NCBI GenBank assembly: GCA_023205875.1
Contig: CP060759.1
Coordinates: 992,001-1,056,000 of the forward strand
Source: Chloropicon primus
Lineage: Eukaryota
Direction of reading: 5' to 3'
DNA length: 64,000 nt
In this document: positions 1 to 64,000 of the stretch, in pieces
Position numbering within the stretch: the stretch's first letter is position 1
How the letters are laid out: every line of letters begins with the position of its first letter
Translations under genes and position numbers: made by a program
The notes under the pieces: model-generated
What the model was told of the DNA's origin: nothing
What the model saw: the letters and a program-made list of their open reading frames with translations, nothing else
Database searches by the model: none

Positions 1-1780
1 GGCAACCACGACGACCCCGCGGGGGTCGATCAAGTGTCGCCCCTGGACATCCTGTCGTCCAGTAACTTGATCCACTACTACGGGAAGTCCGGCATCGAGG
101 GGGAGGGCATGGGCCGCGTCACGATCAAGCCGGTGCTCCTGGGGAAGGGGAGCACGAAAGTTGCGCTGTACGGCTTGGGGTGGATCAAAGACGAGAGGCT
201 CGCCAAGCTCTTCAGCACCCCGGACGGGGTGAAGTGGCAGACGCCCGAGGAGAACGGGAAGGAAAAGTGGTTCAACATCTTCACCGTGCACCAGAACAGG
301 GTTCACCACAGCCCTAAGATGTGCATCAAGGAGCACCTGTTTTGGGACGGCCTGGACTTGGTGATTTGGGGTCACGAGCACGAGTCCATTCCCACGCCGG
401 TCCAGGGGGAGAGGGACACGAACTACATGATCAGCCAGCTCGGGAGCACGGTGCACACCTCCCTGACGGAGGGGGAGGCGAAGCAGAAGCACTGCCTGCT
501 GATCAACGTGGAGGGGGACCGCTGGAAGTCTGAGCCGATCCCGCTCAGGGCAGTGAGGCCTTTCATATTCGACAAGATTCTGCTCAGCCAGGAGCTGCCT
601 TTGGGGAACCGCGACGAAGACTTTGACCTCGCTTCGGACGTGGAAGTCAGGTCCAGGGAGATCGAGAAGGTCATCGAGGAAAAGGTCGAGAGCTTGCTCA
701 CTTGCTTGGCGCAAGACGGGGACGAGTCGCTCAAGGAAAAGCTGCCGCTCGTCAGGCTCAAGGTCGATTACTCGGGGTTCACGACGATAAACACGCAGAG
801 GTTTGGGCAAAAATTCGTGGGGAGGGTCGCGAATCCAAACGACATCGTCACTTTTGTCAAGAAGAACAAGGACGCCAGGGAGGATCCCGGGGCTAAGCTC
901 AACCAAAGCTCGGGCAGAGGGAAGTTCATCCCGGATGCCCAGGAGCAGGACTGCATCGACCAGCTCATTGCGGACAACTTGAGCTCTGATCTGGAATTCC
1001 TCAAAGTCAAGGACCTGAACCAGGCTCTGCACGAGTTTGTCGAGAAGGACGAAGCCAAGGCTTTCCACGAGTGCATCGAGAAGGCGGTGGACGATGCGAC
1101 GGTGAAGGGGGCCAACGGCACCACGAGCGCCCAGCACAATGACCTGGTCGACGATCTCCTGGGAGACTTCGCGGTGGACATGGATGACGAGGAGGAGGAC
1201 GAGGGCAAGAAGAAGGCAGCGAAAAAGGGCAAGGGGAAAAAGAAAACGACTTGGGACAGCGACAGCGACGAGGAATGGACCCAGAGAAAGCCTGCAAAAA
1301 AGGCTGCGGCTGCAAGGAAACCAAAGCTGGGTGGAAGTGCCACCAAGAGGCAGAAGACCATGCAAGACTTCACTCAGGGTTCTCAACAGCCGGGGAGGAA
1401 GTCCCAGCGGTCTCTCCCCCTGAGCTTATCCCAGAGGAGTAATGCTGCCTCCCAGCGGAGCAGCAGATCTGCAAAGAAGCAAAAAACTCAGGAGGAGGAC
1501 CCCGTGGACTCCCAGGACTCTCAGGTAATCCGGACACAAGTTTCATCATCATCCGCATCCGTTTCCATTCGACTGACTTCTCTCGCGCGTGTCTGCGGGC
1601 GTTGCGGCATCGGCTTGATTGCAGGACTCACTGGACTTCTTGACCCCCGCCGGGGGAGGGGAAGTTTCAAAGAACATCACCAGGGGCGGGAACTTCTTCC
1701 AGCGGTCCAGGTCCAAACAGAATCAAGGCACCCAAGGACGCACCAGGTCCTTGCCCAGATCGTGGGGCAAGGCCCTGTAA
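1..1780 (+). CDS. MRE11: Double-strand break repair nuclease MRE11 (5'-truncated by window; intron 1525-1624)
   Basis: Window starts in-frame with GNHDDP. Also VHQNR, VIWGHEHE, LPLVRLKVDY and RFGQKFVGRVANP. A phase-0 GT..AG intron with a CTGAC branch point gives the C-terminus ...RSLPRSWGKAL* with TAA at 1778-1780 inside TGTAA. Confidence 0.93.
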
Positions 1781-1985
1781 ATTTTTTTTCTGCAATGTAT
1801 CTCAAAGGAGAGAAGCAAGTGCCAAGCAAAATGACGTGACAAGGCAAACTGGTCATGCCATGCAATCACCCAGCATCTCTTCCACCTCCTCCCTCCCTCT
1901 CTTCTCCCTCTCTCTCCCTCAAATCTTAAGGCTCCTGTTTAGTTGGGTTGGGATCGGGTGAGAAAAATCCTCCGAGGAGAGGGCG

Positions 1986-4349
1986 ATGGCGACGACCACC
2001 AGCGCAGCAGCGAACGTGGCCCAGACGTGGGAGAGGAAGGGGGAGGCGCCGCTGAGCACGCAGCAGCAGGAGGTGTTAGACTTGCTCTCGCAGCCATGCT
2101 CTCGGTACCCGTTCACCTCCGGCTCGCGCGACGACAAGCAGGTAGGAAAGCCGGACTCCTCCGCCTCGACCACGGCCCGTGCCTCTGAGGCAGCAGGCGG
2201 TGGAACAACCCTCGAGGAGAAGATAGCGGCGAGCGAGACGCAGGTTTTCTCGTCCTCCGAAGAGTTCTACAAATGGTTCGCGGACGTGGAGACGATGTAC
2301 CTGTCCGTGTCGGAGAGAAAGTACGCCGAGTACGCGGAAAACCTAAAGGGTCACTCGGCCTCCCTTGCCCGCATAGTGAAGCAGATCGACGACGCCCTCG
2401 CTCAGTACGACAACTTGAAGCTGGAGCAACTGAAGGTGAGGTCGAAGACGCAGTCTGTTCAGGCGCAATGCAAGCGCCTGTCTCGGGAAAGGGAGCAGCT
2501 GGAGGAATTTGCGAGTGCTGTGAAATCGAAGCTGGACTTCTTCGATGAGCTGCAGAGGATAGGGGACCAGCTGAACTCCCGGCAGCAAGAGGGAAGCGCG
2601 GAGGACTACATCGATTCGTTGGGAAAGATAGACGACTGCATTGCGTACTTGGCGTCGAACACCCAGTACGTGGACTCGAGCTCGTACTTGACAAAGTACA
2701 GGACCTTGCAGCACAAGGCCCTGGGATCGGTGCGGCAATTTGTTTGCACTGCCTTCAGCAAGGCGACCGAGGAGGTCCAGGGCGCGCAAGAGAGAAGCAA
2801 GGCCGAGGCCGAGGCCGGGAACAAAGCATCGTCCAGCAGCACCGGGATTGAGTCCGCCCTGTTGTACGTGAAGTTCAAGGCAGCAGTGCCCGACTTGCAG
2901 AAAATCATCGGCGCCATTCAGGTGAGGCTGAACAGGCAGGACTACGCTCGACTGATGCACGACATCCAGAGGTTTTACAGCGAGAAGAGGGTCGAGATTT
3001 TGAGCGAGGCGGTCGAGGAGCACCTCGTGAATTACCAGAGCTCCAACGAGCTCCCCATGCTTCTCAGGCTGGGCTGCGCCTACCTCATACAAGTGACGCA
3101 GATGGAGTACCAGCTCTACAGGTACTTCTTCCCCTCCTTCGATCCAGAGGCGCTTAAGCTCGTGATCACGCCGCTTTGCACGATCCTTTACGAGATCGTG
3201 CGTCCCTATTTCATCGCCATGTACGACGTGTCTGGCTTGTGCGGAATCGTCAACATCCTTAAGACGGAGATCATTGAAGAGCAGTTTTCGGGACCAAAGG
3301 GAGAGTCGCTTGCTGCGATGAGGCCGGTGATCGAGGAGATCCTCGCGGACGTGCAGGAGCGCTTGGTGTACTCCATGCAGCACTACATTAGGGACGAGAT
3401 CGCATATTATGCTCCAACCCAGGAAGACTTGCAAGTCGACACGATGGCCAAGGGGAAGGAGGGGGACAGGGAGAACGGCGACGGGGAGACTCCAGGGGAG
3501 GCAAAGGACGGGGAGAAGGACCAGGAGGAGGGCCCCTCAAATTTGTACCCCGCCGTTCAAAACACGCTCCTCTGCCTGGTGAAAACGTACGGCTGCCTGG
3601 AGCTGCAGACTTTTGGCGGCCTGGCCCAGGAAGCCATCCAGTACTGCACTGATTCGTGCATTGTCGCGAGCCAGGAGATCGCAAAGTCGACCGGCCTTCT
3701 GAACAGCCAGCTTTTCCTGATCAAGAACCTCCTGGCTTTGAGAGAGCAGCTCAGCCTTTTCGACGTCGACTTCGGGTCCGACGAGACGGAGCTGGATTTC
3801 TCTCACATGAGGGACCACATGCGGAGAATTCTGCGCGGGGAGTCGTCGCTCTTTGCTTTGGGGTCCTCGAACGCCGTCTTCCAGCTCCTTGGGAACGCCA
3901 GGCCGAGAATTAACAAGATGAGGCTCGACAGCAAGAAAGAGCTCGAGAAGAGGCTCAAGACGTGCTGCGAGTCTTACATCATGGGAGTCACGAAGCTGTC
4001 GGTGGACCCCATGCTCTCCTTCATCACCAAGGTGACGGCCACGAGGGTGGCGAGCTCCAGGAAGGCTCTGAAGGACCACGCCTTTGCCACGCCCTCCAAG
4101 CTCACAGAGATCGTCAAGACAGTCAACGAAGCCCTGGAGGGGACCCTCCCGGAAGCGATCACCAAGATGAGGAGGTACCTCGACAACCCCAACACGCACT
4201 CCGTGCTGATGAAGCCGATCAAGAGCAACATCGCGGAGGCCCACGGGCAGATCGCCCACCTGCTGGAGTCGGAGTACGACGCAGAGACAATAGAGATGGT
4301 GCCCCTCATGGAGCCAGCCAAGCTGCAAGGGCTGATGGAGGGCTTCTGA
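1986..4349 (+). CDS. COG3: Conserved oligomeric Golgi complex subunit 3 (Sec34)
   Basis: 787-aa single-exon helical ORF with COG3-type motifs FYKWF..E, ILADVQERLVY, YPAVQNTL, QLFLIKNLLALREQ and LMKPIKSNIAEAH. Confidence 0.88.
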   Translation: MATTTSAAANVAQTWERKGEAPLSTQQQEVLDLLSQPCSRYPFTSGSRDDKQVGKPDSSASTTARASEAAGGGTTLEEKIAASETQVFSSSEEFYKWFADVETMYLSVSERKYAEYAENLKGHSASLARIVKQIDDALAQYDNLKLEQLKVRSKTQSVQAQCKRLSREREQLEEFASAVKSKLDFFDELQRIGDQLNSRQQEGSAEDYIDSLGKIDDCIAYLASNTQYVDSSSYLTKYRTLQHKALGSVRQFVCTAFSKATEEVQGAQERSKAEAEAGNKASSSSTGIESALLYVKFKAAVPDLQKIIGAIQVRLNRQDYARLMHDIQRFYSEKRVEILSEAVEEHLVNYQSSNELPMLLRLGCAYLIQVTQMEYQLYRYFFPSFDPEALKLVITPLCTILYEIVRPYFIAMYDVSGLCGIVNILKTEIIEEQFSGPKGESLAAMRPVIEEILADVQERLVYSMQHYIRDEIAYYAPTQEDLQVDTMAKGKEGDRENGDGETPGEAKDGEKDQEEGPSNLYPAVQNTLLCLVKTYGCLELQTFGGLAQEAIQYCTDSCIVASQEIAKSTGLLNSQLFLIKNLLALREQLSLFDVDFGSDETELDFSHMRDHMRRILRGESSLFALGSSNAVFQLLGNARPRINKMRLDSKKELEKRLKTCCESYIMGVTKLSVDPMLSFITKVTATRVASSRKALKDHAFATPSKLTEIVKTVNEALEGTLPEAITKMRRYLDNPNTHSVLMKPIKSNIAEAHGQIAHLLESEYDAETIEMVPLMEPAKLQGLMEGF

Positions 4350-4415
4350 AGGGGAGGCGCTCGGGGGGTAATTTATTATTATCGTACAACAAGAGAAAAA
4401 AATAGTAAACAAAAC

Positions 4416-5549
4416 TCACAAAGTCACGTCCCTGACAAAGTCCTTGATCAAGGGGTTCACGAGCTGTGGGGCCTCGTCCATGGGGCAGTGTCCCACTCCG
4501 GACAGGGGCACAAAGTTTCTCACGGTGTCAAAACTCGCGTACTCCCTCCTCCCGACATCGATGCTCTCCCAGGGATCCGCTTCCCCCCATATGAGCTCGA
4601 CGGGGCACGGCATCTGTGGGATGAGCTCCTCGGGCAACGGGCCGCCGCTGTACGATATGAAATCCAGAAAAACTTCCACGGCCCCCGGCTGAAGACCCGG
4701 GTTGAGAACGCAGCTCACCAGCTCGTCGGAGACCGTCGTCGCGTCGCAGTACGCTTCCTTGAGGATGTTTTGAATGGCTTTGGGCTGCGCCACCTGGGAG
4801 AAGAAGAGCTCTCCGACGGGAGTCTCCCTGAGAAAGTCTTGGAAAAGCTTGACGAAAGGTCTCGCGAACCACGCTTGCTTCTTGACGTGCAGCAGCCTGA
4901 GGGACGGGTTCAAGAGAGCGATCCCCTTGTAGCTCCACACCGCCTTGCTCTCCTCGCTCCTCCCCTTCCAATTGGCGATGGCTTGGAGCCCCGCGCAGCT
5001 CCCGACGCTGTTCGCGACGAGCACGGTGTCCGGGCACTGGCCTCCCTCGGCGTGCACGACCTCGTCCAAGAAGGCGTTGATCTGGTCGGCCCAAGTGTAA
5101 AAGTTGTAGATGGCGTTCGGCTCGCCGTACTCCTTGGGGTTGGGCTTGCTCGAAAACCCGTAGCCCAGGAGATCCAGGGAGTAGACCCTGTAATCTTTGG
5201 ACAGGGGCCCAATGTTTTTCCTCCAGTGGTCGCAGTTCCCGCCGAACCCGTGGATGAGCACGACGGCGGGCTTGCCCCTGTTCTCCTGGGTCAACCCCGC
5301 CCTCTGGTACCGCACGCTCAGGCGGCCCCACTGCCAAAGGTCCTGCTTCACGCCCTCCCCGAGCTCGTACGGCAGGGGCGGGAGGGATGCAACCGAAACC
5401 TCCGACGGGGAGGAGGCCGAGAACCGGCGAAGCTCTCGCCCGCGGTGCCCCCCCCAGCACCGCGAGTGCGACCCAAGACACCGCCCCCCGAAAGACCCTC
5501 CCTTGCCCCCCCTCCCCAGGACGAGGCCTCTTCCCCCCTTCAGCGCCAT
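4416..5549 (-). CDS. Plastid-targeted alpha/beta-fold hydrolase (pheophytinase-like family)
   Basis: VLIHGFGG, DLLGYGFSSKP, ANSVG nucleophile elbow, WGEADPW and GHCPMDEAP. R/G/S-rich N-terminal transit peptide. Confidence 0.85.
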   Translation of the reverse strand: MALKGGRGLVLGRGGKGGSFGGRCLGSHSRCWGGHRGRELRRFSASSPSEVSVASLPPLPYELGEGVKQDLWQWGRLSVRYQRAGLTQENRGKPAVVLIHGFGGNCDHWRKNIGPLSKDYRVYSLDLLGYGFSSKPNPKEYGEPNAIYNFYTWADQINAFLDEVVHAEGGQCPDTVLVANSVGSCAGLQAIANWKGRSEESKAVWSYKGIALLNPSLRLLHVKKQAWFARPFVKLFQDFLRETPVGELFFSQVAQPKAIQNILKEAYCDATTVSDELVSCVLNPGLQPGAVEVFLDFISYSGGPLPEELIPQMPCPVELIWGEADPWESIDVGRREYASFDTVRNFVPLSGVGHCPMDEAPQLVNPLIKDFVRDVTL

Positions 5550-5988
5550 TGCGGTGGTGAGGCCTCAAGCTCGAGCCGATCGATCGAGGTCACCTCTCCA
5601 ATATTGCACAACAACAAAGACGACGACGACGACGACAACGACGATGCCTTCGCACTCCCCTCTCTCCAAACAAAGCTTCGCCTGCTCCTCCAGTGAGTCT
5701 GTGGCCAAAACGCCTCGATCACGTGCGCGGGGGAGATCGCGATCGAGAATCCTGTGGTGGGCGAAGGAGCACGGCGTTTGTGGGAGCTTTGGGAAGGGTT
5801 CGAGGGCGCGAGGGGGGTCGAGAGGGGTTGGAATCGAGTCAGAACGACGCGTTGTCGCAAGGGCTTTCGGAAGGTGGGTCCCTCGACGCGTTCGACGACA
5901 ATTGCGAAGAGGGGCGTCCTGTGGGGGACGAGAGTGGTTCGAGGCGTGGTCGTGCGAGGGTTTTAGGGGGGTGCGAGAGCGGCGAGGG

Positions 5989-8142
5989 ATGGTCGCGAGT
6001 CCGGCGGTGAGCAGGAGGATGGCCGGAGGAGGGGAATGCTCCCTCCAGGTGGCGTGCGGGAGAGGGGATGGAGGGGCCAGGAGGCTGGGCCGGAGGAGGG
6101 GAGGCAGAGCGAGGCGCGGCCGCGCGGGGAGGACGGTTCCGGCGGTGTCGTCCCCCCTGAGTTCGTTCCTCGAGTCGTCCTCGTCCGGCGGGAGGAGGAG
6201 GACGGGCTGGGCGCCGGGACTGACGGACCTCCCCTCGAAGGAGTCGCTCCGGGAGTACATCAAGGGAAGCGGGGGCCCCCCGAGGGTGTTCTCCCCCCTC
6301 CCGCCGAACCACAGAGACAGGAAGCCGGAGGACCTGCCGCTCCTGATCGTTCTCCCGGGAATCGACGGGACCGGGTACACGGCGGCGGCGCAGTTCCCGG
6401 CGCTGAGCGAGCGGTTCGACCTGAAGACCTTCCTGATTCCCGTGGACGACAGGACGCCGCTGGACGGCCTGGTGCAGATCCTCCGAGAGTACATCGAGCT
6501 GGAGGTGGCGAGGTCCGCGGAGGACCGGCCCATTTACATCATGGGCGAGAGCTTCGGGGGGATGCTGGCCTTGCTCCTGGCGGAGTCGTGCGGCCACCTC
6601 TGCTTGAACCGGGTCGTCCTGGTGAACCCCGCGACGAGCTTTGGAAACTCCATCTGGGCTTCCATGGGCGACGTCCTGCCGCAGCTCCCGCCGCAGGCCT
6701 ACGACGCGCTGCCCTTCGCCATCTCCCCCCTGCTGGGGAACCCCCTGGGCCTCGCGAGGAGGAGAGTCGACGAGGACCAGCCCCTGGCCAGCCAAGCGGT
6801 GCAGACCATCGAGAGCTTGTTCGACCTTTTGCCCGTCCTGGACCAGCTGAAGGACATTTTGCCGCCCCAGACGCTCAAGTGGAAGCTGGACCTGCTGCAG
6901 GAGGGCGCCAAGAGGGTGGACGACGCCCTGTTGTCGAGGCTGGAGCAGAGAGTCCTGGTCATTGCCGGGGACGCGGACCTGCTCATCCCATCGAAGGACG
7001 AGTCCGAGAGGCTCAAGAGGAACCTGAGGACGTGCTCGGTCAAGGTGGTGGAGGGCGCAGGCCACGCGCTACTGCAGGAGGCTGGGGTCGACGTGAACGA
7101 CATCTTTGACGAGATGGGATTTTACACCACAAGCCTCAAGTACACCTCGCCGAAGCCAGTCAAGCGGGTGATCAAGAGCAACGGCCACGGGGGCCACGGG
7201 TTGGAGAACGGGGCCAAGAAGAAGGACATCATGCTGTCCATCGACAACGCCAAGTCCATGGAGCTGCCGACCCTTGGCGAGCTGTCAAAAGTCTGCGACG
7301 ACATTGGCCTGACTCGAGCGAAGACCTTGGTGAGCCCGGTGTTCTTCAGCACCAGCAGCGACAACGAGGTGGTGAGAGGGCTGGAGCACTTGCCCAAGGG
7401 CCGACCTTTGATCATCGTCAGCAACCACCAGACCCTTGCCCTGGACCTCGGGTTCCTGATCTCGGGGCTCTTGGAGGAAGGGGGGATCCTGGCCCGAGGC
7501 CTTGCCCACCCGAGCCTCTTCCAGGAGGAGAGCACGACCAACGCGGGGATGAGGGGCATCTTCACCAACTTTGGCGCGGTCCCGGTGACTCCAAGGAACA
7601 TGTTCAAGCTCCTGAAGAACGAGGAGGTGGTCCTGCTGTTCCCCGGGGGCGCCAGCGAGGCGCTCAAGGGGAAGGGCGAGGACTACCAGCTTTTCTGGCC
7701 CGAGGAGCAGGAGTTCGTCAGAATCGCGGCAAGGTTCAACGCCACCATTGTGACGCTCTCGGGCGTCGGGATCGACGATTCCCTGGACATCCTGGCGAGC
7801 AGCAAAGAGATTCTCGACTTCCCGGTGGTCGGGGACTTCTTCAAGCGAAGCATCGAGAACGTGAAGACCGTGAGGGAGGGCGAGACCTTGGTCTTCCCCC
7901 TCACGGCGCCGCGGGCGATCAACCGCTTGTACTTCAAGTTCGGGCAGCCCATCCACGTGTCCAAGGACATGATGAACGACAAGGACAGGTGCGAGGAGGT
8001 GTACCATGAAGCCAAGCGGAGGCTGGAGGACGGGCTGATGTACCTCCAGAAGAACAGGGAGAGGGACCCTTACCGGGACTTGATTCCGAGGGTGCTGTAC
8101 GAGCGGAACACGGGCGAGAAGGCCCCGACCTTCATCGACTGA
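5989..8142 (+). CDS. Esterase/lipase/thioesterase-acyltransferase (phytyl ester synthase/ELT-like)
   Basis: Hydrolase domain (LPGIDGTG, GESFGG, NPATSF) followed by a DGAT2-like acyltransferase domain (SNHQT, LLFPGGASEA). Start placed at ATG 5989 or 6019; the 981-aa ORF extends into UTR. Confidence 0.85.
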   Translation: MVASPAVSRRMAGGGECSLQVACGRGDGGARRLGRRRGGRARRGRAGRTVPAVSSPLSSFLESSSSGGRRRTGWAPGLTDLPSKESLREYIKGSGGPPRVFSPLPPNHRDRKPEDLPLLIVLPGIDGTGYTAAAQFPALSERFDLKTFLIPVDDRTPLDGLVQILREYIELEVARSAEDRPIYIMGESFGGMLALLLAESCGHLCLNRVVLVNPATSFGNSIWASMGDVLPQLPPQAYDALPFAISPLLGNPLGLARRRVDEDQPLASQAVQTIESLFDLLPVLDQLKDILPPQTLKWKLDLLQEGAKRVDDALLSRLEQRVLVIAGDADLLIPSKDESERLKRNLRTCSVKVVEGAGHALLQEAGVDVNDIFDEMGFYTTSLKYTSPKPVKRVIKSNGHGGHGLENGAKKKDIMLSIDNAKSMELPTLGELSKVCDDIGLTRAKTLVSPVFFSTSSDNEVVRGLEHLPKGRPLIIVSNHQTLALDLGFLISGLLEEGGILARGLAHPSLFQEESTTNAGMRGIFTNFGAVPVTPRNMFKLLKNEEVVLLFPGGASEALKGKGEDYQLFWPEEQEFVRIAARFNATIVTLSGVGIDDSLDILASSKEILDFPVVGDFFKRSIENVKTVREGETLVFPLTAPRAINRLYFKFGQPIHVSKDMMNDKDRCEEVYHEAKRRLEDGLMYLQKNRERDPYRDLIPRVLYERNTGEKAPTFID

Positions 8143-8376
8143 AGAAGAGATCGATGATGGTGATGACGTGGACGTCCAGACAGGGGAAGGGAAATCAGAG
8201 AGAGACAGAGAAGAAAAGTTTTTGTTGTTGTAATAGACGAAGCTTCTTTTCCGACAAGAGAGGGGGCCCAAGAAAAGTGAAATAAGAATGAATAAAAGTT
8301 TGCGTTTTTCTTTTTTATTTTCCGAGTAGTAGCAGTAGCCTGGGAAGACACTTGAAGACTCGAGCTCCTCGCCGCT

Positions 8377-10320
8377 TTACATTTTCGAGGAGTCTCCCAA
8401 CTTTCCGACGCAGGCCTCGGCAGGCAAGTACTTTTTCAGCACGTTAGGGGCGTGGAGCATCTCGAACTCCTCGGTGGCGTCCCTTCCGGCGTACACGAGG
8501 ATGGCCTTCTTTCCACCAGGGTGGTCGTCCAGGAAGTCGGTGACGTCGTAGACCTTTCCTCCGAGAATGACCCAGCAGTCATCAGCCTTGTTGTGCTTGG
8601 CGACCTGCTCAGCGGAGATGACTCCGGTTCCAGCGGTTCCAGCGCCAGCCATGGAGTTGCCCTTAGCGGAGTGAGAGGCGCTCTGGAGGCTGCCTCCCTT
8701 CTCGAGGGTGTTGAGGGCAAAGTCGAGAAGATCCCTAGTGGCGGTGGCTCCGGCGACTCTTCCGAAGACGACGCAGTCCAACAAGGAGTTTCCTCCGAGC
8801 CTGTTCCTTCCGTGAACGCCTCCGGCGACCTCTCCGGCGGCATACAGTCCCTGGATGCTGTCACCAGACTCCTGACAGACCCTGGCGTCGGTGTCGATCT
8901 TGAGTCCTCCCATGCAGTAGTGGATGACAGGGGTGACCTGGGCGACGTGGAAGCTGTCGTTGACGCCGTAAGGGACGTTGGGGAAGAACTTCTTGCCGAA
9001 TCCGTCTGGGTGTCCCTTTCCGGCGTCAGCGTTGTACTTGTTGAAGGTATCGCTGAGCTTGGAGGTAGAGATGCCCATCTCCTGGCAGAGCTCCTTGCCC
9101 GTGAGGGCCTTCATGACGCCCCTTCCCTTGTAGTGCTTGCAGTGCCACTCGATCTCCTTGGAGGCCTTGCCGTTGAGGATCAGCCTGAATGGCCCGTGGC
9201 CCTTGTTCATGCAGTCGGTGACGTAGTCCCTGGTTCCGAGCTCGTTGCAGAATCTGTTTCCGTTGGCGTCGATCAGGATGCCCCCGACACCCCTGAGGGC
9301 CTCGGCGGCCAAGAACTTGACCTTGGCGTTAGGCTCGGCGGGGTGCACGAGTCCGGTGGGGTGGACCTGAACCCTGTCAATGTCGACGGTGGCTCCGGAG
9401 ACCTGCTGGGCCATCTTGATCCCGTCACCGGTGCAGTGCTCTCCGTTGGTGGTGGAGAGGTGCTGGATGTCAGGCCTGACCTTGACGAGGATCGAGTCCG
9501 GGTCGAAGTCGGCGCCGAATCCTCCGGTGGCGATGATGACGGGCCCGAAGAGCTTCTCCCTCTGACCGCCCTTCTTCTCGTACTCCAAGCCGACGACCTT
9601 GCCGCTGGAGTCCTTCAAGAGCTGCTTGGCGTTAGCCTTGGTGATGATCCTAGCCTTCTCGCCCTTGGTCTTCTCCTCGATCTCCTCGAGGGCCTCCATC
9701 ATGGTGTAGGTGATGGTGAACCCAGGGAACTTCTCCTTGCCTCTGTGGGTCCTGGCGAAGGAGTGGCCTCCCATGAGGGCGAGCTTGCTCAGGTCGAGCT
9801 CGAACCTCTCCATGAGCCAATCGACAGCTGGTCCGCTGCCGTAGGCCAGGACGTGGGCCAGGGGCTTGGTGTGCTCAGGGGGCGTCGAGTGGTCCAAGCC
9901 GCAAGCGGCCTTCAAGATATCCTTCTCAAAGGTCATTGGGCTGTCGTGAATGTTCTGGGACACCTGGGCCTTGGTCAAGGTTCCGCTGATTCCGGATGTG
10001 GCCTTCGTGCTGTTTCCTCCCAAAAACGCCATCTTGTCCACCAAAGTCACGCGCCCGCCGTTCTCGATGACGGTGTGAGCCGCGGACAGACCCGCAAGGC
10101 CGCCTGGTAGCGAGAGTGCCGATGGAGCGCGGGAGGGGAAGAAGGGGTCAGCATACGGCGAAGGCCGGAACGGGGACGGGGTCGAGGGCAGCGCCGATCC
10201 GCGCTCCGAAAGATGGAGGAGGTCCAGGCCTGGGCCTCCGTGACGGCCCGTGACGTCATTCGAAACTCGAGTTCAAGGAAAAAAGGACTCACCTCCAATG
10301 ATGATAACTCTCGTTGACAT
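8377..10320 (-). CDS. Soluble flavocytochrome-c-type fumarate reductase fused to C-terminal cytochrome b5 (exons 10320-10293, 10103-8377)
   Basis: Spliced N-terminus MSTRVIIIGGGLAGLSAA (FAD GxGxxG). Also GGNSTKATSGI, QVHPTG, EALRGVGG, HYCMGG and HGRNRLGGNSL. Cyt b5 motif KVYDVTDFLDDHPGG...FEMLH. Confidence 0.9.
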
Positions 10321-10968
10321 GGTCTCGCAAACTGTTCTTCGATCCCTCTCCTGCTTCCGGAGCGAGAGCACGCGAGCCGCGGAGCCAAGCACAGAGAGAG
10401 AGGAGAAGGAGAAGGAGAAGGAACCCACCGTTTTTTGGAGGAGTGAAAGAAGAACTTCGAGTCAGTCCAAGGCGCGTCAAACGTCGCGTCGGCCGCGGTT
10501 TCGCGCGCCCGAGGCCTCTTTCGAAAGGGGACGACAAGGCGCGTGCCGAGGTCTCTCCGAGACGTCGTTCGACCCCTCGCGACCGGCCGCACCAACCCCC
10601 GCAACCGCCGACGTACCTTTATGTCTGCGCACGTCTCTGCGTCTCTCCCTTTTTTCTGGGCTGGTTTTTCTCTCCAAAATCGGAAAGCGGCGCTCGGCCT
10701 CCTCCCCTTCGAGAGTAGATTTCCCCTCTTGGAGCGCAGCGCACGGACGTGTTTGAAAGAAATATCTGAAAGGGGCGATGACCTGGCGGGGCCTTTTCAT
10801 TTTTCTTATCTCCGGGAGCCGACGAGGAGGAGGCCAAGGGGCGGGCGTTTTTTGGAGTCCAAAGTAACGGCAGGGGTCCTCGGTGCTTGAAGGAAGGCCG
10901 TCGACAAGCACGAGCGTCTCTCTCTGTCTGTTTCTTAAGGTTGGCGGTGTGGAGAGGTTCGGCTTACG

Positions 10969-11226
10969 ATGGGGGGCGAGGGCGAGGGGCCGAAGCTGCC
11001 GAAGCTGGACCTGACCAAGGTGGAGAAAGGGGGGGCTTGTGGCTCGCCGCCAGCGCCCGGTTCTGAGGCGCCCCTCGTCGTGACCGCCCGGGAGAGGGAC
11101 GAGGCCGTGGAGAGGCTCCGGGAGGCTGGGTTCTTCCAGCCGAAGCGGGGCGAGGGCGAGGAAGCCAGGTCCTCCCTCGACGAGAAAGAGTTGGCCAAGC
11201 TCCACAGCTTGATGATGTCCGAGTGA
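10969..11226 (+). CDS. Small hypothetical protein (85 aa)
   Basis: ATG-initiated ORF with host-like GC-rich third positions, downstream of a pyrimidine-rich acceptor (~10939) and followed by an A-rich 3' region. No family recognised. Confidence 0.5.
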   Translation: MGGEGEGPKLPKLDLTKVEKGGACGSPPAPGSEAPLVVTARERDEAVERLREAGFFQPKRGEGEEARSSLDEKELAKLHSLMMSE

Positions 11227-11337
11227 CAAAAAAAACACAAACGCACACACTTTAGCCTAAAATAAAAAAGGTGCCGCACTGGCTCGTATCCATCCATCCA
11301 CGCGTTCCGAAAGAAAATTACCAATCCATTCCTGGGA

Positions 11338-13902
11338 TCACGGCGTCGCCACCATCGCCGTCGTCGTCCTCCGGTGAAGGAGCGGGGAAGGCACCTGGCT
11401 CGTGCTCGCCCCGAAGTGAAGAGCGTCGTGGATGACCTTGATCTGCCTCATCACGTTGGCGTCCCCGGCCAGGCCGTCGATGAACTTGCCGTACCCGCGC
11501 CGGGACACGGCGTTGTAGAGGGCAAAGGGGGAAAGGAACTCCGGGGACCCCGAGAGGATGGCGTGGGAGGAGGCCTCGTCCAGGAAGAGCACGTTCGTGA
11601 ACCCGGCGTCTTTGATCCTCCGCTCGAGGTCCTCGGCCTCCCTCGTGACCGGGCCGTCGCCGCCCCCCTCGGCCAGGACGCCCGACAGGTTCCCGGACGA
11701 CGAGAAGGACAGAGACTCCCGCAGGTTCCTTAGCAGGGGCTGGTGGCGCAGCAGGACCAGGTAGGACTCCACGCCGTGCTTGAAGGCCCTCTTGACCCCG
11801 TAGGGGATCGAGGGGGGCTGGCGGTGGCCCTGCCAGTTGTCCAGGGTGTCCACGAACACTATGGTGTCGCTCGTCTCCTCGATTGTCACGGCCGGTCCGA
11901 ACCCCGGGACCCTCGACCGGATCACCTCAAAGGTGCTCAGCACCGAGTAGTCGATCACCTTCACCCTCGCCTCGCCCCCGGGCTCCCTGGCCCCGCCGAC
12001 CCCGCCGCCGCTCTCGAGGTCCGAGTCCCCCTCGCTCGCCGCCGCAACGTCGTTGTAGTGCTGCAGCAGCCTGTGGACGATGTGGGTGTACCCGAGCTGC
12101 CGGCCGGAGAGGCGCACGTGGGAGGGGACCACAACCAGGGAGGACGACGTCTGCTGGAAGTCGCTCTTGCAATTCGCCCCGAGGGGCCCCGCTAGCATGT
12201 CCTCCCACCTTAGGCTCGACCCCAGCTGCACCTGCAGCAGCAGGTGCAGGACCTCCTCCGAGTCCACGAACGCCTTCTCCCAAAAGGAGAGCCTCTCCTC
12301 CGGGGCGAGCCTCATCTTGGTCCACAGGCTCGCCCTCTTGCTGTCCAGCTTGGACGAGAAGTACTTGTCCACCTTCATCGATCGGCCTTGGGCCTCCATC
12401 CGAAAGTCCTTGCAGCTCAGCAGGTTCCTCCCCGCCAGGGTGATGTGCACCGAGGCGGTGTTCCCCCTCTTCCTCGAGTCCAGGGACTTGCACAGCCTCA
12501 CCGTGCCAAAGTTGAGCTCGACTTGGGGGAGGACGCTCCTCGTCAGGCTGACTTGCTCGGAGTCCGGGACGTTTGGAACGAGCTTGCACGCCGCGAGGAT
12601 CTTCTCCCTGTACGAGTACATCCGGTGCGCCTCGAACGACTGCACCGCCCACCGGACGAGGTTCCACCTCTTGGAGCTCTCCGCGTCCCTCGGCGTGCCC
12701 TCCGAAACGTCCTCGGACAACTCCTTGTACCTACTCAGCACCTCGTTCTTCAGGGCGGCCGGGATCACCCGGTTGTCCAGCACCGTCAGCTGCTTGCCAA
12801 AGTAGGCGAAGGTGTTCCCAACCTTTGCGTCCTTACCGTTCCTTCGGCCCGCCATGATGGGCACCATTCTGCGCAGCCTGACGGCGAACTTGACGACCTG
12901 GAAGGTGTAGCCCTTGCTGGACAGCTTCGTCTTCCCCTCGCCCTTCGAGTCCTCCCCCTCGCCCTTCGAGTCCTCCCCCTCGCCCTTCTCGGCGTCCGCG
13001 GTGGTTGCCCCCTGCACATCACCCGCCTCCGAGCCCTTGGCCTGCTGGTCCTCACCGCCTCCGCCGTTGCTCCTTCCCTTGCTCCAGCCTCGATACAGGA
13101 GCTTCTGGGGCTGCATCAGTATCGGAACGAAGTCTTCCTTCAGCGTGTAGTTGTAAATGAGGGAGTCCCAATGGCAGCGCGTCGCGTACTTTTGGAGGGC
13201 GAGGTTGCCCATCGCCGGGGCGGCAAAGGCGATGCAAGAAACATTTGTGGACTGCGCGGCCTTCCCCCCCCTCTCCAGCCAGTGGAGGAGCCTCACGGTC
13301 GCCAGGGCCGCCACCGCTCCGCCCAAAGAGTGCCCGGTGAACACGAGCTTCAGCTTCCGCTTCTTGGCGATCCTGTAGAACCACAGAATCGGCACGGCCT
13401 TGGCCCGAAACAGGAAGCCTCGGTGGGCGCACGGCGTCTCCGATTTGGAGAAGAGGAGCTTTTGCTTCCCCTCGGTGTCCTCCCCTTCGTCCTCAAAGTT
13501 GTCGAACACCGGGTCCCAGAACACGTTGAGATCCGTCAAGAAGTCCCTCTGGACCTTGGTCCCCCGGAAGCAGACGAAGAGGGCGCCCCCAGACTCGGTC
13601 ACGACGCAGCGCTGGCTCGCCCACTCGGAGGAGAACTGCAGCTCGGACATCTTGTTCGCCTTGAGGGACCACGGGAGGAGGCCGTTCGTGAGCTGCACGA
13701 ACCGCACCACCTCCCCCTCGTTCTCCTTGTACACGGCCTCCGACAGGACCATCGAACCCAGGACCTTGTGGACCAAGTCTGGGTCATCGACCTGTAACGC
13801 TTGGGCCAGGTGTCCGCTCCTCCTCCTCTCTCGCAAACTCTCGGCCGCTTCCCTCGCCTCGGGCTTCTCTTGGCCAGCGAGCCACCACGAGAGGCGAAAC
13901 AT
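11338..13902 (-). CDS. Class 3 lipase family protein
   Basis: VCFRGT, AHRGF, FTGHSLGGAVA (GxSxG), AFAAPAMGN and DFVP. Internal GEGEDSK repeats. Confidence 0.85.
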   Translation of the reverse strand: MFRLSWWLAGQEKPEAREAAESLRERRRSGHLAQALQVDDPDLVHKVLGSMVLSEAVYKENEGEVVRFVQLTNGLLPWSLKANKMSELQFSSEWASQRCVVTESGGALFVCFRGTKVQRDFLTDLNVFWDPVFDNFEDEGEDTEGKQKLLFSKSETPCAHRGFLFRAKAVPILWFYRIAKKRKLKLVFTGHSLGGAVAALATVRLLHWLERGGKAAQSTNVSCIAFAAPAMGNLALQKYATRCHWDSLIYNYTLKEDFVPILMQPQKLLYRGWSKGRSNGGGGEDQQAKGSEAGDVQGATTADAEKGEGEDSKGEGEDSKGEGKTKLSSKGYTFQVVKFAVRLRRMVPIMAGRRNGKDAKVGNTFAYFGKQLTVLDNRVIPAALKNEVLSRYKELSEDVSEGTPRDAESSKRWNLVRWAVQSFEAHRMYSYREKILAACKLVPNVPDSEQVSLTRSVLPQVELNFGTVRLCKSLDSRKRGNTASVHITLAGRNLLSCKDFRMEAQGRSMKVDKYFSSKLDSKRASLWTKMRLAPEERLSFWEKAFVDSEEVLHLLLQVQLGSSLRWEDMLAGPLGANCKSDFQQTSSSLVVVPSHVRLSGRQLGYTHIVHRLLQHYNDVAAASEGDSDLESGGGVGGAREPGGEARVKVIDYSVLSTFEVIRSRVPGFGPAVTIEETSDTIVFVDTLDNWQGHRQPPSIPYGVKRAFKHGVESYLVLLRHQPLLRNLRESLSFSSSGNLSGVLAEGGGDGPVTREAEDLERRIKDAGFTNVLFLDEASSHAILSGSPEFLSPFALYNAVSRRGYGKFIDGLAGDANVMRQIKVIHDALHFGASTSQVPSPLLHRRTTTAMVATP

Positions 13903-14413
13903 GCCTCTGCCCTATCGCCCCCCCTCCTCCCCCTCTAATGCCCCCCCTCGCTCGCTTCTCCCCTCCCCCGCGTCTCCCCCTTCCCTCGCCCCTTCCCCTC
14001 CACCCGCCCCCCCTTCCAATGGCGCTCCTCCCTCCTCGGATCGGATGGACAAGCCTCGCCACCCCACCCCACCCCTCCTCGCCGTCCCCCGTCCTCGCCC
14101 TCGCCCTCGTCCTCAACTCCGCCACCGACGACAGCCACCTCAGTGCTCCGCTCTGGGCGAGGCCGACAAGCTTCTGTCTTATCCCATCAAAAGCAATCAA
14201 AATCGGCCTGACGCGAGGCGACGGAGGTGAGAGGTCGATCGAGGGCGGTGGACAGGGGTGGGGTGTTTCACACGACACGAAAGAGCATTCTCCCTCTGTT
14301 GGAAGGCAAGGACGTTCAGCTGAAACCAGACCTCTCTCTCTCTCTCTCTCTCTCTCTCTGCGCGTGTTGCTCTCAACTCAACTCGACTCGTTCATCGCAA
14401 GAGGAGGGAGGCG

Positions 14414-15148
14414 ATGGCGAGGGAAGGAGGGAAGGGGAAGCGGAAGTGGCTGCCACTGGAGTCCGATCCGACGGTATTCAGTGCGTACGCTAAAGCCTTG
14501 GGGTGCAAGGGGTTGGCTTTCAGCGACGTCTTCGGTCTCGATGTCGAGCTCCTTGCCATGGTGCCGAGGCCAGTCGTGGCAGTCATCTTGCTCTTCCCCA
14601 TTGAGAAGAAGGACGAGGCCGAGGCCGAGCTCCAGGGGGAGAGCCACGAGAGCGGCTCCGACGCCACGGGCGGCGACGTGTTCTACGTGAAGCAGAAGAT
14701 AGGGAACGCGTGCGGCACGATAGCCCTTTTGCACGCCCTGGCGAACAACCAGGACCTGGTCGAGTTCGAGGAGGGCAGCTTCATCTCCACGTTCGTGAGG
14801 GAGTGCCAAGGGCTAAGTCCGGACGAGAAGGCGGACTACCTCGACAAGATGGCCGAGGATGGCCTGGAGAGCGCCCACAACGCGGCCGCCGTGTCGGACG
14901 CGAGCGAGGGGAAGGGGGAAGCCGGCAAGCAGCTGAGCGAGGAGGAGATCAACACCGACCTTCACTTTGTGTGCTACGTCGAGAGGAACGGTGCCTTGTG
15001 GGAGCTCGATGGGCGGAACCCCCTTGGGACGGTGAAGTTGGGGCAGTGCACGAAAGAGGACCTCCTGGAAAGGACTGCGGAAGCCATCGGAAAGAGAATG
15101 GAAAAATCCTCGAGCTTGAGGTTCAACATCTTGGCGGCAACCTCCTGA
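14414..15148 (+). CDS. Ubiquitin carboxyl-terminal hydrolase (peptidase C12, UCH-L3-like)
   Basis: WLPLESDP, KQKIGNACGTIALLH, LHFVCYV and WELDGR. Confidence 0.93.
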   Translation: MAREGGKGKRKWLPLESDPTVFSAYAKALGCKGLAFSDVFGLDVELLAMVPRPVVAVILLFPIEKKDEAEAELQGESHESGSDATGGDVFYVKQKIGNACGTIALLHALANNQDLVEFEEGSFISTFVRECQGLSPDEKADYLDKMAEDGLESAHNAAAVSDASEGKGEAGKQLSEEEINTDLHFVCYVERNGALWELDGRNPLGTVKLGQCTKEDLLERTAEAIGKRMEKSSSLRFNILAATS

Positions 15149-15205
15149 AAGACTCGTAAAAGCTTTTGTGTGTAAGCAAGTGGATTACAATGCGAGGACC
15201 AGGTT

Positions 15206-16738
15206 CTACTGGGAGGCGACGAGGCTCAAGTCCAGCTTCCAGACGTCCTTCATTTTCGAATCCGTGGCGTCTTGGCCAAAGAAGGTGGCGAAAACGCCGT
15301 TCACGGCGACACCGCAGTGTCCAGCCCTGGGAGAAGGCCTGTTCTCGCCAGCTGGCAAGCTCACCCAGCTCCACTTCTGCGTATCAAGGACGTAGGCATC
15401 GTTGAAGCAGGTGCTGGCATCTTCCGCATCGTGGCCACCCTGGACCAGGAGGCTCTTGCCGTCCGGGAGAGCGGTGACCACTTGGCCCACCCTCGTGGAA
15501 GGTGCCTCGCCCTGAACATGCGAGGAGTGCTCGGTCCACTTCCAGGTCTTCGTGTCGAGCGAGTAGATCTCCTTGAACGCCCAGTTGCACTTTCCGATGC
15601 CGCCGAAGAAAAGAATTTTGTGCCCGATCATGACCGCCGTGTGGTACCCTCGGGGCTTGATTGGGGATCCCTTCGTCTTAGGCTTGGACCAGGTGAAGAG
15701 GGAGGTGTCCAGAACGTTGACGTCGTTCATGAACTTTCCGTCCTCGTTCATCCCCCCGAAAATCACGAGCTTGTTGTCGCCGATTGGAGTGGCGGAGTGG
15801 CCGCTTCTCGCGCAGGGGGCCTCTCCAGTCGCGTGAGCTGGGAACCAGACGCCAGATTCGAAGTCGTACATTGTCAGCTCCCCCAAGAGCATGGTGTCGT
15901 CGTCCTCGTCCTCCTTGAGCTCCTCCGGCTTGTCGCACTGCCCTCCAAAAACGAGGATCTTGTCCTTCACGATGGAGCTGGTGTGCCAAGCCCTCTTCCT
16001 GAAACCAGAGGAACCGCCCTGGGTCCAGGTCCACGAGCCGGTGTCCAGGATCCAGAGGTCGTCCAAGTAGCCGTCATCCCCGAGGCCGCCGCAGACGTAC
16101 ACCTTGTTCGTCTCCGCGTCAAGAGCGGCGGTGGCTCCGCACCTTGCCACCATGGCCCCGCTTGAGGCGTCCTCCGCTCCAGACACGGTCTCCCAGCTCA
16201 CGCCCGCGGACTTCTTGTACGCGTGCTCCGCCCCTGTCGTCATCGGCGTCATCAGGGACAGGCCGTCCTTCCTCAACCCGAAGTCGCTCATCTTCAGCTG
16301 CTTCTTGGGCTTGCTGAGAGAAAGCTTGCTGCTCTTCCTCTTCGCCACCACTTGAGGCGTCACTTCCTTGTGCTCTGGCTCCACCATCACCTCCTTTGGT
16401 GGGGACGCCACGGGCGTTGGCTCCTTCTGAATCGCTGCGGGCGAAGCAGCCACGGCCTCCTTCCTCTGCTCCTCGGGCTGCGGAGGCTTCGCGACGACCG
16501 CCTCGGGGGCAGCAACAGGTGGAGCGGGAGTCACGGCCGGCGCCCTGACAATTCCAACAACCCCCCCTTCCACCGACCTCTCAATCACCTTCTTCACCTC
16601 CAAAGTCCCCGTGAAGTTCTCAAAACTCAGTTCCAACTTCCACACGCTCTCCTTCCCTTCCGCGCTCTTCTTCGCCTTCTGCGTCGCGGCAACCCCCGCA
16701 GGCACCCTCAGCACCACGTTCCCAACGAGCACGTCCAT
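15206..16738 (-). CDS. Kelch-repeat beta-propeller protein
   Basis: About six repeats of RxxH...(V/I)FGG...D...W after a Pro/Ala/Lys-rich linker. Start at ATG 16738. Confidence 0.85.
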   Translation of the reverse strand: MDVLVGNVVLRVPAGVAATQKAKKSAEGKESVWKLELSFENFTGTLEVKKVIERSVEGGVVGIVRAPAVTPAPPVAAPEAVVAKPPQPEEQRKEAVAASPAAIQKEPTPVASPPKEVMVEPEHKEVTPQVVAKRKSSKLSLSKPKKQLKMSDFGLRKDGLSLMTPMTTGAEHAYKKSAGVSWETVSGAEDASSGAMVARCGATAALDAETNKVYVCGGLGDDGYLDDLWILDTGSWTWTQGGSSGFRKRAWHTSSIVKDKILVFGGQCDKPEELKEDEDDDTMLLGELTMYDFESGVWFPAHATGEAPCARSGHSATPIGDNKLVIFGGMNEDGKFMNDVNVLDTSLFTWSKPKTKGSPIKPRGYHTAVMIGHKILFFGGIGKCNWAFKEIYSLDTKTWKWTEHSSHVQGEAPSTRVGQVVTALPDGKSLLVQGGHDAEDASTCFNDAYVLDTQKWSWVSLPAGENRPSPRAGHCGVAVNGVFATFFGQDATDSKMKDVWKLDLSLVASQ

Positions 16739-16885
16739 CTCTCTCTCTCTGCCAACAACGACGAACCACGCCTCGCTCCTTTGCTCGCGCCTCTTCTGTC
16801 TCTTCTTCAGTTCAAAAAAAAGACAATCATCTGGCGGGAAACGTGGAGGAGCTTGGAGTGGAGGAACCGAGGACGGACTCGGACC

Positions 16886-18792
16886 ATGTTTGGGGGGGTC
16901 CTGTGCCGGCTGGTGGCACTCACGAGCCTGGCGTATGGAACGACCAACACTCTCACGGTGAGTCGCGGAACGAACGAACGAGTAATAATCATGGGGAACA
17001 AAGCTTGGGTGGGGGTGCTGCTGCTGTCCATCAATCATGGGATGCCAGGGGCTGATACTCTTCTCTCTCTCTCTCTTTTTCTAATGCGTGCGCGCGCGCG
17101 TGTGCGAAGGTGGAGGTGAGCACGCCAGCCTTCGTCGCGCCGGAGGGTCTGCTGTTCTGCTTGGCGACGCCTCGAGCGGAGCTCTCCAACGCGACCGTGG
17201 AACTCAAAACGCTCAAGGGGGGGGGCGACCAGTTTGAGCAGGATGCGGAAATTATCTTGGACGGGTTCTCGGGAGGGAGCGTGGCGAGCGTGGCCTTCTT
17301 CCAGGTAAGCCTTCCTCTGGTGTCCCCACCTTTCGAGTGGGGTGGGCGTGGTGATGAAAAAACTGACCGCGGGCGGGTTTCTTTTGCTTTGCCATGATGA
17401 TGGTGTTGTGATGATGATGACGATGATGATGATGATGATGATGTGAAGACCAAGGCGTCTTTCTGGGACATGGACGCCCTCGAGTTTGGCACGGTGTACG
17501 ACGTCCTGGCCAACGACGAGTACTTCTCGTCCTCCTACAGCAGGAGGAGGTACGACGACTTGCAGTCCAAGCACAACGACTTCTTGGTCCCTTCAAGCGC
17601 GACGGGCGAGGGCGAACCGAACTGCGTCCTCGTGACTGGCAACTGGAAGGAGGGGACGAGGTATCACCTTGGTTTCGAGGTGACGAACCCGGTGCCTGGG
17701 GGAGGGTCGGCGGGAACAAGCCCGTTTTCGCTTTGGTCGGCGCCCGTCACGTACAGGAACCTCGACGAGGACCACATCCAGTACACCATTAGGGGAAACA
17801 AGGAGGGACAGATGTGCTCCGTTGGCGCGATTTTGGGGTCTTACGGAGAGAGTCCCAGCCTCTACGACGCCTGCGATGCGGTTGAGGCGACCCTCAGCAA
17901 GAAGCTTTCGGATCCGGAGGCGTGCCTCGCTGACCTCAAGGCTCACTACTCGAGCGATCCGCTCCCTGGTTCGGACGGCTATTCGAGCGCGGTCAATGTC
18001 TACAAGAGCGAGAATGGGTTGGGCATCAGCGCGGCTGCGGTTACGAACTCGACCTGCGGGGAAAACGAGGCCTTCTCCCCCAAGTTCGGCGGGGAGTGCA
18101 TCTCTTGCGGCACTGGGGAGATCGAGTACTCGGCGGCCACGAGCCAGCCGCTGTCCTGCTCGTGCCCGGCGCACAACGAGCGGCACCGGATTGGCAGTCC
18201 CGCCTGTGGACCGGCCAAGAGCGTCATTCGGGCCTCGAACACGACGAGGCAGGTGGCTGAGTCCCTGTGCTCGTTTTACGGCCAAAAGTACGACGAGCTC
18301 CTGGAGGAGAAGGCCAGCGCCCTGAGCGTGACCCACTCCTACGTCCAGGATTTCCTTGACCAGGCTCACGCCTTCCTGGACAGGGACGACCTGTACAGGA
18401 TCAACGAGACGTTCTGGAGGGAGTTCATGTTCGACGAGAGGGTCAAGGACTCGCCGACGAGAAGGTTCGGCATCAAGCCCAACTGCTACAAGTGCGACGA
18501 AGGAAAGTTCGTAGACTTTGACTCGGGGGAGAAAGTCATGGCTAGGGACGATTTTTTCGAGGCCGTGCACACCCTCAGGCTCCTTGGGCTGGCCCTGTAC
18601 ACAAAAGGTGAGTGGATGATGAGTGGAGAGGGCTCCTCTCCGACTGGCTCGTGACTGACCGACTGCTTGTATATATTTTTTTCTTTACAATGAATGGCAA
18701 AAGGTTATTCTTGCGACAAGCTCTTCCTCGCGGCGGATCCCTTCAAGGGGGCGTACGGCGCCTTCAGCACCGACGTCTGCCAAACGTTTTGA
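16886..18792 (+). CDS. Secreted Cys-containing hypothetical protein (4 exons: ~16886-16957, 17110-17304, 17449-18607, 18703-18792)
   Basis: Signal-peptide-like MFGGVLCRLVALTSLAYG. Three GT..AG introns join the ORF pieces in frame, ending ...FSTDVCQTF* at 18792. Confidence 0.7.
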
Positions 18793-18872
18793 GGGATTTA
18801 TTGGTTTTCTTCTTGTAATATAGCAGCAGCGAAGATTTTAGCGTCGAAATTCCAAGGTCGACGACTTGCGCT

Positions 18873-19775
18873 TCACTGCTCCCTCGGCGCGAGTCCCGGC
18901 ATGAGCGGAGGCAAGACGTCCCCCTTCTGCCCGCCAGTGATGCCGGAGCCAGACCCGTCCGAGATCAGGGTGAGCTCGGCACCCCTCTCCGTCGCCTTCA
19001 GCTCCACGTCCTGGATTCCCGGGCCGAAGAAGCTCGTGGCTTTCTCGAGGAACTTGTCCCAATCCGAGCCAGGGAACCCGTCCTTGTGCTCGAACTCCAA
19101 GGTCAGGGCGTACTCCCCGTCCCGGACCTCCTCCCGGATCGCAAAGAGCCTCGGGATGAACTTGCGCGGCACGCCTCCATACCTCCCCATCTTCAGTATC
19201 CTCTCCAGCGCAAAGTCCAGGTGCTGCTCGTCTCCGTACCGGTACCTGGTCACGTCCTCCCTTATCTGGTTCTGGATGTCCGTGGCCTTGGTGCCTCGCA
19301 GAGCGATGGCCTCGGGCTTGGAGCGGCAGGCCACGGGGTCGAGCTGCGCGTACTTGAGGGCGAACCCTATCAGGGAGGCTGGGAATCCGTAGATCAGCAT
19401 CACGGCCGAGAAGTCCGTGCCTGGAAGGAAATCAAAGTAGGCCCCGAACCCGTACGCGAGCAGCGCGCTCCCCGTGTAGAGTGCTATGGACCCGAAGGAC
19501 ACCTTCGTGATGGTGAACCCCCCCAAGCTTCCGTCGATGTACCCCTCGGCATCGGGCAGGTTCTCTTCCGCCCCGTCGCCGAAGAGGCCGTCCAGAGGGG
19601 AAGCCTTCGTGGTGACGAGGGAGTGGTGGTAACGGTGGTGGTGGCCTCGAGGGGAGAGCCTAGGTCTGGGCCCTCCGACCGGGCGAGCCTTGGCCGGGGT
19701 GGAGGCTTTGGAGGGTGGCGTGCTCCTCCTCCTCGTCGTCGTCACCTTCGTCGTCGTCATCGTCGTCGTCGCCAT
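18873..19775 (-). CDS. APE1: Thylakoid protein APE1 / DUF2854 (slr0575-like)
   Basis: Transit peptide, two TM helices, YGFPASLIGFALKYAQL, DVTRYRYGDEQHL and FFGPG. Confidence 0.85.
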   Translation of the reverse strand: MATTTMTTTKVTTTRRRSTPPSKASTPAKARPVGGPRPRLSPRGHHHRYHHSLVTTKASPLDGLFGDGAEENLPDAEGYIDGSLGGFTITKVSFGSIALYTGSALLAYGFGAYFDFLPGTDFSAVMLIYGFPASLIGFALKYAQLDPVACRSKPEAIALRGTKATDIQNQIREDVTRYRYGDEQHLDFALERILKMGRYGGVPRKFIPRLFAIREEVRDGEYALTLEFEHKDGFPGSDWDKFLEKATSFFGPGIQDVELKATERGAELTLISDGSGSGITGGQKGDVLPPLMPGLAPREQ

Positions 19776-20262
19776 GCTGTGTGTGTGTGTTGTGTGTGTG
19801 TGTGTCTCTTTCCCTTTGACAAAGGAAAGATTGCGATGAATGATTTTGATTTTGTGGTGGAGAGCGAAGCAGGAGAGAGAGAGAGAGATCTTGCGTCTTG
19901 GTCTTGGGGGGAAGAAGAGGAAAGGAAGGAACGGGAGGGGAACGTTGAGATATCACCATCATCATCCATCCTGACTCGATCCTGGCTCCCTGCTTTCTTT
20001 CTTTCTTTCCCTGGCTGGTTGGTTGGTTGGTTGGCTGTTGCCCTGCGTGTACGCCACGCCACGGTGGTATTGAATAACAACATCGATGATCCAAACCCTC
20101 CTTCCCCTTGCACTACCACGACCCACCGTGAGGATGGATGACACGTTATCCACAGTAGACTCAGACAGGGACGCTCCTGTTGCTCATACCTACATCGTGT
20201 ACAATGAATTCTGCAAGGTGGTTATCTATTTACGACAATGTTGTTGTCTCGGACTCCCGTCC

Positions 20263-21633
20263 TCACGCGTCCTCCCCCTCAGGCTCCTGGGGAACGGCAG
20301 CGATTTGGAACTCCAAGTTTTTCGAGCAGAGCCAGGTGAACTCGTTGCTCCACTGGAAGTGGTAGTCGCCCGCCGAGGTCGACGTGTGCTGGCCGCTGGC
20401 CTCCCCGACTCTCTCCAGAGGGGCCACCTCGACCGCCTCGCCCCCATCCTCCTTTGGCGTGAAGCTGACGTCAAAGTCGATGGTGCAGCCTGGATCGACG
20501 CGCCACTGCCAGCCGACCTGCAAGCCAGCGCACTCGACGTTGAGGGTGGCGTCGTACTTGCCGCCCGCGCCGATGTTGAGCTTCGTGCTGTCGTCCATCG
20601 ATCCCTCGGGCTTGATCAAGAAGGGCGAGTTCGCGAACACCTCGTCCATGAAGGAGACCACGCGCTTCAGCTCTGAGCCGTACACGGCGGAGGCCTCCTG
20701 CACCAGGGAGAGGAGGGCCTCCTCCGTCTCGCTGGGGATCTGCTCCGCCGCGGCAGCCTCCCACCAGGTGGCCACCAGGCTGTGAATCCGGTTGGACAGG
20801 GTCGTGAGCTCGTAGAACGCGGGGCCGTACCGGAGCCTCTGCTCCGCCAGGGGCCCGTTGTCGTCGTTGATCTTCTCCAGGAAGTCGAGCATCACCTGAG
20901 GGATTCCCCCCACGAAGGACACGACGGCCTTGAACATCCCCGAGGCGGAGGCCAGCCCCTTGAGGGACTCTCGCTTGGCCATCTGCTGGCTCCACAGGAG
21001 GTCGTACTTCTCCTTGATCGTGCACCCCTCGCTCACGAGGGCCGCCACCTCGTCCTTCCGCTTCTGGTCGCTCCTCTCCTTCTGCTGCTTGATGAGCGTC
21101 CCCCTAAAGTCCTGGGGGAGGTACTCGTAGATCAAGTTCGTCACCCTCTCCGTGTGCCCCCTCTGAAAGTCCTCGATGAAGTCGTGGTAGCTCTGGAACT
21201 CCTCGCAGAGGGTGGCCGCGGCGGAGGACCTGGAGAACCCGGAGGGCGGCCTCTTCATCAAGTCCACAATCTCCTCGCAAGCGTACCTGTTCTTCCAGTT
21301 GTTGTGGTCCAGCTTCTTCGGCGCCTCGTCCAGGCGAAGAAGCAAGTCGGGGACGGAGGAGTCCGTCCTCAAGCGCTCCTCGAGCTTCTCGAGGTTTAGG
21401 CGCAGCCTGAATGAATGATATGATAATATTGTTGAAAGACACATTGAGATCGAGAGAGAGAAGAGGAATAAGCGCGTGTGTGCGTGAGTAGTTGCTCCAA
21501 GGGAGTAGTTGCTCCAAGGGAGTAGTTGCTCCTACCTTGCCGCGTCCGGCGTCACCGGGTCCAGCGGATACTTGTCATAGTACGTGCTCAAGTACTCCCT
21601 CGTTATCGGCACGAGGCCCTCTGCTGCTGCCAT
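20263..21633 (-). CDS. Conserved green-lineage protein with C-terminal GOLD domain (intron ~21535-21407)
   Basis: Exon 1 MAAAEGLVPITREYLSTYYDKYPL splices in frame. INDDNGPLAEQRLRYGP motif. GOLD-like W...DF...GDYHFQWSNEFTW..K. Confidence 0.75.
21486..21532. repeat. 17-bp tandem repeat (gagtagttgctccaagg x2.8) inside an intron
   Basis: Read directly from the sequence. Confidence 0.9.
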
Positions 21634-22109
21634 GGTCTACTACTATTATTGCTACTAAAATGACGACGACGGTTTTGCTATGCTATGCTATGCTATACTT
21701 TCCTTTGGTGGAATCGTGTCGTATTGTATTTTGCCCGGAGAGCCAAGGTACCAGGAGGTCCTCGACCGCCCTCCACGCCGCGGGGACCCAGCCAAGCCGA
21801 ACAAGAAGGCTGAAGAGGAAGAAAGGAAGAAAGGAAGAAAGGAAGAGTGTGGTGTGTACGTGTGTGTGTGTGTGTGTGTGTTACGTAACACTTGTCTCTC
21901 TGTGCTCTGGCTCTCTCCTCTCTCCAGAGAAAGAAAGTTTTTTTTTTTGAAGAAGAGAAGTCCCGTTAGTTTTGGCGAGCGCGCACGTCTCTCGCCAGAA
22001 GAGAGAGAGGAGGAGGGGAGGAGTGGATAAGGGGGTCAGTCTCTTTGTGGTTCACATAACTTGTCCTGTCATTGGAAGGAGCGGGGGCTTGCGTCGTGCG
22101 AGGAGCGAG

Positions 22110-22860
22110 ATGAAGCATTTGGTGTGCAACAACAAGGCTGTCGCCGCGAAGCCCTTGGCGCAGGGAAGAGCGGGAAACAGAGCCTCGAGGTACGCCACTT
22201 GAGCGAACGAACAAAAAAAAACAAATCCAACAACCACAACCACAACCACAACGGAGGAGGACTGACACTGCATTCGCTCTCGCGTTTCGTTTCGTTTCGC
22301 TTCGCTTTGTTTTTTTCCTTACCAGGGTTGCGAGAAACGTTTGCGTGAGGGCCCATGCGGACAAGGCTGCTGGGGTTCTCAGAAGGAGGGAGAGCGTTCT
22401 CGCGGGTCTCTTCTCGGGCTTGGTCGCGGCCAAGCCCGCGTTCGCCGGCTTCTTCGGAGGCATCCCGGAGGACGTCTACGTCAACGACACCGTGAGTACG
22501 ACGACGACGACGACGACCGCAAAGTAGTAGACTGACTGACCTCGCCCCCGTCCCCTTCCTCTTCGTTTGCAGACGGAGGTCCTCGGGGTTCTGAAGTCCA
22601 CCCTGGCCCTGACCAACGAGAGCACCGATTCTGATCAGGTGGTGAACGCGGTGCGACAGGAGTCGAACAAGTGGGTCGCCAAGTACAGGAGGTCGGACTA
22701 CATCGGGAGGCCTTCGTACGGAAACACCTACAGCGCCATCAACGCCGTCCTCGGGCACTACAACAACTTTGGACCCGACACGCTGTTCCCAAGGAGGAGG
22801 CTAGAGCGCGTCGTGAAGGAGGTCGACGACGCGGGAAGGGCCCTGTCCAGAGGCCGCTGA
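22110..22860 (+). CDS. PSB27: Photosystem II repair/assembly protein Psb27 (3 exons)
   Basis: Bipartite transit peptide with twin-Arg RRRES and AFA cleavage site. Mature region WVAKYRR...SYGNTYSAINAVLGHY..FG...LSRGR*. Introns at ~22190-22325 and 22492-22572. Confidence 0.9.
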
Positions 22861-22975
22861 GTTGTTGTTGGGGACGAAAAAGGGGAAGGAGCAAGCTAAC
22901 AAGCGAGACGACGAAAAGGGTTCTACTATTGGCGAGACCAAAGTGCTACTACTATTGTCATCAAGAGTAGTGATT

Positions 22976-23007
<32 letters not shown>

Positions 23008-23161
23008 TATCATTATTATTACTAGGGTTGCGGCGTTCTTCAAAGATGTGAGAAGCATCCTGGAGGTTTTGGAGCAACGGATTGCTCTGAAGATTCCTAC
23101 CGACTTGAAGGATTTAGAGTTGTTCACTGATGCTTCATGTAAATCCAATCCTGTGGCGCAG

Positions 23162-23355
23162 GAAACCAAGCGAACGACGAGCCCATCAACGCGCACTCGC
23201 ATATTCTTGCGATGCTCATGGGCCAGGGCGAGTCCGTCCCGGTCCACGAGGGGAAGCTCGTGCTTGGGACGTATCAGTCCGTGATCTTCCTCGAGTTGGA
23301 CGGTCAGCCGGAGAGGCAGAGGAAGATCGGCGTTCAGGTCCACGGCTTGAAGTAA
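23162..23355 (+). pseudogene. Orphan 3' fragment of a YjbQ/UPF0047-family gene
   Basis: Reads NDEPINAHSHILAMLMGQGESVPVHEGKLVLGTYQSVIFLELDG...KIGVQVHGLK*, the typical YjbQ C-terminal half. No 5' half is visible between PSB27 and here. Confidence 0.75.
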
Positions 23356-23440
23356 AGCGCTATTGTCATCAACAGAAGGTTATTAATAATAACTTATTAT
23401 TATCATCATCATCATCATTAGGGCTGCGGCGTTCTTCTCG

Positions 23441-23746
23441 TCACCCAATTCTGTGGCGAAGGAAATCCACGCCCTTCCTCTCCGCGATCCTCTCGCCCTG
23501 GTGCAGGAGGACGTCCCCTGGGAGCCTGGCAGCGAACTTTTCCGCGTCCCTCCCCACGAGCTTTCCGTACGACTCCGGGGCCTGGGTGGGGAAGTGGGTG
23601 AAGTCGACCGCTGTCGAGTGCCCCGGCGTCGCGCGAACGAAATTCTGCTGCAACCCCCTCCGCCCCTCCACCGCCGGCGCGCACGCCGCAAGGACCATCC
23701 CAACCGCCAACACCGCCCAGCAGGACGAAATCCTTCCCTCGACCAT
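23441..23746 (-). CDS. Small secreted protein / possible peptide precursor (101 aa)
   Basis: ATG start, hydrophobic signal peptide (WAVLAVGMVLAACAPAVEG) followed by RRGLQQ, and host-like codon usage. Confidence 0.6.
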   Translation of the reverse strand: MVEGRISSCWAVLAVGMVLAACAPAVEGRRGLQQNFVRATPGHSTAVDFTHFPTQAPESYGKLVGRDAEKFAARLPGDVLLHQGERIAERKGVDFLRHRIG

Positions 23747-23946
23747 GTCAATTGCGCTGTACCAACCCTCTTTCGATGCCCTTTCCTCCTCTCTGTCTCT
23801 CTCTCTCTGCGTTCTCTCTGCTCTGCTTGAGGCGTCGCGTCAGTCATCCAAGATGAATCACGATTGGTCTCTCTCGTCGCACAAGCGGGGAGGGGAGGTT
23901 GTGTCAGCCACCGGTCTCCGAGAAAGAGAGAGAGAGGGGGGGGGGG

Positions 23947-25863
23947 ATGGGCCTCTCGGTGGGTGGAGCGTGGGCCCTTGGGGTGTGCCTTGCGGTGGTT
24001 GCTGTCGTCGTAACGCTCGTCCTGGTCGTCGTAACGCACAGAAGGAGGTTGATGGACTGGTTTGACAAGAGGTTCGTTTACCCTGGGGAACCGCCGGAGC
24101 CGGTCGGCTTCCTCAAGGGGAACTTCGCGCCCACGGCGGAAGAGGTGACCCTCGAGGACCTGGAGGTGACCCGAGGGAAGCTCCCGGACTCCCTGAACGG
24201 CGCGTACCTCCGGAACGGGCCGAATCCCTACTTCAAGCCGAACGGCAAGTACCACTGGTTTGACGGGGACGCGATGGTCCACGGCGTGAGGATCAAGGGC
24301 GGGAAGGCTTCGTACGCGAACAGGTACGTGGACACGGCCCGACTGAGCCAGGAGAAGGCGTACGGCCGGGCCGCCTTCGCGAAAATTGGGGAGCTCACGG
24401 GGAAGACTGGGCTCCTGGCGCTGCTCTCCGAGAGCCTCAAGGTCAAGCTGGGCCTGCTGGACAAGGGGAAGGGCAGCGGGTGCGCCAACACGAGCCTGGC
24501 GTTCCACGGGGACAAGCTCCTGGCGCTCTACGAGTCGGACTTGCCTTACGAGATCAAAGTCATGTGCACCGGGGCCATCGAGACGATCGGGAGGGCGACG
24601 ATCACCGCCGCTGAGATGAACGGGGGGAGGAAGGCGCCCAAGGGCTTCGACCAGTTCACCGCCCACCCGAAGAGGGACGAGAGGACGGGCGAGCTCCACT
24701 TCTTCGGGTACAACTTGAGGGAGGCCCCCCACCTGAACTACGGCGTCCTGGACAGGGCCGGGAACCTGGTCCGGTCGATTCCGATCGACCTGCCGCACGG
24801 CCCCGCGATGATGCACGACATGGCCCTGACGGAGACCTACGCCGTCTTCCTCTACATGCCGCTCTACTTCAGGCCCAAGGAGATGGTCGGGGGCGAGGGC
24901 TTCCCCTTCGTGTTCGACCCGGAGATGCCGAGCAAGTTCGCCCTGCTCCCGAGGTGCGCCGAGGACGCCTCGCAGATCCAGTGGTTCGACCTCCCGTCCG
25001 GGATGATCTTCCACACCTCGAACGCCTGGGACGATCAGGGCGACGGGAGGGTCCACCTCTACGCGTGCAGCACGTCCACGTACAAGGGAGTCGGGGACCT
25101 GATCTCGTCCAACAGCACAAGATCCCCAAGATCTTGGGAGCAGGGGGTAGAGCGGGATAGGACAGCAGCAAGGTTCCTGCCCGGGGCGCACGGCGGGCTG
25201 AACGTCAAGTCTCTTGGGGAGGAGGAGGAGGAGTCGAACGCACGAACGAACGAGTTGCTCACGGTCGACTTTGCGGTGAACTTCAAGAGCGGCAAGGACC
25301 TCCTCAACCTGAGCGGCAGCGACGAGGTGACCTCGTCCACGTCCCTGCTCCACTTCACCTTCGACCCGAGGACGGGGATCGCGACCCAGGCCAAGATCCT
25401 GGACCCCAAGGACTGCGGCAACGGCGACGCCTACCTGCTGGATTTCCCTACGATCAACCCGAGGTACCTGTCCAAGAGGCAAAAGTACGTGTACCTGGCG
25501 ACGTTCTGCGACGGAATGAAGACCAACGGCGTCGTCAAGTGCGACGTCCTTTGTGAGGACGGGGAGGATCGCGTGAGGGGGAGGATACACTTCGGCAGCG
25601 GGAGGTTCGGGGGCGAGTGCACCTTCGTGCCGCGGGACGGGGGGAAGGAGGAGGACGACGGGTACCTCACGACGTTCGTCTACGATGATGAGGAGGAAAA
25701 GAGCTTCCTGGTGGTGTACGACGCGAGGACCATGTCGGAGGTGGCGGAGGTGGACGTCGGGGTCAGGGTGCCTTACGGGTTCCACGGGCTCTGGGTGGAC
25801 GAGGGAGAGATGAGGAGGATAGGAGGAGGATTAGGATTAGGGGGGGGGGGAGGAGGAGATTGA
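23947..25863 (+). CDS. Carotenoid oxygenase (CCD/RPE65 family) with N-terminal TM anchor
   Basis: GNFAP, YLRNGPNP, HWFDGDAMVH, FTAHPKRD, MMHDMALT, IFHTSNAW, EDDGYL and PYGFHGLW; all four Fe-binding His present. Confidence 0.93.
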   Translation: MGLSVGGAWALGVCLAVVAVVVTLVLVVVTHRRRLMDWFDKRFVYPGEPPEPVGFLKGNFAPTAEEVTLEDLEVTRGKLPDSLNGAYLRNGPNPYFKPNGKYHWFDGDAMVHGVRIKGGKASYANRYVDTARLSQEKAYGRAAFAKIGELTGKTGLLALLSESLKVKLGLLDKGKGSGCANTSLAFHGDKLLALYESDLPYEIKVMCTGAIETIGRATITAAEMNGGRKAPKGFDQFTAHPKRDERTGELHFFGYNLREAPHLNYGVLDRAGNLVRSIPIDLPHGPAMMHDMALTETYAVFLYMPLYFRPKEMVGGEGFPFVFDPEMPSKFALLPRCAEDASQIQWFDLPSGMIFHTSNAWDDQGDGRVHLYACSTSTYKGVGDLISSNSTRSPRSWEQGVERDRTAARFLPGAHGGLNVKSLGEEEEESNARTNELLTVDFAVNFKSGKDLLNLSGSDEVTSSTSLLHFTFDPRTGIATQAKILDPKDCGNGDAYLLDFPTINPRYLSKRQKYVYLATFCDGMKTNGVVKCDVLCEDGEDRVRGRIHFGSGRFGGECTFVPRDGGKEEDDGYLTTFVYDDEEEKSFLVVYDARTMSEVAEVDVGVRVPYGFHGLWVDEGEMRRIGGGLGLGGGGGGD

Positions 25864-26248
25864 GGTGTGAGTGATGGACGAGTAATGATGTGTGTTGTAC
25901 AAGTAGATGTAGGTTTTAGTATAACAACCAACTAGAACGGCGAGAGTTTTTTGGCTAGATCCAGAGGAATGGACCACACATCCGGAAGGATGTTAGGTTT
26001 TAGGTTCAGGTCCACCAACAACTGATGCAAGACCCAAGGGTCCCCACCACAGCACGCTGCACAGCCCACACACGAGAGAGACAGATACTAAGAGAAGGTG
26101 GTGGTGAGTGGGTGGGTTGTGAGGGATGGATGGGGTTGAAGTAATAAAGTGTTGTACAAATACAATACAAGTTATATGTAGTACAAGAACAACAACAACA
26201 ACAACAACTCTTGGTTTGGTTTGGTTGGGTTGGGTTTGGGCATGAGGA

Positions 26249-26280
<32 letters not shown>

Positions 26281-26297
26281 CTTTTAGGGAGGGACTC

Positions 26298-26531
26298 TCA
26301 GTTCGGCTTCGCTTGCGACGCGGTGTCCTCCCCCGCCCGCGAAGGAGACGTCAGGAGGCGCCAGAGGTACACCCCGGAGAAGGCCTCCCACGCGAAGGCC
26401 CCCAAGCGCCCGAGCTTCGAGGCACGAAGGGATTTAGGAGGAGGCGTGGCGGCGGAAGTCGTCGTCGTGACCACGAACAACGCCGCGAGGGCCGAGAAGA
26501 GGACCAGGAGCGCGCGCAACGGGCACGCCAT
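26298..26531 (-). CDS. Small putative secreted protein (77 aa)
   Basis: MACPLRALLVLFSALAALFVV signal-like N-terminus and GC-rich codons, flanked by simple-repeat UTRs. Confidence 0.45.
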   Translation of the reverse strand: MACPLRALLVLFSALAALFVVTTTTSAATPPPKSLRASKLGRLGAFAWEAFSGVYLWRLLTSPSRAGEDTASQAKPN

Positions 26532-26538
26532 CCTGACA

Positions 26539-26570
<32 letters not shown>

Positions 26571-26668
26571 GTCAGGTCTGCTGTGCTGTGGTGTCCCACT
26601 CCGTAGCCAGATCAAACTACCGCCAAAATGCATGGTTACCCTACTCGCAGACAACCCAAAGCAGCCGT

Positions 26669-26710
26669 GTATAAAGGCCAAAATGTCACATTTGAACTAA
26701 CATCTATCAA
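26669..26710 (+). promoter_or_regulatory. Upstream TATA-like element and CAA triplet of the tRNA gene
   Basis: TATAAA ~40 nt upstream and CAA immediately before the tRNA 5' end, matching plant-type Pol III upstream elements. Confidence 0.5.
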
Positions 26711-26855
26711 CTCGCAATAGCTCAGCTGGAAGAGCATGGGACTGTAATGTGATTTCTACTCTCAGTATCTGAGAGAATCTGAACATGTTAATCGAGCCTG
26801 TCACAAGGTTCAAGCCGACATCCTGGGGTCGGGTGTTCGATTCACCCTTGCGAGA
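26711..26855 (+). tRNA. tRNA-Tyr(GTA) with 72-nt intron at 37/38 (26748-26819)
   Basis: Acceptor stem CTCGCAA/TTGCGAG with discriminator A (C1-G72, A73, eukaryotic Tyr identity). D arm GCTC-AGCTGGAA-GAGC. Anticodon GTA at 26744-26746. T arm GGGTG-TTCGATT-CACCC. C32 can pair with the antepenultimate intron G. Confidence 0.93.
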
Positions 26856-26967
26856 TGCAAACCGAGGAGGCGGCGAAACAACAGTCGCCTCTCCTCTTGC
26901 TCCGCGAGAGAAGGATTCGATGAGAGACGTTAATTGTACACAAGGATCACAACGAGATCGTAACGGC

Positions 26968-27008
26968 GGAGGACGGCGAGGAGGACGGCGAGGAGGACGG
27001 CGAGGAGG
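26968..27008. repeat. 12-bp tandem repeat (ggaggacggcga x3.4)
   Basis: Read directly from the sequence. Confidence 0.9.
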
Positions 27009-27402
27009 TGTGTGACCTGGCGGGAGCTGGAGAGAGAAAGAGAGCCGCCGTAACGCCAGAGCCGCGAACGAGGCGGCCGACGAGTGGGGACGAGAAGACC
27101 ACGACCAGAGAGAAAGCGATGAGTTACCTCCTGGAATACTTCGGCCGCTGGTTGCCGACGAAGAAGAGGAGACTGACGAATACTGGGACGTCATGTGAAG
27201 AAGGGGCTGGTGGCGCCACCCCGGCCGCGGTTCTCCAGGTGGGTGGCGCCCAAGGATGGCGGGTGGCACCCAAGGTTTGTGGTGCCCAATGTCTCTGTCT
27301 TCACCCACTTGCAGGGCAGCGGGCAGCCGTGCGGCAAGCCTGGACACCAACGCTTGCACAGTGGCCATGGCGACCTCCGCGGGACCTCATAGGGAGCGGG
27401 AG

Positions 27403-28284
27403 ATGGCCGCCATCGAGGAGAACGCGGATCCGACGACGCTTCTCAATGCGGATGGACTTCTTGCCTCTCTTCGCTTCGCAGACGAATTAGCTGGCGCGCC
27501 GCCCACCCTTGCACGCGAGGGTACACGGGCGGAGCGAACTCGCGAGCCTGAGGAGCTGACCCTGGTCCGCGTGGTCCGAGGCCGTGGCGGAGTCCACCTG
27601 GAGCGCGTTGCGGGCTTGAAAGAACTGACCCACTGCATCGTCTTCCTCCGCGAGTCCCTTGCGCGGGAGGGGCTTGGGAACAAGCTCGCTGGTCAGGCGG
27701 CCACGATCTCAAGCGCGTTGCTCGGCAAAGATCTTCCTAAACAGGTGAAAGCATTTCGTTTCGTGGAGCTTGGGACCGCCAGCCGCTCGCGATGCCTCAA
27801 GGACCGCAAAGTTCTTACGAAAGCTCTTGCCCTTGCGAAGGAGAAGGGCGAGCCTTGCGCGCTTCTTGTAGCTGCCTTGTCGCGATTGTCGAGACGGTCA
27901 CAAGCTGAAGAGGACCTCGACTACCTTGCTGAGCGCGCAGGGCAGGCCTCTATACTGGCGTGTATCCCGACGTCCCATGCAGCAGCTTTGATTGGGGAGG
28001 AAAAGAAAGAGGAGCTCAAAAAGTACATGAGCAAGGCTGCAAGCACCTCGGACGGGCACGCCGTGTACTCGGCGTCGCACTGCATGCTCAAGTCCGGCGC
28101 CACCCGTTGTTCTGTAGCATCGGGCCAACACACTTCTGAGGAACTTTGTCTCCTCGTCGAACACGTCGAGCACGTCCTGAGGCACAAGCTGGAGAATCTG
28201 GAGAAGCCGGGGGAGCAGAAGCACGGGAAACCCCTTCTCCTCGTATCTTCTTGGAAAGCGCTTTGTGGAGCAACGGGCGAGTGA
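27403..28284 (+). CDS. Serine recombinase (resolvase/IS607 TnpA-like) catalytic-domain protein, ORF1 (alternative ATGs at 27256 and 27367)
   Basis: CIVFLRES...LAGQ (YxRxS...Q motif, Ser at 27655-57), ELGTAS....DRKVLTKALALA (DxGxS...R motif) and ALLVAALSRLSR (V..LDRLsR motif), in the correct order and spacing. Confidence 0.7.
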   Translation: MAAIEENADPTTLLNADGLLASLRFADELAGAPPTLAREGTRAERTREPEELTLVRVVRGRGGVHLERVAGLKELTHCIVFLRESLAREGLGNKLAGQAATISSALLGKDLPKQVKAFRFVELGTASRSRCLKDRKVLTKALALAKEKGEPCALLVAALSRLSRRSQAEEDLDYLAERAGQASILACIPTSHAAALIGEEKKEELKKYMSKAASTSDGHAVYSASHCMLKSGATRCSVASGQHTSEELCLLVEHVEHVLRHKLENLEKPGEQKHGKPLLLVSSWKALCGATGE

Positions 28285-29551
28285 TCTCGTCCGCGCATGG
28301 AAGAACCAACCCACAGTTCGTGTGCTCGTCGCTGCTTGTTCCATCACGGAAGCGAACTACGACATCATTCTTCGCGAGGAGCACATGGAGTTCCTGGAGA
28401 CCTACAGGCAATACTGCCACGTTCACTCCGTGAGGGACGAGTTGTTTGAAAACCGTGATGGACACGGCTTGGATGAAGACGCATTGAGCAGAGTCTTTGA
28501 GTACTTTGCGGATGCACTAAAGGGAGAACATGTCGATGTCGTGTTTGAGAATGAATGTTTCCCAGAAACCGCGATCTCTGTGACTCAAAAAGATTTCTTC
28601 GAATGCCCCTGCGCTGGTAAATGCTCTCGCAAGTCGTCCAGGACAACAGGCACCGCGAACACCGCTCCAGCACATACTCGATGCATTTGTGGTTGTGACA
28701 TGTGCAAGAGGAGTCGTCCTTGCATTCTGGTGGACAGCGACGCCGAGGACGGCGGGGAGAGGGAGAGAGAGCTTCGCAAATTCGATGCCGCCGCATGTCC
28801 CTGTGGACCTTGCAGCAGCAGTCCCTTGAGCACTGGCACGAAAAGGAAGACACAGGCCAAGACCAACACGAAAGGGAAGAGGAAGACCAAAGAAAGGAAG
28901 CTGATGGAGGAGCTTCCTCAAGTTCCTACTACAGACGGTATGCAAGCCCTGCGCTGCATCTGCTGTGATGCTTTTCGTCGCCCTGAGTGCCCCTTGGTCA
29001 AAACAGGAGCTCTGACCCCGGTTCCTGGGGGGGAACGTGATCGAGGTGGGCACAATCCCACTTGCCTCCTCTCGAACTGGTGCTGGTACTGCCACCGCTT
29101 GATCACGAAAAGCGAATTCAGCCAGTGGTGCTCGTTCGGTTGCTTCTTGAAAGCCACGAAGTTCGTGGACAAGAAGGAGCTTTGGGACATGAGCAAGGAA
29201 ATTGGCATGACACAACTGAAGAACACGATTGGCTTCTGGTTTTGTGTTCCGTGTACAAAGAAACCTGAGTCCGAGAAAACCTTGATCCCAATCAAGAGTT
29301 CATATGGCTTCAAGTGCTGGAGATGCAAATATGGACATGGCAAAATCGGCAAGGGGTGCGAGGAGAACGCAGGAGGAGGCGGCGTGAACATGCAGCGCGC
29401 AAACATGCAGCGCGCAAAAATTGGTGAGAACAGAAAGGCCAAAGAGGTAGTGACCCCGCACCCAATGCTCGTCGACATGATGCTTGAGAACAATATGGAG
29501 GTGGATACGGAGCAAGCGAAACCAGGGGAGGAGTCGGAGGAGGAGATCTAA
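28265..29551 (+). CDS. Cys-rich (multiple CxC/CxxC) protein, ORF2; +1 frame relative to ORF1 and probably its continuation
   Basis: 428-codon ORF whose frame is open from 28181. First ATG lies ~40 codons in. Motifs CPCAGKC, CICGCDMC, CPCGPC, CICC, CWYC, WCSFGC, CVPC and CWRC, plus a Lys-rich NLS-like stretch. Confidence 0.65.
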   Translation: MEQRASDLVRAWKNQPTVRVLVAACSITEANYDIILREEHMEFLETYRQYCHVHSVRDELFENRDGHGLDEDALSRVFEYFADALKGEHVDVVFENECFPETAISVTQKDFFECPCAGKCSRKSSRTTGTANTAPAHTRCICGCDMCKRSRPCILVDSDAEDGGERERELRKFDAAACPCGPCSSSPLSTGTKRKTQAKTNTKGKRKTKERKLMEELPQVPTTDGMQALRCICCDAFRRPECPLVKTGALTPVPGGERDRGGHNPTCLLSNWCWYCHRLITKSEFSQWCSFGCFLKATKFVDKKELWDMSKEIGMTQLKNTIGFWFCVPCTKKPESEKTLIPIKSSYGFKCWRCKYGHGKIGKGCEENAGGGGVNMQRANMQRAKIGENRKAKEVVTPHPMLVDMMLENNMEVDTEQAKPGEESEEEI

Positions 29552-29555
29552 AACT

Positions 29556-29669
29556 CAGTGGGCTCGAAGCCAGGACCCGCCTTGCCGTTGGGACCCAATT
29601 GAATGCATGGTATGGGCGGAGAGCAGGAAAGACCAGCGCGTCATCGAATGGATCGATGCCAATTCTTAA
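29556..29669 (+). pseudogene. C-terminal remnant (or terminal exon) of an algal/giant-virus-type ankyrin-repeat gene
   Basis: Reads QWARSQDPPCRWDPIECMVWAESRKDQRVIEWIDANS*, resembling the W(A/L)RSQDPPCPW repeat-unit motif of that family (recalled, not searched). Confidence 0.6.
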
Positions 29670-29941
29670 CCAAGACAATGTCTCACGACGAACCTGTCAT
29701 CGACCTCGCTTCTGATTCCCCCTCCTCCTCCTCCTCCTCCTCCTCTCATCATTCTCATCATTCACACAGAGACCGAGAGACAGAGAGAGAGAAACCGAGA
29801 GACACAATGAATGTGTGATCCAACCCAAACCCAACCCAAACCCAAACCTCTTCCCTTCCTGATCCCCCTCTTCTCCCTCTCTTCTCTCCCTGGCCCTTCC
29901 TTCGCCGTTACAACAAAATCCCCCCCTCATAAAACCAAATC

Positions 29942-31300
29942 ATGACTCTGGCGGCCATGGCCGCTGCAGCCACACACACACACACACACTCCTTCAAGGC
30001 ACAATCACTTTCACTCCTCATCCGTAACAGGAGGAGGATGTCGTCCTCCGCGGCGTCGTCGTCGCCCACCCCCACCCCCACCCCCACCTCCTCCTTCACG
30101 GAGCGCCTCCGGGTCGTCGACCCCCACCCCCAGGAGAGGCCACCCCTCCACACCGTCACCGTCGCCGTCAAGGACATCATGGACATGGAGGGCTGCACGA
30201 CGGGGTTTGGGCACCCGCTCTGGCGTCTTACGCACGAGCCCGCCACCACCAACGCCGCCGTGGTCCAAACACTCCTCGGCTGCGGGGCGTCCATCGTGGG
30301 GAGGACGCACATGGACGAACTGGCGTGGTCCCTCTTTGGGGAGAACCACCACTTTGGCACGCCCCCGAACCCGGCCGCTCCCGGCGCCGTCCCGGGGGGC
30401 TCGTCCTCGGGATCGGCCTCCGCCGTGGCCGCGGGGGAGGCGGACGTCGGCATCGGGACGGACACGGGCGGGTCCGTGCGCGTCCCCGCCTCGTGGTGCG
30501 GTTTGTTTGGCATCCGTCCCAGCCACGGGAGGGTCTCCTTGCAGGGCGCGAGGGCCCTGGCCCCGAGCTTCGACACGTGCGGCTGGCTCACCCGGGACGC
30601 GGGGCTGCTGAGGCGGGTGGGCCGGGAGCTCCTGGACCCGAGGGCGGCTGCGGGGCTGCCGAGGCGGGAGTGGAGGTGGCTCGTGGCCGCGGACGCCTTT
30701 GACCTCGCGGACGCGGAGACCGCGGAGCTCATCTTCGAAGCGGTCTCCTCGAGGAGGGAGGACCTCGCCAGGGTCTTCTCGCCGTCCAAGGCCCCCCCCC
30801 AGGAGGTGGCCCTGGACCACCTGGGCGGGGGCTTCGACAAGTGGTTCGAGACGTTCAGGGTCCTGCAGTCTCGCGAGGTTTGGGAGACCTTGGGGCCCTG
30901 GGTGGAGGAGCACGACCCCGAGTTCGGGCCAGGCGTCAAGGAGAGGTTCGAGTACGCCCGAGTCGTGCCGGACTCCGACGTGGCGGCGGGGAACAGGATG
31001 AGGGAGGGGGCCCGGCGGGCGCTGACCGAGCTGCTTGGGGAGGACGGCGTCGTCATGCTCCCCACGACTCCGGGGCCTCCTCCTCGTCGCGTATCGAGCC
31101 CCGAGGTGGTGACGGACCTCAGGGCTCGCTTGCTTCGGCTGACCAGTATCGCGGGCCTCACGGGGCTGCCCCAGGTGAGCGTTCCGGTCGGACGGGTAAG
31201 AGGCAAAGGGCCCGTCGGCCTGAGCCTGCTGGGGCCGCCGGACTCGGACGAGGACCTCCTGGAGCTGGCGGAGAGTTTGGCGGAAATCCTTCTTCCATGA
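29942..31300 (+). CDS. Amidase-signature family protein (AMI1/Toc64 amidase-like); alternative start 30038
   Basis: VAVKDI, PGGSSSGSASAVAAG and IGTDTGGSVRVPAS (Lys-Ser-Ser triad). Confidence 0.92.
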   Translation: MTLAAMAAAATHTHTHSFKAQSLSLLIRNRRRMSSSAASSSPTPTPTPTSSFTERLRVVDPHPQERPPLHTVTVAVKDIMDMEGCTTGFGHPLWRLTHEPATTNAAVVQTLLGCGASIVGRTHMDELAWSLFGENHHFGTPPNPAAPGAVPGGSSSGSASAVAAGEADVGIGTDTGGSVRVPASWCGLFGIRPSHGRVSLQGARALAPSFDTCGWLTRDAGLLRRVGRELLDPRAAAGLPRREWRWLVAADAFDLADAETAELIFEAVSSRREDLARVFSPSKAPPQEVALDHLGGGFDKWFETFRVLQSREVWETLGPWVEEHDPEFGPGVKERFEYARVVPDSDVAAGNRMREGARRALTELLGEDGVVMLPTTPGPPPRRVSSPEVVTDLRARLLRLTSIAGLTGLPQVSVPVGRVRGKGPVGLSLLGPPDSDEDLLELAESLAEILLP

Positions 31301-31417
31301 ATATTCCGATCGCCTCAGTGCTCGAGTTTGGCGGAAATCCTTCTTCCATGAATATTCCGATCGCCCCAGTGCTCGAGTTTGCCAAGCTTGGAAATCCTTC
31401 TTCCAATATGAAATATA
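31273..31417. repeat. 51-bp tandem duplication of the amidase stop-codon region (2 near-identical copies plus 1 degenerate)
   Basis: Units begin at 31273, 31324 and 31375 (gagtttggcggaaatccttcttccatgaatattccgatcgcc.cagtgctc). Confidence 0.92.
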
Positions 31418-31607
31418 TTTTTTTTGATTACAACCAACACACAGAAATCGAAATCGAACCCGCTCCAGAAAAAGAATCCCGTTTGATGATGACCCACCTA
31501 AAACCTTCACAACAACCCACCATGTATGTCCAGCAGCAGGCTCTTTCTCTTTCTCCCCCCTACCTCCCTTCTCTCTCCAACTACTCTTCATTCGTTCATC
31601 ATTCATT

Positions 31608-33566
31608 CTACTTTGTGACCCCGATCGCCTCAAGCCTGGAGATCTGCTGCCCGGTGAGCTTCCCCTTCCTCCACAGGGCCCTCTGGTTCGTGAGCCAGGC
31701 GGCGAGGTGGTTGTGGAGGTGGTTGCTGCTCTCCCTCGGAACGAGGACGTGGCCGTTCTCCTCCTGGTACGCCGTGAGCTGGTTGAACATCCTGGACCAC
31801 GCCCCTCTCCTCTCCCAGGTGAAACCCACCATGTCGAGCAGGCTCTTGTACGCGAAGGGCAGGTCGTGCCTGTTCTGCCTCATGTTGACCACCCACGGGC
31901 TCAGCCTGTGGTCCTTCGGCACGTCGCAGTGGCCGCTCACGGCCCTGAACTTGAGCAGGCCCTCAAAGTTCATCTGCCACTCCAGGCCCTCCCACTGCAT
32001 CCCGAGTCGGTCCAGCCTCTCCTTCTTCCCCGGGTCCGTGATCATCCCCCCCTCCTGCAGCACGAGCTGGATCTTCATCCACCTCGCCAGCTGCCTCACC
32101 TGCTGGGGCTCGAGCTTCACCTGCAACCCCTCGCCGCCGCCCTCGGGGACCATCAAGTCGTCGTAGAGCCGCACCAGAAGGGCCAGCATGGAGTCCACGG
32201 CGTAGTGCTGCTGAAGGGCCTCGAGGACGCCGCAAACCTCCCGAAACTTCAGAGAGTAAGGGTCCAGGTCGAAGCAGATCTCCCTCAGCATCGTCTGCCT
32301 CTCCGGCCAGATGGCCTTGGTGTACCACAAGACCTGCTGCCTCTGCATCCAGAACTTCCTGCCCTTGAGGTCCCCCGCGTAGTCCGGGCTCGAGGGCCTC
32401 AGGGTGCTCACCTTGAGCGTCCCCTTCTCCGCCCTGATCGCCCTGTAGTCCTGGTAAAACCGCAGCCACCTCGAGATGTACTTGGCGTTCCAATCAAAGT
32501 TGATGCTCTCCAACCTCTCCACGTGGCAGGGCGCCAGCCTCCCCGCGGCGTAGGCGATCCTCTGCAGCTCCGTCCACTCGTGGAGGGAGACCTCCCTCTT
32601 GCACCCGTTCACCGGGCGAGGGTGGGAGTGGCCCGTCTCCAGGATGTGGTCCAGGAGCTTGTCGAACATCCCCTCCCACTCGGAGGTGATCCCCAGGCCA
32701 AAGTCGAACCCGATGAGCTCGAGCAGCTTGACCTGGTCCTGGGACAGCTTCCCCTCCGCCTTGTGCCTCCTCACCCTGTGCGTCCACCGCTTGAGGTCCC
32801 CGGAGGACTCCGACGAGGGCCGGAAGTCGCCGTGCTTGAACCAGTGAGCCGCCAGTTGCACCGCCCTCTTGTCCCAGCTGTCCGCCCCCTCCACGTTGCA
32901 CAGGATCAGCAGGGGGACCTTGGCCACCAGACTGCCGATCCCCGCCCTCCCCTTGGGGATCCCCAGGTTCTCCAGGAAGGGGACCAGCGTGCGCACGTTC
33001 TTCAGGGCCTTGGACCTCCGCCTTCGGTCCACGAGGATGTGCCCGCCCTCCGTGACCCTCCAGGCCACCGCGACCGAGATCACGTCGTTCACCTCCTCCT
33101 CCGTCAGCTCCATGCCGAGAAGGGCCTCCTCGAGCTGGATGTACTTCGAGTTCCCGGACGTCCGGCCCCTCCTGTTGTGCCCGCCGCACTTGGAGCTCTC
33201 GGCCGACGCCACGGCTTCCTCGGAAGCCGTCTTCGCCTTGGACGTCTGGACCGGCCGGTGCTCCACGGAGAGGAAGGGGAACACCGCCTCCCCCCAGCCC
33301 TCGCCGTGCCTCTCCAGGCGGAAGATGAGCTCGGTCTCCTCCTCCTCCTTCTTTGCAACCCCCCTTGCCGTGGACGAAGACGTGCTCGCCACGTCGCCGT
33401 CGTCGTCCTCGTCGTCAAACACCAGCGAGACCCCGGGCGCCGCCTCGGGCGCCCTGCCTCGGCGGACCCGCCCCCCTCCCCCGCGACGGGGCCGGAGCAA
33501 CGCGCTCGCGAACGCCACCCCCCTCGCCGGCGACGCCCTCCCTCCTCGCGCACCCACCCTCGTCAT
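31608..33566 (-). CDS. Organelle-targeted protein with tandem helicase-associated (HA) domains, no helicase
   Basis: Repeated W..MF..L......GH..(V)P......L..W...QR......L......L..(I/L)GF.W units and an Arg-rich transit peptide. Start at ATG 33566. Confidence 0.78.
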   Translation of the reverse strand: MTRVGARGGRASPARGVAFASALLRPRRGGGGRVRRGRAPEAAPGVSLVFDDEDDDGDVASTSSSTARGVAKKEEEETELIFRLERHGEGWGEAVFPFLSVEHRPVQTSKAKTASEEAVASAESSKCGGHNRRGRTSGNSKYIQLEEALLGMELTEEEVNDVISVAVAWRVTEGGHILVDRRRRSKALKNVRTLVPFLENLGIPKGRAGIGSLVAKVPLLILCNVEGADSWDKRAVQLAAHWFKHGDFRPSSESSGDLKRWTHRVRRHKAEGKLSQDQVKLLELIGFDFGLGITSEWEGMFDKLLDHILETGHSHPRPVNGCKREVSLHEWTELQRIAYAAGRLAPCHVERLESINFDWNAKYISRWLRFYQDYRAIRAEKGTLKVSTLRPSSPDYAGDLKGRKFWMQRQQVLWYTKAIWPERQTMLREICFDLDPYSLKFREVCGVLEALQQHYAVDSMLALLVRLYDDLMVPEGGGEGLQVKLEPQQVRQLARWMKIQLVLQEGGMITDPGKKERLDRLGMQWEGLEWQMNFEGLLKFRAVSGHCDVPKDHRLSPWVVNMRQNRHDLPFAYKSLLDMVGFTWERRGAWSRMFNQLTAYQEENGHVLVPRESSNHLHNHLAAWLTNQRALWRKGKLTGQQISRLEAIGVTK

Positions 33567-33819
33567 CCTCCCTGGAGTGGATGCCGTGTGTCCTCCCCTC
33601 GAAACAACCCTTCCCCTTGGCCAAACCCTTCGACCGAGGTGTCTCCCGAAAGCCCTCGAGCCGCAGCTTCCCGCCCGACCGGTCCCCTCTCCCCCTCCCC
33701 ACGCCCCTCGCGGTCCCTCTCGCTCCAACGCAAGCCCCTTCCCCTCGAAGACACGCCGAGATCTCCTATTGGCTCTCCTCCTCAAGAAGAAGATCTCCTC
33801 TTCTTTGAGATAAGCAAGC

Positions 33820-33861
33820 CGCGTTTACACTCCAATACCTATCGCGTTTACACTCCAATAC
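33820..33861. repeat. 19-bp direct repeat (cgcgtttacactccaatac x2, CCAAT-containing) in a divergent promoter
   Basis: Copies at 33820-33838 and 33843-33861. Confidence 0.8.
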
Positions 33862-34090
33862 GGGGTACACCATCAGTTTCAAATGTAACGTCTGACCGGC
33901 TGATGCTTGGGGTGGAAGCGAAGCGAGGCTGCGCGGCCGGTTGCTGAGACCCGGTCCCGGAAACGAAGCGGGAGTCGATTGGGACCAGACCTTTGGCGAA
34001 CACTTTTGTTGTTGTTGCTTTTTTTGCTGTTTCTTGTCTTCCGTTCCGTTCCGTTTTAGCCTCTTTAGCCTCTCCTTCCTCTTCGCTCTC

Positions 34091-34981
34091 ATGGCGGGCC
34101 ACGGGAGCTCGCCTGGTGTCGTGGACGAGAACTCGGCGGTGAGGTGGAAGCGCGTGACGAGGGTGGGGGACCGGTACAAGCTGTGCGGCGGGGAGTCGGG
34201 CTCCGAAACCAATCAGGAAGAGCCGGCCTTCTTCGTGAGGGTGGACCCGTCCACCAACCGCCTCGTGGACGGGAAGCTGTACGAGAGAAGGGTGGCGAGG
34301 GGAAGCGGCGGCAAGAAGGAGAGGCACGGCTGCTTCCGCCCGGGCGCGCGGCGGAAGCAGAGCCACGAGTCCCCGGCCCGGGACATTCCCCTGTCGCGGC
34401 AGCCGGTCTTTGGCCAACGAGGAGCAGCGTGCACCCCGGAGGCCTCGCTCCACACGTGGATCCCGAAGTCGAGTCGCTGGGCCGCGAGCAGGAGGAGAGA
34501 CCTTCGGGCGTCCCCGGCCAGGCCTCCGGTGGACTGCGAGGCGCTCGTCGGGAGAATGGACGAGCTCTGGGGGGGAGTGGCGGCGACCGCACGGGAGGCT
34601 GCTGCGACCCCGCCAGGCGTCCTATCCGAGGTCGAGGGGAACAGAATCCCCGCGGAGGGCATGACCCCCGAGCCCCTCGCCTTCTTCGCGGAGCTGCCCC
34701 CTGATGCCTCGAGGACTCTGTTGGACTCCGCCATGTGCAGCCCCGCCGCCGGGAAGCGGGAGGGGGACCCGCCACCCGTCGTGGTGGACGTGACCCTCGC
34801 CCAGGGCCTCCTCAAGACCTCGAAGAGGGAGAACAGGCGTCGACTGAAGGAGCGGAAGCGGGACTTGCTACGGAAGATTTCGAGTTTCGAGTCCAAGCTG
34901 AACACCCAAGAGCACAATTTGGGCGCTCCCCTTCCTCAGAACATCCGAGACAGATTGAGGGCCCTCTCCTCGGGTCCCTGA
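34091..34981 (+). CDS. Hypothetical protein (296 aa)
   Basis: ATG-initiated ORF with host-like codon bias, followed by TGTAA. No family recognised. Confidence 0.6.
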   Translation: MAGHGSSPGVVDENSAVRWKRVTRVGDRYKLCGGESGSETNQEEPAFFVRVDPSTNRLVDGKLYERRVARGSGGKKERHGCFRPGARRKQSHESPARDIPLSRQPVFGQRGAACTPEASLHTWIPKSSRWAASRRRDLRASPARPPVDCEALVGRMDELWGGVAATAREAAATPPGVLSEVEGNRIPAEGMTPEPLAFFAELPPDASRTLLDSAMCSPAAGKREGDPPPVVVDVTLAQGLLKTSKRENRRRLKERKRDLLRKISSFESKLNTQEHNLGAPLPQNIRDRLRALSSGP

Positions 34982-35176
34982 CCCCCCTTCCCACCCCCAC
35001 TCCAATTTTGTGTAATTGTGTACTAGTAGCTGTCGTTGTTTCACCATCAGCAATCAATCGCAATCGTCGTCCCGCGCGCTCTCTCTCTTCCTCTTCGTCT
35101 TCCTCTTCCTCTTCCTCTTGGTCCCCCTCAGCAGCAGCAGCAAAAGCTCTCCAGGCAGGCGGGTGGGGGGGGAGCG

Positions 35177-36664
35177 ATGGCGCTGACGAGGGGACTGGCG
35201 CAGAGCTTCGGTGCTCGGGGGGCTTGGGGCGGCCGGCTGTGGTCCTCGTCCTCCTCGCCGCCCTGCCGCCTCGTCCGGGACCACGTCGCGGACGTCCTCG
35301 CCCACCCAAGCGACGGGTACTTCAGCTCCCGGCCGCACGTCGTGGGCAAGGTCGAGGAGCCCCTGAGCTTCAAGACGATGATCGGCAAGTCCGGGTACGA
35401 CTACAAGGTCCGGGACCTGTACCGCGCCAGGGGGACGTCGTGGCTGACGCCGGCGGAGATCTTCCAGCCCTATTACGGCCAAGCGGTCGCGAGGTACCTC
35501 GTGCAAGACCTGCTGGAGAGGGGGGAGCAGGAGCTGAGGGTGTGCGAGATTGGCGGTGGGAACGGCACGCTCGCGGCGAACGTGCTGGACTACGTGAGGA
35601 GCAGGCACCCCGACCTTTACGAGAGGACCAAGTACACCGTCGTCGACGTCTCCAAGGCCCTGTGCGAGAGGCAAGAGCTGCTTGTGGCCGGGCACGACGA
35701 GCTGCACTCGAGTCGATTCACGACGGTCGCAGGGGATGCCGCGGACGGGGGGGTCTGGAGGGGTCTGGTTCGCGAGCGGGAGGGCCACGTGTACGTCCTT
35801 GGCACGGAAATCCTCGACAACCTTCCTCACGACCGCGTCGAGAAGGTCGGCGGCGAGTGGATGGAGACCTGGATACGGTACGACGACGACGACAGCCCGA
35901 ACGGCAGGGAGGAGCTTCGGCCCCTGCGAGACCGTTCCATCGGGAGGTGCCTCGAGGCCTTCGACTGGGTGGGGGCCCGGGAGGGCGCGGGAAGCGAAGC
36001 CGAGGACGCCGGCTTCCTGAGCTCGCTCGAGAACTTCCTCTTGAGTGGCAGCGCGGGCCCCGAGGGCTCGAGGGGGGAGGACGACGACGAGGTCGTCTTC
36101 CTGCCCACGGCGGCCGTGTCCATTCTGGAGAGCCTCTCGATTGAGATCCCGGATCACACGCTCGTCCTGATCGACTTTGACAGTCTCCCGGACGTGCAAC
36201 TGCGGGGGCGAAACGCTCCCCTCGTCTCGAACACGGAGATGGCGGAGGCCAGGGACGCCTCCACCTACCTGGTTCCGGTGGGTTCCCAGTAAGTTTTCAC
36301 GAGGATATGCGCTTTGGAGTTCCCGGCCATCGAAGGAGTTGCTGACCGAATCTTTCCTTTCTTTCTCCCGTTCCTGTCCCTCTCCCGCACCCACACGCCC
36401 ACCACGCACCCCCCCAAAAAAAAATGAAACAGCGATATCTTCTTCCCGACCAACTTCTCCGCACTGCGCGCCCTGTACTCTGGGATCATGACCTCCGAGG
36501 CCGGGACGCCGGGCCGAGTGTCCGCGGCCACGAGGCCCTCCAGCGAGTTCTTCAAGGAGTTTGCGGACTTGCAGATGACGACCACCATGAGCGGGTACAA
36601 TCCCCTCATCGAGGACTTTCGCAACACCCAAGTCTTCGTCGGCCAGCGGACCACCAAGCAGTGA
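35177..36664 (+). CDS. SAM-dependent methyltransferase, NDUFAF7/MidA family (intron 36289-36432)
   Basis: GYF, WLTPAEIFQPYYG, EIGGGNGTLA and EILDNLPHD. Splicing restores GSHDIFFPTNF. Confidence 0.87.
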
Positions 36665-37013
36665 AGAAGCGAAAAGAACCCCTGTGCCTGTGGGAGGTTT
36701 CCTTCTTTTCTTTCTTTCTTTCTTTATTTATTGTAATAAAGCTGATTCTTTCGGACCGGAAACTCCACGATGGTGGTGGCACCGGCACTGGCATTGGCAT
36801 TGGCATTGGCACTGGCACTGGCATTGCTCTCTCTCTCTCTCTCTCCGCCCAAGTCAAGTTCTCTCCCTCCAATCTCTCATTGCGATTGGCCCGCCTTAAT
36901 CCATGTCAGCAGCGAGATCAAAGAGATCAGATCTATCGGAAATAATATCTCAGGAGAGCGCGAGGCGAGGACGAGACAGCGAGGACGACGCAAAGGATAC
37001 GGATACGAAAGAC

Positions 37014-37862
37014 ATGAACCAAGCACTTGTGAAGAGGAGCGCCCTGTCTCGAGGTACGAGGGATGCTGACGCGCGCAACACGAGAGAAAGGGCACGTTCG
37101 CTCCTTCGCTCTCGTTTGAAAGAAAAGAGCCTAGACTGACTCTCGCTTCTGAATCCTTTGTTTTCCCACGACCTTCCCTCCGAGCAAGGCCTCGGCAGGA
37201 GGGCGACGAGGAGAGTGACGAGCGCAAAGGTCGTGCTGAAGCCTATCGGTGAGTCTCTCCCCTCGTCGTGCCCCGACCTTCAAGCGCTGACGACTGACCA
37301 TTCTCTCTCTCTCTCTCTCTCTCCTCCTGTGATCTCGCTCGCTCTTGGCGGGCGTGCGCGTGCCCAGGCGACAACGACCCCGACTACGTGATCAGGTCGG
37401 GCCTCAAGGCGCCACCGCAGGCCGTCGCAATTGAGGTGAGTGGAGCACGACCGCTTTGAAGAGAGGCTGGCTTGGCTGACTTTCTCTCCCTCTCTCTCTC
37501 TCTCTTTTCGCCTGCAGCTTTCGACGGGAAGCTCAGTGGTCGGCAGGGACGAGGACTGCGACTTGATCATTCCGATCCCAACCGTTTCTGGATCCCACGC
37601 CAAGGTGGAGCTCGAGGGAGAGACCTTGGTGAGTGTCGCGCGCGCTAGTTCATCTTGATCCCGCTCGCTCTGACCGATTTTTCTTTTCCTCCTCACGAAG
37701 TTTGTCACCGATTTGGAGAGCACCAATGGAACTTTCGTCAACAACGAGAGGATCGAGCCAGGATCCAAGACGCAGCTCTCCCCCGGGTCGAACGTGATCT
37801 TCGGCGACTCCAACCTTGCTGCTTACGTCGTCCAGCAGGACAGCGCCGCGAGCGCCGAGTAA
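37014..37862 (+). CDS. Small FHA-domain protein, probably plastid-targeted (5 exons)
   Basis: Spliced product contains VVGR...PTVSGSHA...VTDLESTNGTFVN...FGD. Four in-frame GT..AG introns. Confidence 0.85.
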
Positions 37863-38530
37863 AACTGGCTGCGACAACGCCAGCGCGACAACAATAAGAA
37901 CATTTTTCCTCTCTCAAGAACACTTTTTGTGATCCATTTTTCATCAACCATTCGAAAGACAGAGGGCTCTCTCCCTCTCCCTCTCCCTCTTCCACTGACA
38001 CACGCCCTCGGAAACTGCTGGTCTCGATGCTGCTCCCGAAGGAATAATGTTGACTCGGCTCTGCAAGTTCCCGGTGGCCCGAAAGCACGCGCGGCCCAGG
38101 CCCCCGCTCGTCCCCCATGGAGCCTCCCCGCTCGTCCTCCTCCCCTGCGTTGGTTCCCCTTCCCCGTTCTTCAACGGCGAAAATAAAGTCAATCCTCGGT
38201 TTCTGGTTTTCTTTGCTTCTAGTTAGGAGAATACGACAACGCATGTGACCTCTGAGTCACCTCATCAGGAGGAGAGGAGAGGAGCGAGGAGGAAGGGGTG
38301 TGGGTGTGCGTGTGTGGGTGTGGTGGGAACTTCGAGGACAGGGCAACGAGGCAGGGAACGAGGGGGAGGACGAGGTGCGTGGTACTGGAGGGTGACGAGG
38401 GCGGGGGAACGAGGTGCGAATACTTGCTTCGTGAGGAGGTACGAGGCGGTGCAGTGAGACATGGTTTGCAGACTTGGGATGCTGACGCGTTTTTCTTTTC
38501 CTCTTTTCGTGCAAAGGCGGAACCGACGGC

Positions 38531-38672
38531 ATGGAGGAGGTGGGGATGGGAGAAGGGGGCATGGAGGAGGGGAAAGTCCAGGAGAAGAGGGCTTTCACTC
38601 CCGAGGAGGTCCTCGACGAGCTCAGAGAGGAGGTAAGACGCGCGTTCGCAACGTCAACAGCATCTTCTTCTT

Positions 38673-38703
<31 letters not shown>

Positions 38704-39593
38704 GTCACTTTCGGCTTTTTCTAACAAAGCTTTGTTTTTCTCTTCACGCGTTTTCTTTCTCCTCCTCCTTTCTCCTCCTCGGCAACAGGTCAAGGACGAG
38801 CTCGAAGCAGCGAGGCGAGAGTCTGCCATGGCGGAGGCCGAGGTTTCGGACTTGCGGCAAGAAATAGAGCGCGTCCAGGTACGAAGTCGTTTTTCTGCGT
38901 CCCTCTTTGATCCCTTGCTGGCCAAACCAAAACCCACTAACGCTCGCTCGCTTCGTCCTCGTCGTCCTCCGTTGTTGCGTGTTTCAGGGCGAGGCGTTGG
39001 AATCAAAGTTCCTCGTGAAGAAGTTCCTCGTGGAGCACGAGAGGGAGAAGGCAACGTACCAGCACGAGGTGCGCGAGCTCCAAAGGTACATCAATGGCAA
39101 CAAGGACAAGATCGAGGAACTGGAGGCCACAGTCATTGTAGCAAGAAAGCAGCAGCTCGAGAAGGACGCTGAGATCAGGGAGATCCTGTCGAGGGCTGAG
39201 GCCGCGGAGGAGAACGGAAGGTTCCTCAAGGCCCAGTGCGAGAGGAGCAAGAAGGACAGCCTGAGCAGGCTACGAAAAGACTTCGAGGAGCGCAGCATTC
39301 ATATCGAGCTGGACCACAAGGAGCAGATCGCGAAGCTGCAGGAGCAGCACAAGGGGGAGCTCGATGCCGCCATCGCGGACTGCAAGAAGTTGTACGAGGG
39401 CAAGATAAGGGACGCCAAGGCGGCGTTGCTTCACTCGCAGCACGAGGCCTTGATCGTGGGTGAGAAGCTCAAGGCCGCGGAAGCAAGGGTCTTGCAGCTC
39501 GAGGCAGCCTCCGAGGCGGCGACCAACTCCTGCGGCGACAAGCAAAGACGCCTTGAGAACAACGTGCGAGGGGTCTCCAGCCTGAAAGCGTGA
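38531..39593 (+). CDS. Coiled-coil hypothetical protein (3 coding exons)
   Basis: E/K/L/A-rich heptads. Phase-0 introns at ~38633-38788 and ~38879-38987. Confidence 0.7.
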
Positions 39594-39994
39594 CCTCGCT
39601 TTTCCCGAGGAGAATCGACACGAGCAGCGACAGGAGTTTACTCTCCTCCGCCCTCTCGTTGTAGAGTCAGATTATGTTGTTGTTGTAGCATTAGGTGTAA
39701 TGTAAGAACCGTCTTCGTCTTTCTTGTTCCCCCCTTTCCCTTTCCTCATCTATTCAATGAGATCTTGGCCGGCTTCCCCCAGCATCCACGATCCAGGCTT
39801 TGGAGGACAGAGACTGAAACGCCTGTTGGCTTCTTCTTCTTCTTTGGTTGTGAAGAACCCAGCAGGGCGGGTACCGCAGTGGCGCGACCGGGCGGCAGGA
39901 CGAGGAGGCGGGTCTCATGGACGCCTCGGCTTGGGCTTGACGGGCGCCGCGTCCTTTGCCGGGAGTGGAAGCACGACGAAGGGGAAGAGGCAGG

Positions 39995-42712
39995 ATGGAG
40001 GCAAGCGTTTCGAGGATTCGGCTCTCCGCGGGGGCCAGCGTCAGCAACGCGGGGAGTCGGCTCCGGTGCCACGTTGCTCGGCCCTCTCGCCGCCTGGAGG
40101 ACCTGGCCTGGGGCAGGCGATTACCCGCGAAGAAAGGTCTCGACACCCCACGCGGGCGCGGGAAGGTCCAGAGGAGCTTGAAGGCTCAGCCCGAGGTGGG
40201 GCCCGAGACCAGCACGGCGGTCGAGTTCGGCGCCGTCCACGAGGGGGACGAGTACTTCCTGCTGACCTACCTGAAGCAGAAGGCGGACCAAGCGGAAGAG
40301 GGCACGGGGGAGTCCAGCAGCGTGGTGGCCCCCTCGGAGAGCGAGGGCGAGGACGACGCAGGGGAGAGGGACGCAGGGGCTCGGCACCACCTCGACATAC
40401 CCTACCAGTGCGACAGCGACGTTGGCGGGCTGACAGTCAAGGAGCTGTGCCGGAGCTCGGCGGTGTACAATCCGGAGATCTCGTGGCTGGCTTTCAACTG
40501 GCGGGTGCTTTCCCAAGCGTGCAGCGAGAGGGTGCCGCTGCTGGAGAAGCTGTTCTTCCTGGGCGTCTCCGCATCGAATTTGGACGAGTTCTTCGCAAAG
40601 CGCGTGGGAGGCTTGAAGAGGCAGCTGGAGGCCAGCAAGGCGGACAAGCTCATGGAGGAGGAGGACCCTCTGATTTGGTCCCCAGACCATCAGCTCAAGC
40701 TCATAGCGGAGAACGTGAAGCAGCTCTCCCACCATCAGTCCCAGATCCTCCACACCCACCTCGAGCCGAGGCTGGCCGAGGAGGGCGTCCACATCACCAA
40801 GCGGTTCGCGGACCTGAGCCCAAACGAAAGGGAGAGGCTCACCAAGTACTTCACTGAGGAGCTCGAGCTGCTCCTGACGCCAATCAAGATGGATCCGGGC
40901 CACCCTTTCCCCTTCCTGCAGTCCCTCAGCATCGGGCTGGGGGTGAGACTGCAAGACTTGGGGGAAGACGCCGCCGCGGAGGGGGTCTCCTACGCCGTGG
41001 TGACCATTCCCTCGACCGTGGACAGGTGGATCAAGGTGGAGACCACCGGAAGCGAGGGTGGGAGCGGCAGGGGGATAGCCTTCCTTCCCGTGGAGCAGCT
41101 CATCATCAGCCACCTGGATCAGCTCTTCGGCGGCTGGAAGATCTTGGACGCCTGGCCTTACAGGGTGACGAGGAACGCCGAGCTGGAGAGGCACGAGGAT
41201 GAGGCCGAGGACCTGCTGGAGATGATCGCGGAGGAAGTCAGGGAAAGGATGTTCGCCCCTTTCGTGAGGCTGGAGGTGTTGCAGGGGACCCCAAACGACC
41301 TGGTCAATCTCCTGACGAACGAGCTGGAGCTCAACGCGGAGAGGGACGTCTACCACATCGAGTCTCTTTTGGATCTGTCGGACCTGAAGTCTCTCAAGAT
41401 TCCCGCGGACTCCCACCTTTCTAAACTCAAGTACCCGAGGTACGCCCCGGTCCCCATGAGCACGAACCCGTCCAGCACCCCGGTGAGTGAGCCGGAGGGG
41501 GCTGCGTCCAACAGGGGGGAGAGCATCTTCGACTCGATCAGCAGGAGCGACATCTTGGTCCACCACCCTTACGAGAGTTTCGAGAGCTCGACCCTCCGGT
41601 TCCTCGAGGAAGCGTCGACGGATCCTGATGTGCTGGCGATCAAGACCACGGTCTACAGGACGTCCAACGACAGCCCGGTGATCGAAGCCCTGCTCGAGGC
41701 AGCCGAGAGGAGGAAGGAGGTGGCCGTCCTGATGGAGCTCAAGGCGAGGTTCGACGAGGCGAGGAACGTGTCGTACGCCCAGGAGCTCGAGGCGGCCGGG
41801 TGCTCGGTGGCCTACGGACTCATCGGCCTCAAGACTCACTGCAAGTGCATGCTCGTGGTGAGGAGGGAGAGGGACTCGGGGGTTGCCCTGAAGACTTACG
41901 TTCACATCGGCACGGGAAACTACAACCCCGTGACCGCTGGCTTGTACTCGGACTTCAGCCTCTTCAGCTGCGACCCCGAGCTGGGCAGGGACGTGATGGA
42001 CGTCTTCAAGCACCTCACGGGCCTGCACAAGCAAGACGCCGTCGGGGGGTACAGGAAGCTCCTCGTGGCCCCAGCTTACATGAGGCAGCAGTTCGTGGAG
42101 ATGATCGAGCGGGAGATCGAGAACGCCAAGGCCGGCAGGCACGCCGCGATACTGGTCAAGGTGAACGGCCTCGATGACAGGGTCCTCGTCAGCAAGCTCT
42201 ACGAAGCGAGCCAGGCCAACGTCAGGGTGGACTGCATCGTTCGGGGCATGTGCAGGCTGAGGCCGGGGGTCGAGGGCGTGAGCGAGAATATCAGGGTGAT
42301 CAGCGTTCTCGGGCGCTTCCTGGAGCACCACCGCGTGGCGGTGTTCCACAACGACGGGGATCCGGCGTACTTCATCGGCTCGGCGGATTGGATGGCTCGC
42401 AACCTGAGCAGGAGGGTCGAGGTCGCCACCCCGATGGAGGACCCTAAGACCAAGGAGACCCTCTGCGACACCCTCTCGAGCTACCTGAGCGATCGTAACG
42501 CTTGGGAGATGATGCCGGATGGCACCTACAGGCAGCCCGCGACCCGGTGCGAGGAGAGCTCCCTCAGCGCCTGCTTCGTTCCCGGTGAGAAGATTCGCGA
42601 GGAGACCAAGCGGATCATGAAGGCAGCCGAGGAGGGAGGAGTTCAAGCCGCCCTCCTGATGGAGTACCATGAGTTTGATCGCTCTCACCAGACAAGACCA
42701 AGACCAAGATGA
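39995..42712 (+). CDS. PPK1: Bacterial-type polyphosphate kinase 1 with N-terminal targeting-like extension
   Basis: EISWLAFNWRVL, SNLDEFF.KRV, HPFPF, DILVHHPYESF, AIKTTVYRT, ELKARFDEARN, KTHCK, HIGTGNYN, GRFLEHHR and GSADWMARNLSRRVE. Confidence 0.95.
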   Translation: MEASVSRIRLSAGASVSNAGSRLRCHVARPSRRLEDLAWGRRLPAKKGLDTPRGRGKVQRSLKAQPEVGPETSTAVEFGAVHEGDEYFLLTYLKQKADQAEEGTGESSSVVAPSESEGEDDAGERDAGARHHLDIPYQCDSDVGGLTVKELCRSSAVYNPEISWLAFNWRVLSQACSERVPLLEKLFFLGVSASNLDEFFAKRVGGLKRQLEASKADKLMEEEDPLIWSPDHQLKLIAENVKQLSHHQSQILHTHLEPRLAEEGVHITKRFADLSPNERERLTKYFTEELELLLTPIKMDPGHPFPFLQSLSIGLGVRLQDLGEDAAAEGVSYAVVTIPSTVDRWIKVETTGSEGGSGRGIAFLPVEQLIISHLDQLFGGWKILDAWPYRVTRNAELERHEDEAEDLLEMIAEEVRERMFAPFVRLEVLQGTPNDLVNLLTNELELNAERDVYHIESLLDLSDLKSLKIPADSHLSKLKYPRYAPVPMSTNPSSTPVSEPEGAASNRGESIFDSISRSDILVHHPYESFESSTLRFLEEASTDPDVLAIKTTVYRTSNDSPVIEALLEAAERRKEVAVLMELKARFDEARNVSYAQELEAAGCSVAYGLIGLKTHCKCMLVVRRERDSGVALKTYVHIGTGNYNPVTAGLYSDFSLFSCDPELGRDVMDVFKHLTGLHKQDAVGGYRKLLVAPAYMRQQFVEMIEREIENAKAGRHAAILVKVNGLDDRVLVSKLYEASQANVRVDCIVRGMCRLRPGVEGVSENIRVISVLGRFLEHHRVAVFHNDGDPAYFIGSADWMARNLSRRVEVATPMEDPKTKETLCDTLSSYLSDRNAWEMMPDGTYRQPATRCEESSLSACFVPGEKIREETKRIMKAAEEGGVQAALLMEYHEFDRSHQTRPRPR

Positions 42713-42775
42713 CAAGACTTCGGGAGAGGAAGGCGGATCCCCGCCCCATTGAGAATCCCGCCCCCCCCCTCGAAG

Positions 42776-42842
42776 GTTGTGGACGATGACGGCAGTAGCC
42801 TTGCGTGCCTACACGTTTCAAGACTCCAGATTCTGACACAGC
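42776..42842 (+). ncRNA. Candidate box C/D snoRNA
   Basis: 6-bp terminal stem gttgtg/cacagc, C-like box ACGATGA (42783-89) and D box CTGA (42833-36). Confidence 0.4.
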
Positions 42843-42912
42843 CCACCAACCAAGCCTCGCCACCGCCGGGGTGAGCTCCGACACGCCTGCATGAAAGTGT
42901 TTTACACTCGGC

Positions 42913-43048
42913 GCGGCTCCTCCCTCTTCGGGTAGGGAGGGAGTAGCGCGGACGGTTTCGATTCGCATGGGGGAGGGCCGCACAGATTACAATCGAAGGT
43001 ACTTGATGGGGGTTACCCCTGCGTGATGGTATCGTATTAATCACAATG
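42913..43048 (+). ncRNA. Candidate box H/ACA snoRNA
   Basis: Hairpin closed by gcggctcctccc/gggagggccgc, then H box AGATTA (42984-89), a second weaker hairpin, and ACA at 43043-45. Confidence 0.35.
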
Positions 43049-43229
43049 ATGTTACAGCACCCAGACGCAGCGCAGGCCGTAGCTCTGGCGAAGTCCTGCG
43101 GGTGCGTCCATGAGTGTGAGCGCTGGTGAGAGCGATCCCACGAGGATTCTAAATTTGCTAATAAAAGCGATTTGTGTATGTGTGAGAGAAGCCTCGACAG
43201 ACAGAAGGACGGGGAGGAGCCAAAAGCCC

Positions 43230-45668
43230 ATGCCCATGGAACGCTACAAGCGTCGAGTCCTCCCGCCATCGTCGGAGAAGGTGGAGGAGTGGCTGAAGGA
43301 GGTCCCGCTGTGGCGTAGGAACACTAACTACGCGTGGCACGAGGGCGTGGCCCAGAAGCCGAACGCCAGGGAGGAGCGGGAGCGGGACAGGGGGTCGGTT
43401 CCTGCTCCTGCCTCTCGAGAGGAGGCGAGAGACTGGGAGGATGTGCGGCTCGGCGATCATTTGCGAGAGCTTTGCCAGCACTTCGTGGTGGAAAGGCCCT
43501 CCTCCTCGAGGCCACCAGCTCCTGCGCCCTCGAAAGCGAAGAAGAAGCGGCGGGTCAGCGACGGCGGGATCCAAGTCGTCGACCTCAGCGATCCTGCTGG
43601 ACCTTCTTCTGCGGAGGCCTTCTCGTCCCTGTTCTCGAACTCGCAGGAAGACTTGGTGCTTCCTGCGCACTTCCGCGACTTGAGCTCCCGGAAAAACTTC
43701 GACGAGTTCAAGCAACAGCTGGGGTCTGGTGTCGACTACGTCTTCACGCTGCTGCTCATGGCGAAGGCTTACGGCCGAGGACCACCTTCTGCGAAGTGGC
43801 GGAGCGCTGGGCAGTACTTCACATCCAGCACAGGCCTGGGGAAAGACCAGAAGAAGGTGCTGAAGACAAAGGTCGGCACCTCATTCTCGCAACTTGATCC
43901 AGAGGGGTTTCTGGTGGGGGTTTGCCTCAAGCCTGCGTCGCAGCGCTCCGGCGGGTCGGTCGATTTCCTCCCGATCTGCGAGGCAAAGGCGTGCTCGGCG
44001 AAGGTGAGCGAGGAAGTCTCCGTGGAAGAGCGAGTGAAGCTCTTCGAGAGGTTTCTTCGCAGCCCCAGCCACGGGCACGTTTGCTACGACGTACAGGGAG
44101 TCATCAGGCGGGTCCACACCGCGGGGCCCTCTGGCCTCATCACGCATCCAAAGACGAAGATCTTGGATCTCAAGCTCGTCTCGTGGTTGATCGAGCCTGG
44201 TCTCGTGCACGATGGCGTGATCGAGAGCTACGGACACGGCACTCTAGCGAGGCACTTCGGTATAGAGGAAGCTTGTGGTTGCCCTGTCGGGGGGGATCCA
44301 TTTTCGCTCGTCAGCCACGAGCTGGAGGTGTCAAAGGCCATGGCCGGCGTTCTCTACCGCCAAGTGACGAAGCTCCCGACGGAGCTTGTGACCTTTAACA
44401 TGGGCGTGGAAATGAACGTGGCTTCCGTGTTGGCAAACATGGGAAGCTTCTCCTACGATCTCCGTGAGATCCAACGTCACGAGGGGAAGATAAGGCAGAC
44501 TCTAAATGAGCTGGAGATCGAGGCGAACGCCTTGGCCGGGGAGGAGATAAACGTCCGAAGCCCGTCCGTCCTTGCGCGAATCTTTTATGACGTGATGAGA
44601 GCGCCTCCAATGACGTCAAAGACGTCTCGAAATCAGAACCCAAGGTCAACAGATGAGGCCAGAATGCAGAAACTGGCAAAGCTCAACCATCCAAAGATCT
44701 CGCGGCTGGCTTCTATCGTCCTCGAGTACCGCAAGCAGGCGCAAGTGATATCCAAGTGGATCGAAGCGGACTGGATAAAAAGCAGCGGGTGTTCAGCCCG
44801 CGACAGTTCGAAGGTGTTGCTGCAGAGCCAGTGGAGCCAGACCTCCACCGCCACCGGGCGAATCGCGAGCAGCAATCCGAACCTCCAGGCGGTGACCAAA
44901 TGCGAACTGGTTCGCAATGCGTTCTCACCCTCAGAAGAAGGAAAACTCTTTCTGGCTTTGGACTATTCTCAGATCGAGATACGACTGCTGGCGCACCTCA
45001 GCGGGGATGAAAAGCTGTGCGCACTTCTTGTAGCCGGGGGGGATATCTTTGAAAATCTGGCCCAGAGTAGCTGGCTCAAGGCAGTTCAACAAACCTCGCC
45101 CTCGGAGAAGGCCAGCGCCAGGGATCAGGCTAAGAGGGTGGTGTACAGTATCATCTATGGGACAAGCGCGATGGCTCTGGGCCAGCAGCTTGAGATGCCG
45201 GTTCAGAGGGCCCAGCAGCTGAGGAAAAGCTTCTTGAGTTCCTTCCCTCGGCTCCAAGAGTTTATGAGCCTGGTCGTCAGCGAGGCACGCAGGAACAAAT
45301 ACGTGGAAACTATCTTGAAAAGGAGAAGATACCTCCGCGACATCACCAGCAGCGACAGGCAGGCGAGGGCCGCAGCGGAGAGGAAGGCTGTGAACACCGT
45401 GGTGCAGGGCTCGGCGGCCGACCTCATCAAGGTCGCCATGGTGAGGTGGTCCAGGATGAGAAAGTCCACGCCGGAGGCGAGGAGCACCAAGCTGATGGCG
45501 ATGATCCACGACGAGCTCCTCTTCGAAGTCCCCAAAGAGGCCGTCCACTCCCAGGCGAAGCTTCTTGAGGAGATCATGTGCGGCGTGTTTCCCAACTTGA
45601 AAGTGCCCGTGGTCGTGAACGCCAGCAGCGGGTCGACCTGGGGGAGCTTGAAGCCGCTCCAATTGTAA
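43230..45668 (+). CDS. Family-A DNA polymerase (Pol nu/theta-polymerase-like, no helicase domain)
   Basis: TATGRIASSNPNLQ, motif A LDYSQIEIRLLAH, motif B RDQAKRVVYSIIYG, NTVVQGSAAD and motif C IHDELLFEV. Confidence 0.92.
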   Translation: MPMERYKRRVLPPSSEKVEEWLKEVPLWRRNTNYAWHEGVAQKPNAREERERDRGSVPAPASREEARDWEDVRLGDHLRELCQHFVVERPSSSRPPAPAPSKAKKKRRVSDGGIQVVDLSDPAGPSSAEAFSSLFSNSQEDLVLPAHFRDLSSRKNFDEFKQQLGSGVDYVFTLLLMAKAYGRGPPSAKWRSAGQYFTSSTGLGKDQKKVLKTKVGTSFSQLDPEGFLVGVCLKPASQRSGGSVDFLPICEAKACSAKVSEEVSVEERVKLFERFLRSPSHGHVCYDVQGVIRRVHTAGPSGLITHPKTKILDLKLVSWLIEPGLVHDGVIESYGHGTLARHFGIEEACGCPVGGDPFSLVSHELEVSKAMAGVLYRQVTKLPTELVTFNMGVEMNVASVLANMGSFSYDLREIQRHEGKIRQTLNELEIEANALAGEEINVRSPSVLARIFYDVMRAPPMTSKTSRNQNPRSTDEARMQKLAKLNHPKISRLASIVLEYRKQAQVISKWIEADWIKSSGCSARDSSKVLLQSQWSQTSTATGRIASSNPNLQAVTKCELVRNAFSPSEEGKLFLALDYSQIEIRLLAHLSGDEKLCALLVAGGDIFENLAQSSWLKAVQQTSPSEKASARDQAKRVVYSIIYGTSAMALGQQLEMPVQRAQQLRKSFLSSFPRLQEFMSLVVSEARRNKYVETILKRRRYLRDITSSDRQARAAAERKAVNTVVQGSAADLIKVAMVRWSRMRKSTPEARSTKLMAMIHDELLFEVPKEAVHSQAKLLEEIMCGVFPNLKVPVVVNASSGSTWGSLKPLQL

Positions 45669-45691
45669 TAGAAGAAGAAAAAAACAACTTG

Positions 45692-46855
45692 TTACACTAC
45701 ACTAAACTTGTTAAAGACTATACCACACAGAAGAGCGGTCACCAGAGCGCTCACAAAATTCACGGCGTCGTTGTTGAGGAAGTGGAGGCCAGAGATGCGG
45801 ACGATGCCTTTCCCTGGCCTGTTTGACACCTTCATGGTCCCCTCCTCCACCCCCGAGAACTGGAGCGTGGCCCCGAGGACCGAATCGACGAGCGAGCCGA
45901 AGAGGCCCGCGAGGGAACACATCCAGATGCTCGCCGGGCTCGCGGAGAGTCCCGGCGACATCGCTGCCGCGATCCAGAACGACAATCCAATGAACGCCCC
46001 ACCCAACACGCTGGCCAAGAGTCCCCAGACGCTCACCCCGCCGTTCGTGCCTCTTCTCACCCGCCTGAGAGTCGTGATCAGGATGGGGTCGCTCGGGGAC
46101 AGCACCCCGATCTCGCTCGACCACGTGTCCCCGCAGCAGCAACTGTAGTACCCGAGGAACGCTCCAACCCAAAAGGCCTGGGGTGCGGCGTGCCGGACGG
46201 CCGCCGTGTAGCAGAAGGCGATCGCGGTGGGCACGCCTCCGTTGGCCAGGACCTGAATCCAATCCCTCTGCCCGTCCTTCTTGAAATCCTTCTCGACCTT
46301 CTCCTTCTCGTCCTGCTTCAGCTTGGTGAGGAAGGACGAGGAGAAGAAGAAGGACATCAGGACAACTCCGAAGGTGAACCAGGAGGAGAACGTGACGAAG
46401 CCCACGACGAGCGCCGAGGCGGAGCCGCTGAGGGACAGGGATCCCTTGGCGTACCCCCTCAGTGCTATGACCCCCGCGAGCGCCAGGGACACCGCGTACC
46501 GCGCCGCGGGCGGCATGACGTCAAAGTAGAACCCCATGAGGACCGCGAGCGTCGCCCCGGCGACAACCTTGGCCGTCTTTCTGACTTTCCTGACCGTCCT
46601 CTTTTTCGCCTCCATGATGTCGACCCTCTCCATGTTCTCGAGCTGTTCCTTCACCCTCTCCACCGAGGTCTCCGCCCGCTGCAGCGTCTCGAGGACCTGG
46701 GCCTCTCCCAGGCTCGCCCCACCCCCCTGCTCCGCGGCCTTGGGGGCCCCCACGCTCGACGACGGCCTCCCTAGCTGGTTGCGAGGACTCGAATGCCTCC
46801 TCGCCTTGACCTTTCCACTCCACTTGCCCGCCTTGGTGCCGAGTGTGGTCGGCAT
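45692..46855 (-). CDS. TMEM19 / DUF92 integral membrane protein
   Basis: QRDWIQVLANGG, GDTWSSEIG, GTNGGVS, GSLVDSVLGATLQ and NNDAVNF. Confidence 0.9.
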   Translation of the reverse strand: MPTTLGTKAGKWSGKVKARRHSSPRNQLGRPSSSVGAPKAAEQGGGASLGEAQVLETLQRAETSVERVKEQLENMERVDIMEAKKRTVRKVRKTAKVVAGATLAVLMGFYFDVMPPAARYAVSLALAGVIALRGYAKGSLSLSGSASALVVGFVTFSSWFTFGVVLMSFFFSSSFLTKLKQDEKEKVEKDFKKDGQRDWIQVLANGGVPTAIAFCYTAAVRHAAPQAFWVGAFLGYYSCCCGDTWSSEIGVLSPSDPILITTLRRVRRGTNGGVSVWGLLASVLGGAFIGLSFWIAAAMSPGLSASPASIWMCSLAGLFGSLVDSVLGATLQFSGVEEGTMKVSNRPGKGIVRISGLHFLNNDAVNFVSALVTALLCGIVFNKFSVV

Positions 46856-47142
46856 ATGATCTCGAGGGTCTCCGTCGAGGGAAGCGCTGTGCAGAGGAAG
46901 GGGAAGGGGAAGGGGAAGGGAAGCGCTCGCTCGCTCGCTCGCGCTTCAGCACTTTGCGCTGATCCGTTCGACACGGAACGGAACGGAACGAGGTCGGACG
47001 CGGTACTTGCGCGCCGGATCACCTTGCCTCTCGGCCTCCAGACTCGAGACAGATGGTGAAACGCCCTCGCTTGAGGTGGAGTGTGTTAGTCTGCAATACG
47101 AGAGTATACTCCAGGGGGTGAAGCCTCCTCCTCTAGGGTTTC

Positions 47143-47196
<54 letters not shown>

Positions 47197-47988
47197 TGCG
47201 TGTCTTTGCTTTTTCTTTCTCCTTCGTTCTTTTTTTTTTCTTTTTTCTTTCTCCTTCTTTTGGAGGCCAAGGCCAAGGCAAGGAGGGATGATGGTTTCGT
47301 ATAAGGAAAAACCCTTCCCTCCTTCCCTCCTGAAGACTCCCGCCCTTGGACAAAACCAAGGACCACACGGGGTGAGCTTGGGGCCATCTCTCTCTTCGGC
47401 CGGATTATTCTTTGTTCTTTTTCCCCGGGGCTCGAGGGTCAAGGAAACACTTCACTTCACTTGATTGATTGATGCCAAGGAGAAGACAACGCTCGAGGGT
47501 CTCGAGACTGTCTCTCCAACCAAGGCAGGTCACGTCCAGGTCGCGAAGACTCCTTGGGAACACTCCTTGACGCTACGCGAGGCGGTGGCCAGGGCAAGCA
47601 CCGTCGGGAACAAGGAACGTCGGCAGGGGTAGGGTCGGTCGGTTGCAAAGGGAGAGAGGGACCAAGGCGGTGTCTTGGAGGGGGAGCCGAGGGAGTGTGC
47701 GTTGGGAGTGCGCCTGGGGAGAAAGAGGGCTGTCAAGGGAGAGAGCGAGGGGGGGGAGGGAGGGGAGGGAGGGAGAGATGGACAGGTGGTGTGCCCGAGG
47801 CAGAGGATTTCGTGGGAGAGAAACTCCTTGAGAGTTTGGGTAGAGAAGCGCTGTCCCACCAACGCAGCAAACAAAACCTATGGCTGAAAGAGAGAGGAGC
47901 AACAATACGTGTTAAGACTCCGAGACAAGGTATCGTGGAGTGGTTCCACGCTCTTGTAGTGTGGCTGTTCCACGCCTTCACGAGAATA

Positions 47989-50436
47989 ATGGGTTGCCTC
48001 GCTAGCAAGGGCGCGGGACCAGCGGCCTACCAAGTAGGCAAGCTATCGAAGGGGGCGGAGGCGGAGGACCACGTCGAGGAGACGGAGGCCTCGATTACGG
48101 ATGGCGGCGATGGCTCGAACGACAAGGCGCTCTTCGTGCCGCTCTTCGACGAGGAGTTCCGGTTCAGCAGGACCGTGCAGGGGAAGAAGCTGGTGAGCAA
48201 GGTGACGCAGTCCAAGGCCGCCCCGCTGGAGCACGTCCTGGCCCAGCACCAGGACGAAGAGGGCGTTTCCATGAGCCCGGACGAGGACTACTCGCAGGGC
48301 AAGGAGTTCCTGGTGGAGACTCTGAGGAAAAAGTACTTTTTTGCCCACCTGAGGGACGCCGTGTTCCAGGAGCTGGTCGTGGTCGCAGAGAGGCACCACT
48401 GCTCCGCCCAAGACTCACTGTATAGGGAAGGTGAGGGGATAGACTGCGTGCACCTGATCGAGGCAGGCTCTTTCTTGTGCCTGATGTCGGACAACGACCG
48501 GTCGTTCAGCGCCAAGAAGGGCGACATCATAGCCAGCATGGAGGAGATCCGACTCCGCAAGAGGAACGGGGGAATGTCAGCCGTCTCGGCGGGGACGTAC
48601 TGGACGATAGACATCGGAACCTTCAAGAAGGCTTGTAGAAGCTTCATGGAGTCTCTGGACTACAGGTTTCTCACGCAGGTGGATTATTTCCTCTACCTGG
48701 GCGAGGACCACCTCCTGGAGTCCGCGTTTCACATGCAGGTCATCCACATTCCGAGGGGGCAGGCGCTGAGCCACTACGTGGACACAGGAAAGCATCTTTA
48801 CATTCTGAGGAAAGGAAGCATGTCGGACAACTCCACGGACAGGGTAATCTCGAGCCACCAGGTCTTCGGGGAGGCTGACATCTTCTGCGAGGAGTCCACC
48901 TCAGTGTCCAACTTCTCCTGCCTGGAGAAGTCCCTGGTTTTGCAGCTTCCGCAGTCCAAGTACGAGGACTACCTGGACCACGGCCTCATGGGCATCTTCG
49001 AGGACAAGATTAAGATCCAGATCGTGCAGGAGGTTGCGAGGATCAAGAAGGTCCACGGCAAACGGATGGACGACATCTTTCAGCTGTTCGAGGAGAAGGT
49101 CTACACGTCGGGAACGGCTTTGGCCATGCCCGGAGAGGCCATGGACAGCACAGTGATATTGAAGAAGGGAAAGCTTGTGCAGGTCGAGGAGAGGGGCGGA
49201 AAGATGACCAGCTGCGGCACTCTGAACCCTTACACGGTCTTTGGTTTGACTGCAATGATTAGGAACAAGAGGCCCAACACGGGGATCTGCGTCAAGAGCG
49301 AGTCTGCGACCTGCATCGTTCTGTCGAAGGCTGCCCTGAAGAAGGTCATTCAGGTCGAGGGCCCCCGGAGGAACTCCAGCTTCATCAAGGCGACGGTTCC
49401 GGCCATGACGAAGTCTTCGGTGGCGAAGAAGCCAAAGCAAAAGAAGAAGAAGAAGGGAGGCTATTCTCTTGGCGACTTTAGGCCCATGCGAATGCTTGGG
49501 CAAGGGCAGTTCGGGGTTGTTTTGCAGATGCAACACATCAAGTCAAACAAAATTTTTGCCTTGAAGGTGCAGTACAGAAGAGAGATAGAGGAGTTGGGCC
49601 AGGTCGAGAGAGTCAAGCAGGAGAGGCTGGCTCTGGGGCGGCTGGACCACCCGAACATCTGCAAATTTGTGGACAGCTTCAAGGACGAGAAGGCGGTGTA
49701 CCTCCTGATGGAGGCCGCGAGGGGTGGGGAGCTGTTTTATCACTTAGAGGCGTCCTCCACCAAGAGGTTCGACGAGCACACCGCGTGCTTCATCGCCGCG
49801 TCTGTATTGGGCGCCTTGCAGCACATCCACTCGTGTGGCCTGATATACAGGGACCTGAAGCCGGAGAACATTCTTCTGGACAGCAAGGGTTATCCAAAGC
49901 TGGTCGACTTTGGGTGCGCGAAAATCGCGGAGGAGTCCAACATGACGATGTGCGGGACTCCAGAGTACGTACCGCCCGAGCTCATAAAGGGCCTGGGCTA
50001 CGACTTCAAGTCGGACTACTGGCAGTTTGGCATTCTGCTTTACGAGATGATCTGTGGCTTCACCCCGTTTGAGCCCGGGTTTTGCGCGGACCATGCCACC
50101 AAGGCACGGTTAATTTACGAGAGAATTCTGATGGGGAACGTCGAGTTTCCGAGGCACGTGAGCCCGGACGCGAGGGATCTCATCAAGAAGCTCCTCCTCC
50201 TGCACCCGGACCAGCGGATGGACGGGCTCTTGGACGAGACGGCAAGAGTGATTGAGAACCACTCTTGGTTCCTGTATCACAAGATGACGACGTCAGGGAT
50301 CGCAAAGAGGAAGATCTCTCCTTGCTTGACTCCGGCTTCTGAGAACAGTTTCCAGCCCAACATGGGTGGCATGAACTTCACCAGAATACCTCAGCCAGCC
50401 ACAACGTCCACGAACGTGCTCGATGACGTATACTAG
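47989..50436 (+). CDS. cGMP/cNMP-dependent protein kinase-like AGC kinase
   Basis: MGCLASK acylation motif, three cNMP-binding-like domains, then kinase motifs LGQGQFG, FALK, YRDLKPEN, DFG and CGTPEY. Confidence 0.88.
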   Translation: MGCLASKGAGPAAYQVGKLSKGAEAEDHVEETEASITDGGDGSNDKALFVPLFDEEFRFSRTVQGKKLVSKVTQSKAAPLEHVLAQHQDEEGVSMSPDEDYSQGKEFLVETLRKKYFFAHLRDAVFQELVVVAERHHCSAQDSLYREGEGIDCVHLIEAGSFLCLMSDNDRSFSAKKGDIIASMEEIRLRKRNGGMSAVSAGTYWTIDIGTFKKACRSFMESLDYRFLTQVDYFLYLGEDHLLESAFHMQVIHIPRGQALSHYVDTGKHLYILRKGSMSDNSTDRVISSHQVFGEADIFCEESTSVSNFSCLEKSLVLQLPQSKYEDYLDHGLMGIFEDKIKIQIVQEVARIKKVHGKRMDDIFQLFEEKVYTSGTALAMPGEAMDSTVILKKGKLVQVEERGGKMTSCGTLNPYTVFGLTAMIRNKRPNTGICVKSESATCIVLSKAALKKVIQVEGPRRNSSFIKATVPAMTKSSVAKKPKQKKKKKGGYSLGDFRPMRMLGQGQFGVVLQMQHIKSNKIFALKVQYRREIEELGQVERVKQERLALGRLDHPNICKFVDSFKDEKAVYLLMEAARGGELFYHLEASSTKRFDEHTACFIAASVLGALQHIHSCGLIYRDLKPENILLDSKGYPKLVDFGCAKIAEESNMTMCGTPEYVPPELIKGLGYDFKSDYWQFGILLYEMICGFTPFEPGFCADHATKARLIYERILMGNVEFPRHVSPDARDLIKKLLLLHPDQRMDGLLDETARVIENHSWFLYHKMTTSGIAKRKISPCLTPASENSFQPNMGGMNFTRIPQPATTSTNVLDDVY

Positions 50437-50683
50437 CTCGCGTAGAGGAATGTGCTTGTATATTAAACGAGGGAATTTCATTGTAGCATTGTATGCACAC
50501 CGTTTGATGACCTTCAAGCTTTATTATTATAAAAAACCTTTGATCAGGGAAGCGTCGTTTCGTCTCCTACTCGGGCTTTCACTCTGATTCATATCTTGGG
50601 CGTACAACTGCAGCCATGCCCCCTCTCGCACACTCTTCCTCCTCTCGCCAGTCGCTCGGCGGGTTCGCGTCCCGTTTTCCCCC

Positions 50684-51643
50684 TCAAGTGGTCTTGGCCT
50701 TCTTGTCGTGGCGCTTGAAGTCCGGCATCATGTGAGCAATGTTGGAGAGTAAGGTGGACAAGAAGTTGTAGTCCATGATCTTCATCATCATCCTGAAGAA
50801 TATTGCGGTCGTGCCAATGTCCACCCAAACAGTCCTGCCGATGGCCTTGAGGATCTGCTCTGGCAGGGTATCGGGGTCGCACGCGAAGTTCTTGAAGAAA
50901 TCGAGCATGTCCATCTTGTGCGCCTTGTCATAAAACCTCGTGGCCACCGGAGATGGGTGGACGACGCAGACGTCCACGCCCTTGCTCTTAACCTCCGCGG
51001 CCAAGCCGGCAGCGAAGGCCGAGATGAAGCTCTTGGTCGCAGAGTACAGCGCAGTGAAGGGGGAGGGCATGCAAGCCGCGGCAGACGACGTGTAAACAAC
51101 GCATCCTCTCTTGTCCTCGCTCACCATCCTCTTGACGAAGTGGTGGGTCACGGACACGGAACTTATGGCATTGCACTCGATGTTGGCGAGCTGCCTGTCC
51201 AGCGTGCTGTCGATGAAGAAGCCCGTGAGCATGTAACCCGCGTTCGCGAAGACGACCTGGACGCTTATGTCCTTGGTCGCCTCCTCAATCTCTGCGAGAT
51301 AGCCCGTCTTCCCCAAGTTGACCCCGATCTCTCTGAACTCGACTCGCTTGAAACGCTTCTTCAGTTCCTTGTACGTTCCGCTGAGGACCTCGTCCGGCAG
51401 AGCCACGAGGCAGACGTTGAGCCCCTGCTTGGCGCACTCCACGGCAAGCGACTTGCCGATCCCACTCGAGGCCCCAGTTACGAGAGCCCACTCGGCCTTG
51501 TACCTCTTCTTCAAGTCCACGGGTGGCAGCGCGTTCACGATGGCTTGAATGAGGACGTAGCCCGCGAAGGATATGGCAGAAAAGGCCGCAAGGACGACCG
51601 CCACCTTCCAAACCAGGTACGAAACTATCGCGTTCAACACCAT
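50684..51643 (-). CDS. Short-chain dehydrogenase/reductase (VLC 3-oxoacyl-CoA reductase/17betaHSD12-like)
   Basis: N-terminal TM helix, WALVTGASSGIG, NAG and YSATK (YxxxK). Confidence 0.9.
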   Translation of the reverse strand: MVLNAIVSYLVWKVAVVLAAFSAISFAGYVLIQAIVNALPPVDLKKRYKAEWALVTGASSGIGKSLAVECAKQGLNVCLVALPDEVLSGTYKELKKRFKRVEFREIGVNLGKTGYLAEIEEATKDISVQVVFANAGYMLTGFFIDSTLDRQLANIECNAISSVSVTHHFVKRMVSEDKRGCVVYTSSAAACMPSPFTALYSATKSFISAFAAGLAAEVKSKGVDVCVVHPSPVATRFYDKAHKMDMLDFFKNFACDPDTLPEQILKAIGRTVWVDIGTTAIFFRMMMKIMDYNFLSTLLSNIAHMMPDFKRHDKKAKTT

Positions 51644-52050
51644 GGTCACTTCAATCACACCGCTGATCCCTTGTTCCCCCTTGATGATCACCACCACCAC
51701 CACCACCACCAACACACAAACACAAGAGAGAGAGAGGATCTCAGTTTCAGTTTCAGTCGCTGGTCCCGACGCCGGACGCCGTGCGTCCTCTCCAAGCGGC
51801 GCGGCGGGTGGAAACGAGAGACCCCGGCGTGACGGCGTCCCCGGATCTCCCCCACCCCCCAAGCATGGTGTCCCTCGCTCCTCCTCCTTGCCTACCTGCT
51901 CTGCTCGGTGGTCTGTTCGGTTGCGCGCCAAGAGGAGGAGCACGATTGAGATCAGAGTTGGCCTCGGCGGCGTTTGGGGGACGAGGGAGGGGAACGATAG
52001 AGGTCGAACGGCGACGAGAGAGTGGTGACGAGGGTGGGGGTTGGGACGGA

Positions 52051-53317
52051 ATGAGTTCGGTGACTGCGATGAGGACGAGCGTCCTCGCGGCGCGAACCGT
52101 TCTGTCTTGCTCGCAAGCGGTCTCCCTCGCGGGGACCGAGGTGACCCTCCTTCAACAGAACACCACTTCACCACCCACGAAAAGTTTGCTCGGGTACTGC
52201 AGCGAGTTGGTGGCCAAGGGCGGCCAAGGGCTCGTTCCAGGGCATCGACTTCGGTACGCCACGGCGTCCGGTCGGGGGCAGCAGAGCACGAACGAGGTTC
52301 TCATGGTCGCACCGACGGCATTCGAGTACAACTCGTCCGCAGCGGTGGACAACCACTTCATGACGGCCGTGGGCGAGGACGAAAAGAGCCTCGTGAGGGA
52401 GGCCGTGGTGAGGGAGCACGGTGAGTAAGACGAGCGACCGCCCCTTGGGGCAGAGATAGCGTTTCCTTTTCTGCGGCTGACAAGCCTTAATTGTTCGTTC
52501 ACTGTTTTTCCTTTTCCCACAAACAGAGGGCTTGCGCAACATGCTGAAGGATCAGCTCGGTCTCAAGGTCCACCTGTTCGACCACAGCGAGGCTCACGGC
52601 ACGCCCGACGCCGTGTTCCCCAACAACTGGTTCAGTACCCACGGCGGGGGGGAGGTCGACAAGTCGACTCTGGTGACTTATCCCATGAAGAGTGAGAGTC
52701 GAAGGAGGGAGAGGAGGGAGGACATCCTGAGCTACCTGAGGGGGTTGGGGGGCTACGAGAAGGAGCTGGTCATGGAAGAGTCTGAGGGCAAGGGCATCTT
52801 CCTCGAGGGGACCGGGGCTCTCGTGCTGGACAGGGCAAACAAGGTCGCTTACGCTGTCATCTCCGAGAGGTGCGACCGAGACCTGGCGGAGGCCTGGGTC
52901 AAGGAGGTTGGCTACGACAGGCTCGTCGCCTTCCACTCCTACGACGGGGAGGGCCAGCCCGTGTACCACACCAACGTGGTCATGGCGATCGGCACGAGCG
53001 TCGCGGTCGTGTGCACCGACTCTGTCACCGACGCGGGGGAGAGAGCTTTCTTGCTCGACAATTTGAGGGCGCACCGGGCCGTGGTTGAGATCTCCCACGA
53101 CCAGATGTCGCGGTTCTGCGGCAACGTCCTCGAGGTCATGAACGCCAAAGGCCTTCCTTGCTTCGTCATGTCGACCCAGGCCTACGACGCCTTCACGGAC
53201 GACCAGAAGGCGGTCCTCCGCGCCAACCTGGAGGGGGGCGTCCACCACGTCCCGCTCGACACCATAGAAAAGATCGGGGGCGGGGGCGTCCGATGCACCA
53301 TCGCTGAGATCTTCTAA
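52051..53317 (+). CDS. Amidinotransferase/pentein family protein, CtlX-like (intron 52421-52526)
   Basis: LMVAPTAF, DNHF, PDAVFPNNWFSTH, YPM...RRRER, LEGTG, YHTNV and GGGGVRCTIAEIF. Confidence 0.87.
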
Positions 53318-53591
53318 AGCCACCATCACTTGTTGGCAAGTGATTGTGAACAACAATTGTAGCCAGGCCAGTTTCCGTTTTTTTCGTTCCCCTCTCCTCC
53401 CCAGATTTTTTCAAAATATAAAACGGACTGGACTGACAGAAGCCCAAGGCGAGCGAGCGTTTCTCGCGACAAACGAAACGCTTCCCCCCCCTCGCGCCAC
53501 CGTCGGGCGCGAGGGGGGGGTCGAGATACACGAGATCCTTCGCCCCTTCGCCCTTCGCCCTTCGCCCTTCGCCTTTGATCGAGTACAGACG

Positions 53592-56500
53592 ATGCGCACC
53601 TCGAAGCGTGGCATCCTCCTCCTGTGTGCAGCCTTGGTCCTCCTCCTCGTGGCTTGCGTGCGAGGGAGTAATGGCGAGGCACGCGACTGCGAGGAGAACC
53701 TGGAGAGGGTGAAGCCGCCGTGCGTGGAGGCGTTTCTTGCCGGCGAGGGGGCCAGCTCTGCGTGCTGCGACCTCCTGACGAGTCAGGCGAGTCGGGAGTG
53801 CATAGCGAGCGGGGCGTACGACGACCTGCTTTCCTCGAGCGTTGGGCAAGTCTTTCTCGACCTGCTCGAGGACTGCCCGGAGCCCGAGCCCGAGCCCGAG
53901 CCCGTTGCCGAGGCAGTGGAGGAGGCCGAGGCGAGGCGAGGCGAACCGCCCTGGAGCCTCGGGGTGTGCCTGGATGAAGGGAGGCTGGAGGTGGTTTGGG
54001 ACTGGGAGAGCTTGGTGGATTATGCTTGCCGAGGCGGAGCGGCGTGCACCAGCGACGGGTCCACCGCACCGCCGTCTGTGGTCTTGGAGAGGCGTGTGGA
54101 CCGAGGGAGCGGGGGCGAGGCCGAGATCGTCTCGCAGTGGCAGCGCCTTGACAACACCACGGGCGGAAGTGGCGTCACAAAATTTGTGCACCAAGGGGCT
54201 CCGTGCACGACGACGGGAGACTTGTCGTACAAGCTGTCGATCGTGCGAGGGGAGGGCGTGGTCCTGGCGAGCACCCCGTTCAGAAAGGTACTCCGGGCCT
54301 CCGAGCACACCTTTGTTTCTGGGTTTCACGGCCAGAACAGCCAGGGAAGGTGCGGGTCGTGGAGCCTGCCTTGCAGGAACCTCGGAGATGCCATCGCTGC
54401 CGCATTGGGATCTGAGAGCGAGGCCAGCGTCGTCGTCCTTCCCGGAGAGTACGCGGTCGATCCGAACAGCGGCTTTCGCATCGAGAACGCCACTCTCTCG
54501 GTCACCGGGGTGGGAGGGCCCACGGAAACCACTTTGACGTGCGCGGGGGGGAGCGGGTTTTCGTTCACGGGGGGCGCAGTTGCTCTGCTGAAAGGGCTGA
54601 CAATACGGAATTGCGTGTCTGGGGCCGGGGCAGCGATCATGGCCACGGGAAGCAAGCTCGCAATGGAGGACGTCGCTCTGACCAACAATTCAGCGGCGGG
54701 GGACGGGGCGGTCGGCGGGGCGGTGGCCATTTACGGTGGCTCCGACGTCATCATCGAGAAGTCGCACATCTTTGAGAACGAGGCCACAAAGTACGGGGCG
54801 GGGGTCTACATAAGCAGCTCCCGGGTTTCCTTGGACGGGTGCACGATCCGTTCCAACGCGCTAGTCGCCGCTGGGAGGGGAGCTGGAATCGCAGCCTTCG
54901 CGGACTCTGTCGTGAACATCAGCCACTCCTTGATCAGTCGAAACGAGGGGTACTTTGCCGGGGCTGTCATGGTGGAGAAGTCCAACCTGACGTTGTGGAA
55001 CACGAAAGTCACGAACAATACCGCCAACTACGGGGGAGGCCTGGTCTTCGTCTCAGCTCTGTCCACCATCGAGGGCTCTGAGGTGGAGGGGAACCACGCC
55101 GCTCAGTACGGAGGCGCGTTTCTCGCCGAGTCCGCCCAGTCTGTAACAGTTCGCAACAGCACTCTGAAGCGAAATGACGCGAGGGAAGGGGGCTGCTTTT
55201 ACTCCTCAAATTCCTCCATCGCGATGACAGATGCCGTGCTCGAGGGGAACGAGGCGAGAGCGAGTGGTGGAGTAGGGGCCTACGTTGATTGCGGGTCAGA
55301 GCCCAAAGAAGCCTGCCATTCCTATCTGGCCATCTCTGACTCGTTCCTGAGGAACAACACTGCCGTCCTGGGAGGGGGGTTCTCCTTCAAGTCGGCGCAT
55401 GCCTCTTTCGCGTCCGTGGAGGTCAGCGGGAACACCGCCGAGGAAGGCGGCGGCTTCATCTGCTCATCCTCCTTGATCGAATTGGGGGAATCCCGCGTCA
55501 GCGAGAATCGGGCCACGCGGTCGGGGGGTGCAGCAACGATCGGTCGCAAGTGCACGACCGCCGTTTCTCAGTCCGATCTGGATTCGAATGCCGCCCCAAG
55601 AGGGGGTGGCTTCCACGCCAGCGCGGAGGGACCGGCCGAAGGCTTGCTGACGGTCACGCTCCACGAGTCGAGCATGAGAGGCAACAGCGCTGAGTTTGGG
55701 GGAGCGCTTTTTGGATTCGGTGACGCGGCCTTGTTTGAGCTGGAGAATTCCATCCTGGTCGGTAACCGCGCATCGGATGGGGGAGGAATCCTGCTGAGAA
55801 ACAATGCGAGCCTGCGCATGCGAAATTCCACTCTCAGGGAGAACACGGCAGTGGATGCGGGGGGCTCTGCCTCCCTCTTTGGGGCACCGTGCTCAATCAT
55901 CGATTCGAGGTTCGAGAGCAACACGGCGCGCAGGGGCGGTGCGATCAGCGTGTTCTCCGACTTGGAGGCATACCCAGCGGAGTTCAAGGCCCTCGCTTTC
56001 CAGGACAACGCCGCTCTGGACGGGTCTTCGATCTACTGGTCTAGCAAAGATTCTCCCCGGAGACAGCTTGCGTGCGTGGATTGCATCCACTGGGAATCTG
56101 CGTCGTCGGTCATCTCCACGGAGGCTGTGAAGCTGGGGTTCCTGGCACCATTCAACCCCTTGGTGTACTCCACCGAGGAGGTCCCCACGTTCCAAATCGG
56201 TTTGATCGATTTTTATGATCAGGTGGCCTTGACGTCCCCGAAGCACCTGTGCCAGCTCACCTCGAACGCCAGCCCCGCTCGATTCTCTGACGAGCTGTTG
56301 ATCTCGAGCGAAGGCCAGCAGGAATCTCACAACGGGACCGCGACGTATTCGAGGGTGCGGATGGAGGGCAAGATCGGAATGGATTATCAAGTCCAAGCGA
56401 AGTGCTTTTCTAGCCTCTCCACGGGTAAGCTCGCCATGAGTTTCAACATCACCATATCGGGGTGCAGGCCGGGGCAAGAGCCGGACCAGGACTTGAGGAA

Positions 56501-58050
56501 CTGCATTGATTGCAAGTACGGCTACTACAACTTTGATGGGATCTCGTGCAAGGTCTGTCCGCAGGGGGGCTTGTGCCCCGGGAGAGAGAGGCTGTACACT
56601 CAGGGCGGGTGGTGGAGGCCGAAAAACACTTCAGAGGAGCTTTATCGTTGTCCAAGCGCGGGAAGTTGCGAGTCTGGGGGGGCCAGCGGAGACGGCTTGT
56701 GCAAGCCGGGGAGCCGGGGCCCGGTCTGCGCGCTTTGCACGAAGGTAAGTAGACGAGGAGGAGGAGGAGGAGGAGGTGTTCCGTAATCGGTAACGGACGA
56801 GAATGCGTTACTGAAACTTGTCCCGTGTTTTGCTCTGACGGCAGTCTTTCGAGAAGTGGGGGAACACGTGCAAAAAATGTAGCAGAGCAATCGCCTACGT
56901 CCTGCCACTCGCCGCTGGCGTTACGCTGTCGTTTCTCGTGATCGTGGTCCTGAGCAACTCTGGGCTTCAGGTCGACCCGAGCCAAGACGACTTCATGGTT
57001 CGCACGAATCTCCTGATATCCTACTGCCAGGTCGTCGGCAGGCTCAATTACTACGGAATGGAGTGGACCCCGGCGATCTCCCTGGCTCTTGGCGTGTTCG
57101 ACTACTGGAACATCGGTGACAAGGTGACGAGAAAAGTTTCGTCCCCGCCCTGCAACCTCATCTCCTCGAAGGAGACGTCCTTCTACGAGACCTACCTGTA
57201 CACGATGTCGGTGCCGGTGACGATTGTGCTCGGCTACATGCTTTTGTACAGCCTCAAAAGGTTTTTCTTCCGGGGGAAAAGGGGGCCCTGGAGCGAGACA
57301 GAAGTGGTGGAGGCGAAAGTCTACTGCTGCAGGAACATCCTGTGGCTTCTGACCCTGGTTTACATTCAAGTGGCTAGCATGTCCTTTGAGATTTTTCGGA
57401 CTCATTTGATCGAGGACAAGCAGTACCTGGTGAGCGACTACAACATCGTGGTGAAGGAGGGCGAGGAGGGGTACAAGCCAAAGCACAAGTCCATACTCGC
57501 GGTGGGCACGATGTTTCTTTTGCTCTACGCCGTTGGGATTCCACTCTTCTCGTACGCCCTGCTGAAGTATTGCAGGAGGGACCCTGTGTATCAGGGCGCG
57601 GTGTCGTTTCTGGAGTGCGGGTACAGGAAGGCCTACCATTACTGGGAGGTGCTGCAGATGATGAGGGACCTCTTCATCTCGCTGGTTCCCACCATATTCC
57701 CTCAGAACACGACTTTGCAGAACGCCACCTTGCAGACGGTCCTCATGACCTTTCTCGTGGCCTTGCTGCTGTGCCAACCTTACCAGAAGAGGTCGAACCT
57801 CATCTTGCAGTGCCTTCACCTCTGCACGATCTGGGTTCTCATCAGCGGCGGCGTCGTGATCCAGAGTGGAACCCTCTCGGTGGACGCGCAGGCATCCATC
57901 TCGTCCATTCTGGTGTTCACCATTAATTTCACCCTCATCGTCATTGTCGGAGCGTGCTGCGGTGGGGCCCTCAACTCCAGGTCAAAAGCGGGCGAGGGGG
58001 CGTGGAAGCGCTGGAGGACGTGGAGAAGGAACGAGGTGTGCCCAGCCTGA
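53592..58050 (+). CDS. Large receptor-like membrane protein: signal peptide, beta-helix (GGA-type) repeats, Cys-rich region, multi-TM domain (intron 56745-56844)
   Basis: Repeated N.A..GGA motifs, C..C..G Cys repeats, GPVCALC and YRKAYHYWEVLQMMR. At least seven hydrophobic helices. A phase-0 intron joins ORFs 53340.. and 56938.. Confidence 0.85.
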
Positions 58051-58092
58051 GCCAAGCCAGCACACGTACATCATTCGAGAGGGAAAAATGGA

Positions 58093-59785
58093 TTACAACA
58101 AACTGGAGTGATCAATCCAGCACCCTGAGAGGGAAAGGGGGGAGTAATTATTTTGTGTGTGAATTATCAGTATTGCATTGATCGCAAGGCATGGAGGAAA
58201 GGAAAGGAGAGAGAGGGCCAGGTTAGAGCCTCTGATGCGCTTTGCTAGTTCGCTTTCTTGACTTACCGTGTAAACCCGAGCAAACTTTTTCAGGCAACTC
58301 GATTGAAGAGAGGGGGCCTTTTTCAAGGTTTTGAGCATCAAAAATCAGAAAAAAACTTTTGTCGACGACAGGGTTCGTCGCCGTGCAGACGAGGAAACCG
58401 TCGTCCTCCGCGGAAGATCCCTCCGAAGGCACGAACGTGGGCTCGAAAAGGTACAAGCCCTCTTCCGCATCGAACCTCGAAACAACTTCTCCCTGGCGAC
58501 GACCCTCCTCGTCGTTGTCGTCAAGGAGAACTTTCGCGAACGTCTGATAAGTCACACCAACATCCGGATATGCCCACGTCTTCAAGTTCCCGAGAAGCGT
58601 GTCGACGACCATGTAAGCAAACTTGGCTTTCCTGCCCTGCCTCATCGGATTTATGCAAGGGAACTCGCTGCCCAGGTTGCCAAGCCGTTTCTCTTGGACC
58701 CCGTTCGTGTTCGGGTTGAGCCTCCACTCGTGCAGATACGAAGGAGAGTATTCATTGAAGACGTACCCTGATCGCTCTGGCTCCGATCGCAACGCGTGCA
58801 GAACGATTTCCCCCGTTCCCTCGTCGTTGTACGCATTTACAGTGTGGAAGACGTTGCCTCCCCGGGCGATGTCAAACCACTGGACTTCCGTTCCGCCCCC
58901 CCTCTTGATGAGCCCAAGCCTGGCTTGAGCATCCTTCTTGAACTGCACCGGAAACTCGTTCCTCGTGATCATGTCCGAGAAGGAGAACTCGAGGGGCAGA
59001 TCGAAAAGGATCGTGTGGTCGGAAGTTATCGCCATGTCGTGCGCCATGGATCCGCGCTTCATGTCTCGAATCCCCACCGAGTGCTTGATCTGACCGTCCG
59101 CAGAGACCTCCGTGTAGCGCATGTGTGGCTGGCTCGTCATGTCGTAGGAGAACAGGAGCATCTCCCCCGTCACGGGATCCTTCTTCGGGTGGGCAGTCAT
59201 GTTTCCCTCGAGCATCCCATCGAAATCGTAACCCGCCTCGGCCGTCTCAAACCGCTGGAGTTGGTCGTCCTTGACCACGAGCTCCATCCGCACCGGCTTC
59301 TGGGCCTCCATCAACGCTAGTATCTTGCCGGCGTGAGAAACCACTGCGGTGTTAGTCGTCTCCTTCGTCCCGTTCGTCCCCAAAGCGCCGTGGAAGATGA
59401 TGTTGTGAGCAATTCCCTTCAACATCTCGACGCCGTTGTTCACGAGAATGCCCTTGAAGAGCTTCTGTCCGGCCTCCTTCTCCTTCTTGTAGCCAGTGCT
59501 CTGAACCCAGCGGTTGCAGTACGAGACCTTCCCGCTCGGCAAGAACGAAACCAAGTGTATCATCCCGTCGCCGTCAAAAAAGTGATCGCTCCCCACGCCA
59601 TACTTGGTGTTCGGTCCATTCCTCAAGTACGAGCCGGCGGGAAACCCCACCGGAACCCTCGCCTCGGGCAAGGTCACCGGTCCTGTCTCCCCTCGGGTCG
59701 GGTCGAAGACGTACTCAATGTGCCTCTCGAGCTCCTCATTCCCCCGAACGTCCCTCGCCCTCGTCCTCCTCCCTCCTCCCACGGC

Positions 59786-59826
<41 letters not shown>

Positions 59827-60001
59827 ATGATGACCTTTCCGCACCCACGTTGACGTCGTCGTCCACCGTCCTGGCTCCTCTCCGCCACTCCCGTCGCCTC
59901 GCCAAGGAAGCAGGCAACCCTATCCCCTTGGCACCCCCTCCCCCCGAACGCGAAGGCGCCTGCCTCGCCCCTCCCCTCGCCTCTCGCCCGAGGGTCGCCA
60001 T
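58093..60001 (-). CDS. Second carotenoid oxygenase (CCD/RPE65 family), plastid-targeted (intron 58266-58125)
   Basis: YLRNGPN, HFFDGDGMIH, MTAHPKKD, MAHDMAIT, VFHTVNAY and EDDGFL. Splicing restores GLHGCW...*. Confidence 0.92.
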
Positions 60002-60742
60002 GATGCTCAGATCTTGTGGAGGAGATCGGATCTCAGCCTTTGCCTCTTCTCCCCAATGCCAATGCCTCGGGTGAAGACGAAGACTCTTCACTGAAGAGGG
60101 AGGGATGATGAAGGAAGGACGAGGGAAGGAAGTGCACCAGAGTCGCCCTTGCTTGCTCGCTTGCTTGCCTTGCCATTGTTGTGAACCTCCTCTGTTTTCC
60201 TCGATGGAGGATGGAGGATGGAGGGGAGGAGGGGGAGGATTGGGGTGATCCTCCGGGAGAGGACGGACGCGGGGACCTCGGCGGGATCGCAAACCAATTG
60301 TCCAAGACCTCCCCTCGCTTTCTTGTTTCCCCCTTGCCTCTGCCCCTTGCCATGATTGCACTCCTCCTCCTCCTCCTCCTCGTCTGTCTTGTCCGTTAGA
60401 GGATCAGGATCATCTCTTTTGATTTAAAATCCTAGAAAAAGCTTGTTTCCAAGGGAGGAACAGGAGGACAAGGACAAGGACACGGCTCCAACTCCAGGAC
60501 GAGGCAACTCTGGACGCGAGGAGCGCCCTGGGGAGGGACCAGGCCTGGAAAAGGGCGCAACAAGATCGCATCTTGGCAACACCTTGACGCGACGACAAGA
60601 AAGAAACTCAAGTACGCGAAAACGGTGAGGGGGAAACACACACACACTTGAGGATTGGGAAGAGTGGGGTTGGGGTTGGCCACGCTTTTGTGTCGTGTTG
60701 TTGCGGAACCGATCTGTAGGTATCAGGTCTGGCCAGAGTTCC

Positions 60743-61744
60743 ATGGCCAGTGCTTTGACGACGGAAAGAGAACTTCGCTCTCCCTTCATCGAGGACGGGG
60801 GACTGCAAGTAAGTGGACGACCAAAGAGAGACAGAGAGAGAGGTGGGGGCCCGTACGCAAGCTTACGGGCGGACGAGGGATTGGAGAGTTCGATGGCTGA
60901 CTTTGGTTCCTTGTGATTTCTGTTGGTTGGGTGTGTGAACCTTCGCCGCCGCGTGAAGACCTTCCCACTGAGCATGTTGTCTGAAAACCGCTCGACAAGT
61001 TCAGCCTCAGGAGATACCGCCACAACAAAGTTCAGACAGGGGGAGGAAAGCGAGAAGGGACAGGTGGCCAGAGACCTCTCGCTGGAGTTCAAGGAGAAGG
61101 AGAACAGGCAGCAACAGCACAACCAACAGCAGCAGCGACGAGGGTCCGCGGAGGAGAAGAGGGTGACGTTTAACATCGTTGAAGAGGGGAGGGAGGAGGA
61201 GAGCGGAAAGGGGATGGCCGGACTGGGCTCGAGCAGCTTCGAGTCCCCCAGGCGGAGGGAGAGGGACGAGTTCAAGAGCCTTCAGAAGGAGAGAGTGGGG
61301 TACAGCCCCGCATCCAAGCTGATCGTCCCGCCGATATCGAGCGCGCCCTTCCAGCAGCTGTCCAAGGTCGTCAACGGGGTGAAGGACCTGGAGAGGCGGG
61401 TGCTTTCGATCGAGAGGTTGGGCCAGGAGGGCAGGTCGATCGACGAGGTCATGAACAGCCACCTGACCTTGCAGCAGATGGAAGCGGATCGGAAGAGGTT
61501 GGAGACCGAGGTCAAACTGATACAGAGGAAGCTCAGCGACATCAGCTCCAAAATGTTGACCGGAGGCGCGGCCCCAACGATCCACGTGGCCCGCGAGAAG
61601 CAGGCGGGTGGACTGGTGCGGAACCTGGTGAAGCTTGCAGGCATGACCGCGCTCAACCTGCTCCTCCTCGTGGCCGCCATCGCCGTCGCTGCCTTGCTGA
61701 CAAACTGCAGGGAAAACTCGTTCGCGTACGAGACCCCGACTTAA
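60743..61744 (+). CDS. Coiled-coil, tail-anchored membrane protein ending ...ETPT (KASH-like) (intron 60809-60958)
   Basis: Phase-0 GTAAGT..AG intron, coiled coil, single C-terminal TM helix and a short ~13-aa tail. Confidence 0.72.
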
Positions 61745-61948
61745 GGACCGCCGTTGTAATACTACTGGGACTCGAGAAAAGCGAGGGCGGGACTTTTCGC
61801 TCCCCCGAAAGCTCGGGAGAGGGCAAAAGCAAGCCCAAGACGGCTGCGAGGCCGTCGTGCGCAACATCGAGGCGATTCTCAGATCTAAGGTTCGCAAGGT
61901 GCCTTTACAAACATAATTTCAAGTTGGGCGCGGTTGCTCGACCCCCTC

Positions 61949-62614
61949 TCAGAAGAATTTGCTCAAGAGATTGAGCACCCTGGCCTTTGGGAGACCCATG
62001 ACCCCGTCCATCGTCCCCTCGATCTTCACCACGTGGGGCTGCACCAGGGGGTGCTCCACCAGGAGCCCCCCCGCCGCCCAGAACACCTCGCCCTCCTTGA
62101 TCAAAGTCTCCACGGACTCCTCCGGGATGCTCTCGAAGTGAATGTTCGCGACGTCGATCTCGAGCTCCACCTTCCCCGTGCTGAGCTCGGTCACCGCGAT
62201 GGCTCCCACCGTCGAGGGGTACGACTTGGCGTACCCCTTGACGTTCTCCCTCACCTCCTCCTCGCTCTCGGGCTTCTCCAGGATCCTTCCCTCGTGCACG
62301 ACGACCTGGTCGCACGTGATGAGCAGGGTGTTTCCGTTATCCTCCGCCTCGAGCTTCTTCTTGATCGCCTCCGCCTTGGCCAAGGCAAGTGTGGTCACGA
62401 GGTCCTCTGGCTTCTCCCTCCGGATCGCCTTCTCGTCGATATCCGCGGTTCGCACTTGGTACTGGAGCAGTCCGTCCCCAACCTCGGAGCACAGCTCGTC
62501 CATCAGGGTCCTCCGCACCTTGGAGGACGAACCCAGGATGATCCGAGTCGCCTTTCCTCGAGGAGTCCTCAGAAACGTTCTCGCCGCACCCAACGCCGTC
62601 GACGCCATCGCCAT
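61949..62614 (-). CDS. Maf-family nucleoside-triphosphate pyrophosphatase
   Basis: IILGSSSKVRR, IDEK, LALAKA, LITCDQVV, ILEKP, AGG and VMGLP. Confidence 0.92.
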   Translation of the reverse strand: MAMASTALGAARTFLRTPRGKATRIILGSSSKVRRTLMDELCSEVGDGLLQYQVRTADIDEKAIRREKPEDLVTTLALAKAEAIKKKLEAEDNGNTLLITCDQVVVHEGRILEKPESEEEVRENVKGYAKSYPSTVGAIAVTELSTGKVELEIDVANIHFESIPEESVETLIKEGEVFWAAGGLLVEHPLVQPHVVKIEGTMDGVMGLPKARVLNLLSKFF

Positions 62615-62795
62615 TGGTTTTGCCGAATCAATTCGCGAGGCCAGCTGTCGGGGGGGGGGACGATGGGATGGCGATGGATTGAGAATGATGATATATTGAG
62701 ATATTGAAAGGAAAGGTTTGTTCTTACTAGTACATGTGCCCCGTCTGTCTGTCTGCCCGGATGAATGGTGAATCCCAGTCGGCCGACTGCACCTC

Positions 62796-64000
62796 TCAAT
62801 CGGTGATGGGTTCGAGCCCATACTGCTGGGCGATGGTGCGAACGAGCTCGAGGGAGGGGGGGTTCTCGCCGAAATGCAGGGCGTTGAGCGTGATGCCGAC
62901 CGCGACCTTCTCCCTAGGAATGCAAAACCCTGCATTTCCTCCCACGCCTAGATGGCCGACCGCCGGTACGATCTCTCCCGTCTTCAAGTCTCTGAACCTG
63001 AAGACTTGGAAGCCGAGCCCTTGCTGCCGGGAAAGGGAGCTGTTCTCCGAGGCTGAGGTGGAAGCTGACTTGGCGTGAGACAGGACCCTTTCCAACGTTT
63101 CGGGCCCAAGCAAGGGTTCCCCCTCCAAGAAAAGCTTGCTCAACAGCGTCGACACCCCCCTGGCTGTCATGTGGCTGTTCGCGGACGGCAGCGCCGCTGC
63201 TCGGACCTCCTTCATGTTGAACACTGTCGGGTTGGTGAACCCTGCGCCCAGGGGCTCGACCACGGACCCCGTCTGCCTGAGCTGGACCGGGTTCACCACG
63301 GAAGCTATCCTGTCGTCCTGGATCGAATCCGGCAGCCCTCCCACGAAGAGGTCGTCAGAAAGGCCCGCGGGCTCCAAAAACTCCTTCTCGATGAATTCGG
63401 CCATGTTCCTCCCGGTGGCTCCCTTCACGAGCCCGCCGACCAGCCAGCAGTACGAGATCGCGTGGTAATTGAATGTGCCAGCGCCTTGGGCAGGCGCCTT
63501 GGCCACGAAATCGACCATCTTCTCGAAGTCAAGCAAGGGGGCGAGGCCCTTCCTTTTCAAGTCGGGCATGGCGTTGGCCAAGCCAGCCTCGTGGGAGAGT
63601 AGTTGAGAGACCGTTATGTTCCCCTTGCCCTCCTGGCCGAACTCGGGCCAGTGCTTGGAAACGGGGTCGTCCAGGTTGACGACACCCCTCTCGACGAGGA
63701 GGTGCACAGCCGCAGCAAGGAGGGCCTTTGTGACCGAGAAGGCGATGAACAGAGTCTTCTCGGTGACGGGTCTCAAATCCATCTCTGAGACGGTCCCGGC
63801 GGCAACATTGGCCTCCAGCATTCCGTCCTTGAGGACCGTGCATTGGAGGCCTTGCAGCTTTTCCTTTTCGGAGAGCTCCTGGACGTTCCTTTCGAGCTTC
63901 TTCTGCAGCTCAGTCCGTGGAACGGGAAACGGGTACAGCAAATGCTGAGCTCGCTTCTCATCGGGCACGGCTTCCCTCACGGTCTCGATGGCCGTTTCGG
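62796..64000 (-). CDS. Beta-lactamase-family serine hydrolase domain (5' end beyond window; possibly the C-terminus of an ABC1-kinase fusion)
   Basis: FSVTK (SxxK), LLSHEAGL, YHAISY and GHLG. The frame is open to the window edge. Confidence 0.88.
   Translation of the reverse strand, partial: ETAIETVREAVPDEKRAQHLLYPFPVPRTELQKKLERNVQELSEKEKLQGLQCTVLKDGMLEANVAAGTVSEMDLRPVTEKTLFIAFSVTKALLAAAVHLLVERGVVNLDDPVSKHWPEFGQEGKGNITVSQLLSHEAGLANAMPDLKRKGLAPLLDFEKMVDFVAKAPAQGAGTFNYHAISYCWLVGGLVKGATGRNMAEFIEKEFLEPAGLSDDLFVGGLPDSIQDDRIASVVNPVQLRQTGSVVEPLGAGFTNPTVFNMKEVRAAALPSANSHMTARGVSTLLSKLFLEGEPLLGPETLERVLSHAKSASTSASENSSLSRQQGLGFQVFRFRDLKTGEIVPAVGHLGVGGNAGFCIPREKVAVGITLNALHFGENPPSLELVRTIAQQYGLEPITD

Follow-up and report, generated by a model that had tools for sequence, protein, structure and literature searches.

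A probable serine-recombinase transposon of Chloropicon primus, present as an internally deleted copy behind a tRNA-Tyr gene

A reading frame with serine-recombinase motifs, lying behind a tRNA-Tyr gene in the green alga Chloropicon primus, raises the question of whether it belongs to a mobile element and, if so, of what kind. We analysed the surrounding 64,000 nucleotides (GCA_023205875.1, contig CP060759.1, positions 992,001 to 1,056,000; hereafter ‘the window’), in which the tRNA gene, reading frames, recombinase domain, subterminal modules, repeat piece and deletion junction described below are all on the forward strand. A preliminary description had proposed that a serine recombinase, with a separate cysteine-rich partner, marks a candidate mobile or integrative element. 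The element itself is supported, in that the family is multi-copy, dispersed, decaying and, at the level of annotation, different between strains, whereas the two-gene layout proved to be an artefact of a deletion in one gene with two serine-recombinase domains. We consider it probable that the block behind the tRNA gene is a copy of a dispersed ∼3.5-kb element, internally deleted and likely non-autonomous, and that the element is a transposon whose movement depends on its own tandem serine recombinase.

The two open reading frames, ORF1 (27367–28284) and ORF2 (28244–29551), are pieces of one reading frame parted by a 440-nt deletion, which also accounts for the frameshift between them. The junction lies at 28243–28245 with 3 nt of microhomology (run X5 record 19, record 302 → 740), and 146 residues, including the second serine-recombinase domain (SR2), are missing relative to the family protein P0007. 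ORF1 is the residual frame carrying the first domain (SR1) and matches P0012 in alignment, its final 12 codons being out-of-frame read-through. ORF2 is the C-terminal remainder of the family protein (P0007 residues 502–923), with 25 cysteines from residue 606 on and several CxxC pairs, so the reported cysteine-richness stands while the separate second gene does not. The family protein natively begins at 27119 (MSYLLEYF…); this start (27119–27490) is out of frame in the window copy, owing to a +1 shift at 27285 and a −17 shift at 27334. Adding the indels to the length read in the window gives exactly 950 codons, the length of P0018, and thus no intron is needed; an intron joining ORF1 and ORF2 was rejected, as additional coding sequence occupies that place in other copies and the joints listed include none of this kind. 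Intact copies (QDZ23153, for example) encode a single ∼950-residue protein (923–950 residues) made up of SR1, SR2 and a cysteine-rich tail. The deletion form is present at three loci (P0012; P0014; P0015/P0001), two of them on chromosome 5, and among the ORF1 differences listed for the window copy, six of six change an amino acid. As had been noticed by eye, codon usage in the block is unlike that of its neighbours, with GC3s of 0.66 (ORF1) and 0.61 (ORF2) against 0.89, 0.88 and 0.95 in three flanking genes.

The intact proteins match the Pfam Resolvase profile (PF00239) over two stretches at 40.6–41.4 bits, above the cut-off of 23.3, whereas ORF1 alone scores 17.9 bits (E = 0.0035) and falls below it; the clear profile match is that of its intact paralogues. 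All three motifs reported for ORF1 are present, with the serine of R-x-S at 27655–27657. SR1 with helix E (P0007 residues 147–300) spans 27619–28080 and keeps R157, S159, R235 and R238, with serine instead of the usual aspartate before R235; some large serine recombinases likewise have serine for aspartate in the DRxxR motif. The corresponding SR2 residues are R359, S361, D448, R449 and R452, and its motif B is, by eye, without an obvious arginine (catalytic roles are taken from established knowledge). Both R-x-S motifs and the SR1 RxxR are kept in the distant relatives P0025 and P0027 (∼31% identity).

Small resolvases and invertases are proteins of ∼190 residues with one catalytic domain and a C-terminal helix-turn-helix (HTH). 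They supply the closest profile and language-model matches, which are single-domain and 170–200 residues long (28 of 30 language-model atlas matches are Resolvase clusters); the element protein has ∼5 times their length and two copies of the domain, and shows no HTH match. Structural comparison was weaker. The SR1 model has a mean pLDDT of 37.5 and gave no Foldseek match at E ≤ 0.001; with VIA-align, 8 of the top 15 rows for this low-confidence model are serine-recombinase catalytic domains over model residues 143–291 (Z = 4.2–4.8), the best of them, at 4.8, tied with unrelated rows, and SR1 aligns weakly to the TnpX, Bxb1, TP901-1 and Sin domains. A single-sequence fold of P0005 reached a pLDDT of 32.9, SR1–SR2 complexes predicted with no alignment scored 0.01, 0.33 and 0.06 against a mark of 0.34, and sequence searches of the PDB returned no serine-recombinase match. 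Searching Pfam with P0007 and P0018 at E ≤ 1 returned Resolvase alone, with no HTH, RuvC, Recombinase, zinc-ribbon or DDE family; NCBIfam at the same threshold gave no IS607 profile match and a sole row, XisF (E = 0.59), and a PHROG integrase row matched SR2 weakly (E = 0.034). The cysteine-rich part (ORF2) has no Pfam match and no usable atlas match; judged from its sequence, the tail is likely to be zinc-binding, and we infer a DNA-binding role. The family protein with its two tandem domains likely serves as the transposase of the element.

The host tRNA-Tyr(GTA) gene lies outside the element at 26711–26855 (Rfam RF00005, 45.6 bits; single-copy depth of 169 in run X1) and contains a ∼73-nt intron after position 37; it was missed by ARAGORN, and the anticodon was read from the alignment. 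The left junction of the element is sharp and falls within 26858–26866, where other copies meet different flanks at 26858, 26861, 26862 and 26864, loose ends occur, and depth in run X1 rises from 169 (up to 26846) to 2874 (from 26866). The tRNA-Tyr gene is thus next to the block as described, with the element beginning within ∼10 nt of its 3′ end rather than ∼0.5 kb downstream. Just inside the left end, an imperfect inverted repeat (26864–26896) is predicted to form a hairpin and is a candidate recombinase binding site; the fold of 26856–26960 is weak (z = −1.8, with 10 of 200 shuffles as good). It is followed by a 5′ subterminal region (26917–27118) of short modules in copy-variable number, including a 12-nt unit repeated three times, joints skipping 105–156 nt and module-like loose ends. 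TTAA at 26931 and 29666 was considered as a target duplication and rejected, as both lie inside shared sequence.

At the other side, the 3′ region (29552–29940) carries the element past 29669 to at least 29815, and the right end is placed between 29815 and ∼29940: P0017, a gene model on chromosome 17, has the peptide of 29744–29815 as its end, and depth in run X1 is 1454, 583 and 32 in bins 29675–29841, 29842–30008 and 30009–30175. The 3′ untranslated part includes a 39-nt piece (29556–29594, reading QWARSQDPPCRWD) from a tandem repeat of host coding sequence, high in copy number and taken here to be ‘ankyrin-type’, with a depth of 32,557 in bin 29508–29674 and a joint going back 39 nt. The same unit is found in Supplementary Data 8, row 128, of PMC6731263. 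A structured guide RNA in the 3′ region was rejected (z = +0.58; no Rfam family apart from tRNA).

The two strains’ annotations place nine family loci in CCMP1205 and 11 in RCC138 (orthogroups OG0000040/45, listed as specific to C. primus), and an 11-member protein cluster is accompanied by further paralogues on many chromosomes. A domesticated single-copy gene is not supported. Summed contig depth in run X1 is ∼160 over the left flank and 783–2052 over the ORFs, values that are not true copy numbers. Transposable elements occur as dispersed copies that have an end in common but differ in their flanks, and this is seen here at the left end. Eight loci are common to the two strains, whose isolation sites lie in different oceans, and this points to movement that is either slow or old; four are listed in one strain only (3 of 11 in RCC138, on chromosomes 3, 14 and 16, and 1 of 9 in CCMP1205, 02p16300), differences that come from gene models rather than DNA. 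Ten heterozygous indels of >400 bp in CCMP1205, compared over their first 400 letters, include none that begins with the element end. Across eight long copies, SR2 is the least variable region (pairwise difference 0.002, against 0.04–0.09 for the N-terminus and cysteine-rich parts), and gene conversion could explain both this near identity and the spread of the deletion. Exact-pattern scans, which do not show absence, found no related locus in viral contigs, metagenome contigs or prokaryotic genomes, no match to the left-end DNA pattern in viral contigs and no match in a plasmid search.

Among other explanations, the element may be non-autonomous, with the recombinase gene carried as cargo and movement supplied by a different transposase, such as the cut-and-paste system with terminal inverted repeats (TIRs) as well as target-site duplications (TSDs) that carries C. 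primus Fanzor2, itself cargo. The available text of PMC10711439 describes TIRs and TSDs in C. primus Fanzor2 elements, and the interval containing the right end here is compatible with both. A gene labelled ‘IS605 transposase’ (Fanzor) is the next tag at two loci, on chromosome 15 (both strains) and chromosome 16 (RCC138), that is, at 2 of 11 RCC138 loci against ∼0.09 expected at random placement by rough estimate. We regard the cargo explanation as unlikely: no significant match, inverted or direct, links the leftmost 85 nt to the right region (73–221 of 500 shuffles as good), the recombinase cores are the best-kept part, and the intact frame fills ∼2.85 of the 3.5 kb.

The same Fanzor neighbours would also suit a heavily derived IS607EU element, with a duplicated TnpA that lacks the N-terminal HTH and a Fanzor partner kept only in some copies. 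CC at 26862–26863, just 5′ of the left end, reads as GG on the lower strand, as at IS607 ends (by eye). IS607 also has repeats in subterminal position and, close to one end, an imperfect inverted repeat (PMC6188088), and IS607EU is, like the element here, small, dispersed and eukaryotic, with a serine recombinase and no clear TIR. This derivation is nonetheless improbable, given the IS607 and HTH searches above. No IS605-labelled neighbour was found at the window copy or the long copies 02p16300 and 09p56710 (one neighbour, the orphan 02p12000, is without assignment), and Fanzor genes cluster anyway (13g69820/30/910 and 16g76750/810). In IS607 TnpA a single recombinase domain follows an N-terminal DNA-binding domain, and TnpB/Fanzor forms a second ORF, whereas the element here has two recombinase domains in a ∼950-residue chain, a putative DNA-binding part at the C-terminus, no HTH or RuvC-family match and apparently no second ORF; the window contains no Fanzor ORF. 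The suggestion of an architecture unlike IS607 is supported. Nor was a large-serine-recombinase domain matched in the element.

Equally hard to credit is a gene taken up horizontally, and possibly domesticated, that owes its spread to dispersed duplication and gene conversion rather than to its own activity, on the lines of the IS607-type serine-recombinase family of Saccharomyces kluyveri (six genes with little polymorphism; PMC2715888). In its favour, most loci are common to both strains and the element is covered by runs that we guess to be RNA. Against it stand the common sharp left end with unrelated flanks, the many broken copies, the loci listed in one strain only and, for the CCMP1205 rows examined, the lack of a match in any of 13 other tabulated green algae.

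A transposon moved by its own recombinase remains our preferred reading, and it resembles several known systems in part. Large serine recombinases, including TnpX/TndX-type transposases and phage integrases, also place the catalytic domain before a long C-terminal part with cysteine motifs; the protein here differs in having two catalytic domains, no Recombinase or zinc-ribbon Pfam domain and a eukaryotic nuclear host. Dada is a DNA element that targets tRNA and snRNA genes, and the element here may likewise favour tRNA genes. Dada has a DDE transposase, inserts inside the RNA gene and makes 6–7 bp TSDs (PMC3706591), whereas the tRNA gene in the window is uninterrupted, the element lying behind it, and the enzyme is a serine recombinase with no DDE family match. 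Cryptons and Starships are, in the descriptions available, recombinase-driven eukaryotic DNA elements without TIRs, and they use tyrosine rather than serine chemistry on an unrelated fold.

A preference for the flanks of tRNA genes, of which there are 46 in 17.5 Mb, is possible at best. By eye, three left flanks were readable, giving the full tRNA of the window, one perfect B box and one weak anticodon-like 11-mer, and two further flanks gave a mixed consensus; for X4 and X5, the flank may be a tRNA-like sequence that was cut. RCC138 locus tags include 1 of 14 that are non-protein between the two chromosome 15 copies (0.09 expected) and 4 of 72 up to the chromosome 16 copy (0.46 expected), the other nine intervals being unremarkable; this excess is only a hint, since RNA genes occur in clusters and 16g76810 is a protein tag.

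In the mechanism that we propose, the two domains of one chain would act as a pre-joined dimer, so that both serines for one DNA end come from one chain. The element ends would be bound by the cysteine-rich tail, and two chains would build the four-subunit synapse in which both strands are cut, rotated and rejoined. The element would then leave as a circle without target duplication and insert at a short shared core, and deleted copies such as that in the window could be mobilised in trans. More speculatively, and with considerable doubt, the family may represent an order of its own among eukaryotic DNA transposons, new and independent of IS607, with a single-chain tandem recombinase and zinc-finger tail, scarless excision, insertion preferring the edges of tRNA or other RNA-polymerase-III genes, deleted derivatives moved in trans and distant relatives in other marine organisms; its enzyme would be a natural asymmetric serine integrase working in a eukaryotic nucleus.

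According to a 2026 review (PMC13565253), no eukaryotic DNA transposon other than IS607EU is known to have a serine recombinase, and we found no published report of two serine-recombinase domains fused in one chain in the open-access literature. If our reading is true, the C. primus family would be a second group of eukaryotic serine-recombinase transposons, with a different architecture and no Fanzor. A single protein with the fused pair could act on an asymmetric site, and the fusion bears on how serine-recombinase tetramers assemble; should the tRNA-flank preference hold, the enzyme would be a candidate safe-harbour integrase for algae.

We assigned the locus to Chloropicon primus through named protein matches, A3770_06p45390 to 45420 being a carotenoid dioxygenase, two hypothetical proteins and an amidase. 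The carotenoid-oxygenase and amidase genes flank two overlapping frames, ORF1 (27199–28284) and ORF2 (28181–29551). The tRNA-Tyr gene that the preliminary description placed near the recombinase frame was borne out (26711–26855, Rfam 45.6 bits, anticodon GTA, ~73-nt intron) and was missed by ARAGORN. The suspected excess of A/T-ending codons was also evident, with GC3s of 0.66 (ORF1) and 0.61 (ORF2) vs 0.88–0.95 in three neighbouring genes. Serine-recombinase (SR) motifs are present in ORF1 as described, although ORF1 alone scores 17.9 bits on the Pfam Resolvase profile (PF00239), under the cut-off. Further along, a reverse-strand gene at 31608–33566 encodes a protein in which four HA (helicase-associated, PF03457) domains are recognised.

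On sequence comparison, the window copy is defective, a single broken gene rather than two. A search with ORF2 returned longer paralogues that join the ORF1 and ORF2 parts in one protein, contradicting the proposed recombinase with a separate Cys-rich partner, and a further search found the intact protein P0007 (923 aa), whose cluster has 11 members. The paralogues carry 146 residues between the end of the ORF1 match and the start of the ORF2 match, and a contig of sequencing run X5 has 440 extra bases relative to the window at 28243–28245. Because these 440 bases are absent from the window copy, it has lost the 146 residues and is frameshifted between ORF1 and ORF2. Relative to the window, all four runs compared have one base fewer at 27285 and 17 more at 27334, which brings a start at 27119 into frame. 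With the listed indels added, the window copy comes to 950 codons, equal to the length of the intact protein P0018, and an intron is therefore not required in the intact gene. Directly 3′ of the ORF2 stop, 39 nt (29556–29594) match, in frame, part of a coding repeat that the host carries in very many copies, and may be captured host sequence.

The intact proteins score 40.6–41.4 bits on PF00239 in two stretches, and Resolvase clusters made up 28 of 30 matches in an atlas search with residues 125–530. The segment missing from the window copy is a second SR domain. The first domain (SR1) retains R157, S159, R235 and R238, and the second (SR2) R359, S361, D448, R449 and R452, residues whose roles in serine recombinases are established. 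SR1 and SR2 resemble each other only distantly (26% over 46 aa), so their pairing is old. The tail holds 25 Cys from residue 606 onward, with no family match in the Pfam and atlas searches. The predicted structure is poor (mean pLDDT 37.5); Foldseek gave no match to this model at E ≤ 0.001, and VIA-align of residues 143–291 of the low-confidence model placed SR domains in 8 of the top 15 rows (Z 4.2–4.8), tied with unrelated folds. In UniRef, four of the intact proteins already bear a resolvase-domain label.

Among 1.84 billion representatives, nine proteins pass E 0.001; of these, two carry C. primus names, and P0023 falls into a cluster with one of the two. P0002 (56% over the front part of SR1) and P0024 (54% over the C-terminus) seem to belong to related elements of a different genome. 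P0025 (on a 599 kb contig) and P0027 match at about 31% from SR1 through the linker to the first motif of SR2, and P0026 and P0034–36 are similar to the second half of SR1. In the metagenome protein P0028, a CWxCH...CSxxC-like motif that matches the Cys-rich tail occurs twice; no SR domain was seen in it.

The mobile or integrative element first suspected here is multi-copy across chromosomes. In part 1 of supplementary file S1 of PMC12301720, the family forms two C. primus-specific orthogroups with 9 loci in strain CCMP1205 and 11 in RCC138, counted from annotation rather than DNA with neighbouring tags as one locus. Eight loci are common to both strains; listings on chr3, chr14 and chr16 are RCC138-only and 02p16300 is CCMP1205-only. 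In the DNA run X1, contig depths sum to about 160 over the left flank and 783–2052 across the ORFs, which fits some ten copies but does not measure copy number. The read-through ending that marks the deletion form was seen at three loci, one on chr6 and two on chr5, so the broken form went on to spread, either mobilised in trans or copied by conversion. Among eight long copies, difference is 0.002 in SR2, 0.032 in SR1 and 0.04–0.09 in the N-terminus and Cys-rich parts. Within Suppl. Data 8 of PMC6731263, 0 of 10 CCMP1205 heterozygous indels >400 bp begin with an element end, which counts against recent activity. Two heterozygous ~2.7-kb insertions there (rows 49 and 94, chr3 and chr6) share a near-identical starting sequence and are another, recently mobile element family, unrelated by eye. 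Gene models P0010 and P0011 join element fragments to ferrochelatase and an FAD oxidoreductase, and file S1 includes a CCR4-NOT-labelled model, CCMP1205_17p80050, within the family's orthogroup; all three are truncated element copies directly beside host genes. Polyketide-synthase-type genes adjoin two other family loci (03g27060, 09p56720).

X1 depth rises from 169 over the tRNA to 2874 from 26866, and different flanking sequences meet the element at 26858 (two X1 contigs), 26861 (X5), and 26862 and 26864 (X4), X4 and X5 being RNA runs by guess only. The element therefore starts 2–10 nt behind the tRNA; the tRNA does sit beside the element, but the ~0.5-kb gap described earlier is that to ORF1. 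Downstream of tRNA-Tyr, the first run of four T comes only at 28972, and the insertion may have separated the gene from its terminator. Among the flanks listed, the loose X5 flank has a perfect B box, GGTTCGANNCC, at its end, a pattern noticed post hoc and expected by chance in a 30-nt flank at about 2e-4 from the background rate. The loose X4 flank opens with an 11-mer that we take to be like a tRNA-Phe anticodon arm, a weak likeness, and the two X1 flanks gave a mixed consensus only. Locus-tag arithmetic on RNA-gene proximity is a hint at most, and we regard a preference of the element for tRNA or Pol III genes as possible but rather doubtful. Just within the left end, 26917–26930 resembles a T-loop; in the majority of the other copies position 26920 is G, and the motif reads GGTTCGA. 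A chr17 gene model terminates in element sequence reaching 29815, which puts the right end farther on than this, and depth puts it before the amidase start at 29942. With the right end placed only within this interval, a provisional comparison of the left end with the right region found no terminal inverted or other terminal repeat above shuffles.

An IS605-labelled (Fanzor) gene is the next tag at two family loci (RCC138_15g75930/CCMP1205_15p75680 and RCC138_16g76810), which lends weight to two rival readings: that the SR gene is cargo and a different transposase moves the element, or that the element is a derived IS607EU, the eukaryotic IS607 type. No such gene adjoins the window copy or two of the long copies, Fanzor genes cluster in this genome, and PMC10711439 reports C. 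primus Fanzors in their own TIR/TSD elements. Passive duplication of the SR gene is the remaining rival. As the preliminary description suggested, the architecture is not IS607-like, the profile searches giving neither an IS607 TnpA nor an HTH match; the element also differs from large SRs in domains and from small resolvases in layout.

The comparison drew on PMC13565253, PMC3627910, PMC2715888, PMC10288648, PMC6188088, PMC3706591, PMC12301720 and PMC6731263. The main texts of the last two contain neither 'resolvase' nor 'recombinase', and searches of the open-access literature listed no account of the C. primus family and no naturally occurring tandem SR. The resolvase domain is thus already on record, through UniRef, but the element apparently is not.

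Serine recombinases function as four-subunit complexes, one strand being cut by each subunit, an arrangement described in PMC6188088. For IS607, that paper and PMC13565253 report circle formation on excision and insertion without target duplication. From the observed anatomy of the element we infer every catalytic step, and the element would work like the SR transposon class. The conserved tandem SR pair is most simply read as a pre-joined dimer, with one chain per DNA end and two chains per synapse; the Cys-rich tail would bind the element ends, excision would yield a circle and, by analogy with IS607, insertion would proceed without target duplication. The family is real and multi-copy, and is probably a self-mobilising SR element of new architecture.
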